Shown: positions 1 to 64,000, counted from the first letter of the stretch. The stretch is 64,000 nucleotides of DNA from Tubulanus polymorphus (GCF_964204645.1 NC_134033.1:1880131-1944130), one strand, 5' to 3'. Translations and numbers: made by a program. The notes: generated from the sequence alone by a model not told the origin.

Positions 1-133
1 TGTAACAAAGACTGGCAGATTCAAAATAAATTTAGTAGGTCCCTCACCAGTGACAGTGTCGTGACGACGTGTCTATCTTGCGCCGAAGTCAACTGGAGAC
101 TGGAGTGAGGTCCCCCTGTGCGTCCCTGTGTGA
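1..133 (+). pseudogene. Possible end of a Sushi/CCP-domain exon, frameshifted (gene runs off the window's left edge)
   Basis: Frame 1 reads CNKDWQIQNKFSRSLTSDSVVTTCLS. Frame 2 then reads TGDWSEVPLCVPV-stop, matching the CCP C-terminal C-x3-G-x-W-S-x2-P-x-C pattern. AATAAA at ~238. Confidence 0.35.
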
Positions 134-3100
134 GGATATGAAATATCATGAATTCTTGTCTTTTTACCCAATATCAAAATTCGTACATCTAAAATCATCG
201 TGGCTTTAACGTCTTTATCAATTGAGTTCGAACTGTAAATAAAGATTTAGCGATTGAATTGAGCCCGCTCCACAGTAAAAATTGCGCGATCAACACAATC
301 TCGACCGTCTAGTGCTGCCGCTACGTAAAAGGATAGCGTGGAAAACGTGAACTAACATAATACTCGCTTGCCAGAGCCTTCGAACGGCAGTAGTGGACGA
401 ACTAATTACCGATTTGCGGGCCGGATTCCGAGGAAAATTCTCAAATTCTGGAAACTGTTCTGAAACGTTTGAACCAAACAATTTTTCTATAAAAGAATGA
501 GCCTTAAAAGAGTAAACTTGAATCGGAATATTTCTAGTATGGTCGGTGAGAGAGCGACAGGTGTTTGTATGTTCCCTGATTATTTGCGCGCAATTAGAAT
601 ATATTGAAGAGAAAATATGTACATTTTGTCAATTCAGATGATAAATCATCATTCCAAAATGCAAATAAATAATCAATTCTGCATATAAATACTATATTGA
701 TTGATAAGTAAGTGAATTTAAGCTAAAAAGAAATATAAGAAATATGTTACCTAAAAATTAAGGCAATATCATACAAAATTCATAAAGTATTCATAGTATC
801 ATATTTAATCAGAATTAGACGACACACTGGTCCGTATTGTACGTAATAAGTAAATTAAAATTCCGGTGGTAAATATGCGCCACTATTTTAGTTCACAGAA
901 ATTCCGCTTTTGTAATTTCTAGGGGCAGCACTGTACGGAAAATATCTGACTCAGCCTCGCAATCTTACTGTGGCATGCGAGTAATAAAGATATTTTTTTT
1001 AGCCGAATTTCATTCAATGTTTAATACGATTCCATTGTATATGGATATTTCTACTCTCATTTAGGGTTTTTTGAAGGGGATCATCTTTTTAAAACGAACT
1101 TCAAACCATTTTTGATAGAACTCTTTTGTCAGCGGAATGTATTAGCATCCGGTAAAGCGATAGGCTCACATGCCAAAGGAAGAATTTCAAGCAAATTAAA
1201 TTTTATTCTCTAAAATAGTGCATTCAACAACCACTAAGACTGTAACCAGGAAAAAATGCTCTGAAACTATTAAAGAAACAATCTTCTATGAAAGAATTAG
1301 GCTTAAGAGTACATTTGAATCGGGGTATTTCTAGTATAGTCGGGGAGAGAGCGACAGGCGTTTTGACCCCAGTATCCAAGGTACTATAAAAGTCTTTTTT
1401 AGACGATCACGATTCTAAACCTGATCCAAAAACCGGTCATCAAGTGAGCACAGGCATTTATTGCTAACTATTTCATACATCTAACTATTTTTTCTAATCG
1501 TACGGAACCAACTGATCAGTATTTGCGTGTGTTGTGTTTGGTGTCATCGAGATGAACATTGAGTCTGTCGTCGGGTGGACCGAGGCCGAATGTATTGAAC
1601 AGGGCCGCGTAGAAAGCGATTGATGCCGGGATACTGTTCGTTTCGTCGGCTGGAAAATAACGAAGCTGACTCCCGTGATTTCTTACCGGCAAGTGCGGCG
1701 GTTAAATGGCACGAGCAAAGATAACTTCATCAAAAATACTCGGCTTGTTCACAATGCCGCTTCAAATTATGCCTTGAATGAGCCGAAACCTGCCGAACTG
1801 AGTGAGTCTGAGGAGATGAAAGAACTCTTTAACACAACGAACGGCAAAAAACCTCAGAGATTCTTTCTATTGTCCGCTAACCACGTCAGATAAGAAACGA
1901 TCTAGCCCTGGCAAGCGAGGAAAAGGTCCCGTTTTGCTATGGCAAACGAGACAAAATTTTACACACATGTTAAATATATACGGATACAGAAAAAGAACGA
2001 AAATGAATACCAACTTACCACTCAGTTTGATGACACGAATCCCTAGAATGTTCTATTTGGTGACGCTTAGACCTCAGGGCCGTAGGAGGAGCGGGGGAGT
2101 TTAGTCCTATCTTATTCCCATACGGAAAATCCCACATGTATTCATCTTGGTCAGTCAATATTATCCTGAATCTCTGCTAATTCAAACTGCACCACACGGT
2201 CCACACACGGTAGATATTCTCCCAAATCCCTTCGTGTCGTAAGGCAGTATATATAAGTTTAAGTTACCGTAAGAGGAGCGGGGAGTTTAGTGTATAGAAT
2301 GTATATAGGTTAATCGCGTCTGTCCCGGTCACGGTTCCATTGAGTCGTACGAGGCGGAATATGAAACTTCAATCTCCAAACGAATAGGCATGTTAATAAA
2401 CATAAAATTAATGTTGAATCATAATTTCATTGAAGTATTCACCATGTTAAGACAATTCCTTGATAGCTTTCATCTAGCAGATTTCCACCAGCACCACAGT
2501 GGTCAAGATGGCGAAAAGGGAATAAAATCTGGGCTATCCCGGGTTCGAATCCAATCTAGAACTCATGCCGATTCAGGGCCGGATATCCGATGTTCGAAGA
2601 CCCTAATCACTCCGCTTATGTTTAACTGTAACAGCTATCTTTTGTCCAAAATGGAAAACAAAAATCCAAAACCAAATCTAAGATTTATAATATACTGTTT
2701 TTTATTTAGTATCAAAATTTAGTATCAAAAGATTTTTGGTCGATTTTCTTCAGTTGTCAACCGTAAAATATGCGTCTTTTTTAACACTTGTTTACTTTAA
2801 AAATAGATGCTCACAATATTCGTCATCAAATGCGTACATTGTAAAAACCTTATCATCATCATCGCGATAATGATGCCAGATGAAACAAATCCGACATCAT
2901 AAACAATACAAAGAATTAAATTCTGCTTTTAACTTACCCCATCTTTTTTCTTGAGACCCAACATTAAATTGCAGATATCAATTTATAGCAGCCCGGAGCC
3001 TGCCTCCCTCGGCCTCGGTCATGCAGCCCCTCAGACACTCAATACATTGCCGATTTCCTTCTTCAAATTTTTGATCGTCAAGACTTCTCTCAAATAATTA

Positions 3101-3479
3101 GTTTGTAATCAAATAGACATCGTTAAAGATCAACTCGATGTTGGTTGAAATATTTTTTGTAACACTATTCATCAAGTCAGATATCACACTACTCGACTAA
3201 GCAAATCTTTAGTTCAGAGGAAATTCCAAAAGATGACAATCTGTGAATCTATGGGCGCTGTCTGGATAAACAGGGGTGCCCTAGGTCCAAACTCGTTTTA
3301 CTGCTGCTGAGTTGTCCTAGGTTCGAAACCGGTTTACTGCTGGAGGGAGGTCCTAGTTTTCCATAAAACAAACGATGAAATCTTATTTGTCCAGATGAAT
3401 CTTTTATTCAATTCCGATAACCACAATTGATTTCCTAATTTGCATAATTGATACATATATTAAAAATGTCAAGATTACA

Positions 3480-3770
3480 TCAGACTTGTTATTTAGATAA
3501 TACAGACCTATCTATAGATTATACATAAACATATCTTAGATTACAGACTTAATAACTACATTACATAGACTTGATTTGTAGATTACTAAGACATCTTAGA
3601 TTACAGACTTAATAACTATAGATTAAATTACATAGACTTGATATGTAGATTACTTAGACATCTTAGATTACATAGACTTGATATCTATAGATTAAATTAC
3701 ATAGACTTGATATGTAGATTAGATAGACATCTGTTATATTACATAGAATTTATATGTAGATTACATGTAT
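3480..3770. repeat. Degenerate AT-rich tandem repeat (TAGATTACATAGACTTGATA core)
   Basis: Core recurs repeatedly through the interval. Confidence 0.75.
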
Positions 3771-5095
3771 TTGATTTGCAGACAATAACCAGTAGGTCTA
3801 ACGCGCTGACAGGACGTCTCACCATGCTATCAGGTTCGAATCCTGAAATTCAGTGGCTCACACAGGACCCGGGCTTGAATCGAGAGTTAAGCCGGGTGTA
3901 GGTCGCAGTGAGTAACAAGCCGTCGCAAGACCGACCTATAGTGAGTTAACTCCTATTCAAACAGGGGCACGAATTTCAAACCCGAATTGTAGAACTGGTC
4001 CTGAATCGAGTGGCAAACGCGACTATGCTTACTAAGGCAATCTAACGGATCCACCACGTGGCTCTAGTAAAGTAGGATTTAAGAATCTGTTTAAAAAGCC
4101 TAAAAGCGATTTAAAGTTTATGTATCACTAAAACTCATCACATATTTTAACCGTCCAGAAACGCGCCGAGAATCACTCCAACAATTATTAACAAATTCAT
4201 CCTGTAGATGACAGCACTGTTACAATAGTTGAAATCGTCGCAGCAAAAAACATAGAAATTGTCTTCATTTTGTGTTACAGCGCCACTTTGCACCAATTTA
4301 CAATTCTCATCAGTTTTAAGCATACAGCCTCGAATGAAATAACTAGCTGATTTTTCTTTATCGGCTATCTTCTAAAAATAAGAAGACATACATTCAATTG
4401 ATGGCGCTGAGACTAGGAGCTACACACGTGATCTCCTAAAGTCTACACTTTATTGATAAATCGCTAAAAAAAAGTCTTCCTTACCTCATTTGAATCAGAG
4501 AAAAGAAAGAGACTCAATTCTAAATTAATTTCAACAATATGTTTCCATGCCTACCATTTGAAATCATGTTCAAATCATCTTAATTCATGGTTCGTTGGCA
4601 TGAGAATGCAGGAAAAACAATGTTAGATTTTGAGAAATGGCTGTTCTTTTCTCATTTCAACATGAGAAATGAAGACTTTTTGACAATCCTTCAATACTAG
4701 TGTAAGTCAATGGATATAGAAACAATGGTACATATTTAAGGGGTTGTGTTAAAAAGTATCACTGCTTAGAAATTAATCCCATTTCACGAGGATTGGTGCG
4801 GGTGAGTTTCTATTTAAAAACGTTGGTTACACTTTGGAAAGATAATATACTGTCTGTCACACCTGCTCTCCGTGCGACGTTTTGGTCCGTAATTTCGTTA
4901 ATAGTGAGTTTATCTGTACATATTATGCATCAATTTGTCCGGTAAGGAATTTGCATTCAGATATAAATCATGAATTGGCATAAATTTGTTTGCGTTTTCA
5001 TCTATCGGCGATCGTTTACCTAGCATACGCTCGCGTAATGCTGAAAACAACTTTTGCGGCCCGTAACGTGGCGCCACCTACTGTATTTTGTTAAG

Positions 5096-5331
5096 CTAAT
5101 GAATAGGTGATGACGTATCTTCGACTCCCGTAGCGCAGTGCATTACGAAGTTTTGAATAGACAAAACACTTACCACACAGGTATGACCAATGGGACATGC
5201 GGTGCCTTTTACGTTTGTCTTGTAGGACTCGAGCTTGGCGTTAACTAATTTCTCACCAGTCGAGGTACCTTCATATATAGTTTTTTTACACTCGTTCATC
5301 GACGAAGAGTCTTCGATTACAGAAATTCCAA
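5096..5331 (-). CDS. Exon 3 of secreted Ly6/uPAR-like protein (VGISVIEDSSSMNECKK...TACPIGHTCVV...MHCATGVEDTSSPIH-stop); 3' end uncertain, possibly truncated
   Basis: 76-bp intron, acceptor TTTTTGTTGTCAG|, phase matches ORF 5096..5341. Four further Cys. Confidence 0.6.
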
Positions 5332-5407
5332 CTGACAACAAAAAGTAGACGAATTTACTTTATCGATGTAGAAAGTTTTAATCTAAATTTCTATATCCTA
5401 AACTCAC

Positions 5408-5500
5408 CCTTTTTGGCGAAGGCATTCAGCGGACCGAATCCGGATGAAGAGCCATGATCGTACCAGCAGGATGCGCATGTCAGATTTGAAAGAGCTGTTC
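5408..5500 (-). CDS. Exon 2 of secreted Ly6/uPAR-like protein (TALSNLTCASCWYDHGSSSGFGPLNAFAKK)
   Basis: Strong acceptor TTTTTTCTTTTCAG| and donor AAGG|GTGAGT. 93 bp, phase 1-1, open. L-x-C-x2-C motif directly after the signal peptide. Confidence 0.75.
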
Positions 5501-5559
5501 CTGAAAAGAAAAAATTAAATCAGCGTCTCTAACACTGAATTGTGTATATATAATTTTCT

Positions 5560-6712
5560 TACCAGCTGCGCTACGAGGACGTGGACAAACCGTGCGCGAG
5601 TCCACCCCCGGTCGACTAGGAAAAAGAAAGGGCGAAAAGAAAATAACCGACCAACTGGATATTGCTGGCTGGAAACCGCTCGTGAAAATGCTTTCCGCAG
5701 CGGTTTCAAGCTATGCCACCGAAAAAAAAACACTCGCGAAAACGGTCAAACTGCGGTAGCGGTTTCCAGCTACCGGCAACAATTTCCAGTTATTGCATGC
5801 AATAGTCCACTAGAAACCGACAAACGCGTGCCGTTAAGCCGGGCGTACGTACACAACCACCAGCGATGATCGCCTCGCAAAGACCCACCGACCTCGAAGG
5901 GACGTGGACAGTACTAATCATACACATATGCCCTCAAAGATAGAACCGAATGCGCTCGACCAAAACGCCGTCAAACTCAACATAACGATGTCGGCAGAGG
6001 GTATGAAAAAGCTACGAAAGAATATACGGATATACGTTTGCGATCAGCCGAAACACCAAATCTTACCAAAACCTCTAGCATTGAACCCACTCGCAACGGA
6101 CTCAGGGCGAACAAAAATAGAATTGGGGCCGGCGCAGGAAAACCCTGTTAATGCTTATGCGCAGTAAAACGCTGTAAGCTAACCATTGCTATCGTGTGGC
6201 CTCTCATTATAACCTGGTTAAGCCAAACCACGGATACGCCACTAACCAATGTTTTCCTGCGCCCGCCCGTTTGACCAAAACGTTTAGTTGGGGAACATGA
6301 GCGTATCTCATCGCCCGATAGCGGCAAATTTATAAACCGCTCGTGTGGCCACTGACGGCGACGACGATTTCGTCGGCCGACTCGATCGCCCGGCGAAAAG
6401 CCCGTATCAAACATGTTTGATACTTTCGCTCGATTATTTACGCCGTCGGATCGGCCGCAAAATTCACTCGTCTGCCAGCACTCGGTGAATTCCGCCGAGC
6501 GATCCATTTATATCAACCAATAGGATGCATTGTTGATATCATGCGACTTGTTAACCCTCTCGCACTAAGTGGCGGTCGCTGACTTCGGTTCGCCAAATTT
6601 CGGTTTGATCGCTACGTGTGCTTCTCGTATCGGGCGTTAAATTCGTCGGCGAAATCGCTGGCGAATTTAATCGGCGCGCGATCGGGCGAAAAAATACCCT
6701 CGTGTGTCCTTT
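5560..6712. mobile_element. GC-rich non-autonomous DNA-transposon relics in intron 1 of the secreted-protein gene
   Basis: Imperfect inverted repeat at ~5653-5680 vs ~5758-5791. Perfect 20-bp palindrome GTATCAAACATGTTTGATAC at 6404-6423. Repeated CTCGTGTG(G/T)CC ends. Confidence 0.4.
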
Positions 6713-7060
6713 AGACCAGGGCCTCTCAGTTAGGTCTCAGGCATACTTAACAACGACGATACCCAGAACGGCAGGCTACAAATAACTTCGAAACTTGCCT
6801 TAAACTATACACAGGCCTATGTTAAAACAGGTCGATAGCGACATGGAACACGGGAAGGAGATCCACCCTCCTTACCGTAGTCATTTAAACAAACAGAAAA
6901 AACATCTGATATATATTATGATTTTTAGTCGATATATCAACGTAAGTTCGAACCACGATTTAAAATCTTTTCCGTAAATCTTTACTTTTCACACCAGTAA
7001 ACATCTAATCGACAGTCCCCCCCCCCGCCAGTTTTCAACAATCATTTACTGAGTAATTAC

Positions 7061-7121
7061 CTTGAGCCAACAACAGAATCTGTAAAACTGCCGCCACAAA
7101 CATAATCTGTAACTGATCCAT
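7061..7121 (-). CDS. Exon 1 (signal peptide MDQLQIMFVAAVLQILLLAQG) of a small secreted Cys-containing Ly6/uPAR-like protein
   Basis: ATG at 7121, hydrophobic stretch, phase-1 donor CAAG|GTAATT at 7060. Confidence 0.65.
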
Positions 7122-8056
7122 CCTGTTATCTTCAGTAGAGTCGTTTAGTATCAACTGTATAACTGCTGTCGTCTGTCTCCAGTAGAACTGCTGTCGTCTG
7201 TCTCCAGTAGAACTGCTGTCGTCCGTTCACACAGGGTTTGTGTCCCAGTCTTCCTAGTTTGTGCTGTTTTGTGGTCCTCGTCTCACCCCGGAAACTGCAC
7301 AAGCTTCCAAAACAATTTATGATATAGAAATCTATTGATATATTTTCGCAATGATTCATCAGTCCAATCAATGTATGCTTATCTATGATTAAAAATTCCT
7401 GAATCTGGACTCCCAAACATTTCATAATTGTAAAATAGAAATGCCCCCAACAATGACACTCATCGACTAGCTAGGAAATATTTAAATGACAAGTGTTAAA
7501 TGCATCAAGGGACGTAGATCGCGGGCCCAGGAAGAAGAATCTTAATTGAATTTATGAAATAGATATTTGTGTCCCCTCTTCCCGGTGTGTGCTGTTTTGT
7601 GGCCCTCGTCTCACCCCGGAAACTGCGCAGGCTTCACAAAGAATTCTAAATCTATAGAAATCGAGAATTGATTAGTTCAATCAATGAATTTATATCTGAA
7701 ATGAAACATTTCATTATTGTAAAATTCTTCCGACAAAATAGAAATAACCCCTATCAACTTCACTTTAGGACTAAGGAAATCATCTTAACTTCAATATCTT
7801 AACGAATACATTTCAAATATATGAAGTTGATATATCAGATATTCTACCATCATTAAAATGAATCTTAAACCTATTTGCAATAGACTTTCAACTAATTCAA
7901 TGTGTACGGTTTGCGGACTTAGCTAAGTCGAGAGTCAAATCACTGGTGCAAATTAATAGGAATTGGGAGCATTTTTACTTTATGTAGAATAAAAATATTT
8001 CAAACTGAATTTTTTTAAACAAATCTTTTTTGCAACCAAGTATGTGAAGTGTATAT

Positions 8057-8780
<724 letters not shown>

Positions 8781-9238
8781 TCCAGCGAGGCAAACTGTTT
8801 TTCTTACTTAAATTTAATTTCTAGTCATCAGGAATGATAAATAGAGGCTGCTTTAAACCACTGCTCGAGCGGATAAGATAATACTTCGAAAAGTTGCATG
8901 ATTCATGACACTGTCATATGTTTGAGCTGCTCGTTTTATCACCGGGATTCGCGAACACGCGACCCCGATATTGAAAACCATCAGAAAATGCAAATATTTG
9001 ACAAACAAGCGAGAATTTACCGACGAGTTCTTATATTCCCCCGGAGAATGGATAAGATACGGTATCGGTAATATACGACAAGACATCGCTTTTTACGTCC
9101 TTATGAATATAATCGGATTATAGCTAGCGGATATATTATAGCTCTCTGAACCGTGGAACCGAGCGGACCGCTGGAGTTCGTAATCATAATTTCTATCTAC
9201 GTGTACTTTTAATAGGCTTTATCGGGATATCTGCGATA

Positions 9239-10090
9239 CGGGATATCGACAAATTCAAGTTCTTAAATTACTCGTTTGATGGCGCTAGTCAGAACCGTGG
9301 TTAGAGCGAAATAAATAAAACTAAACCTAAAATTTGGACCTAAATCCGCCATGTTCTAGTTCATTTGCAATGAAAATCTCTCGCTTCAAGTTTTCAATGA
9401 GCGATATTTTACTTACTATATATCGTCACGCATAATCCTTTAAATATGATATCCTACCGCTACGTTGGATATGATAAAACCTCACTGCAAAGGCTAGAAA
9501 TCACTATAAATGTCCTAAAATTATCAAAAAAACATTTTGCAACTGCTGACGATGCAAAGACTGGTTGCCAGGTATCACATGGTGGCAGCACTTGACGGCC
9601 CAATTTGAATTGTTGGTTCGAGTCCTGGTAATTTTCATATTTTTATTATGAATCTACGAGTTTAGTTCTTCTAAAATCAATTTTATTTCATAATATTATT
9701 TTATATTTATCATTGTAGCCTGCAATAAATTAACCTTAAGAGTCTTGAACTCAACAACAAAGTGATGACACCCGGCACCAGTCATTACTTCCGTTAGCTG
9801 CTTCGAGCGTCATCGCTAAATTTGTTATTTTTGGTAGTTTTTTTTTGCATTTCTAGTAATCTTGAGCGTTCGAAGCGGGGTTTTATCGAATTCAACACAT
9901 TGTCAGGATATCATACTCAAAGGATTATACGTGCCATTGTATAGTAAGGAAAATATCGCTAACTAAAAACTTGAAGCGAGAGATTTTTATTGCAAATGAA
10001 CTAGAACATGGCGAATTTAGGTTCCAATTTCCGGTTCTGACTAGCGCCATCAAACGAGGATTTCAAGAACTTGAATTTGTCGATATCCCG
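9239..10090. mobile_element. MITE with long (~220-280 bp) imperfect terminal inverted repeats, TA-flanked (Tc1/mariner-like)
   Basis: TA|CGGGATATCGACAAATTCAAGTTCTT...AAGAACTTGAATTTGTCGATATCCCG|TA. The arms align well inward. The same terminus recurs at ~24398. Confidence 0.8.
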
Positions 10091-10587
10091 TATTGCGCTG
10101 AGTTGTTTTTGATGTTCGGTCATGAAATGATTGGATGCAATTTAGTGACGTTTACTCGTCGGAAATCCTCGAGTTCAGTAGTGAATGATGTTTTGACGCG
10201 AGAGGCTTCCCGTCTCTCGCGTGTAACGATCAAATGATTACTGTGGGTTATGAGACAGATCAATGCTCACAGTATGAAGCAAAACGATTCTTGATTTATC
10301 CTTTATTTTCATAACGTGCGACATACAAAAATACACACGATTCAAGCCATGACCCACATTAAACTGTTTTTACATTCAATTCTGACCACTGGCAGTCGAG
10401 CAACCGCTAGAGGCGCTAGTAGTAAAATATAAAGTTACTTTCTCCACGAGTACCATACGACATCTACAATCGCATACATAATGACGTCACAAAGAGAATT
10501 TATGATTACAACCATATTCTATCCAGTTAATATGATGATGTGAAAAATGACGTCATAGGGAGATTTATGGGTGCAGCCATCTTGTTC

Positions 10588-11664
10588 TCATTGGCTTCGC
10601 GCGGAGGTCACTGAGTTTACGTGCGACAATGCGAAACCTCTATTCGTCACTCCGTTCTCCGACCCGAGCGTGCCACCGATGCACCCTCTATCGGGTATTA
10701 ATTCAAACATGGCCGACCGGAACTTGGTGCCGCTGATGACGTACAACAGGAAGTTGACGGCGTTGTTAAAGTAGGACAACAAATACAAACTGTCGTAAAT
10801 CATGTTTTGCGTGTCGTCGTTCAGATGATTGACATCGCAAAGAACGTAGATCGCGAAAGGGATCGTAGTGATCAAAAACGACGTATTCACCACCAGCAAC
10901 ATAACCGTCATACTAGTCAACCTCGAGCGCCGACTAGCGGCTGATGCCGACACTCGGTGGCTGTTGTACTCGACACGCCGGTTAATCCGGCGCACGCGCA
11001 GTATGATCGACACGTTACAGAAACTGATAATCAACCACGTGACCGAATAGACGGAGAAATCGATGTAAACCCAGATATTTTCGACGAAGTTGACGTAATG
11101 CGGCGTCGCGTAGCACCACGGCTTCGGTTCGTCCTCCATGTCAACAATAGTGATCGTTACGAACGCGTGGCTGTTTAGGGCGAATAACGCCAACGCCAAA
11201 CAGCCGACCATAATCCCGGCGTGTTTTAGCGAGAACCATCGTTTCGCTTTAGACGGCTGATAAACGGAAACGAAACGCTCGATGGCGATCAGCGCTAGGA
11301 TGCTGGACGAAAATTGCAACGTGAAATACATGAATACGGTTCTCAGTTTACAGATGACAGCACTCTCTTCGTAGAGACTGAATCCGCTGATCGCTTTAAT
11401 CCAAACGGGAAACAATCCGATCAACAAAGCTCCGTTATCGGAAAACGCGAGCACGATCAGTAGCATGCCCGTTGTGGACCTTCTCAACGCTTTAATCGCT
11501 AACAGGATCAGCGTGCTGGCGCTGTTTCCAAATACTCCGAGAATCACGACGAAAATGGCCGCGTAACAGTTTAGAAACGATATATACGCCTCGACCGACG
11601 GTTCGCGAGTCGGTCCGGGTTTAAGTAGCGTGTTATTCGTGTAATTAGCTGCCATGGTGGCCAT
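10588..11664 (-). CDS. Class A (rhodopsin-like) 7TM GPCR, FMRFamide/peptide-receptor-like invertebrate family; CDS intronless
   Basis: Seven hydrophobic segments: TM1 GVFGN, TM2 LAFSD, TM3 CK...IAIERF, ECL2 Cys, TM6 FLITTIP, TM7 NNAVNFLLY, helix 8 SGTKFR. N-terminal sequons NYT and NNT. ATG at 11664; the second ATG at 11655 has a perfect GCCACCATGG context. AATAAA at ~10301-10306. Confidence 0.93.
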   Translation of the reverse strand: MATMAANYTNNTLLKPGPTREPSVEAYISFLNCYAAIFVVILGVFGNSASTLILLAIKALRRSTTGMLLIVLAFSDNGALLIGLFPVWIKAISGFSLYEESAVICKLRTVFMYFTLQFSSSILALIAIERFVSVYQPSKAKRWFSLKHAGIMVGCLALALFALNSHAFVTITIVDMEDEPKPWCYATPHYVNFVENIWVYIDFSVYSVTWLIISFCNVSIILRVRRINRRVEYNSHRVSASAASRRSRLTSMTVMLLVVNTSFLITTIPFAIYVLCDVNHLNDDTQNMIYDSLYLLSYFNNAVNFLLYVISGTKFRSAMFELIPDRGCIGGTLGSENGVTNRGFALSHVNSVTSARSQ

Positions 11665-12097
11665 CTTTAAAAATACAAAATCCGTTGAGCCGAAAATTGA
11701 CAATATCTATTCTTCAGTACGAATAGCTGCCATAGCGGCGATCTTTAAATCCGTATTATTTGTGCACCGTTGAATATCTCATTTGTAAACGCGAATAGCT
11801 GCCATAGCGGCGATCTTTAAATCCATTTCATTTGTGCACCGATGAATATTTCATCTGTTAACATGAATAACTACCATAGCGGCGATCTTTGAATCCGCAT
11901 TATTGGCCCATCACTGGATATATCTATTTTTAAGACGGATGACTGCCATAGCGGCGATCTTCAAATCCATATTATTTCTCCATCGATGAATATCTCATTT
12001 GTCAACATGAATAACTGCCATAGCGGCGATCTTTAAATCCGATTTTGTGCATCGCGGGAATATTTCTCAGCGCGTTTAACTGCCATAGCGGCCGTGT
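11645..12097 (-). promoter_or_regulatory. 72-bp tandem array of the GPCR start-codon region, forming six short uORFs
   Basis: Conserved core AAGATCGCCGCTATGG(C/T)AG, with ATGs at 11733, 11805, 11877, 11949, 12021 and 12086, each followed by a nearby stop. Confidence 0.8.
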
Positions 12098-12596
12098 TTA
12101 ATATCCTCCCGTAGATTTATGCGCCAATAGAGGATATTATTCGATATGTTTTCCGGTGACTGGCGCGAAAACTGTCGCTGACCGTCTAGCGATTAACTAC
12201 CGTAGTTGTTATACGCAATCCGGGAGAGGTTGTGACGATGTGCGCTGGATAATCGAGACGCCAGTTACCGCAAAACGAGCGGAGGAAATTGCGTCGTAAA
12301 TATGTAATTACGACTCGTCGGAATTAATAGCGCTTCGGTCGACGCGTTACGAATACCGCAAAATCAAAGCATAATGATAATTCATCTGCGCGATCGAAAT
12401 GTGCTTTTTTCCTGTAAAGTGGTTTTAGCCATTTAGTCGTCAATCGTCTCCTATCTTGTAGCTATCGTCTGTTCTGAAGCCCTAAATGTAATCAGTACCA
12501 CAATGGATCGTGTAGATATACATATAACATCATTAGTTCCGTGTTGTTTTAATGCGTTGATTTAAAATGATTAAATTGTTTTGTCGCTATTGCTGT

Positions 12597-13310
12597 ATAT
12601 CTATGACTGCAGTGTTCAAATATGCAAGATACGAACTGTTAGAGTCTATATCTATGACTGCAGTGTTCAAATATGCAAGATACGAACTGTTAAGAGTCTA
12701 TATCTATGACTGCAGAGTTCCAATATGCAAGTTACGGACTGATTGAGTCTATATCTATGACTGCAGAGTTCCAATATGCAAGTTACGGACTGATTGAGTC
12801 TATATCTATGACTGCAGAGTTCCAATATGCAAGTTACGGACTGATTGAGTCTATATCTATGACTGCAGAGTTCCAATATGCAAGATACGGACTGATTGAG
12901 TCTATATCTATGACTGCAGAGTTCCAATATGCAAATTACGAACTTATTGAGTCTATATCTATGACTGCAGAGTTCCAATATGCAAGTTACGGACTGATTG
13001 AGTCTATATCTATGACTGCAGAGTTCCAATATGCAAGTTACGGACTGATTGAGTCTATATCTATGACTGCAGAGTTCCAATATGCAAGTTACGGACTGAT
13101 TGAGTCTATATCTATGACTGCAGAGTTCCAATATGCAAATTACGGACTGATTGAGTCTATATCTATGACTGCAGTGTTCCAATATGCAAGTTACGGACTG
13201 ATTGAGTCTATATCTATGACTGCAGAGTTCCAATATGCAAGTTACGAACTGATTGAGTCTATATCTATGACTGCAGAGTTCCCATATGCAAGTTACGAAC
13301 TGATAGAGTC
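12597..13310. repeat. 51-bp minisatellite, ~14 copies
   Basis: Unit TATATCTATGACTGCAGAGTTCCAATATGCAAGTTACGGACTGATTGAGTC, near-identical copies. Confidence 0.97.
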
Positions 13311-16027
13311 TGTTCGTCGTGTCGAAGTCGATTTTTATATGGTAATAGATCACGGAACGGCAGACGATAACAGTTCGACTGCTGGACGATACCGGTGACT
13401 ATTTTCCTAGTTTGATACTCTCGTGCTCAAAATCGATATTACTGTCTCGATTTTCCCGAATGAAGCCAATCATTTACCGCATATAGATTTGATATCTTTA
13501 TACTCGTTTTCCTTTTCTGTATTCAAATGGAAATATAGAAATCGGTTTCAAACACACGCAGATTCAGATACGGATATAGGACACGTGACAGATGGACGTG
13601 AACGGCAGACGATAAAAGTTCGACTGCTGGACGACACCGCGGGCGACTGACTCGTAAAATATTCATGGACCGTTCCTCCGATCAGAATGTACATCTTGAT
13701 GAAACGCCAGTCGTGATATAATAGCAATTCATGCCGAGTAAACAATCTAACGATTTTTTTTTGTACCGGAACTCCCGCGGTGAAGGTCGCGTGGACGTGA
13801 CTTCGAATGAAAGTCCGCGCCCGCTTTCTCGCTCGAGTAACGTTATGTTTTGATTGAAATTGACAGGAAAGAAATTGCTATTTGGATCAATGGTTATTAC
13901 GTTCTCTGAACTCCGGAGATGCAGTTATCTTCAAAAGGCGGATATTGCGCGTATAAAACCCTCGCGGGTATTGAAACGCTATCAGCCGGATTTCTGTGGT
14001 AACCGCCACTCTGTCATACACTACTGACTAGTGTGTACTCAATAAACAGATTTTTTCTCCAGAAAACGGTACAGAAATTGTCGCGTTTATCCGTGGAATA
14101 TTCTATAGTAGTTATCTAGAATTCTACGATACATTCATCACCGATATCACACGCCGCAACAAGCTGGCGTTCTGTGCTTCTTTATCGAAATCCGATACCG
14201 CGATTTTATCGTGACCAAAAACCGCGTAAACGTAACATTATCCTATCAAAACCATCAGTAACAATGTTTATTCATGAAAGCTTTCGCCGACATGACGAAA
14301 GACGTTGAAATTTTAGAATTCTTTTGAGTCTTTTCTTTCGCGCTACGTAATCTTAGTTGCCATAGCGGCGCTCTTGATTATTAATCACCGAGCGATAACC
14401 GGAGATTCCTTTTTATCAACAACGGTCTCGACGAGGTTTACAGAGGCCGATTGCGTAACAGAACTACGAATCATTAAACAAAAGTAGAAACTCTTTTTTT
14501 TACGCAAACGAACCGGCGAATTATGTTTCTATATATTGTAAGGTCCCGCCTGGATGTTCGGTACCGCGAAACGTAAATGTTTAGACAGCACTTTCAACGG
14601 GAAATCGTCAGTTTATTCTTAACGTATAATGTATCTTATACTGGTATTCAGTGTACGTGCAACTCAACGTCGTCTGCGTCGATACGGGGGTAAATATTTG
14701 CCGACAATCTCAATAGTGTCGAGATTGATTAAGAGATTCCGGTTCCACCGAATCGGTGCCCGTTCCACGAACAACTTCGCGACTTCTCAAAGATTAGGTC
14801 GCGTATTTTCCACCCTATCTAAACGGCAATGCGTACTTTCGCGATCTGTGAACGCTTCACAGCCTTATCAAAGATTAGTTGTTCTACGCGCGTGGTATGT
14901 AGGTCACGTATTCGTCGCCCTATTCTACGTAAGGCAATGCGAATGATTGGTGAGCTGTAAAAACTGGACTCGCTCACGATAACGAGATGGTAGCGTAGAG
15001 ATAATTCAATGACGGTGGCTATCTGAAACTAATCCGTACTGAAGATCTAAGATATAGCCTGCACACACGCGCTCAGCCGGCTATTAACTCCAATCACGGA
15101 TGTTATTAAGTAGAGATCCACGCTCTCTTCTGATGTCGTGATATAGTGATATATCGGATATCAAAAGTCCAATAACATTTGTTTTTTTCGTTGCTGAGTA
15201 AGGTTTTATGAACATCGACAATAGCGATGATGCGACCTTGACCTTGATGAACCGAGTCAACTGCGAACCGAGGATTTTTTAGTGCTCCAACAGATGGCGC
15301 TCATCGAAGCAGATCGTGTTTTGAATATTCAAATATAGATCCGGGTTCGTGAACTCTGCGGTGGGCCCGTTCCGGTTAGAACCTCCAGAGAGTCGACTAG
15401 CGGTGTCAGTCGCACGCCATATATGAATACAACCCTCTTGTGGCTGACTGCTATCTGTATTTATTAGTCCCGGCGGAGTGATTCCTGCGACTCCTCGAAG
15501 TTGGCGATAAAAATCCGGTGTATCGTCACTCCAGTCACGTGTACAGTATCTACGCCGGAAGTGTGACGTCACTCGGGCGATGGCGCGTAATTCTGAAAAA
15601 AATGAGAATCGATTCAATCGATTTTATTTTCAATTTATTTTCACGTTCAATTCAGATTGATCAATATTCTCCCCGACCTATCAGTTACAGGATAATTTTC
15701 AATTTATATTAATTCCCTCCCGATCTGTATCAGATAATTTACGCGCACAAGCTCCAGCAGATTACAGGGTTCCAGTGAACACAGACACAGGCGTTGATGC
15801 GACACTGTGTTGCTTGTTACGTATTGCAGGTGAAATCCTGCGAATAAGCCACCAATCTCCAGGCACGTGTTCGATCAATAAAATCTCCTAACCAAATTTC
15901 TGTTTTCTGTCTCATACACGAAACGTCAACTAATCGCACAGTTCGTCTGATATTTTTAAATTTCCAGTCTAGCGTTTTCCGCAGACGATGAAGAAGACTA
16001 CGCGTGCATGAGATAGAACCATCTTAC

Positions 16028-16240
16028 CTGATTAGTGTCAGCGTTCACAGAACAAGCCTCAGATCTTGTATATTTGCTTGTTTGCCGGCGTAAAAAATAA
16101 ACTCTGTCTCGTCTCTAAATCGACATCTAGTGTCGCCTGCCTTGAGATCGACGAGATCTAACTAAATGAATGCCTGGCAGTGAACTATTGAAGCTGATGA
16201 ATATAGATAGATCCCTTGACACTGGCTTGTCTTGTAAAAG
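16028..16240 (-). other. Candidate non-coding 5' UTR exon (GPCR transcript?)
   Basis: Acceptor TATTTTGCAG| and donor CAG|GTAAGA. No convincing ORF. Confidence 0.35.
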
Positions 16241-17508
16241 CTGCAAAATAATTTCGTAAACAGATGCTATTTATCACTTCAATCGGCTCTATAAATTCAG
16301 GGATTAGATTTCAGCATGACTTAAATGAAATAATGTATCATTTTAACGCAACTAGGGTCATCGTAACCATTGCATCGTAGCTCCTGGTGTTATTCGAAAT
16401 TGTTGAGCCAGTTCCACAGTTCCAGGACCCAATTCCTACGTGTTTTTGAGGGAAAAAAATGAAATTATTTCGCCAAGTCTAATTTACAACCTATGGAACT
16501 GGGTCCTGATATATCCTAATCACAGGGTTCAATTACACACTCGGCAGATGTTCCACAGACATTCACCATTTTCCCAAAACATGTTCGCCCAGGCCCCCCC
16601 CTGTGGCAGTACCCCAGACATGTCCCTACGAAAATGAATTAGGGCGTCGTGTCTGAATCATCTTTAGATTGACATTCACCATTTGTGAAGAAAAGCGTGT
16701 TCGTACAGAATTCGCCATTTAAAAAGCTGATCGAGTCGTCTGGAGGGGGATGGGAACAGACGACAGATTGTCAGCTGCATAAGTAAAGTCTACATTCATA
16801 ACCATAAAAATGTAGCGATATATCATTATTATTTCGTATAGTGGTAGCTTATAGAGAATAAACAACTGAGCAACCAGAACTGTGGAACTGAATCCACAGT
16901 TTTACGTGGAACAAATTTTATATTGATTGTCGATGGAAATTTTCTGATTTTAGAACTAAAAACTAAAACAATTGAGATGAACGACGGGATAAGATTTTGA
17001 AACATTGAATCTATACGAGAGACTAATCTTCTTCCTTGAATCAGAATCCGGTTCCACAGTTCAGGGTTAACTTCGATTTTATGGAGTTAAACAGGGGTGG
17101 ATTCTGGGTCGAAGTAAAACATAAAAACAATTGAGATTACGAATCGGAATCCGGAGTTAACTTCGATTTTATGGTGTTAAACAGGGACGGATTCTGGGTC
17201 AAAGTAAAACAATTGAGGTTACGAATCGGAACCCGGTTCCACAGTTCAAGAGTTAACTTCGATTTCATGGAGTTAAAATAGAGCGAAAATTCAAACAAAT
17301 TTTTGGGAAATTGAGTCAATACGATAAACTCGATCAAAATCTAGTGTTGACGATGTCCTCAGAATCGGGAGATGACGAACAAAACACAGTTGATTTGCAT
17401 GGATGAGAACTGAACTCTTTTAATCAACAGCCTTTGTATTCATAAACAATGCAACGTAATACTAGATAATGACGACTTCCAGTTGTACAGAATACACATC
17501 TACAGCCT

Positions 17509-17990
17509 CCCAAATCTAACTAATCAGCTCGATGACGAATTGGTGACCAGTTTATCGCGATTGAATTCATACCGCTTAGTGCGATTTACAGAACGGAGCG
17601 TTCTAACTTGTAACGAGCCAAATTTAGTCGGTTCTAAATAGCATAGTGGCAAAATACATAAAATCTAGAGCGTCCCAAATGGGAACGTGCCAAATCTAAC
17701 TAGTCAGCTCGATGACGAATTGGTGACCAGTTTATCGCAATTGAATTCATATCGCACAGTTAGATTTAGAACGGAGCGTTCTGACTTGTAACGAGCCAAA
17801 TTTCGACGGTTCTAAATAGCGTAGTGGCTAAATACATAAAATCAAGAGTGTCCCAAATGGGTACGTGCCAAATTCAACTATATCTATCAGCTCGATGACG
17901 AATTGGTGACCAGTTTATCGCAATTGAACTCATATCGCACAGTACGATTTAGAACGCACCGTTCTAACTTGGAACGGGCCAAATCTAAAC
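17509..17990. repeat. ~180-bp tandem repeat, ~2.6 copies
   Basis: TCAGCTCGATGACGAATTGGTGACCAGTTTATCGC recurs at ~17524, ~17704 and ~17887. Confidence 0.9.
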
Positions 17991-19469
17991 CGTACGGGCG
18001 ATTTTTTCGTTCGACGCCGAGCGAATATCGGGCAGTTGCTCGAGAATTGCTCGAAAACATCGCCTGTGTATATGTGTGCGCTAGGCTTACATAGCAGGGT
18101 TTAAAAATACACAACTGGTGGAACTGTTACGGTATGGGAAACAGTTGTTCAAATTTGTAAGTTACGTAAACAGAAAAATAAAAATACAGAACACGAGTTA
18201 AACGTAAACGTTATTGTAATACATACTGTTTATCTGCAGGTGCGAGTAACATATATGCGAAACATCATACATTCATTATTTCCCTGCTCAACACCGGGTG
18301 ATTTAATCCTTTACATCTTCACAATGAAATAACAGTCGGTTTTACTTAGATCAGGGTCCAATTTCACGAAAAGTTTAATGAGCTTTCATCGGTTTATCTT
18401 ATGATTGATTGAGAAAAATGAAATATTGAAGAAGTCTAACTTTTTGTGAAACCGGATCCACAATTTTTCCACAGGTAAAATTCAACTTATTGAAAATTAA
18501 CTCAGAGTTAACTCTAAATCACAACTCTGGAACTGGATCCTGAGTTCAGAGGTAACTCACAACGTGGAACTGGATCCCGAGTTCAGAGTTAACCCTACCT
18601 CGCACGTAGAACTGGATCCTGAGTTCAGAGTAAAGCCTCACTTATAATTGTTGAAATCCGTGGACCCAATGCTCAGAAGACTCGTCTTGTCCCCGTACTT
18701 CCCGTTATAAAGATGCGGCAGCTGATTTATAACTGCGGTGTTTCCCGTCAGTTCTCTGCTGCTGCCAGACGCAGCTCGCGAGATCTCGCGCAGTTTGTCG
18801 GGGATTTCCACTCTCTGACGGCCGTCTCGTCTGCGGCTTTCGAAAACCGTTAATCATTGTGTAAAACCAACAATAAATCAACCAATCATAAAATACCATC
18901 TTATCCCCCGGATTGAGCGTAAACCGGATGTTCGCAGTAACGAGTACTTCCGGAGATTTCAGGTAGCACCAAACTAAATCGTACACTGCTGAGATACCAA
19001 CCGCAATCGTTTACAGAAACTCATAACAACAAAAATGAAACAAAAGCGTCTAATGACCGACCCCTGGTGGGCTGAGGCGCTGATGAGGATTTTAGGGTTT
19101 GTTTAAATCAGGCAGGCCTTCCCCGGTGAAGGAAAACCGTCCGAAGTTATTCGGTACACGACCCTCTCCTGTCCCCTGTGAGTGAAAGGGTTTGTTTATT
19201 TCGCTGCAAACTGGCGCGCCGTATTTTTTCATCAATGCCGCCATCAATGCGCTATAAGCTTCGTAATAAAGTCTGCACCAATTCTCTCTGTGTTCCATGG
19301 ATATTTTTTCGACATTTTGGTGACACGTGTTCCCGTTTATTATGTGAATAGTTTAGGTTAATTGTTATATAAATGGCAGGTTTTGTAGCCAGAGACGAAA
19401 CATAAATAACCAGCGGAATCCGTGCTTAGATATCTGTGTAGAACTCCACAGAGAGTACTAAACTATTAT

Positions 19470-19730
19470 ACTGGAACTGGTTCAGAGACAAGCTAAACCC
19501 ACACAACTGTGGAACTGGATCCACAGTCAAATTCAACCCACATAACTGTGGAACTGGATCCACAGTCAAATTAAACCCGCACAACTGTGGAACTGGGTCC
19601 ACAGTCAAATTAAACCCACACAACTGTGGAGCTGGGTTCAGAATCAAATTAAACCCACACAACTGTGGAACTGGTTTCAGAGACAAATTAACTTTCAGAG
19701 ATCCAATTCAACTCCACGACTGTAGAATTG
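19470..19730. repeat. 39-bp tandem repeat of the dispersed ACTGTGGAACTGG family
   Basis: CACAACTGTGGAACTGG(A/G)TCCACAGTCAAATT units. The same core occurs at ~18525-18630, 29016-29120, 53915-54050 and 54440-54720. Confidence 0.88.
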
Positions 19731-21138
19731 CATATTCCTAACTAGAACGAATCAGTATTTTTTTCTTATCAAATATAAACAGTAGTTCTGAATAGTAGAT
19801 TTGTATGTATGTGGCTGAAATAGCAGTTTAATAACCGTGATGTCAAGAGCTCATTGTTATCTACCATTATCACTACATTACCAGAGACTTTAATAGCGAT
19901 AAAACTGACAAACCGTCAATCATCGCCGAACATTTACCAAGATAAAACTGTATCGCTAAGTATCAGCACCAGCAGCAGCGCAAACACTACATCTCTCTTA
20001 AACTCATAAAAACGACAGAAAAATGTCCCGCGAGGTTTTTATTACCGCTGAGATTTTACAACTACAAACATCGTTTTAAAACAACGCAAACCAGAAACAA
20101 GATTATATTCCGATAAAATCTACGTTATTTATTGCGAACTTTCTTTGAATGTTTGTTCGCGCACATTCTACTTCACACCGGCAGAGGAGAGTCGAGAGCG
20201 GGCCAGGGTCTGGCCGTTTTCAATGTAAGAGCTATTACATATGAGCTTGGAGTAATCAGACTGATCTTTCTCTCCCCTATTTTTCTCTCTTCTTTCGCCG
20301 TCTCTTGAGATCCAGAAAAAAAAACAGCGCAATCAGAAATTGTGAGGAATGTGGTGTCTGTGGCCGGGATATTGGGAGATCACGCTATAATCGTTGACTG
20401 ATCGATGTTGGACCTAAATTCGCCGTTGAGCTGGATTAATAAGACATCTGTTGTATCCATGTCTACCTGAATACTGTCATCCCCGGGAACGAGTAAAGCT
20501 GAAGTGAGGTTTTATGTATCCAACCACAATCATCAATCATCTCAACAACGGTTCAGAGGTTTTTAGAATAGAGATATCTAAGCAGGGGTCAAGTGAAAAC
20601 AAAAAGAAAACTAGCTCAATTAGTTCGCTATCTCGATGAAGTTTCGACGAAGTTTCGATGAAGTTAACTGATGAAGACAGGACGTGATAAACCGATCTAA
20701 ACATCTTTTAGAACCGAAATGAACACGTTTCAATCCCGGTGATGAAATTTCTGATTCGTTACGACATCTGTGGACGTAAAAAGAATTATCAAACAAAATG
20801 TACACCTCAATAATGGGAACGAGTTGAGGCGAAATTCATTGTCCAATTATCTCTAGTTGTTCCATATATAACGGGTTTGAAATCTCCACTCAGCTCACAC
20901 CTAACTGAGGGCGGCGTAGCTGGTGCCAACATAATTGGATGGAAAATGTTTTCTCTTATGGCCGATTTGCTTGGGGACTCCTATAATTCAGGCCAGACTG
21001 TGTCAGTCAGGGCGAACACCGTTTTATCTGTGGATCTAGGGAGGCTTTCGCCGTCGAGTTACGGGAGACTACAGATGATTTTCTCTCCAATCACGTACAT
21101 ATTCTCTCACAATATCAATCCAAACAGCAGCAGCAGCA

Positions 21139-21185
<47 letters not shown>

Positions 21186-22219
21186 CGAAAGTCTTCCATC
21201 GGAGCAGACGATCAAATTATCAGCCATCAAAGAGTCGGTACCTGTGTCTACCTGCTACACGTCGATATGAAATCCGCGCTCGATTAAGTAGACGTTTTTG
21301 AAGTTGTGAATTTACCTTGTTCGACTTCTTTTGCTGAAACTTTTCCCCCCGAGGACCCTCCATTATCGGGATGCTGCTGTTGTACCTAGTTAAACTTGCC
21401 GAAGCCCCAGGACTTACCATTTTATCACACTGAGGATATAGAGATAAAGTTCGAAATGTTTCATCCAGCTTATAATTCAATCAACGTAATGGCCGTAACA
21501 AAATTATGTTGCAACATTAAAATCGCTGAAGGAGACCTTTCCAGACATCCATTTCTTGCTGAGCGCATTGATACATTGTAGACAGACTTTGTGCCGGATG
21601 GAATCTTGGCCAACGATTAATAGTTCTGTGTTTATTGGTTTGATATCCAGGAAATAAAACTACCGACCTCAATGACTTGGCAAACGACGAAAGTCTAAGG
21701 TTAAGGTCAGGTAATGTTGGTAACTTTTCATCCCATCAACCAAAGTTCTGTTGGTGATATTAGATTCGGAGTCAACACTGGCCGTCAAGTGGCCGTCAAG
21801 TATTCTGGATAACGGCTAGGTGCTTTCTGCCGATGGCAGTAGATGTGTATCAATTACTGTAAGTCTCGCACAGCACTCAAACCACGCGTTAAAACGGTTA
21901 ATAGACACTTATTCTGAAACCCTGCAATCTACCTAATGTTCCTCTTTTAACACCTCAGTCTCTCGCGAATAGCGGCAGAAAGTGTGCTATTGGAGCATTT
22001 TACAGTCACTGCACAAACTCTCAATACAATCATTTTTTCTAATTAGTTAATGCGTCTCAGATAATTCAGGATACGTATATCCGGTTCCTGTCAAGTTGCC
22101 AGTTACGTTTGACATTTGAATTACATTTGGATAGAGTTTGAACAAAATACCGCATTTTGACGCGTAAGAAACTGTTGTAATCAGAGACTGATGGCGGGTG
22201 TTAGTGAATAGAGTCGCCA

Positions 22220-22400
22220 CGCAGCTGACCGGTCATCACACACGTGACTGGTCACCTCACACCGGACTGGTCACCTTATACCAGACTGGTCCCCGGGCAG
22301 CTGACTGGTCATCAAACACGTGACTGGTCACCTCACACGTGACTGGTCATCACGCAGCTCACTGGTCATCACACACGTGACAGGTCACCACACTGACCTG
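22220..22400. repeat. Short tandem array of TGACTGGTCA-core units interleaved with CACGTG/CAGCTG
   Basis: About nine near-palindromic TGAC(T/C/A)GGTCA cores at ~18-bp spacing. Confidence 0.75.
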
Positions 22401-24279
22401 ACAAACTCCCAACTGCTCAGTGGTATGGGGGTAAGCATACTGTTCAGTTACTCAGTCATGGCATACATTCGGGACCAGTCTACGGCCATCTTATTAACAA
22501 AGCCAATCTAGAAAATAATAGTATAATATTTAAGACCGCTTAAAAGCTCCTAGTTGCCCCACTTGTTGAAATATAGAATCCTAGGTGATCTGCAATGCGT
22601 TTCGCCGTCTGCTCGAGGTGAAGATCTATCGATTAATATTCGATGAACTTTGTTGTATATTTGCTGACTCTTGGTTCCACTTGAGAAACCGCCAGCGAGA
22701 AACCGACAGTAGTGACTGATATTTACATTTGACTCGATCGAATTTCATCGTCGCCGCCGTTTATTAATTCAGTGAAGGTCGACTCGACTCGTGCGTGCTA
22801 AAGTCGGCAGACGATAAGTTAGTACATCGACTGCTGTTCTCAACCCGGAGATTGAGCATTAAACCGTGAACTAATTGAGCAAAATAATCATAGCCACGGG
22901 GGATGTTCAGAATCAATCCTATCCCAACTTATTGGGGAGTTCCACCTGAGAATCATTTAGCGAATTTTGTCGAGACATTTTTGGAAGAAATGGCGGCATC
23001 CTTATTATCCCCCTGTGACATCAATAATTTACGCGGGGACGCTACATTAGCCCCCCCCCCATGACATTATTAATTAGTTTGACTTATTGAGGAGTTTCAC
23101 CTAATTATTTTGCGAACTTGGTCGATAAATTTTTAAAGAAATGTCAGCATCCTTGTTATCCCCCTATGACATCATTATAGTTGATGACATTGAATTAGTT
23201 TCATTAACACAGAAACACTCCTCAGTACCGAGTCGAAAAAATCATTTTCATCCTTTTCCGCCGAGACTGCTACGGAATGACGATATTGAACTGCGTTAGT
23301 TCCCCCTATGACATCATTAATCAGTTTCATTACTATAATCATTTAGACACTGGTCTTGAAAAGATAGCTGCCTGACACCGAATCCCCCTATAACATCATC
23401 GAATTAGTTTCATAATCATGAATTCTTAGGCTCGCGAGTTCATACATTATATAACGACACCGCCGAATATTCTTTGAAATTCTTTTTATTTTCTCAGATA
23501 TCAAGTGTAATTTTCATTGATAATTAATTAATCTATTTAAGAAAAACTTCAACACAAGTTTTAACTGAAACGTAGAGAAGAAATTGAAAGCAGCAGATCA
23601 AGTAACTACGCGGTAGTAAACCCGTTGGATCCCGTTACTGCTAGGCGTGTGATCTGATGATAGCGCGTATCAGATTTACCCATCAGAAACGAAGGTAATC
23701 ACATATTTTCCGGAGAGGTTTTCTTTCTTCCGTCGCAAAATCAACGCCGCGTTTAAAAAATGTATGAATAAGTAAATAGCAAACGATTCCGGCAGACAAC
23801 GTCCATCATATACTGGCATCGTTCCAAATTTATATGACGAAGCGCGAAAAGATGACGCCAAACATATCTTCGCCCTTTTATACGAACGGGCACAAACTCT
23901 ATTAACAAGCTCTAAGTAATAAGTAATTTGATTTACCACAAATTGGATTCTAGTCCGATTCGCACGCTTGTCACGTCTTGTCGAGTTGACTTTGTTTGGT
24001 GGAATTAATCCTTAGCAGACGGAATGACCAGTCACGTGGTCATTTTTTACACATACGCTGTGCGCAACGAAATCAGCAAATTTGTTGTTGTGAGACTGGA
24101 GTAGCCTACAGTGATCTCGCCACCACACTACACACTCCACCTTGGAGTAATCAGTCTGGTTACTCCAAGACTCCACCCACTCGCTAACTGCAAAGTTTAG
24201 TCGAAGATATCAGAAAAATCGCGAACAGTGCTTCGGTCAGGAGAAATGCCTATATAGCAAGCCTACCAGTTCCTGAACC

Positions 24280-24323
24280 TGATATGATATGATATGATAT
24301 GATATGATATGATATGATATGAT
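24280..24323. repeat. (TGATA)n microsatellite
   Basis: Directly visible. Confidence 0.95.
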
Positions 24324-24597
24324 AAAATCAGAATTAACTAGCAATTTTCGAATACGAACAATTTCTAAGCAACAAAATCAGGGGTCCATAAACAAAACGG
24401 GATATCGACAATTTCAAGTCCTGAATCAAGTTCTGAAATTACTTAAATTCTAAGTCCCTGTTCGAACGATGTATTGCAAAATTCAACTTTAAATCTGGCT
24501 GGAATTAGGTCCAGATGTAAATAAATCCCTCCAACATGTATAATCTTAATCCGCCGTGTGTTAAGTTCATTTGCAATAGAGAATTCTACTCACTCAC

Positions 24598-24749
24598 CGG
24601 TCGTCACACGTTGATTCCATTATTCCCCACATCGCGTACTAGATTCGTTTACTGTTTATTTCTGTGTCTAAGTTTGGTCTGCTCCAGACGGGATGACAAA
24701 CGATTTCCTTCAATACACGCGTGAGAAAAAGTTTCAAAAGCCCCGATTT
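24598..24749 (-). other. Candidate non-coding 5' UTR exon (GPCR transcript?)
   Basis: Acceptor TTTTTCTTTGTTTACAG| and donor CCG|GTGAGT. Confidence 0.4.
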
Positions 24750-27700
24750 CTGTAAACAAAGAAAAATGCAGAAAATGTTTAACAGTCGTTTTCAATTAAA
24801 AGTCCGCCAGCTTATTATGTTCGTTTCTTCGGTAGACTGGTTGCCTGTTAGCATTCGCAGTCGAAGTTAAAAACCGGCAACCAGTCTATTTGTTCGGTTG
24901 TTCAGTGGTGTACTGGAACGACAATTCGAGATGGCGGCTATGTAGAGGGCGCTATAGGAGGATAGAGATGCAAATACAATATTTCCGGGCGAAAGCGCCC
25001 GAACATACTTAACAGTGGTACTCTAGGTAGCTGTAAGTATCATCGGTAACATCCAGGTTGCAAGTGGCCCTTGAGGATCTTAATCGCAATAATCTAAATT
25101 TATTCTCAAAATTGTCATCCATATGACCATCTGCAACCGATTGCAGATTCTTTGCTTGGCCTAATAGAAAATTATATACGTAACATCACTATGTTTTCTC
25201 TAGCATCCTAACCATACATTTTGTCAAAAAAATCATTCTTTTCTAAATTCTGTAATTGTAAATATAGTATGTTGTACGTTCTTTTCTATGAAATAAATGA
25301 ACTTGAACTTGAACCGACACTAGCCGTTACTGGCTCTGAATGAAGCTCTGGCCCCGTCGGTTTCACATAAAAGTTTAAATCTTAAATCTATTTTAAAGAT
25401 CTTAGGGTTCACACTATCTTTGTATTGTGAATTCACTGAATGTTAAGAATTAATCCTCAGAATTGGTTCAATTCGAATTGGAACGGCCTGATTTCATCGA
25501 AGACATAACAGGACACAATATGGCCAGATTTTGTCACGATGCGGTTCAATGGACACGGCCACCACTGGCTAGATAATACCGCAGAACTATAAGCGTTTGG
25601 CTCTATCATAATACCAGACTGACCCACTTTTAACTTCAATATCTTGACGATTCACTAATGCATGCAGCTGATAGATATTCTAGAGTCTGAATTAGAATGA
25701 TATGCCGAATTGTTACGAGAAATATCTTACAATAGTTTGCAACGGGGTGCAAGGCCTATGGCTAATTCCCAAATTTCTTATCAAAATCACTTACCAGTTA
25801 TTAGCGCAAAAATACTCATGAGCAGCGTCAGACCCGGACCCGCTTGTTCCGGAATCTGGTTCAATATAGTATATTTGCATTGAATTTGACCATACTCAGC
25901 TGCCACCTTCTTTTTTTTATAGAAAAATCGCCAATGAAATTACGGAAATAAAATGGCGGTCTTTCGAACTGTGCGCGTTGAGTTGATTTCGTTCAAAATC
26001 ATGCAACTTCAGCGGCCTTCCTTTTACCAGACAATAAAAGCAACGCAAGACACAAAATTACTTGAAATTTGATCTCAGCACAATTTATTTATTGATTTAT
26101 TAATTTCATGATGTCACATAATGAATAGTTAATATTTTTACGGGGGGGGGGGTGTTGGTGCGGTGGGGGTTGGTGCGGTGGGGGTTAGAAATGAGAGATG
26201 TTTCGTGATGACGGTACATTATGAGTTTAAACACTGATATATTGAAAATCTGCCGACGCGTGAAGATAGTTCAAACACTGATGTTCAAAAGGACACAAAA
26301 AATAACTTCACCCTTCCTGGCGTCTGGACGTGGTATATTTTTCTCTCCTGTGCAGGGCAGACTTTGACAGGAGCACAAACAAATGAAAAGAGGGCAAATG
26401 TCACCGTAGAGCATTAGCGCGCGGAGCCAAAATGGGTTTTTTTCAGAAAATTTTAGGAATAAAATCGTCTTGGCTGGAAAGTTAAAATGGAAAAATTGCC
26501 TTGAAAAAGTCCTACCATTGTTTTTTAAAAGGGCATGGGAAAATCGCGAACTTTATGCGCTCCAATCTGGATTCGCCCCTGGTATATGCAAGCGCGTTTG
26601 AAGCAATCTTTGATTGCCGCGGCCATTTGCCAATTTAAAACATTGTTGCAGCAAATTTTACTTCAATTTCTTTGAAAACATGGTATTCAAAGAAAACATA
26701 TTGCCACGGCTTTGGCCGCTGCACTTCCAACGCCAATATGTACTTTAAGCATAAGATAAATGTACCTAACCCCCCGGCCCCCAGACACACAAACCAATGC
26801 AAACATCGTTTCTCATACATTGCATTTCTAGCCTTTGTCCTCAAAGCAATGAGGGGGTCAAGCCTAGGTAAGCTCAAGGGGTAAACTCATACGATTGCCT
26901 ATGTATGCAATGAATGCCTCGCGAACATCAATATTGCTGTTTGATTTAAGAATTCGGGGATTTGATGAAAAATCTATTGCACTTTCTGAAACATTATACT
27001 ATTCGCCTGAATCCTTGAAACTTCGACCAGGCGACAGTTGCACAGTCAATGGCCTAGGTTTAAGACCGGTCTAAGTATCTCTACGGACAATCTAACGTAA
27101 GACCAGTGCTGCCAACCTCTGCAAAGCGCTATCTGTAACAAATTAAATTATTTTCGGTAACATTTCGTTAAAATGTGAAAGAAAATGTTCAAATTAATTA
27201 GTTATCAACAGTAAGAACTTCAGCAACATCTTTCATATTCCTTCTGCACGCATTAAACAAATCTAAACAGTATTTCTCGTCATAAAATAGTAACAAAAAC
27301 TGAAAATCTGGAACAGTTGGCGGCTCTGTAAGCCAAGTCTTTAGATTTATGACCACTTCTGGACCCAGGTCATGATTGTGAATGCCATGTCTGGCTTCAG
27401 GACAGAAAGCTAGACTTCAAGTATAGAAGCTGATCCGATGAACTAAATTCTTCTTTTTGCATTAATTTCACCGATTTATCAATCAAACTTTAAACGACGA
27501 TTATCCTTAACGAAATGAGAAAATGGATTTTTTTTTACAAATGAACGAAATGAACATGCTTGAATAAGAAAAATATACAAAATATGTACTGCCATAGGGG
27601 GGTCAGGCATGGGGGTGTTAAGGGGTAGCTATTATACAGTTAGAAATGCGAGGGGCCTGTACACAAAGAACGCACACAAAACGTCACCGATTTTAAACAT

Positions 27701-30467
27701 CACAGATGTAAACTATTTCAAACGTTAACATACATACTCGGGGAGAAGAAACCGATTTAGACGCCCTCGCTAGTCACGGATGTGTACAAGCTCCGTGAAC
27801 ATGGTTTTTGAGTAAATATATATTCACAGGCACCAGTTTTTGTAACGGGATTGCGGGACCAGTTACTCAAAAGTTGCTCGACGACAAACGGAGGATAGAT
27901 ACCATAGAACTTTTAATCGCCACTACGTCAATTATTATCCACCGGTTATCTTTCAAGCAAATTTCTAATCGATGCATTTTTTCGAGAACGAAGTCTTTTG
28001 ATTGGCCAATCATCGTGCGAAAATAGTGAACAGACAGACACATCGAGAGAGATAGAGGAGCGTACACAGCAGGATTCAATACAATTATTCATCGATACAA
28101 ACTCGTCTGCTATATACGTATTATACAGTAGACTACGCTCAAATCGGACCTTTCCCGATTGCAAAGATTTGTCCGACTTCAGAGCGATATCCGAGGTAAA
28201 TCTAATATATAAAGGGCGGATTTAGGGGCTGGTCTCAGGGTCTGCACCCCCTGCCTTCCCATTGAGGTGGCTCTTTTTCGTCAAGACAGATATCATAAAT
28301 TTGACACTCATCCTCTCGGATATTGCAACCTTTCGGATGCGTATCTTCAAAAATATCCAAAACTGATGACGAATCCCACTAGAGACCTTTGACATGGCTA
28401 CTTTATCCGACAAATGTCTTTTGTTTTCTTTACTGGACCCAGGCCTTCCAGTTTTTCTAGATCCACTCCTGTATATATTTCATAGCTTCACACAAATATT
28501 CAAACGAACATCAACATTAAACAGTTATCTCTGAGTAAAACTCTTGTGTCTTGCGATAAACAGCTCTTTTCGAGCTAAACGCTTATCTCTGCTGTTGTTA
28601 GATCTGACTTGAGCAAAGTCTACTGTATATAATATACATATTTATATATATATATATCTATATATTCATATATATATATATTTATATTTACATTGACACT
28701 TTTCATTCGAGATTGAGCACCATTTTATTATCATAATATCAATATCTATATTCATATCTTATTATCATTATTTTCATCACTACATTCATATAGAAGGTGG
28801 TCGACCTGATTCATTTCCGCCTCAGACCCAGTTCCTCCAATCCTTCAGGATTTTCGTTCCATTAGCGTTCTGAAGTTTGAGTAACTCCAAAAGATTTATG
28901 TTCAAACTGAATTTAACGAGCCATTTGTTATAACGAACAGATTATCTGGTGCCTTGATGTTTGTTTTAACGAGGTTCCGCTGTATTTTACTCCAGAATCA
29001 AACTAACTCCCGATAACTGTGGAACTAGATTCAAAGTATGTTCACCTTGTCAAATGAAACCCCAGTCAACTGTTGAACCGCGTCCAGAAACGAATCAAAT
29101 CCACACAATTGTGGAACTGGAACCTGACCTATGTTTTCTTGACATTCCTACGAACATTCTAAGAGGTATTTTCTGATTTTCTGATACTTAGAGACTAGAT
29201 ATACATAGTTATACATTACTGATGACTGTCTAATTCTACCTTAAAAAATATCCACTTCACTTTTCATCATGTGTTCTAGTGACATAGTACTACATCTACC
29301 GGTAATAACGATTCTAAATTTTGATTTTAATTTTCCCCTCAAAAACGAGTGGAAATCTGTCCATTTTGAATCATTCAGGATTGTAAATTTTGATTATACG
29401 TTTTCCTCAAAGACGAGTTGAAATTTGTCTATTTTGAATCATTGGAAACCCGCAACTCGCACCAGGGTTCAAATAGTGATAAGTCCAAAGCTTTAAACGG
29501 TTAAGTCTGAATTGTCGTCCAACAATCGCTAGCTTTTTCGTGAAAATGAACCCTGAAATATGTTCACATGACTGGTCAATAAGCGAAACCGACAGTTATG
29601 GTTTTCTGATCATGAAGTTTAGTGAAAACTTTCAAACTGTCATAATAAACTGTTATATCATCATTAACTGTCGGTTTTGCTCATTAATCCTGAAATGCGT
29701 TCTTTAAGTCAGAATACAACCATCATTTTTAAGCCGTTTCTAGTCAAATTAAGCTCACACTAAATGTGAAACTGACTATACATATTTATCACAAAAATAC
29801 AGCGCTCTGCTTTTAGAAGCAAATGAGTTTTTATTTCGAGTTTATTGAATTTTAGACGCGATATCAAAACCTCAACTCTCCTTCGAGAATTTGAGAGGTT
29901 TTTCGCGGTCAGTTTTTCATTCTCTTTTTTTTTTCATTTTCTAGAATACGCAACGTTTCATAAACAAATCCGTCTGCTCGTCAGCCCGCTTGCCAGGGGC
30001 TATTTCACGGCGTCCGACGAGACAAAACAATTAACAATCTTTAACAACAATCCCTCTCTCGCCCAATCAGACGCGCGAATTTCGCGAAACTCTCCCATCG
30101 TTCTCGGAAAACCGTTTTTCGTAGGATTCGATATTATTACGACTGAATCTAACGCCGCAGCAGGACCCGTCATCGTCAAACGCCCGTTCTCATCGCCGCG
30201 GCAACAACAGCAGCATTTAATTTCATCACTGAAAAAAAAATTCACCCGAAACATTTTCGCAGCAGACGGATGAACAACTTCCAGCAGACGTAAAATCGTT
30301 AACAAACCGATATCTTTAAAACTCGAGACTTTCTCCTCTCTTCGCGTCATCGGCGATCACAAATTTTGTTCATCGGGAAAATTCACGCAGCAGACGATCA
30401 CGGTTACGCGCTCGCATGAAAACAACTAACAGACGTCTCTTAATAAATACGCGTCGAGCGTCGCGGG

Positions 30468-30630
30468 TCATTTTTTCTTGCCGCATTTACGGTTCGATTT
30501 TTCGCGAAACGACGACGACGACGTAGCATTGTTACCTCTGCTGCTGCTGCTGCCATGGTTACCGGCGTCAGTCGACGATTTTTCGCGAGAGTTTTTCGAA
30601 TTTAAACGCGCCGCATATTCTTGAGCTCTC
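30468..30630 (-). CDS. SCHIP1: SCHIP1 terminal coding exon (RRAQEYAARLNSKNSREK...CGKKK-stop)
   Basis: Acceptor TTATTTTTGTACAG|, phase 2 continuing ...DLT-R. TGA at 30470-30468. Confidence 0.8.
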
Positions 30631-31277
30631 CTGTACAAAAATAAGATGGAAAATGGAACAAGACTTATATAGTATTGGTATTGCCAAAGTTTCAGGCTTT
30701 TTCACTTTGGTGCTTCTTCCACCTGCGTGGCGCCACTTAGGGCCCGGGTACAAATCACCTGAGTTTTCCCCGAATGTTCCATGTGATTACACTAATTTCC
30801 GTGAAGGCGAATCAGAGAAATTTCTAGGTTTTAAACGTTACAATTTATTCATTTTTCGTTAAATCACGGACTGATCAAGAATCGCGTAGTCAAAATAACA
30901 TTATCCTGATTCCCTGAGTTTCCAGGTTTTTGGTAAAATTTGTCAAATTCCCTGAGTTCATTGGAAGAATTGAAACTTTCAAACGTGACAATCGAAAAAG
31001 ATAAATTCCTCTTCCAGAATAAGCACGATCGAAGAAGGGACTTAATACTCACAATGAAGAGGGTCTCCCAAAAACCTTTGAAAGCTTTGAGAGATTTGCA
31101 GGCTTGCAACGTTATTTGTCATTAAGAACACTTTCAATTTCAAGAGTAGATTCATCACCTCGGGCCTAGTTCCATGAAGCTTATTCCAATCAGGTTAAAC
31201 CGAGGGAGAGAGGGTGTTGTTGGTACATATGTGATTAAAACAGGGGGAGGGGAGGAGAGGGTGTTGGTGGTACGTAC

Positions 31278-31371
31278 CTGGTTAAATCTTCTATATCGAC
31301 TAACATCGAATCCTGTTCCATGTGATTATCATCTCTACTCACTAATAACTGAACTAATTCTTCATTTAACC
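31278..31371 (-). CDS. SCHIP1: SCHIP1 exon ([31 protein letters not shown]), C-terminal coiled coil
   Basis: Closely matches recalled vertebrate SCHIP1 [30 protein letters not shown]. Acceptor TGTAG|, donor AG|GTACGT, phase 1-2. Confidence 0.93.
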
Positions 31372-31881
31372 CTACAATATCAAACGTCAGAATATATCCT
31401 CCGTTAATCACCCTATGACATCATCAAATTGTCATCTTACTGATTTGATCGATAGCCCTCCTGGAAAAATTGGCTTTCTGCTTAATCCACCTACGACATC
31501 ATATAAAACTTTCAAGAAAAGATGGCTACCTCCACAAATCCCCATGAATCCACTTATGACATCATCAAATTGTCATCCAAGAATCCCCCTATGACATCAT
31601 CAAATCGCTTTTCATCGCCATTTTTACCGAAGTCTAAAGTTCAAATCACTAATGGACAATTCTTTGATATCATGGGCAGACATATTTTCTGGATGGGTCT
31701 ACATATAGTGATGCTAAGGAAACCCACGATACCAATTTAAACAACTGTAATCGTATTTTTCTTACATTTCAAATGGAATCCTTCCAACCATCTTCAGAGC
31801 TTATTCTGAATCGAGTTGTTTAAATCATGGGTTTAAGACCAAGCATAACCTGAAAGTCATTTCAGGGCAATTTCCACTAAC

Positions 31882-31993
31882 CTTCTATTTGACTATGAAG
31901 GTCGTTGACTAACACTTGTAACTGTGCTATATTCATCTCGTACAACATATAACCATTGATCTGTTTTTGACCGGTGATCTTCGGCAATCCAAT
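31882..31993 (-). CDS. SCHIP1: SCHIP1 exon (IGLPKITGQKQINGYMLYEMNIAQLQVLVNDLHSQIE)
   Basis: Matches the SCHIP1 MTIGQLQVIVNDLHSQIE motif. Acceptor TTGCAG|, donor G|GTTAGT, phase 0-1. Confidence 0.92.
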
Positions 31994-32082
31994 CTGCAAT
32001 CGAAACATTAAAACAAACGTGTCAAAACAAGTGCTGCCGATTACGCGTACAGCGGCGTAAACTAGAACTAATAAAGACTGAC

Positions 32083-32157
32083 CATTATATCGGCGATCGG
32101 AGATTTCTTCTTTTTCTGTCGTTCGATCTCGAGTTGCATGTGAGCCATTGGACGAAC
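32083..32157 (-). CDS. SCHIP1: SCHIP1 exon (VRPMAHMQLEIERQKKKKSPIADIM)
   Basis: Matches SCHIP1 [23 protein letters not shown]. Acceptor TTTTTCCAG|, donor ATG|GTCAGT, phase 0-0. Confidence 0.92.
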
Positions 32158-33036
32158 CTGGAAAAATATTCAGAAAATGAAGAACAACATAGTCACAAGA
32201 GGAGACAGGGGCTGCAGTTGCTCAAAAGTATTTTTAGAGTTAACCAGTGGTGACCTAGTGACAGTTAAAGGTTCATTGTTACGATGGTGTTATCTATTCG
32301 CCGGTTATCTTTCACCAACTTTTCAGCAACTGGTCCCAGCAACTGGGCGTCAGTTTCATTGTTTAGAACCATTTTTATTGACTTCAGGGATCTGAATTTT
32401 CACAGGGTGGCGCCACTTTCCACCCATTTACAAATTCCCTCAATATTCCCTGATTTTTTCATGTGATTACACAAAATTCGACCAGAGAGTGAATCAGAGA
32501 AATTTTAAGGTTTAAAATGTTACAATCAATACATTTTTCATTGAATCATGTATCGATGAATAAACATCTAGTCGATGGCATTGTCCAAAATTTTAAGACG
32601 AAATGACAGATACCTAAAAATATTTAATTCATAAGCTTGTTCTCTGTATCCCAAAAGTTATTTATTTTTCCCGATAAGTTTCCTTTTTTGGGTCCCCTTT
32701 TAATCATATATGATACACCCTGACTCAGACTCTAGATCTGCTCCTGATATCCATGCTATCTAGTGGGCTACCTGGGCCAACTTCGGTTTTCGTAGCTAGT
32801 CGACTAGTGGTCGGAACTAATAACCGAACACAATCCAGTTCGGTCGTAACGTATTTCACAGTGCCGGCCATCTTGAACCTAGGTCTGAACTGTAGCGACC
32901 GTGCTCAATTGCGTGGGTGACCATTTCCGGACTATAGTTCCGACTAACGGACATTCGGTTTCATTTAGTTCGACTATAGTCGACTAACTCCGATGACCGG
33001 AGGTGGCCCTGCCAGCAAGGAATCCACTTTACGAAC

Positions 33037-33201
33037 CTGAGCTAGAGCCATTCTGGCTTCGGCTTGTAGTCGAGCTTGTTTAGTGAAGAAATCCTCGTTG
33101 CTGCCATCTATTGGCTTCGACTGCGTGTACAGATCGATATCGCTGCTGTGTCGCGCTGGGGACGGTGTTTTTAATTTCACGGGAGGTTGAATCTGTTTAG
33201 G
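33037..33201 (-). CDS. SCHIP1: SCHIP1 exon (PKQIQPP...DFFTKQARLQAEARMALAQ)
   Basis: Matches SCHIP1 DFLTRQKKLQAEAKMALA. Acceptor TTTTTGCAG|, donor CAG|GTTCGT, 165 bp, phase 0-0. Confidence 0.9.
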
Positions 33202-33619
33202 CTGCAAAAACGATAAAAAATTCGGAAAAAAATGAATAACAATAATAATAATCATTATCATAATAACAATAGTTGAAATTCAAATGTTATTATCATAAAA
33301 GACTTAAAAATACGATTTAATATCAGATCTCTAGTTCCTTCCTAAAATTCTAGATCTCTCCACGAGCGGAGTCCGTCTGCTCCCCCCCCCCCCCACAATA
33401 CATGTGTATATTCACTCCACTAATAATTGTTGTTTTTTGTACCTAAACTAACCATTCAAAATTTTCCAAATACAACAATAATTACATCAAATTGAACACT
33501 TATTCTACAACATCTAACATCATATATAGAATAATAATAATCTGAAAAGAACAATAATAATAGAAATAAAAATAATAATATCCTCACTCGCCCCGGTACG
33601 CTTTCAATCCGATACATAC

Positions 33620-34087
33620 CAACAATCCGAGGTCGTCGTCATCGACGATGCTCCGTCTGCTCAAACTACGATCGTTGCACATGACGATATCGTCCTCTGC
33701 GTCCGATTCGCCGGATTCCTCCGATTCGCGACGAACCCGCGGTAAATCCAGCGGCGCCACCTCGGTCTCATCGCCGCGAATCAAATTCGTCGATTCCGAA
33801 TCTACGAGCGATTCGTTCGCGTCGTCATCGTCGTGGAGATAAGTTTGATCGTTCGTAGTCTGCTCTTTCGACGCGACCTCTTCGTTTTCATTATCATCGT
33901 CATCGTCGACGAGGTAAGTTCGCTCGAGATCGGCCTCCAGATCGGACGCCTCGGAAATACCGCGTAACCCTCCGCCCGTTACTTCTCGTACGCCGCCGCC
34001 GTAATAGGGGGCGCCGCCATCCGCGTCCTCCTCATCGTCGCTCAGAGGCATGTCGTTTATGTAGCATATTTGCATCGGTTTCGTAAA
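33620..34087 (-). CDS. SCHIP1: SCHIP1 acidic exon (FTKPMQICYINDMPLSDDEE...DDDDLGLL), possibly alternative
   Basis: 468 bp open, phase 0-0. Acceptor ...CGCGCAG|, donor TTG|GTATGT. Carries a second QIC(F/Y)xN motif. Confidence 0.75.
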
Positions 34088-34603
34088 CTGCGCGCGACGA
34101 ACGGAAAAAGCGAAAAACACAAATTGACAACATCGAAAAACAACAAATAGAGCATGAAAAAATACATCGATAGCGAGGTGAAACGAGGTACAGGCACTCG
34201 TCACCAGATGGCGTGAATGAAAGTAGGTTTTAGAGTAAAGTCAAACTAACACAAGTTTCAATTGAACGTATTCCAGTTCGGGAATATTGATTCCCCGAAT
34301 ACAAACTCTCTTCCATACTGTAACTGTACCGGTACCACATTTTATAAAACAGATTACACCACACTTAGTCATAAAATTCTTGGCTCTGCGTTAAAACCAA
34401 TTCACTGTGAAATCAAATTTTAACTCACAACTGCAGAACTAGTCCTGGTGTCATTTAAGCATCTGCAACCCAAACAACTTACCTTTATCGATGATCTGGA
34501 CCCAGTTCCACAATTAAGTGAAAGAATTCATTTTGACAATATGAAATCCTACGATCAGAATGAAACATCGAGGCTGAAATGTTACCTCGAGCTAATACCC
34601 ATT

Positions 34604-34647
34604 CATTCAACGTTTCGACTATATCCTAATAGTCATCTTCAGGAATA
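34604..34647 (-). ncRNA. Minimal type I hammerhead ribozyme (Penelope-like element type)
   Basis: Minus strand reads UAUUC-CUGAAGA-U-GACUAU-uaggau-AUAGUC-GAAAC-GUU-GAAUG. It has an intact core, a 6-bp stem II, a palindromic ACGU stem III and a 5-bp stem I. Confidence 0.7.
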
Positions 34648-34949
34648 TTCTTGGAAGATGACTATTAGGATATAGTCGAAATGTCTAATAAACTACTAGC
34701 TCAAGGAAACATTTTCGGACTTGATGTTTTTTCATTTTCATCATGGGATTTTGTATATATAATTGTTGTTACAACTCCAAGCATTTCACGACCATGGAAC
34801 TGGGTCCTTACTACGCGAATATTTAGTAACGTAACCGACACGTAGGTGGCGTTGCTTACCTCCCATCTGCGAGTGTAATTGATCGACAGCTGGCGACGTC
34901 CTTTAACGGGGTAAACGTACAGCGATTCGTCGCGGTATCTCATCTTACC

Positions 34950-35560
34950 GACCACCTCGTTCATATTCCGAAAACCTTAAGCATTAATGATCGATATAAA
35001 TATAGCCTTCAGGCAGTCATATCGGGTTTAAATACGGCCCACAGGCAGCCACTTAGAAATTGATACCGATTCAAATATGGCCACCACCTCGTTCATATTC
35101 CGAAAACCTTAAGCATTAATGATCGATATAAATATAGCCTTCAGGCAGTCATATCGGGTTTAAATACGGCCCACAGGCAGCCACTTAGAAATTGATACCG
35201 ATTCGAATATGGCCATCATCTCGTTCATATTCCCAAAAACTTAGGCATTAATGATCGATATAAATATAGCCCTCAGGCAGTCATATCGGGTTTAAATACG
35301 GCCCACAGGCAGCCACTTAGAAATTGATACCGATTCGAATATGGCCATCATCTCGTTCATATTCCCAAAAACTTAGGCATTAATGATCGATATAAATATA
35401 GCCCTCAGGCAGTCATATCATGTTCAAATACGGCCCACAGGCAGCCACTTAGAAATTAATACCGATTCAAATATGGCCATCACCTTGTTCATATTACTAA
35501 AAACCTACGCATTAATGATTTATATAAATATAGCCCTCAGGCAGCCACTTAAGATAATAT
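34950..35560. repeat. 132-bp tandem repeat, ~4.5 copies
   Basis: CTCGTTCATATTCC...GCATTAATGATCGATATAAATATAGCC...GGCCCACAGGCAGCCACTTAG recurs every 132 bp. Confidence 0.95.
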
Positions 35561-37749
35561 CGATTCGAATATGCACACAAAGCCATATCTTCGCATAGAA
35601 AAACCTATTGAAATATGGCCCCTAAACCTCGTAGTTTTACAAGTCTTAAAATCCTAGCAATGAGTCATTTTCAAACAAGCAATGATTGATACGCCTAAGA
35701 CTCATACGCCTACCTTAACAGAATGACCGAAATATGGCCACCAGGCAGCTCAGATCAATAGTCAAAGGGAAATTTTCAAACCTTCTGTTATTTAGCGAGT
35801 CGGACTATTAAAAGCCAACAAAAATCTGTAACTAAGCCAGGTACCAGGAAGCTAGTACGCCAGACATACCTAAATATATTATTCATCCTAATCAGATTTA
35901 AAAACGGCTGCCAGGCAGCTTATAACTTTTATCGTACGCCGCGATTAATACGAGAACCGTTGAAATTAAAACCTATTGAAAGATGAATCTAATACGGCCC
36001 CCAGGCGGCTAATAACGCGTATGAAGAGAATAACGCTCGGCTGAATACGACGATAACTCGAGAATCGAGATGGAAATACCGAACTAAGCCGACCCTCTCG
36101 CGTCCGTTTGAAAGTAATTAAAGATTATACATAATTCATACGGAATGAAAAGGATGCCGTACGGATGAATATTCAAAACGCGTAATTATATCAGCTCTAT
36201 ATATATCGATCGCAACGAATACTTACGAAAATCTAATTACACCCTCGAGATAATAGCCGGTAATAGCTCGAAATATCGTCGAGAAGAAATACGGCGGACA
36301 AAAGATTTCAAATGCGCTCTCGAGAATTGCGTTCGTTTTACCGCCGGAGAAAAACTAGTTCATCGTCGTTCGTAGCAGACGTGAATGAATAGAAAGTTCG
36401 TGGAATCGCTGTTATATCGGAGCAGGACGGGGATTTACCAGCGTCGAATGAATCGGTTCTAAGTACAAAGTTCATATCAGTCGATGATGCGCTGTTTGCA
36501 TTGCGGCTTTTATTCCAGGATGGAGAATTATCCTATTTTCTATCGGTACAGAATATATAAATAACAAGGAATTATCACGAAAACAAACAAAAACTTTTTT
36601 TCTATAAAAATGGCTCAAAAACCCACACAATCCGAATAGGAAGTATTTGCGTTGCACACCGAAATCAGGGCTTATATGGGACGAAAATTATCTGATTCGC
36701 CAGTTCTAAATTACCTTTTTCATATTTCGCGATTAACTTCTGCAGATCTTCCAACATCATCAGGCTTTAAGCCGAATTTTTCAAGGATTACGAAGTCTGA
36801 ATTTCTGTTCTCGAGAACTGCGTCGATCTCGCCAGAACTATTCAAACTAAATATTTAGATGTCTTATAAATGACAGCTACGATGCCAGCACCTCATGTTG
36901 TTTTCTAAAGATTATCAATTACTTACTAATTAGATGAGTTAATTAATTGGTTTGCGTTAATTAACGCCCAGTAATTGATTTGTAGGCATGATTATCACTT
37001 TTATATAAAGACCTCCTACAAACCTATCGCCAAACATTATGTAAAATTATAGACCATTTCGACGAATCTATCCAGAAGTTAGAATCAAGTAATCAACAAG
37101 ATACGATAAAAAAAACAGACTGATCACAATCTGGAGGCAGATTGAAATAAAATTTCTAAAACTTGAGGAATATCACCTTTATATAATTAGTCAACTCTAT
37201 TTTCTCAATTTTTTTCTTAACAAATTTTATCGATAAATTTTGAACGGACGTCTAAAATCGGACTGCTGGAATTTCTGACGGAAAAAAAAAACGTCATTCA
37301 AAATCTACAAGGAGTCTCTGATAGTTTCATTGATTTCAGTACAAAACGTGAAACTAGCCTCACAGCTCGCCGGGTTAATATCGGTAAAATTCTACGCGTT
37401 TTCATAAACGGTACTTCATAACAACCGTACGATTTCGATTCAATCAAAAACCCTTATTTCCGGGACGAGATTCTTTTTTAGCGCGGAATGAATGAACAAC
37501 GCCGACGTTTTCATATCGAAATCGTCATTTTCATATCGACATTTCTGGCAACGAGCCAATACGTAACACACATCGGCGGCGCGGGGAACCTGAAGTATGT
37601 AATAATATCTATCAATTGCGATTCAAGCGTTCGTCCGATATCGGTGTCAAAATGTAATCAGTTTTGATTACCGCGCGATTAAAAAGAATCCATTAGTAAC
37701 GAGTGTATCCGAGGTGAATCATTAATACCAGTACAAATATTCATATCCG

Positions 37750-37900
37750 CACGCCCCACAATACGATCACCTGCCCCATAATACGGTTACCTGCCCCACA
37801 ATACGGTTACCTGCCCCGCAATACGACCACCTGCCCCGCAATACGTCCACCTGCCCCGCAATACGATCACCTGCCCCGCAATACGACCACCTGCCCCGCT
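37750..37900. repeat. 20-bp minisatellite (CTGCCCCGCAATACGACCAC), ~7 copies
   Basis: Directly visible. Confidence 0.93.
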
Positions 37901-38491
37901 GTTAATCATTTAAATACAGATATCATCTGGTTTACGCAGCAGTGGTTTTCAATTAGAATTCGCTCGGTACCGATTTCTAATTACTAAGATTCACCGATTA
38001 CGACGAATGACATCGATATTGACTTTGTAACTATTTGTGGACGATCCCCCGGGCTACTATGTATCGGTAACCTCCCCGGAGAACCCTAACCCGTCACTCA
38101 CTGAGCAAATCCCATTATCAGTTACAAAATTCCCACCGCAATATCAAACACGGTGAACTATTGTTTTCCACTGCCATATTCAGGCATTAAAAAACAAAAT
38201 GGCGACTTTTTCAAAGGCAGAAAATTATGAAGGGTAGATAGGGTCAGGGTTGCCGACAACAAAATCACAACAATAACAAGATTCATCCCTGATAATAATG
38301 TAAATCAGCACGATCAATTTCGCACAGTTACTTCAGCCTCGTTAGGTAAAATGTTTCTACATAGCGGTCTTTTCAATGTTAAATATCTATAACTTTGCTA
38401 TTAATGTCAATTTTGACCTTAGCAAAATAACTTATTGTAAACTTTTCCTTCAGCCTCATTAGGTAAAATGTAGTTATTAAAACTATATCCA

Positions 38492-38543
<52 letters not shown>

Positions 38544-39333
38544 CTGCTATGGGCTTATGCTGTAATACACTATCTTCTACGTTGAATTTTGTTGTTGTTG
38601 TTGTGATTTTGTCGCGGTTTTATCGGATATCGTTATATCTGTTCTAACTAAATTCCACCGTATCGGCACTTACATTCAATTTCGAATATATCATTCGCAA
38701 AAGAAATTGGACCCTCTCTGAACCTGGGATCGATCTTAGACGCTGACCCTCTCTGAACTGTGCCCCTCTCTGAACCGCGCTTTCATAAGCACTAAGTGGG
38801 AATATCTGATTCCGCCCTCGCTTAAAGTATTTTGTGATTAGTGATAATTTAACCGTAAGGCGTCTCTTGTTATTTTATGTAACCGTAACATATTGATTAA
38901 TAATATTACTAACGATTTTAGGCGTTAACCATATTTATATTTCTTCCGATGTTTTGGTTTAGCTCGGTGTTTTCCGCGCTGAACCCGAACCACACCCTAT
39001 TATATGTCTTATTAGAGGTTAATAAAGCTTCAGGCCCCTCCTACATGCCATTTCAGTTCTATAGCCAGTTTAACAGCTTAAAACAGATGTTAGTTCTAAC
39101 CAATCCAACAACTTAAGACCAGTCTAAGCTCATTTTGGTTCCATAACCAATCTAACAGCTAAAAAGACCAGTCTAAGCTTATATCAGTTTCACAGGCAAA
39201 CTCATTCAACAGTGAATGATAGCTGTCATTGTTAGTGAATTGTCACCATACACCCGACTGGTCACCAGTCACTACAGCTGACTGGTCAGCCACATCGAGC
39301 AGACAAACTTTCAAACTCTATCAACCACCAAAG

Positions 39334-39402
39334 TTCTGTGGTCTGGTGGTAGAACACAGGGCTTGCAGCCTGCAGACCCAGGTTCAAATACCGCTGTAGG
39401 AA
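39334..39402 (+). mobile_element. tRNA-derived SINE head / tRNA pseudogene
   Basis: A-box-like TGGTCTGGTGGT, anticodon-arm-like CAGGGC-TTGCA-GCCTG, B-box GGTTCAAATACC. Cloverleaf is imperfect. Similar B-box heads at ~2550, ~3833 and ~9615. Confidence 0.5.
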
Positions 39403-41399
39403 GTTATTTTGTAGATGAGGCCAAGGAAACCCCTCTGGTTACAGCAACAAATTAACTTTTTGCGTTAAAACCAAAACATTCCTCATCCGCTATCGGTGTA
39501 CAGCCTGAATTAGACGCGAAATTCGTCAAAATGACGACGATATCACCTTTCGATGGCAGCCATCAGCGAAATTACACTCAACCGACGACGGGAAACTATT
39601 GCGAAACCCTCGGCAAATCATTATCTCAGTCTAAGTAACTTCAATCGCTATAAAAAAAAGCGCAACGGAAACCGTCGAGATCTTCGCAAATTGACGTAAA
39701 TGGATTCTAGCTGCGAGTCGACCGTGCATGTATATATATATATATATATATACACGGGTACTCGACTAGCGCAGGGCTGTGACGTATTTCAAGCCTCTCA
39801 TCCCCCCTCTCCTCCCTCTCCCCTCTCCCCCATTGTGATAGCTAGAATTTACCTATGAAATTAACAGCATTGATACTTAAACTTTTTCCTAAAACAGAGA
39901 AATCGCAGTCAAGGGAAGGCAATTTTAGCGTTTTTCACATCGTCTTTTAAAAATTCTATCGCGACAAGATCAGATTTTTCGCGGCATTTTTTGAGACAGA
40001 TTCAAATGAAATTTCTCTTAAAATTTTGTCACAACATGTGCACATAAATTCAGAGCTCCGCAGTAGATGAAATTTTGACAGATATTTTTCACACGTTTTC
40101 ACGATTCAAAAAAAAAAATTTCTGGATGGACCTTGAAATGCTAACACCGATGATTTTCCTTCCGAACTGATTTCATTTCTAAATTATTAGATTTTTTACA
40201 TATTTTTCACATTTGTTTATCATTTCTAAAGAAGCAGTCATCATCCACTTTTCCACAATTATTCACGTTTTCCACAGTATTTCAAGCAGACGACATCCAT
40301 TCCTGACATCATGTCGCATCAATCTGACCCCTACAGCGCGTATCCCCGCCCGATGTCTGCGTATGTCTATAAGAGTCGTATAAGACGGAATGTGGGATTG
40401 TCTCATAAACTACTGATCAACGTTCCTTCTACACATATACATGAGAAACATAAGAGAGATTTATAGCCGTTTGCTGCAAACAAGTGCCTACAGGTCGTTA
40501 TTAGAGCTTAACAGCCCCATTACACGGGCAGTACAGAGAGGGAGGGGAGGGTGAGGAAGGGGTAGGGGGAGAGGGTCATTAATAGAGCTATACAGCCCTG
40601 TTACAGGGGCAGGAGAGAGACAGGGTCATAAGGGAGAGGGAGAGGAAGAAGGAGAGGGAGAGGGAGAGGGAGAGGGAGGGGAGGGAGGGAGGGAGAGATC
40701 CGATCTATATTAACTCAAGTCAAATACGTAAGTCATATTATACCTGTCCGATTTTTCATGCCGTCTGACAATCTCAACAAATTTCCCCGGAATTTTTTCA
40801 CAAAATTCCCCGACAAGGGGGAGAATGAAGAGGAGAGATATAGTAGGGGAGAGAGAGGAGGACGGGGTGATAGGACGCAGAGGATGCTGCGGGGAGCGCT
40901 TCGTTTTTATAATCAGACCTTACATGAACCCGCTCGCTACAGGAAACAGAAACGATGCTGACAGGTTTCTATTATCACACGTCCGCAATGTATATACATC
41001 GCACTAATATTTGATTTCCAGGCGCAATCGACAAAATGTCTTCCGAAACAAAGACCTGTCACCGGAAACAACCCCTGGCAATCTAGGAATCGGACAGCTC
41101 CGAAAAAAGAGACGAAAGATATTTCCGGATCGGTGTTTGTAAATTAGGTCGCAGAATCATTAATTAGGTCACAGAATCATTAATTAGGTCACAGAATCGT
41201 TAACTAGGTCGTATAATTGATAAGTAGGTCACGGAATTGGCAGAAACCGGAGCAGATTTCTGATTATTCATCGGTTTGAGCAGACGGCTTCGCGCGCACG
41301 TTTATCTGACATCGCAAGAAATCGATGTAAAGTTGATTTTTTTTCAGCTGTTGACAAATCGTTCCTCGCTCAAATTTACCATCGTTGAATTTTATGACG

Positions 41400-42665
41400 C
41401 AAGGGGAGTGGGGAGGGAGTGGGAGGGAGAGGGAAGGAGAGTGGAGAGACAGAGGAGAGGGAGAGAGAGGGAGGAGAGAGGGAGAGAGAGGGAGAGAGGG
41501 AGAGAGGGAGAGAGGGAGAGAGGGAGAGGGAGAGAGGGAGAGAGGGAGAGAGGGAGAGGGAGAGAGGGAGATAGGGAGAGAGGGAGATAGGGAGAGAGGG
41601 AGAGGGGGAGAGAGGGAGAGAGGGAGAGGAGAGGGAGAGAGAGGGAGCAGAAGATAATATATGTAATCATATCCAACACTTGTCACATTTGTCAGTTGTT
41701 CAGCGTGTGATTGTGCGATGGAGGTTTCTACCGACAATCCTTCAAACACTCTCATAAAACAACAATATCGTAATCCGATCCGTACTGGAAACTGGAAATA
41801 TACGTGACCTTGACCCGACGTGTTACACGTCTGCCCGGGGCATTCGAACCATCGTCGCGGCAACAACAACATTAACTCCTTCAGACGAATAGAAAACAAT
41901 GGAGATTCGTTCGAAAGAAGTGGAAATAGCTATTGCGAAACTTGTAGAACAATAAGACGCGATAAACTTGAGAACCGCTTCAGAAGAGGAAGGTTGGGAG
42001 AGAGATGGCTGGGATCGGAGGGAGGAATGACTGGATAGCAAAAATGGAGGGCAAGACCGAGATGGAGGGAGGAAATAAAGTAGAGATAGAAATGATGGTG
42101 ATTGGAGAGGACAAAGGGAAAGAGAGGTAATGGAGGGAAATATGGAGAGGACGAGGAAGTATGAGGTGAAGAGGGAGGGATGGAGGGAGGTATAAAGGTG
42201 ATGAGGGGATAAAGGGAAACTATGAATAGGGATGGAACACAGAATGACGCAAAGTACAGGGGTGGGAAAAGGGAGGTATGGAGAAAGGAAGGTTTTGAGG
42301 GAGGTATGGATGAGGAGGTATCGTAAATGCGGTATGACAAGGATAGAAGATGCAATATGAGAAGTCAGGAGGTATGGAGAAACGGAGGTATGGAATGGAA
42401 GAGAGGAGAAATGGGGAAAGGGAATTGAGGATAAGGAGGTATATTGTTGGGGGAGGTATGTTGTCGGAGGGAGGTATTTTGTTGAAGAGGTTTAAGGATA
42501 AGTAGGTATGATGGAGAGGTTGTTATAGGAGAGTTATTGAAGAGAGGGAGGTATATTGTGAGAGGGAGGTATGTTGTAGGAGGGAGGTATGTTGTAGGAG
42601 GGAGGTATGTTGTAGGAGGGAGGTATATTGTAGGAGGGAGGTATATTGTGGGAGCGAGGTTTGAG
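41400..42665. repeat. GA-rich low-complexity tracts and an 18-bp GGAGGGAGGTATGTTGTA repeat
   Basis: Directly visible. Source of the spurious RE/SLP ORFs. Confidence 0.9.
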
Positions 42666-43899
42666 GGTGAGCATAAGTTGTAATTGTTAAACAGTATACG
42701 TGAATAAAACCGGTCGTTAATATCCCGCGACGACTGTTGAGCAAATACCGCTTCAAACCGTGGTATCAACTACTCATTGATTTATAGCACCATAAACGAC
42801 TACCACGGTATACTGCGAGAGAGGGGGAGGGAGAGGGGGAGGGAGGCGGGGAGCGGGCTTTATATAACCGCTAAACAATGTCTACATGTCACATTAAGGA
42901 AGCGATCCCGATCCCGTCGGGGGTTCGCTTGTTTTCCGAGCATGTATAATTCAGATCCTGAAGGAGCTTACACAAGATTCATTTATTCATCTCGATTTCT
43001 GTTTTATAGATGAAGCGGCAAATCGTATAAACATTTCAAGATGGGAGGTTTTCGGGAATTTCATTTGTCATCTTACTGATTGAATTCAAACATCCTAAGC
43101 TCAGTGCTCAATATAACGAGCTTAGCTTGGACTCGTCATAAATCTCAATAGTGTTACTGGATAAAATGAGCTTAAACTGGTCTTATATCTCAAGACTTAA
43201 ATAGCGGTACTGGACCTAAATGAGCTACACCCAGTCATATCTTAAATCTCAATAGTGAATGGACCTGAATTTGCTTAGACTGGTCTTAGCTCAACTCTCA
43301 ATAATGGTACATGACTTGAATGAGCTTAGACTCGTCTTAGCTTAACTCTCAATAGTGGTACTGGACCTGAATAAGCTTAGACTGGGCCTAGCTTAACTCT
43401 CAATAATGGTACTGGACCTGAATGAACTTGGCATGGTCTTATCATTAGGCCCATACCTCTGAACTAGGTACCAATTTTAAGCACTGAACATATTAATAAT
43501 CCCGATATACCAGCGAGACCCGGGCTCTGAGAGAGATTCGATGTTTGAATGACGTCGCTTCGCTTAAACCATCGACGCTTACTGTGAAATTATAGTACAA
43601 GTCGATTTAACAACCATCAATTATTGAAAACGATTAGTGCAGCGAGGTTAATTAATAGAGACAGGGTTACCGGGTACATTGATACATACCTGATGATGTT
43701 ATTGTGTGATTCAGTAGGTGTGCTTATAGACACCTGTAACACTGAACACACACACGCGATTTATAAATTTACAATCATCATCTAAATATTACACGAACTC
43801 ACTCGCGATCAAGGCCACAAGTGATGATTTCTGCTACAATAACAATTTTAACCCTTTACTGTTCGACAGCTAGGTGGAACGGGTTAAAATCATGACTGG

Positions 43900-44180
43900 C
43901 ATTCTCAGGCAGACGGGATTCTTTCAGACTAGATTCCCAGGCAGATGGGATTCTTTGAGACTAGATTCTCAGGCAGATGGGATTCTTTGAGACTAGATTC
44001 TAAGGCAGACGGGATTCTTTGAGACTAGATTCTAAAGCAGACGGGATTCTTTGAGACTAGATTTATTCTCAGGCAGACGAGATTCTTTGAGACTAGATTC
44101 TCAGGCAGACGGGATTCTTTGAGACTAGATTCTCAGGCAGACGGGATTCTTTGAGACTAGATTCCCGGGCAGACGAGATT
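43900..44180. repeat. 32-bp minisatellite (ATTCTCAGGCAGACGGGATTCTTTGAGACTAG), ~8 copies
   Basis: Directly visible. Confidence 0.93.
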
Positions 44181-44484
44181 GTCGCTTGGTTAATGAAACG
44201 TTAACGTGAATTGCGTCTGCTACCGAGTATAAATAGACTTTAATAGAATCTTCTTAGAAGAAATTAGCGTAAGACTGGATTCCGTCACGGGTCCTCGTTT
44301 CGAGACTTCTTTGATCCGGTTGCCACGGAAACTTAATGGACATTTTTTTTTTCTCGTAAATAAGATGCGTAGTTTCTAGATGAGAGGTAAAGGTTGTTTC
44401 TGGAATATTGAAATTGGTTTGGGAGGGGAGGGGGAGCTCATAAACCAGCTTAAAGCTTAAATATACTTAATTATAGATACTTAC

Positions 44485-44906
44485 TGCAGCACACCTAGTA
44501 GATCCTCACTTGCCACAAGTGGAATCCTCTATTGCTGCAGTAGTTGATGTCCTACTGCACACTAGCGACACCCGGTGGATCCTCAATTGCCACAAGTTGA
44601 ATCCACTATTGCTGCATTAGTTGATATCCTATTGCGCACTAGCGACACCAGGTGGATCCTCACTTGCCACAAGTGGAATCCTCTATTGCCGCAGTAGTCG
44701 ATGTCCTACCGAACACTAGCGACACCTAGTGGATGCTCACTTGCCACAAGTGGATTCCTCCATTGCCACAGTAGTTGGTGTCCTACTGCACACTAGCGAC
44801 ACCTGGTGGATCCTCACTTGCCACAAGTAGAATCCTCTATTGTAGCATTAGCTAGTTATGTCTTACTGCACACTAACCACACCTGGTGGAACCTCACTTG
44901 CCACAA
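44485..44906. repeat. 77-bp tandem repeat, ~5 copies
   Basis: GATCCTCACTTGCCACAAGTGGAATCC recurs at 44501, 44578, 44655, 44732 and 44809. Confidence 0.93.
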
Positions 44907-45279
44907 AGTTGCAGAAGTCATTCGCGACGATACAAACACATATACGGCAAACATCGAGCAGTGACTGGGTAAATTTTCTCTGATTAAACGTTCTGTACAT
45001 ATTTATCCGGAGAGAGTCTGTCTGTCGTTCGATCAGACGCCGACGTCTGCTCGCAAATTCAATAAGCCAAACGGAATATCAGTGATAACACGACTAAAAT
45101 GACCCGACCAACTGGTAACTGAGCGTCAAATCGTGTTAGTTAAATCGAATTCAACGGACGTGAGGGAGGGTTAGGGCTAATATGGCTGTCACAGACAATA
45201 TCTCACTGTTAAATCCACCTAAGAGGCATGAGGCCAACAAAAAGTGAGTATAGACCTCGGGATACATAGGGCAGAAAAC

Positions 45280-45367
45280 CTAATGTCTATTTCAACTTGA
45301 CTTGAGAGCACACTGACTAAGCTAGGCCACTTGATATGCTCTCAAGTCAAGTTGAAATAGACATTAG
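45280..45367. repeat. Perfect 31-bp inverted repeat with 26-nt loop (hairpin / tiny MITE)
   Basis: CTAATGTCTATTTCAACTTGACTTGAGAGCA (45280-45310) is exactly complementary to 45337-45367. Confidence 0.92.
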
Positions 45368-47281
45368 TACCTAATACGAACCAGATGGCTCCGATTTAAG
45401 TTACCATAGTTCTACAAAACTGAGGATGACGGAAGTGTTGGTTATGTGGGGCTTTTCTTGAAGATGCTGGCCTAGTAGAAGCCATAAGCAGAAATTCCTG
45501 TAGCGCGTTTCTTAAGTCAAGTTAAGACTAGTCTAAGACCATCTTAGTTCTTAAGTCAATCTAACAACTTAAGATATGTTTTATGACTTACAGCCACATT
45601 TCCCCTGGATTAACATGCTGGAATATGAACTTTCAAACTTATCTGAGCTAAAGAGAGACAAGGAAAGTAAGATGACTTGAGAGTCAGGAGGGATGACTAC
45701 AAAACTTGATTCAAGAAGAGATAAATCTTGCGATAAAAGGGATGACTTCAACAGATGACTCTTGAGACAGGAAAAAAGATGACTCCATCCCCTAAGTCAG
45801 GAGAGATGACTCCAAAACAAGAGAAAAGACAGAAGACTCCGAGACAGGAAAAAAAGATCACTCCAAAACTTGAGTCAGAAGAGATGACTCCAAAACATGA
45901 GAGAAGACAGATGATTCTGAGAAAAGAGAGCTGACTCCCTGATTAGAAGTCAAGATGTTTCAATAATCCACACAGCGGGACATTGATCGGAAAAGAGCCG
46001 CATTTGAGTCCGCGCTCCGTCGATTATCTATTGAATTACCAACGGAAACGTTATCAATCATATTTATCGTAGCGGTTTAAATCGCTCAACCGTCGGTCGA
46101 CCGGTCGACGGATATTGACCGGTACCGGAGGTCCTCTCTCGCGACGCCTCGAGCACCACTTCATTATCCGGATACGATCTCGTTCGGCGGGAATAATCCG
46201 ATATGGAACACGACGACGGGAAAATGTTTCCCTGAACCGGATCTCTCAAACTGGGAGCGTAAGAGTCGTCGAGAGGTTTCAACCGCCTCGAGACCTGTTG
46301 CGTAATGACGACGCTGTTGACTTTTCTGCAGCAGTTTTTCGATAATTTCTTCCGCAAGAACTAGAATTGTTAATGACACAGAAATGGCTGAGTCCATCTG
46401 TCCAAATCTACTTCTGTCCGTACAAACCCAAAAATCCATCAGCCTTAACTTGTCTTTCTTTCTTAAGTCGAACAGTCTAAATCTGTCTAAATTCATCTGC
46501 TCGGACCATCTGAATCTGTCTGTCTGTGTTCATCTGAATCACTGTCTGAATATCAGCCTGTTTATAACTGTCGGTCTACCTTGACTTCTTTCTGTCTAAA
46601 CATGTTTGTCTAAAGTTTTGTCTGCTTGAGTTGGTCCATCTGAATCCATCTGCTCGAGTCTGTCTGTCTGAATCCGTCTGCCTGAATCAGTCCATCTGGA
46701 TCCATCTGCCTGAATCAGTCCATCTGAATCTGTCTGCTCGAGTCTTTAGTCTTAATCCATCTGCTTGAGTCTGCCCTCTGAATCCTTCTGCCCGAGTTTG
46801 TCTGAATCTGTCTGCTCGAGTCTGTCTGAATACGTCTGCCCGAGTTTGTCTGAATCCGTCTGGGTAAGTCCGTCTAAATCCGTCTGCTTGCTTGTAGCCG
46901 CTGTGTCGACGTGGTGCATACAAATTACGCTGTTTGTTTACGATGACACCTTCTCAATACTCTCCGCCGATTCCCCTACATCAGCACCAGCTACACCAGC
47001 ACCAGCAACAGCAGTAGCAGCAACAGTTTCGACGTCACCAGGGAAAAATGAGATGCAAAACTAGCGTAAATTTGCATAATTGCCCGCGGTTATTTACGCC
47101 GGTTATTTCGAGATAAAGACACTCGTAATAACGGTGTTTACGAAACGAATTTACAAGCGGCGCAAACGTTTCGAAAGGTTTTACAGTTAATTATTACTGA
47201 ATAACATCGTAAAATTGCGTCTAATTTCAGATCACAACTCATCCTCCCGAACCTGACGGCATCGAGACTGGCCACGGTACG

Positions 47282-47484
47282 AAACCCTGCTGCACTAGAC
47301 CCAGTGCACAGCTTAGATGATGTCGTTATTAGCCAATCAGAAATCTCGTTTTATTTTAGCCCCAGTTTTTCCATTTATAGTTTTCCCATGAAATAATCTC
47401 AGCGATTATACAACGAGCAATCCGATTGGTGCCGCAAGTTTTCTAACGGTAAACCTTCGCACTCGGTCTAGTGTGGCAGGGTTT
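47282..47484. mobile_element. Short MITE with 26-bp imperfect TIRs
   Basis: AAACCCTGCTGCACTAGACCCAGTGC ... GCACTCGGTCTAGTGTGGCAGGGTTT. Confidence 0.7.
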
Positions 47485-48064
47485 AGCACCCTGGTCGAGT
47501 GTAGCGATGTCGTTATCTTCAAATCCCTCTCTGGGGGGAGGACAGGTCTGGCTGAGTCGAGCCTCGAGAGGATTATTAAGACACTGCATCACCCAGGGAT
47601 GGAGGTCGCGGGTCGCCGGTCGGTTGAATTCTAGATGATTCTGTATAGAAACACAATTGAAAAGATATTTTGTTTCTTTTCAAATCCGTGCCGGGGGAGG
47701 ACGGGTCTGAGTCGAGGACCCGAGACGCCGGTCGGTTGAATTCTATAGATGATTCGGTAAAGAAACACGATTGAAAAGATGTTTCGTTTCTTTTCTTTTA
47801 GTCGCGGAAGAAATCGATGTCATCGACAACAGTTCGTCGCGCGAGGATGACGAGGATGACGAGGATGATTGCTGACGAGGATGTAGAACGTCATCTGTAC
47901 CGTTTCTCATAACCGATGATAACACTCGTAACACTCGACGAGTGGAGAATGAGTGGTGGTATTTATGAGTGTCGGGGAATCTGTAACTGCTGTGGCTGCT
48001 GTGGTTTTCAAGGTCGTCGATTGTGTATGAACCGTGAAATCACATGAGACATTTCAATTGCTCT

Positions 48065-48870
48065 TACTCTCACCCCCTGACCCTCTCTCCTCTTACCCCC
48101 TGACCCTCTCTCCCCTTACCCCCTAACCCTCTCTCCTCTCACCCCTGTCATTCCTCTCTCCTCTCACCCCCTAACCCTCTCTCCTCTCACCCCCTAACCC
48201 TCTCTCCTCTCACCCCCTAACCCTCTCTCCTCTCACCCCCTAACCCTCTCTCCTCTCACCCCCTAACCCTCTCTCCTCTCACCCCCTAACCCTCTCTCCT
48301 CTCACCCCCTAACCCTCTCTCCTCTCACCCCCTAACCCTTTCTCCTCTCACCCCCTAACCCTCTCTCCTCTCACCCCCTGACCCTCTCTCCTCTCACCCC
48401 CTAACCCTCTCTCCTCTCACCCCCTAACCCTCTCTCCTCTCACCCCTGTCATTCCTCTCTCCTCTCACCCCCTAACCCTCTCTCCTCTCACCCCCTAACC
48501 CTCTCTCCTCTCACCCCCTAACCCTCTCTCCTCTCACCCCCTAACCCTCTCTCCTCTCACCCCCTAACCCTCTCTCCTCTCACCCCCTAACCCTCTCTCC
48601 TCTCACCCCCTAACCCTCTCTCCTCTCACCCCCTAACCCTTTCTCCTCTCACCCCCTAACCCTCTCTCCCCTTACCCCCTGACCCTCTCTCCTCTCACCC
48701 CCTAACCCTCTCTCCTCTCACCCCCTAACCCTCTCTCCTCTCACCCCCTAACCCTCTCTCCTCTCACCCCCTAACCCTTTCTCCTCTCACCCCCTAACCC
48801 TCTCTCCTCTTACCCCCTGACCCTCTCTCCCCTTACCCCCTAACCCTCTCTCCTCACCCCTGTCATTCCT
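48065..48870. repeat. 23-bp minisatellite CCCCCTAACCCTCTCTCCTCTCA (~35 copies), grading into a CT-rich tract to ~49240
   Basis: Directly visible. Most units contain CCCTAA. Confidence 0.96.
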
Positions 48871-49624
48871 CTCCCTCTTTCCTCTCACTCATTCCTCTCC
48901 TCTCACCTCTCTCCTCTACCCTGTTATTCCTCTCCCTCTCCCCTCTTTACTCTTTCCTCTCTCTCAGTCCTCTCTCCTCTTTCCTCTCTCTCTCTCTCTC
49001 TCTCTCTCCCCTCCCTCTCATCTTTTCTCCTCTCCCTCTCTCTCAATGCATCTCTCTACCTGCCTCCTACTTTCCCTCCTTCCTCTCCCTCTCACTCTTT
49101 CCCTCTTTCCATTTTCTATTTCCTCTCATTCAACCTCTCCCTCTTTCTCAATACCTTTTCCTCCAATGCTGCCTCTCCCTTTACTCTTTTCACTCCTGCC
49201 TCTTCCCGACCTCTTTCTTACCCCCGTCCCTCTCTTACTTTCTCACACGGCGAGTAACAAACTCACCGGTTTACCCCCCTTTGCGTTTATCGCGAGAGAA
49301 ATTTGATAAATCAATTTGAACGACGCAAAAAAAATGATCGTAAATCATTCGAAACCCTGACGACGCTTTATTAATCGAAATCGAGTCAATTTTTTAACCT
49401 TATTTTGTCGCGAGTTTCTCCGGAACGGGGAAAACGGATGAGCTGTTTATCTTCGTTCGTTCGCCGGAGCCGGCCACCGTCATTACTCACGCAGTGACAG
49501 CGTTATTATAGATACGTGGAGGGCCGCGGCGGCCATCTTGTCAAAAACGAACGACGGATAATTCGTCATAATGATCGATAATCGGATGCTTGCACATCGA
49601 GGGAATATTTCGGGCAACTCCGAA

Positions 49625-49870
49625 CTATGAGCCACCCATCGAATTCTCCAGAACTAACTTTAGAACTTGGTACTCTAAACTACGATTTCAAGGAGCCACC
49701 CTTTGATATCTCCTGAACTAACTTTAGAACTTGGCACTCTAAACTACGATTTCATGGAGCCACCCTTTGATATCTCCTGAACTAACTGTAGCGCTCGACA
49801 CTGCAAACTATGATTTCCTGGAGCCACCCTTAAATGTATTTACAACTACCGGAGCCACCCTTTGATGCCT
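49625..49870. repeat. 64-bp tandem repeat (GAGCCACCC core), ~3.5 copies
   Basis: GAGCCACC at 49629, 49693, 49757 and ~49821. Related core at 58200-58330. Confidence 0.85.
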
Positions 49871-52044
49871 CCGGGTTGTGTTGATTTACATATCCTTGGA
49901 GTACCCTACTAATTAATACGCAATGCAGCACTTGGAATTTTTTGGAGCCACTCCCATAGGGTATATATATGCGTGAAATTTAAAATATGGCTTTGCGATA
50001 TTAACAATTGAACTGTGGCTATGATTGATTTTGAACTGACAACTGAACCGATGATATTGCGTAACTCTCTCATCTAAACTGATTTTAATCGTCTACGATG
50101 AACTCAGTCTGAAGAATATTAACATCGATACAAACTGTGACTGAAGAGTGATGACTTTCAAACACTTTTAGTTTCAACTTTAAAAATATGGCTCTGACTC
50201 ACGTGACTCTTGATAACAACAGAAATAGACTTTTATCTTTAATGAAATTTTTCAAAAAGTGAAAAAAATCTACCAAACTTACCATTGTTATTAGTATCTT
50301 TAGGTTTCATGGTGAAGGCGGCAATTACCGATGTTTCAAGCGAAAACTATTTTCAAAATTAACAGTTCTTGTTCCCGGCGAAAAACCACGCCATAATTCC
50401 AGTGTAGGTTTAGACTGTCGCTGATTGCAGGCTGTCCCCAAGAATTTGAAACAAAAAATAAATCCCAATTTTTTTCGCGATAGTTCAAAAAGTTTTCTAT
50501 TTCATTTCAATCGTTTAAATCCGTCAAAATTTTCCTTGCGGCATTTTTGCAAGTTTGCTTTGTAAATAATCCTCGCAGTTAAGCTTGTCGCGGAAAATCC
50601 GAGAATATATTTCGATATCGTTATTTTCTCCGATTTCCGACAATTATCTCAGCAGTTTTCTATTTCATTTCGTCGACAAAATTTCGGTCGAAATTTCCCT
50701 CGCGGTATTTTTACTCTCCTCAGACGGAGACGGCTATTCGACCTCAATCCGCTGATATTCCACGAATCCTGCCTCACAAAGTCCGATTCGAAAAATATCC
50801 ATAAATCCTAAATTGTCGGAATTTCGTAAAACTATTTGTAAAATTGAAATGGTTTTAATCTGAAGACCCGTATCAAGTTTGTAAGATCAGAAATGTGAAC
50901 AAAAAGATTCTAGACTGGCCTTAGAACTAAGTCCTGTATAGCTACATGAATGGAATACATTTAAGACCGGTTTAAACTCATTTTGTTTCCATAACCGATT
51001 CCAACAACTCGAGAAAAGTCTTAAGATTTAAACCATTTCAGCGCGTCACAACTTAATAATATCCCTTCGACTAGGTCATGACTTGAATCTAAGACCGGTC
51101 TAAGCTCATTTTGCATTATCCACGCGGCAAAATAAAAAACGAATTTAGATCCAGGACAAAAGAATTCTGAGTCAGAGTTTATTCTCGAGTTCTGATTAGT
51201 TCATTTTCGACGATGTTTTGACGCTGGCATCAAATCTAAATGTTAAACCAGGTCCAAAGCGCTTATTATCTATAAGAACAGGAATGAAATAAGCTAAGAC
51301 CGGTCCTAACTAAGTCGCAACCGCTGAAGCTAGGTTTAAAACTACGCGATCGGGTAATCCAGCTCGCTCCGGCTCACCGTCTGTTCGAACTGGTTCGTTC
51401 TCTCAGCAGACGACGGATGATGATTGTACGTCTGCTCACTGAAAGCTGCAGCAACTGATCGCGAGCGCAGCTATACGCGAACAAGCGCCGGAGTGTGTGA
51501 AGAGCCACATATTCAAATCACGAAACAGTAAACCAGCCTCTCGTGCGATGATCCACACTGAGTCACACATCCTATCTTTATTTCTGCGAATGTGTCTCAT
51601 ATTTGACCAGTCACTCACTCGCGGATTATACCATACACTCAACTTATGATTAAATATGTTTGACTCATTTCAGTTTCTATAAGATTGCATAGGCGTCCCG
51701 AAGGAGAGTGTGGGGGTAGCGGACGCACCCCCTTTTCGAGATAGCTAACTTCTCAAGATACCATGTAATGAATGTTCAAGATTTTTCTTGCCAATTTGAA
51801 TAGACTTTTAACTCTAAATGATTCATTTAGAGCCTGGAAAATGTCTCCAGCTAAAGCCACCAATTTTCACAAAGTTTTTATGGGGAGGCCCACCAAACAC
51901 TCAACATTGTGGATAGGTCTACTTGATTGGTGCTTATTCGAACCCCCCATGAAAATTCCTGGGGACGCCTATGGATTGAAGTCTGCCATTAAAAGGCTGA
52001 AACCAGTAGTGCAGTTTTACTTTATGGCTTCAGATTTGAAGCCA

Positions 52045-52350
52045 ATTTGAAGCCAATCTAAGCTCATTTAGGTTCTTTCACCAATCTAAAAACTTAAGAC
52101 CAGTCTAAGCTCATTTGGGTTCTATAACCAATCTAACAACTTAAGACCAGTCTAAGCTCATTTTGGTTCTATAACCAATCAAACAACTTAAGACCAATCT
52201 AAGTTCATTTTGGTTCTATAGCCAATCAAACAACTTAAGATCAGTCTAAGCTCATTTGGGTTCTATAACCAATCAAACAACTTAAGACCAGTCTAAGTTC
52301 ATTTTGGTTCTATAGCCAATCTAACAACTTAAGATCAGTCTAAGCTCTGG
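52045..52350. repeat. 47-bp dispersed satellite (AACCAATCTAACAACTTAAGACCAGTCTAAGCTCATTTTGGTTCTAT)
   Basis: About six copies. Same family at 39060-39200, 43100-43440 (reverse orientation) and 59455-60070. Confidence 0.92.
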
Positions 52351-53017
52351 TCATCTGAGAATAATAGCAGGTATTGTTGACACCTGACTGGTCAGCTCAC
52401 TGGCCAGACAAACTTACAAGCTCAATCAGCCACCAGAGTTCTATGGGCTTTTCGTTACAATCCTGGTGGGGCAAGGGTTAGGATAAGAAAGCATTCTATC
52501 CAAATAGTTTTTATTTGCCCGACATAGCGTGATAGCCGGCATGTCGATGACGACGAGTTGGCAATATTTTCAGGCAATTGTTTTCTGCGTCTGCCGGTCA
52601 ATAAAATAACCAACCAGTCACGCGAACGTTCTATTATCATCTGTATAACTGTAGGAGAGACGGAGAGAGTGAGAGGGGGATAGTGAGGGAGGGAGGGGGA
52701 GAGAGGGGGGGAGTGAGAGGGGGAGAGAGGGAAAGAGAGATAGAGGGGGTGATAGTGAGAGGGAGAGAGTGAGAGGGAGAGAGGGAGGGAGAGGGAGAGA
52801 GAGTGAGAGGGGGTGAGAGTGAGAGGGAGAGAGAGAGGGAGGGAGGGAGAGAGAGAGAGAGGGAGAGAGAGAATGTGACGTTGTGTCTAGGGTTGAAATA
52901 GCCGCACACATTAGCGACCAGGCAACAACACTCAGCGTAGAAACAGAAGAAACTGAATACGTTCTGCGACTAGATGTATAAATAACGACGCCGCAATTTC
53001 TGACGGGCTCCCGGGAG

Positions 53018-53309
53018 GATTCGATCCAATCAGTAGTTTCTAGATCCCCGACGATTGCTTGTCTTCTTTCTCTCGACGGTTTCCAGATCCCCCGAATATT
53101 CAACTATGGCGACGCTGTTCTGGTCGATCCGTCTGTTCCTAAACGACTGAATCCAAGGAGGTGATTCGATCCAATCAGTAGTTTCTAGATCCCCGACGAT
53201 TGCTTGTCTTCTTTCTCTCGACGGTTTCCAGATCCCCCGAATATTCAACTATGGCGACGCTGTTCTGGTCGATCCGTCTGTTCCTGAACGACTGAATCCA
53301 AGGAGGTGA
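53018..53309. repeat. Recent 145-bp tandem duplication of otherwise unique sequence
   Basis: Two copies, differing at one visible position. Confidence 0.92.
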
Positions 53310-54439
53310 GAGCAACGAGGCAAGATTTGACATCTCGTATGAAAACACATTTTCATCAATTTCTACTCGTCTCTCGGCGCCCCGCGGATTAACCCTATCA
53401 CAGCGAGCCCGACATTGACAAATTGTTCAATTTGTTCGTCGTCTTGTTTCAGAAACTAGCGGATAACCGGATAACTGGATAACCAGATAACCGGAGCGTG
53501 ATAAATATACGCAATTATGCATAAATACATGAGAGTCAATCAATGAATGACATGAGAAAAAGATTGGGGGGGGGGGTCAGGTCAGAGGGGTTCAGGGGGG
53601 GGTTTAGGGGGCAATTACATATATCAATGCCTTTAAAATAAGCTTGAATGAACCGGAAAAGAATTTCCCAATTATGTACTTTGATTAAAACAAAAAATTC
53701 TGTTAACTCGATCACACAACTTTATCTGTACTTCAATTTCCGATTTCAATATCAAACCCTCTGTTTCACTCCCGGCAGGTGTGGTGGGTTTGTAAGGGAC
53801 ACCCAATCGAAAAATTCAAACGAAATTTACCAACCCAATAAATAACAGGGTCAATCCCTATTTTAAGATCAAAATAAGCATTTCCAAAACTGCGGAAAAA
53901 ATTTCAAGTCTGGAAATGTGGAACTGAGTTCCATAGTTCAAAGTGATAACTGCGGAACTGGGACCTGGGAGTTCCACATTTCGAGCGTGTAACTGTGGAA
54001 CTGGGACCTGGGAGTTCCACATTTCGAGCGTGTAACTGTGGAACTGGGTTTGAGGAATGAATTCAATTTGACCTGTTCACACGTAAACACGAACTAGACG
54101 TTGATTAGTCGTAGCTGGTAAAAGTCGATGTCACCTCGTTAACACGTGTAATTAACAACTGTATCTCACGCAGACGAGACAGAATTATCTCTACTTCATT
54201 TGACTGACATTTTACCATCCGTCTGCTGAGCGAACTGCTTGTCTGCTGTCGTTACATTTGCTTGATAAATGTGTCCGCTCCTCAATCCTCAATTTGTCAT
54301 AGCAACTGTAAATTGTCTGCTCCTCAATTCTCAATCCCTCTGTTCCTCAATTCTCAATCCGTCTGTTCCTTTATTCTCAATCCGTCTGTTCCTCAATTCT
54401 CAATCCGTCCGTTCCTCAATTCTCAATCCGTCTGCGTTC

Positions 54440-54720
54440 AGAGTTAAATTCTACTTAACAACTACGGAGCTGGTTCCTGAGTTGAGAGTTAACTCTATCC
54501 TACAACTGTGGAACTGGATCCTGAGTTGAGAGTTAACTCTATCCTACAACTGTGGAACTGGATCCTGAGTTCAGAGTTAACTCTATCCTACAACTGCGGA
54601 ACTGGATCCTGAGTTCACAGTTAACTCTATCCTACAACTGCGGAACTGGATCCTGAGTTCACAGTTAACTCTAATTCTCATCTGTGGAGCTGGATCCTGA
54701 GTTCACAGTTAACTCTCAGG
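54440..54720. repeat. 44-bp tandem repeat of the ACTGTGGAACTGG family
   Basis: GAGTTAACTCTATCCTACAACTGTGGAACTGGATCCTGAGTT repeats every 44 bp. Confidence 0.93.
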
Positions 54721-56133
54721 GTTATGTTTGTAAATCCTCAACGATCGAAACTCTCAAGAAACGAAATGTTTGTTTTCTTGGTGAAGGTTAAGAGAAATTG
54801 TCATCGTTGAAGGAGAAATTCATATCCGGCAGATATCGACGTGAAGCGTCTGCTATTAACCAATCCATCAACGCGTCGAGTTAACAGCATCGGGTCTCCG
54901 CTTAACCTTGACACGAAACGCGGCCGGACGAGCGTAATTCGATTCATCGGGGAAATGATGAGAATTTGAGTAAGAAACGGAACCCGGGGATCGGCACGTG
55001 GGCCGAGCGGCCTCACACTCCTATCACGATGAATTGAAGTGTCTTATTCGAGGTTACAACGGATCATCGTTACATCCTCACGGAGATCCAGGGTCCCCCC
55101 CCGGTTTCGAAGAACTCTCTAGGTGCGCGGCCATTTTCCATCCGTTTACGAATTCCCCGCAATTCCCTGATCAAGTAGAAATCCAACTTTCCGCCCATTT
55201 ACAAATCCCTGAGTTTTTCGCTGATTTTTCCATGTGTCTACACAAAATTCCCTGAGAGTGAATCGCAAAAATCCTTAGGTTTAAAATATTCCCAATTCAT
55301 TCATTTTTCATTGAATCGCTTTTTGATAAAGAACCACGTGGTCAAGAACATTATCAGAATTCCCAGTTTTCCAATTTTTTTTGGCGAAATTTGTCAAATT
55401 CCCCGAATTTCTGATAGATTTTTCCGATCGCGAGCGGCGAATGACCTATCTATTCTGAATTTGAATATTCTAATTCTAATACGCCAGTATTCTACTATAT
55501 TCTCTCTATACCAGGGGATCATCTGCGATCCGACCATCTCAAAATTTCTCTCCCACTTCTCCATGATTTCAAGCTTTTATTCCATGACTTGCGAAAGAAA
55601 ATAAAATCCCCCGATTAGTCGCTGAAATCTCGGTGAACAAATATATTTCATCGCTTTTCCGCGCTTCGAAAAGGTAATCGTAAATTTTTCGTAACTTTTT
55701 CAGGACCGGCCGGACTGAAACCTGTCATGCCGAGATCCTCATGATAATTGATTTTCGTCCATAATTTAAAAACCACTCACATTCAAATTGTAAAATCTTA
55801 CGGCGCGTTAATCGTAACTAGAAAGATATTCTAAGTAATGGTCTCGCGAACTGAAGATTAACTTGATTTCATTAGAATGCTACCAGTGCACAGTAGCGTC
55901 AATGGGTAACTCTTCAGTAGTCGGTCCATCATGAGCTCAAAGAGCTTGAAATATTGTACAGAGAATTCTCCAGAAATCTAAGGGAACTCAACCCCCCCCC
56001 CCCCAGCACCCCCCTTCGGAATATTGAAGGTGTTGTAAAATGAGATACAGCGACGAACCTGAAACACTAAACAGCTAATCGATTCGCGATACATACACCA
56101 GATGGCAGCACGTCCTAGTGTGGTAAAACTTAC

Positions 56134-56163
56134 CTCGAACAGCAGCAGATGATTAGAACTCAT
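56134..56163 (-). CDS. SCHIP1: Candidate internal alternative first coding exon of SCHIP1 (MSSNHLLLFE)
   Basis: ATG with purine at -3 and a perfect phase-0 donor GAG|GTAAGT compatible with the downstream phase-0 acceptors. Confidence 0.35.
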
Positions 56164-56316
56164 CGCCTCGAAACCGTTTTTATCCGGAACGACCGATCCG
56201 AAAATTCGCTCCTAGCCAGATTAGTTGAAATCCGAGTTCTTCATAATTTTTTGAAAATATCGGAGCAAGTTTTTGAATCATACGTATTAATGTACGACAG
56301 TTAAAACGATGACACA

Positions 56317-56567
56317 AGCCGCGATCACACGGAGACGATTTGGCCCGAGCCAAATTGGCACGGATCAGACTCGGGCCAAATTTGGTAATTAGAGAGCGCG
56401 TTCACACGCAAACCATTCACTCGATACTCAACAATGCTTAAACAAAGCGCAGTGGATCATTTCCGGTGCCAGTTGCTCAAACAGGCTCGGGTCCATTTGG
56501 CACTCATGTGAACAGTTGTTCCGGGCCAAATATGGCCCGGGCCAAAAATGGTCGTGCGATCGCGGCT
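56317..56567. mobile_element. MITE (PIF/Harbinger-like) with 15-bp TIRs and internal GGCCCGGGCCAAA repeats
   Basis: AGCCGCGATCACACG ... CGTGCGATCGCGGCT (one mismatch). Flanks ACA/ATA. Confidence 0.7.
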
Positions 56568-56734
56568 ATAGAATATACATCAAAAAACATCGGAACCAAG
56601 TTCCCCAGTTGTGAGTTAGAATAACTTAAAACATTTTCATCGATTCTTGAAATTGAAGGAAAATCTTTGAGATTTTAATAAATACAGTTTTGACGGCAAA
56701 AAATCAGTTATATTTACTTTGCTAGTCAACAATT

Positions 56735-56833
56735 GGTCTGACTATTTCACATGGTTCACTAAAACCCGGATAATTTTCAAATGCCGAAACGCCGACATAA
56801 AGGTCATCCCGAGCCACGTGAAATAGTCAGACC
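56735..56833. mobile_element. ~100-bp element with 23-bp inverted ends
   Basis: GGTCTGACTATTTCACATGGTTC ... GAGCCACGTGAAATAGTCAGACC. Confidence 0.6.
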
Positions 56834-57169
56834 CATCAACGATACCAAACTGTGCTTCCGGAATCAAGATGGCCGACTGGCGGCCACTGTTGCTCGCCAA
56901 AATCACGTTTTAACACGTTTTTCAAGTTTGCTAGGGAAATTTTGAAGACGCTTTAATCGACTTTATCAATTTCAAACCTCGAGTCAAATGTCCATCCTAA
57001 CTATCATCGCAACTGCGGAACCTGAACCAGATCGACAGTTGTCGACCCGGTTTCACCAGTTGTGAGTTAAGATTTTTAACTCGTGAGTTTATTCTAACTC
57101 GGTCATTCGGCCCGACAACAACCGGGGGATGACCAAAAAAAAATTCGAAAAAAAAAAAATTCATCTTAC

Positions 57170-57463
57170 CTCGGAAAATTGTCTAGATTTATTAATTCTA
57201 TGTAGCTGTTGTAGACTGTTTAAGGTGCTGCTGCTGTTGTTGCTGGTACCGCCGCCGCCCGTGCTCGTGTTATTCTCGGTATCGGGGTCCGCGCACTCGG
57301 CGTCGCTGGTCGACTCGTTCATGAAACAGATCTGTAAGTTCATGCCGCTCTGCAGACGCGTTTGCAAGTTCGGTTTCTTGTACGCGCGTTCGCCGCCGTA
57401 GTAATCCTCGTCGGCTCCCATCGCCAGTTTACGACGGATCTCCTCGCGGTCGTTTCGACGCGA
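57170..57463 (-). CDS. SCHIP1: SCHIP1 exon (SRRNDREEIRRKLAMG...[25 protein letters not shown]...RQFSE)
   Basis: Matches recalled SCHIP1 NERESIRQKLALG and [21 protein letters not shown] motifs. Acceptor CTTTGCAG|, donor GAG|GTAAGA, 294 bp, phase 0-0. Confidence 0.93.
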
Positions 57464-57531
57464 CTGCAAAGTAGAAAGGAGAAACGTGAACGAATATTCG
57501 AGAAAAAGTTTATCTTCTGAGCGCACATTTT

Positions 57532-57816
57532 AACCCTTTCAGTGCGTCTACACCGCAGTGCGGTGCATAAATCAGTGACAGATTTTGCGAGTACACCGCC
57601 CTGTGGTGTATTGATGTAATTAGTAATTATTTCTCTTGAAAAATGGCAGCACCTGTCAAACATAGTGAAATACTAGTAACTAACGATACACCGCACCGCA
57701 GTGTAGACGCATTATAGTGGTATTCCCATTAATTAACAGACTAGGGAGGAATCTTCCAAAATTTTTAGATTATCTCCAGCACTATAGAGGATTGATTAGT
57801 CAACACTGAAAGGGTT
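57532..57816. mobile_element. piggyBac-like MITE
   Basis: TTAA|CCCTTTCAGTG ... CACTGAAAGGG|TTTT. Internal inverted repeat GCGTCTACACCGCAGTGCGGTG / CACCGCACCGCAGTGTAGACGC. Confidence 0.65.
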
Positions 57817-57819
57817 TTA

Positions 57820-58100
57820 AGGGGATCTGAAAAAGTTCTGTGCAAAAATACAGAGAAAAGATATTTGACAGTTTTATATGACTTGCTATTGCCTGATTTT
57901 ATTTCCTGAAATGCGTGTTGTTTTCCCTGACTTTGCTAAGAATATGATCAATACGCAAACTGTATGATAACGCTGATCTAGCGATATCAAAAAATCTTCC
58001 TGAGTTTTCCGTGATTTTTAGCATCTTCACAAATTTCTAAGAAATAAATTAATTCCCCGACTTTTTCGACAATTTCCAGCCGTAAGTGGCGCCACCCTGC
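57820..58100. mobile_element. Member of a dispersed MITE-like family with CAGGGTGGCGCCACTT end and TTTCCCTGA motifs
   Basis: End motif at ~58084-58099 (reverse). Related copies at ~30724-30960, ~32402-32600 and ~55130-55420. Confidence 0.55.
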
Positions 58101-59454
58101 CATACGGCCCAATTTGGCCGGACCAACAGGTTTCACCACGTTTCAAATTCTTTCCCCTACCAACTACCAACTTTACCCTACCAACATCCTCCCCCGCTAG
58201 GAGCCACCCGTCGATCGTCTTCCCTCACTCGGAGCCACCCTTGGTCATCTTCCCTCATTCGGAGCCACCCTACAATTATAGACGATAGATTAAACCCTTC
58301 AATCATCTTCCCTCACAGAGCCACCCTTCGATCATGCTCAATAGCCTACATACCATCAGACCTAAATCAGCTATGAAATGCCGCGACCTCAAACTATCCA
58401 TGATAGTCTTAGAAAAAAAACATCGAATCCAAATTCAACTCATGATCGGTAGATTAGAATCTACAAGCATTTTTCCTGTGTGTCAGATAATCCAGACGCG
58501 TACACATAGAGCAAGCACACAGTGGTTTCAGTGACGTGGTATAATATTTAAAAATCGTCTAATCCTAGATCTCGCCTGCTACTCGTAAACAAACTGAGGC
58601 AGACGCGCGCGATCATACAATATCCGTCTGCTAACGAAATACTTCATTTACTAAATACTTCATAGTTTTCCTATCGCAGGTAAACGACTTATAGGGTAAG
58701 AACCGATAATATCATGACTTATCCCTCTGTTATATGTACACACGCCAATCTAAATCCGACCTACTTAATCCAAAAACTGGGTCAGAATTTCACCTCATAT
58801 TTAGTACAGGGCACCATAGTTATTAGTACGTTGATAAGATTTCGATCCAGAGAGACTTCTGTATGGTCTGATTGTGTTTTTATCTGTTCAGTAAGGTCTT
58901 GAGACCAAAATATCAACAAACAACTTATCACTTATCAGCGATATTCATGGCCAATTTATCGAATTTGGATACGAATAATAAGCACATTTTGGAAGTGAGT
59001 TATTGTTCGAAAATGCTATGAAATCGTAAACACTTGAAATTAAGGTCCAATTTCCAAAACAAAAGACAAAAACAAAAGAAAACATATTCAACTCAATTTC
59101 TCTATGAATTCAGGTTATCTTAAATCTAAAATCTTTAATCTTAAATCTTTTTTTATGAAACTGACCAGCAGGTGATATAGAGTAAGAATTAAGCATTTCG
59201 TCTGAGATCGGTAGAGAATTTTTAAGCAGCTGCTGAATGTATGCGGGAAGAATTCACGATTAATTGTTGTAATATTTATACATCGGATACGAGAGGAAGT
59301 GATCACAGCGTGTTGTAACATACTGAATAAATACGTCTATATACGCAACACATATACATATAGAACGATGAATATACAACTGATTTATTCATTAGGGGAC
59401 AGTATTCAGAAAAAAATACACAACCTGCTGCCCCTAGCACAGATTTTAGGGAAA

Positions 59455-60095
59455 TAGCCAATCTGACAGCTTAAGACCAGTCTAAGACCAACCAATCTAA
59501 CAACTTAGGACCAGTCGAAGACCATTTTAGTTCTATAACCAATCTAACAACTTAGGACCAGTCTAAGACCATTTCAGTTCTATAACCAATCTAATAACTT
59601 AGGACCAGTCTAAGATCAATTTAGTTCTATAACCAATCTAACAACTTAAGATCAGTCTAAGCTCATTTTAGTTCTATAACCAATCTAACAACTTAAGACC
59701 AGTTTAAGCTCATTTTAGTTCTATAACCAATCTAACAACTTAAGACCAGTCTAAGATCATTTTGGTTCTATAACCAATCTAACAACTTAAGACCAGTTTA
59801 AGCTCATTTTAGTTCTATAACCAATCTAACAACTTAAGACCACTCTATAAGCTTGGTTCTTAGCCAATCTAACAATTTAGTTAGTCAATTTATCTAACAC
59901 TAGTCCAATAATCCCTGCAGCTTAGATTGGCTATAAAACTAAGATCAGCTAAGACTGATCTCTTAAGTTGTCTTTAAGATTGGCTTTAAAAATAAGCTTA
60001 GACCAGTCTTAAGCTGCTATAGAACTAGGACAGTCTAAGACTGGTCTTAATTTGTAAGATGGTCTTAGGTTATCAGTATTTAAGCCATGACTGGA
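59455..60095. repeat. 47-bp satellite array followed by inverted degenerate copies
   Basis: About nine forward units to ~59880, then reverse-oriented units (TTAGATTGGCTATA, CTTAGACCAGTCTTAAG). Confidence 0.88.
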
Positions 60096-60213
60096 GCCCT
60101 TTAGTTAGAATTTCAGTGCAGGTTCACTCATTGAAAATCAACTAGCTTTAGCCCACGAGCAATATGATTGAGTGTGGAACTGTGCACTCAGTTCCACAGT
60201 TCAGGTTATGTAC

Positions 60214-60312
60214 CTCTAAATCGCAGTGAATCTCCTCCAGACCTTGTATCAATTTTTCGATATTATTTCGATATTGCGCTCGTTCGATATCGATAATTCT
60301 CAAGTCATCCAT
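60214..60312 (-). CDS. SCHIP1: Candidate upstream/alternative first exon of SCHIP1 (MDDLRIIDIERAQYRNNIEKLIQGLEEIHCDLE)
   Basis: GACATGG start context, helical-looking protein sequence, and a phase-0 donor GAG|GTACAT (weak). Confidence 0.45.
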
Positions 60313-60649
60313 GTCTAACCACCTTCTACTCAACGTCGAGTCGAGATAAGTAAATTTCAGATCTCCACACCTTTATCCTACGTTTTAAACTATCCCAAAT
60401 CTCGAGTTCCGACGTCACTCTTAACGGTTATCTCAGCGAACGTGAATCAATACTAACGACATCGCAATTTCAAATATCGACCGAGACAGGAATCATTCCT
60501 GGCCATGGCGCATATATATCCAAAAATTCTCGGGTCCCATTTACAAAGAAAATTGAGGGACTTTAGAAATATACACAGTCCGGTCCGTTGCCGACGACGA
60601 AACGGTAGTCCGTCTGCCTGAAAATGAAATGTTGGTCCCAGAAGACGAG

Positions 60650-60845
60650 TCAGTCTGCTAAGAGAAAAAGCTAGTCCGTCTGCTATGAGGAAATGCTGGT
60701 CCGTCTGCTAAGAGGAAATGTTGGTCCGTCTGCTATGAGGAAATGCTGGTCCGTCTGCTAAGAGGAAACGCTGGTCCGTCTGCTAAGAGGAAACACTGGT
60801 CCGTCTACTATGAGGAAATGCTGGTCCGTCTGCTATGAGGAAATG
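60650..60845. repeat. 25-bp minisatellite (GGTCCGTCTGCTA(A/T)GAGGAAATGCT)
   Basis: About seven copies. Confidence 0.92.
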
Positions 60846-62009
60846 ATCCTATGTTTATCCTATACGCACGGTGTATACAGTATTGTACTATTTTCCCTCA
60901 GTGTTCGTTCGTAGCAAGTGGACTTTTATTCACTATATACCTAGAACACAACACTTTCAAAAGAACGCTCGTTGTTTGTCAAAGCGTCGTCGTCGTCGTC
61001 TCGAGAGATCGGTCTCCGCGTCACCTAGTTTTCGAAAAACCTGTCGCTCTATGAAAGGTGGATTAGGTTACGAGAGAGAGTATTAAAATTCACCGATTCA
61101 ACCGGTCTTGTCATACTACAATACCTGTATATCAGCCACGGGAATTAAACCTAACCCCCTCAAGCGCGCGTGCGCGATTGACCAGAAAAAGTTAAGCCAC
61201 AATTTCTAAGAGATCGTTTCGCCCACATGTACTGAGGCCCACCACAATTGAGTCTTATGTAATACAGCCATAATTCCCTTTGATGAAATAGGATTAAAAT
61301 CCATGTATAGGTAACAATTAAACCACTGCCCCCTCATACCCCCTCACATCCCCCTACCCCCCCCCCCCCCGGGGCCTTGAATAGTTTTACAACTTAATTT
61401 CTAAAGATGAATTATAGAGGATCAAGGGGATTTTAGGATTTTAAGAAATTTATTTTGACAGCAAATATTCAAAAGAAAAGGCTTTAAAGCAGATAAAAAC
61501 TAATGGAGAATTTCTGACACACATCGGAAGCCTTTTTCACAATATTGTATGCTGTTTGTATAAGAAATGGGGCACTAAATATATGTTGTGCAGAAGTCTC
61601 ATAACACCCCATCCCCCTCCCTCCCCCGGATCCATGCAAAAGAACAATAAACTTAAGTCTGGCTTTATCGTTAAGACCAGGCTGAGCAACTGTGCCTGCT
61701 TATAATCGCAAATTAGTTTTAAGACCAGCCTGAAACTTAAAAAAGCCTGAAGCCCAGTCTTAGTTCTACACCAAATCTACTTAAGATCAGTTTTACGATT
61801 CAAGACTGCTTAGATCTAAGTCTCTTACTGCTCCTAGTTGTGAACTAAAGACCACTTTGAAATTTGTCACATTCAGAACCAAACTTTGCTTAAATCTACT
61901 TAAACGAAGCCATCTGTATAACAGTTACTGTATCAGTTCACAGTAGTTACAAACTCTCCCTCCAGATGGCAGCAGCTCCTGGTCGCAAAATCATTCAAAG
62001 AAAAATTAC

Positions 62010-62147
62010 CTTTTTTCGTTTTCTTTTGCGTTTCTTTTTCGGCGGCGGCGGCGTGATCGTGTACAGCGACGCCCTCGGTGGCAGGATACCCCACGCGCGT
62101 CCGAACGCCAGACGGAACAACGAAACCCAACGCTGTTCGTGGAACAT
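62010..62147 (-). CDS. SCHIP1: Candidate alternative first exon of SCHIP1 ending in a basic NLS-like tract (MFHEQRW...PPPPKKKRKRKRKK)
   Basis: ATG at 62147, CpG-rich open frame, phase-0 donor AAG|GTAATT matching the acceptor at 57463. Confidence 0.45.
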
Positions 62148-62628
62148 CGTCGATATCGGAAAACGACGAAAACGTCGAAAATATCTCCGTAAAAAAACGC
62201 GACAGTTAGAAATATTCCTCGGATACGGGCGAGGAGTCGATGACTTCGACAGTCGTGACTTCAAATACAGAAGTCATAAAATATATATCACAGTTTTCGT
62301 AAATTATTTTTTGTAAAAATATGATTTTTTTTTCTATAAAGAAAAGATTCGCGGTCGCAGAAAAATGATTGGAAGACTGGAAAATTAGATCGATTTAAGC
62401 AGCATCAATAGCAACAAGTCGCATCATAGCAGCAGGTCGCACCAGAGTTAACAGAACCTTCGATATCCTGAGTTCCAACTAAATCCTAGAAACAGGACCC
62501 AGTCTTAAGTTATATCCAAAATAACGCTTAGTTTAAACCGATTCAAACTTAAAACTGGACTTAGGATTTAAGTCTCTGTTAAAAGTATACTTGTTAAACG
62601 CAGCTGAAGTCTTTCATTCTCAGCAGCA

Positions 62629-62664
<36 letters not shown>

Positions 62665-63209
62665 CAACGGTTATATCCAAATAACTGCTAAAACAGGGTT
62701 TAAATCCTTTAAATACGATTTGAATCGAAAACTATCGATTCACTGGACTTCGTCACAGCACAATCAGCAACATTTAGTAAAACTAGTTTAAAACGAAATT
62801 ATATAAAATAATCTATTATCAAATCCAGACAAATTCTCGGACGGTCAGAGTTCTATCCGTCTGTTGAGAAAATATCAAATCCGTCTGCTTCGATCAGGGC
62901 GAGATTCCGAACTAAACACCCGGATTCTACCGATCGTTGATCGACATTAGCCGCTTTCAGGGCCGAAAACGGTCGATGTTCATTAGGAATTCCGTAAACG
63001 CCCTAAAAGTCGAACTCAACCGACCGTTCGGCCACTTCCCGAGTTGTCGTTCGGTGGTTCACACCCGACGCCCCGCGATTAGATACTTAATCAGCCTGAT
63101 TTTTATGATTAGTTCGTACCGACCGGTTTTCATTGTCATAACCGATGTTATTCCAGGCGAGGTCGCGTGGTGCGATATTCCATCGGCAAAACATCCGTAC
63201 GAATCCTCG

Positions 63210-63358
63210 CGGGCAAAATCTCCAGTGATCTCCGAAGAAATTTGAGGCAAAATTTCTGGCAATCTCCGAAGAAATTCGAGGCAAAATTTCTGGCAATCTC
63301 CGAAGAAATTCGAGGCAAAATTTTCGGCAATCTCCGAAGAAATTCGGGGCAAATTTTC
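63210..63358. repeat. 34-bp tandem repeat, ~4 copies
   Basis: GCAAAATTTCTGGCAATCTCCGAAGAAATTCGAG. Source of overlapping spurious ORFs. Confidence 0.9.
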
Positions 63359-64000
63359 GATAACAATTCGCGCGAAATTTTATGCTAAAAGACTGAGAAA
63401 AGTCAGTCTGAATTTAAGCAAAACTTTCTAAAAGATCGGGCAAATTCTTCATCCCCGAATTCTTTGATGGATTTCAGTTTAATGCGAAATATTGCTAGAA
63501 TATTCAAAGTTTAAAATTTCACGCGCAAACACACCGTAAAAATTCGACGAAATCCGCAATCGGAAATTTCTGGCAAATATTCAAGCGCAAATTCAGAGCT
63601 TAATTTCGAATAAAAAACAACGAAATTCCTACGATGCGAAAACGTTTGAGAAAATTGTCGATGAACATTCCATTTAAATAATCCATCAATTTCGCTGCGA
63701 TTTGTTAAAAATACTGCGTTATAAAAATCTCCTAGAAAAATAACTCTGTTTATCCGCGAAATATGTACTCGACATTTCAAACCGATTTAGCAGTCTGGGA
63801 CGGTTTTCATGATCGCGGTCCCGACAACAATGAGTTGCTGCTATCGTTTGTTGTTCGTAGGTGGCGCCGTCGAACACCGGCCGCGTAAGGCACATTAGTT
63901 AATCGTCTATTTATAAGTATTGCTTTTCCGAGAATGTTTTCACGTCGGCCTTGACAACCGGGCGCGCGGCGGTACGGGTAATTGTTTTTTCGCGCGATCT

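Follow-up and report, generated by a model that had tools for sequence, protein, structure and literature searches.

Introduction

In messenger RNAs with a leader of the GCN4/ATF4 type, translation of the main ORF responds to the phosphorylation of eIF2-alpha. At the initiation site itself, the TISU element has a consensus of about SAASATGGCGGC and is accompanied by a leader of approximately 12 nt. TISU places the start codon of very-short-leader mRNAs in an AAGAUGG context and binds YY1; positions 5-12 of the element are essential, and its required location is between +5 and +30 from the transcription start site (PMC2518114). Arrays of YY1/Pho sites that serve as silencers or as PRE-like elements are exemplified by the human PRE-PIK3C2B, a 25 x 25-mer array in which repression rises with the number of units, and which provides a known precedent for copy-number dependence in arrays of YY1 sites (PMC3689693). 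Among promoter VNTRs, MAOA-uVNTR is built on a 30-bp repeat (PMC5874270).

The locus that is the subject of this work belongs to the nemertean Tubulanus polymorphus, and lies within a stretch of 64 kb (G000:C9:1880131-1944130, here called the window, in whose numbering positions are given) that was compared with the 268-Mb genome of the species. It comprises a GPCR gene preceded by copies, in tandem, of the region around its own start codon, an arrangement for which a preliminary description had proposed a translational attenuator tunable by copy number. The array may be placed with the promoter/5' VNTRs and with the YY1-site arrays (PMC5874270, PMC3689693). As in MAOA-uVNTR, a minisatellite lies shortly upstream of the coding start and an effect on transcription is plausible; the number of units differs here between paralogues (six versus three), and the units carry copies of a start-codon region, unlike those of classical promoter VNTRs. 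With the YY1/Pho arrays it shares head-to-tail units with one GCCAT each and a position beside or within the 5' part of a gene, whereas the 72-nt unit found here derives from the gene's own start.

The receptor gene and the anatomy of the array

The receptor is encoded on the minus strand by an intronless ORF of 358 amino acids plus a stop codon (10588-11664, with the amino-acid codons at 10591-11664), which appears in the ORF list and is recognized by Pfam as a rhodopsin-family, 7TM protein (7tm_1, E 6.3e-23). Its best protein matches all come from T. polymorphus. Comparison with its paralogue XP_074658164.1 reveals 93% identity at the amino acid level and 95% at the nucleotide level, with a dS of 0.10 and a dN/dS of 0.36, a value that indicates purifying selection on the receptor. 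Although this paralogue is present in the protein collection, no record was found there for the window's receptor, nor was a transcript contig that encodes it found in the contig collection. The ORF opens with an ATG at 11664, followed by a second, in-frame ATG at 11655, and the first of these is abutted by a pyrimidine-rich tract and an AG that resemble a splice acceptor (TTTTGTATTTTTAAAG).

Upstream of the ORF, Tandem Repeats Finder (TRF) detects a period of 72 bp at 11719-12041, with 4.5 copies and 79% matches. A search with the 19-mer AAGATCGCCGCTATGGCAG returns eight matches in the window at three mismatches or fewer, where 0.02 are expected: six upstream copies on the minus strand, the start of the gene itself (11667), and a solitary copy at 14357-14375. 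TRF and the alignment of units delimit six upstream repeat units (11668-12098, minus strand), each consisting of a 19-nt core and an AT-rich spacer. The 5' ends of the cores, on the minus strand, are located at 12098, 12033, 11961, 11889, 11817 and 11745, corresponding to spacings of 65, 72, 72, 72, 72 and 78 nt from distal to proximal. The six copies of the start region initially reported at spacings of 65-78 nt are thus all present once the diverged end units are counted with the 4.5 copies of TRF, and together with the core at the gene start they form the head-to-tail units of 10-100 bp at a gene 5' end that characterize a gene-proximal minisatellite.

The cores, all on the minus strand, are numbered here from the distal end. 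Core 1 (12080-12098) is, as had been remarked, more diverged than the others, reading AACACGGCCGCTATGGCAG in place of AAGATCGCCGCTATGGCAG, and opens a 17-codon uORF that is out of the receptor frame. An exact AAGATCGCCGCTATGGCAG is found in core 2 (12015-12033), core 3 (11943-11961) and core 5 (11799-11817), whose uORFs encode MAVIHVDK, MAVIRLKNRYIQ and MAAIRVYK, respectively, each followed by a stop codon. Core 4 (11871-11889) has one mismatch (ATGGTAG) and encodes MVVIHVNR before its stop, while the proximal core 6 (11727-11745), which also carries AAGATCGCCGCTATGGCAG, encodes MAAIRTEE and a stop. The peptides and stop codons quoted in the preliminary description are exact, with four of the ORFs ending at codon 9; equally confirmed are the G at both -3 and +4 of the ATG in all six cores, the receptor frame in five of them, and the divergence of the sequence between cores, since spacers within the array differ by 17-40%.

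The seventh copy of the core, recovered by the 19-mer search, is the gene's own start (AAGATGGCCACCATGGCAG, 11649-11667, minus strand), and contains two ATGs. To the left of the distal core, a spacer-like flank (12099-12150, minus strand) is collinear with the internal spacers, with alignment p values of 0.015-0.09 per unit. The solitary core-like copy, AAGAGCGCCGCTATGGCAA(C), is also on the minus strand, matches the 19-mer at 17 of 19 positions and fits the degenerate X-box consensus; it is kept in the paralogue, within a stretch in which 137 of 140 nt are identical. A second satellite, of 14 units of 51 bp, lies 500 nt farther upstream of the array.

Origin of the array and comparison with the paralogue

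The homology between the gene and the repeat units covers the flank that precedes the core (ACGGATTT...TTAAAG) and continues into the core as far as GCAGCTA, where it ends; no spacer resembles the coding sequence that lies past the core (p 0.16-0.93). Because the collinearity with the spacers extends to the 52 nt on the left of the distal core, the array consists of seven repeats of a ~53-nt spacer plus a core. These features indicate that it arose by tandem duplication of ~53 nt of 5' flank together with the gene's start-codon region. A further suggestion of the preliminary description, namely that the repeats are a disabled, repeated ectodomain in which the CTNNT encoded by one unit corresponds to the YTNNT of the receptor, did not survive this comparison: the match is at chance level (p 0.16), and CACAAATAATACG, the source of CTNNT, aligns with the gene's 5' flank and is not homologous to the YTNNT codons.

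A DNA search of the whole genome with the array recovered only the array itself and C9:1022089-1022472, which is upstream of the paralogue XP_074658164.1; this outcome led to the rejection of a dispersed satellite or a transposon-borne repeat as an explanation for the 72-bp unit. The paralogue is located 870 kb away, belongs to a segmental duplication that is collinear over at least 15 kb, and has three upstream units where the window has six. Its proximal core has undergone one substitution and a 3-nt deletion, and its gene start has lost the second ATG. Orthologous spacers (those of the 11817 unit and of the paralogue's middle unit) are 11% different, approximately the neutral dS of 0.10, versus 17-40% for spacers inside the array, and the array therefore predates the segmental duplication. 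Paralogues of greater distance, located on C5 and C1, lack both the array and the word to which its cores are related (see below), and their leaders are ATG-free over 190-280 nt.

Beyond the array, a 1-kb block (14100-15150) displays 96-98% identity between the paralogues, versus a neutral 90%. Adjoining the array, the paralogue alignment contains one perfectly conserved block, the 20-mer CTCTATTGGCGCATAAATCT (12113-12132), which lies in the left-most flank, is identical in the paralogue, and combines an inverted CCAAT with a TATA-like word, CATAAAT. This 20-mer is located ~25-30 nt upstream of the distal core, with strongly diverged sequence on its left, and the flank that bears it is a candidate upstream promoter element.

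Constraint on the core

In the five gap-free units, one of the 19 columns of the core is variable, versus 28 of the 53 columns of the spacer (Fisher p 2.5e-4), and the p value is 0.005 when any 19-column window is allowed; at the spacer rate, ~12 changes would be expected in the core, where one is seen. These values show that the 19-nt core is constrained. The preliminary description had called for an alignment of the units in which the conservation of ATG and stop positions would be set against that of the flanks. The core, with its ATG, is more conserved than the spacers; conservation begins 12 nt or more on the 5' side of the ATG, the preceding GGATTTA being also fairly conserved, and the stops are shared by descent. 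The block is wider than an initiation context needs. The two CpGs of the core are intact; the CpG observed/expected ratio is high, at 1.7-1.9, across coding sequence, array and flank alike, and is hence not discriminating.

Kinship with a genome-wide word

The core differs by one base from a Pho/YY1/TISU-type word, AAGATGGCCGC, which is ~11-fold over-represented genome-wide and also occurs in a repeat family and in satellites. AAGATGGCYRC is found 4652 times in the genome (402 in the control), AAGATGGCGGC 603 times (56 in the control), and the pattern AAGATSGCNNNNATGGCAG 38 times (none for the reversed control), while the double word AAGATGGCYRYYATGGC occurs 18 times (once in the control), at dispersed loci whose flanks are mostly unrelated and most of which have a stop within 4-14 codons. 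The enrichment of AAGATGGCCGC is partly inflated, because nine of 20 sampled sites (~45%) come from one repeat family with an internal period of ~154 bp. Tandem arrays based on the double word exist at four other loci, with periods of 30, 32, ~40 and 93 nt; these arrays include those on C15 (30-nt period), C12 (32-nt period) and C6 (irregular spacing), and on C8 a copy of the double word lies 93 nt upstream of the start of a dehydrogenase-like gene. A parallel ATG-to-ATC change at this last locus was considered as a sign of selection and set aside on account of ascertainment bias, the locus having been found via the C variant. The length of the ORF that follows the motif's ATG was likewise discarded as a genome-wide test for start codons, being unreliable; one long ORF corresponds to an internal FOXO exon.

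Read on the opposite strand, AAGATGGCYRC and AAGATGGCGGC become GCGGCCATCTT and GCCGCCATCTT, both of which agree with the expanded Pho consensus, G(C/A)(C/G)GCCAT(T/C)TT (PMC3852391). The gene-start copy has two GCCAT cores: its first ATG lies within the Pho/YY1/TISU-like word, whose reverse complement, GTGGCCATCTT, agrees with the expanded Pho consensus at 10 of 11 positions, and its second ATG lies within GCCACCATGG. The upstream cores are without the CCAT of the Pho/YY1 word, and none of them keeps the first ATG: the five inner units carry AAGATCGCC, with ATC in its place, and the distal unit carries AACACGGCC, with ACG. In these cores the expanded Pho consensus is absent, as GCGGCGATCTT has perfect flanks and a mutated core. 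Each unit does contain a GCCAT, as expected of a Pho/YY1 cluster (CTGCCATAG on the plus strand, or CTACCATAG in the 11889 unit), although a 5-mer is weak evidence, and the flanks of the surviving GCCAT (CTGCCATAGC) are non-consensus, CT.. and AGC. The array thus differs further from described YY1/Pho arrays in that its consensus-flanked half has GCGAT for GCCAT and its surviving GCCAT lacks consensus flanks. The C variant occurs at only four loci in the genome and, away from the two GPCR loci, the 13-mer GCCGCTATGGCAG shows no enrichment (9 hits versus 6 in the control).

The likeness to TISU concerns the gene start, where the receptor's first ATG is embedded in AAGATGGCC, in an AAGAUGG context, and where one sequence could be both DNA site and start codon. 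The gene-start copy, AAAGATGGCCAC, keeps AAGATGGC and is different in its 3' part, departing from the TISU consensus after ATGGC, while the TISU ATG is lost in the six upstream copies (ATC/ACG). The six upstream cores, with ATCGCCGC or ACGGCCGC, do not match TISU at positions 5-12.

Upstream ORFs and leader features

Between 12086 and 11733, the coding strand contains 18 ATGs, six within cores and 12 outside them; nine of the 18 are in strong context, including three outside the cores. This region is not depleted of ATGs, unlike the leaders of the distant paralogues. The uORFs are partly nested or overlapping, and none is longer than 19 codons; those that start in the cores have 8-17 codons and all end before the main ATG, and uORF lengths look like those of random AT-rich sequence. 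No uORF overlaps the main ORF, the last one ending at 11707, at a distance of 42 nt from the main ATG, and no ATG occurs in the 68 nt that adjoin the start codon. At codon 9, the three TGA stops share one homologous repeat column, and were therefore inherited and not independently kept.

The locus resembles GCN4 and ATF4 in that several short ORFs precede the main ORF (PMC13674258, PMC11058473). It differs from them in the 18 uATGs with overlapping ORFs, versus two to four ordered ones, and in the origin of its uORFs as repeat copies. The architecture in which a small, ordered set ends in an inhibitory uORF, which in ATF4 overlaps the main ORF (PMC11058473), is absent from the array, with its 18 uATGs and no overlap.

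Two other features were examined and set aside. A stretch of 286 nt without any ATG that precedes the distal core, taken as a possible sign of a leader, is uninformative, since runs of at least 280 nt cover 14% of the window. A tandem cluster of microRNAs or structured RNAs is ruled out by the folding of the array, which on both strands is worse than that of shuffled sequences (z +1.5 and +1.6), and by the lack of matches between the array and Rfam families at E values up to 1.

Interpretation of the array

The reading that we tentatively favor is that of a promoter-proximal, 72-bp minisatellite of cis-acting DNA sites that would act on transcription. In this reading, the start region was a Pho/YY1/TISU-type word, ancestrally about AAGATGGCCGCTATGGCAG, of a kind common in the genome, and it underwent tandem duplication along with the ~53 nt that precede the start codon, long before segmental duplication gave rise to the two paralogues. 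The first ATG, which represents the CCAT core of the word, was lost in the upstream copies, the 19-nt core staying near-invariant while the spacers drifted by 17-40%. The cores may have been kept as a homotypic cluster for a sequence-specific factor, other than canonical YY1 at the mutated half, and would adjust receptor transcription according to their copy number, with the ATGs and short ORFs as by-products of the motif sequence. The anatomy of the array, its duplication origin, the core constraint and the kinship with a genome-wide word are observations; to these, the DNA-site reading adds that the constraint would act on DNA rather than on RNA, and that transcription would start downstream of most of the array. 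In its favor are, among other points, the width of the conserved block, the genome-wide word with its other tandem arrays, the absence of ATGs from the 68 nt next to the start codon, and the ATG-free leaders of the distant paralogues. The presence of 18 uATGs also fits poorly with purifying selection on the receptor: a leader with so many strong uATGs would, we infer, nearly abolish the translation of a selected receptor. No known factor can be assigned to the sites, since CCAT is lost, the surviving GCCAT has non-consensus flanks, and the 3' A of the X-box is missed. Further counterpoints are that the whole array would be within the leader if CTCTATTGGCGCATAAATCT is the promoter, and that constraint does not appear in every copy, the proximal core of the paralogue being damaged.

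This damaged core also fits the notion of a neutral minisatellite devoid of function, in which GC-biased repair or conversion, or exchanges resolved inside the core, would have conserved the core, and which would be tolerated beside a weakly expressed, lineage-specific gene. In agreement with such an origin, the array is limited to one young gene pair, between whose members its copy number varies, the exact core 13-mer is not enriched elsewhere, the window's gene is missing from the protein collection where its paralogue is present, and the neighboring satellite of 51 bp x 14 points to a repeat-prone region. Neutrality nonetheless seems rather unlikely, as a single change in 19 nt where ~12 are expected is hard to obtain without selection, while orthologous spacers evolve at the neutral rate and both CpGs of the core are intact. 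The possibility of a translational role places transcription initiation upstream of the array, with the six core ATGs translated serially and the number of units setting how many ribosomes reach the receptor start, yielding an attenuator that may respond to stress. All six core ATGs, with G at -3/+4, do open ORFs of 8-17 codons; ATG and short ORF are kept in nine of nine upstream copies in the two paralogues (three of them in XP_074658164.1), and the first ATG of the duplicated start is gone from all upstream copies. The conserved CCAAT/TATA-like 20-mer, at ~25-30 nt from the distal core, and the unequal number of units between paralogues are also as such a role would predict. It is, however, distinctly unlikely: the 12 extra uATGs, three of them strong, generate overlapping uORFs in place of an ordered ladder; the conserved block exceeds an initiation context in width and is related to a word present in satellites and in a repeat family; the TGA stops were inherited through a common repeat column; the lengths are those expected of random AT-rich sequence; and none of the uORFs overlaps the main ORF, unlike uORF2 of ATF4 (PMC11058473). 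About as doubtful is the associated proposal that the array is present in the mRNA as a ladder of strong-context uORFs and that unequal exchange tunes receptor translation, making of a minisatellite a heritable, stepwise rheostat. With regard to the attenuator built by duplication of the gene's own start, as originally put forward, the duplication therefore stands (the gene start being the seventh core, and the homology consisting of flank plus core), as does the difference in copy number between paralogues, while the uORF attenuator itself is left unsupported, though not refuted, by the points just listed.

The array could also be removed from the mRNA as part of an intron, the coding exon being spliced via TTTTGTATTTTTAAAG to a distant 5' non-coding exon, in which case the repeats would be irrelevant to translation. 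The pyrimidine tract and the AG that abut the first ATG suggest such an event, and the 14100-15150 block, whose identity exceeds the neutral level, could hold the exon or a promoter; but AAG is a weak acceptor and the distant intronless paralogues are without an AG before the ATG, making this highly unlikely. The chances are slimmer still for the cores as RFX-factor sites that would link the receptor to ciliated sensory neurons, with the solitary copy as a further site, an option raised in the preliminary description that lost ground here. With its degenerate palindrome, GCYGCY-AT-RGCRGC, and the spacing of an X-box, the core agrees with RYYRYY-N2-RRNRAC at 11 of the 12 positions whichever way it is read; the solitary copy (14357-14370) agrees at all 12 and has a canonical ATGGCAAC half. 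In real sites, however, the 3' half is the well-matched one (PMC4168999), and all array cores have G for the A of this half-site: RYYRYY N1-3 RRNRAC is fitted by the solitary GCCGCT-AT-GGCAAC only, and not by the array cores, GCCGCT-AT-GGCAGY (GCTGCC-AT-AGCGGC on the other strand). The solitary match weighs little, since chance alone should produce tens of matches to so degenerate a consensus in 64 kb, and RFX would leave unexplained the 5' extension of the block (AAGATC).

Concluding remarks

At present, this is a modest curiosity of one lineage. Should the cores prove to be binding sites, the locus would represent a clean natural case of a regulatory cluster made from a recopied gene start region, for which a paralogue with a different number of copies offers a ready comparison, and this in a phylum where cis-regulatory data are almost absent. 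Duplications of this type automatically create upstream ATGs in strong context, which bears on the birth of uORFs and calls for caution in deriving function from sequence alone. Finally, a Pho/YY1/TISU-type word this abundant in a nemertean genome is a useful lead for promoter annotation in Spiralia.

The duplicated segment and its non-coding blocks

Both GPCR paralogues, together with their repeats, are carried within a segmental duplication whose two copies are collinear over at least 15 kb, window positions 5000-19700 corresponding to G000:C9:1013486-1028997; the copies lie 870 kb apart on one chromosome of the Tubulanus polymorphus genome and display 79-96% identity, depending on the block. 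Between the duplicates, the non-coding stretches at 14100-15150 and 15320-15620 show 96-98% identity, which exceeds the value for the receptor coding sequence (95%) and lies well beyond the neutral expectation (dS 0.10). These blocks are present in only two copies in the genome, and on the minus strand they coincide with extended stretches devoid of ATGs (14474-15178 and 15420-15915). They could represent regulatory DNA that has been conserved, a non-coding exon, or a tract of gene conversion. A 51-bp satellite (12596-13311; 14 copies, 96% identity), located 500 nt upstream of the array, is also found at the paralogous locus, with a different copy number.

The intact receptor ORF (10591-11664) was not found in a collection of 15 billion proteins. 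That collection includes RefSeq proteins for its paralogue and for three less closely related receptors of this genome; the gene in the window may lack an annotation or have been modelled differently. Over the receptor, the array, and the region upstream (10591-16500), the observed/expected CpG ratio reaches 1.7-1.9, versus 1.11 for the window as a whole.

Related words elsewhere in the genome

The double word that the core resembles also forms the start of the unit in two satellites, one with a 30-nt period (G000:C15:176957-177395; AAGATGGCTGCAATGGCAG) and the other with a 32-nt period (G000:C12:1823334-1823635; AAGATGGCTGGCATGGCAG). Nine of the 20 sampled AAGATGGCCGC sites stem from a dispersed repeat family of at least 0.7 kb, with an internal period of approximately 154 bp, that contains GACACCAAGATGGCCGCCAATTGCGTCATAATTGG and whose members were recovered at several places on G000:C1 (stretches L077, L078, L081, L085, L087, L088, and L091-L093). 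On another chromosome (G000:C10:1857707-1860725, stretch L009), two words resembling the CTCF consensus, CAGCAGATGGCGCT and CAGCAGGTGGCGCT, lie around positions 1615-1760 of the stretch, approximately 110 nt apart and adjoining a perfect AAGATGGCCGCTATGGCAG; each of them is followed, at about 10-12 nt, by a AAGATGGCCGC or AAAATGGCTGC word.

A further case involves a gene on the minus strand of G000:C8 (12452968-12453079; stretches L007/L030), whose first exon starts with MAVMAEILDLL and ends with GKLVLITGAG, and which resembles a short-chain dehydrogenase. The gene opens with AAGATGGCTGTCATGGCAG, and 93 nt upstream of its start lies a copy of the start region, AAGATCGCTGCTATGGCAG, in which the first ATG is changed to ATC, as in the five inner cores of the array. 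This gene, unrelated to the receptor, shares the pattern seen for the receptor and its array.
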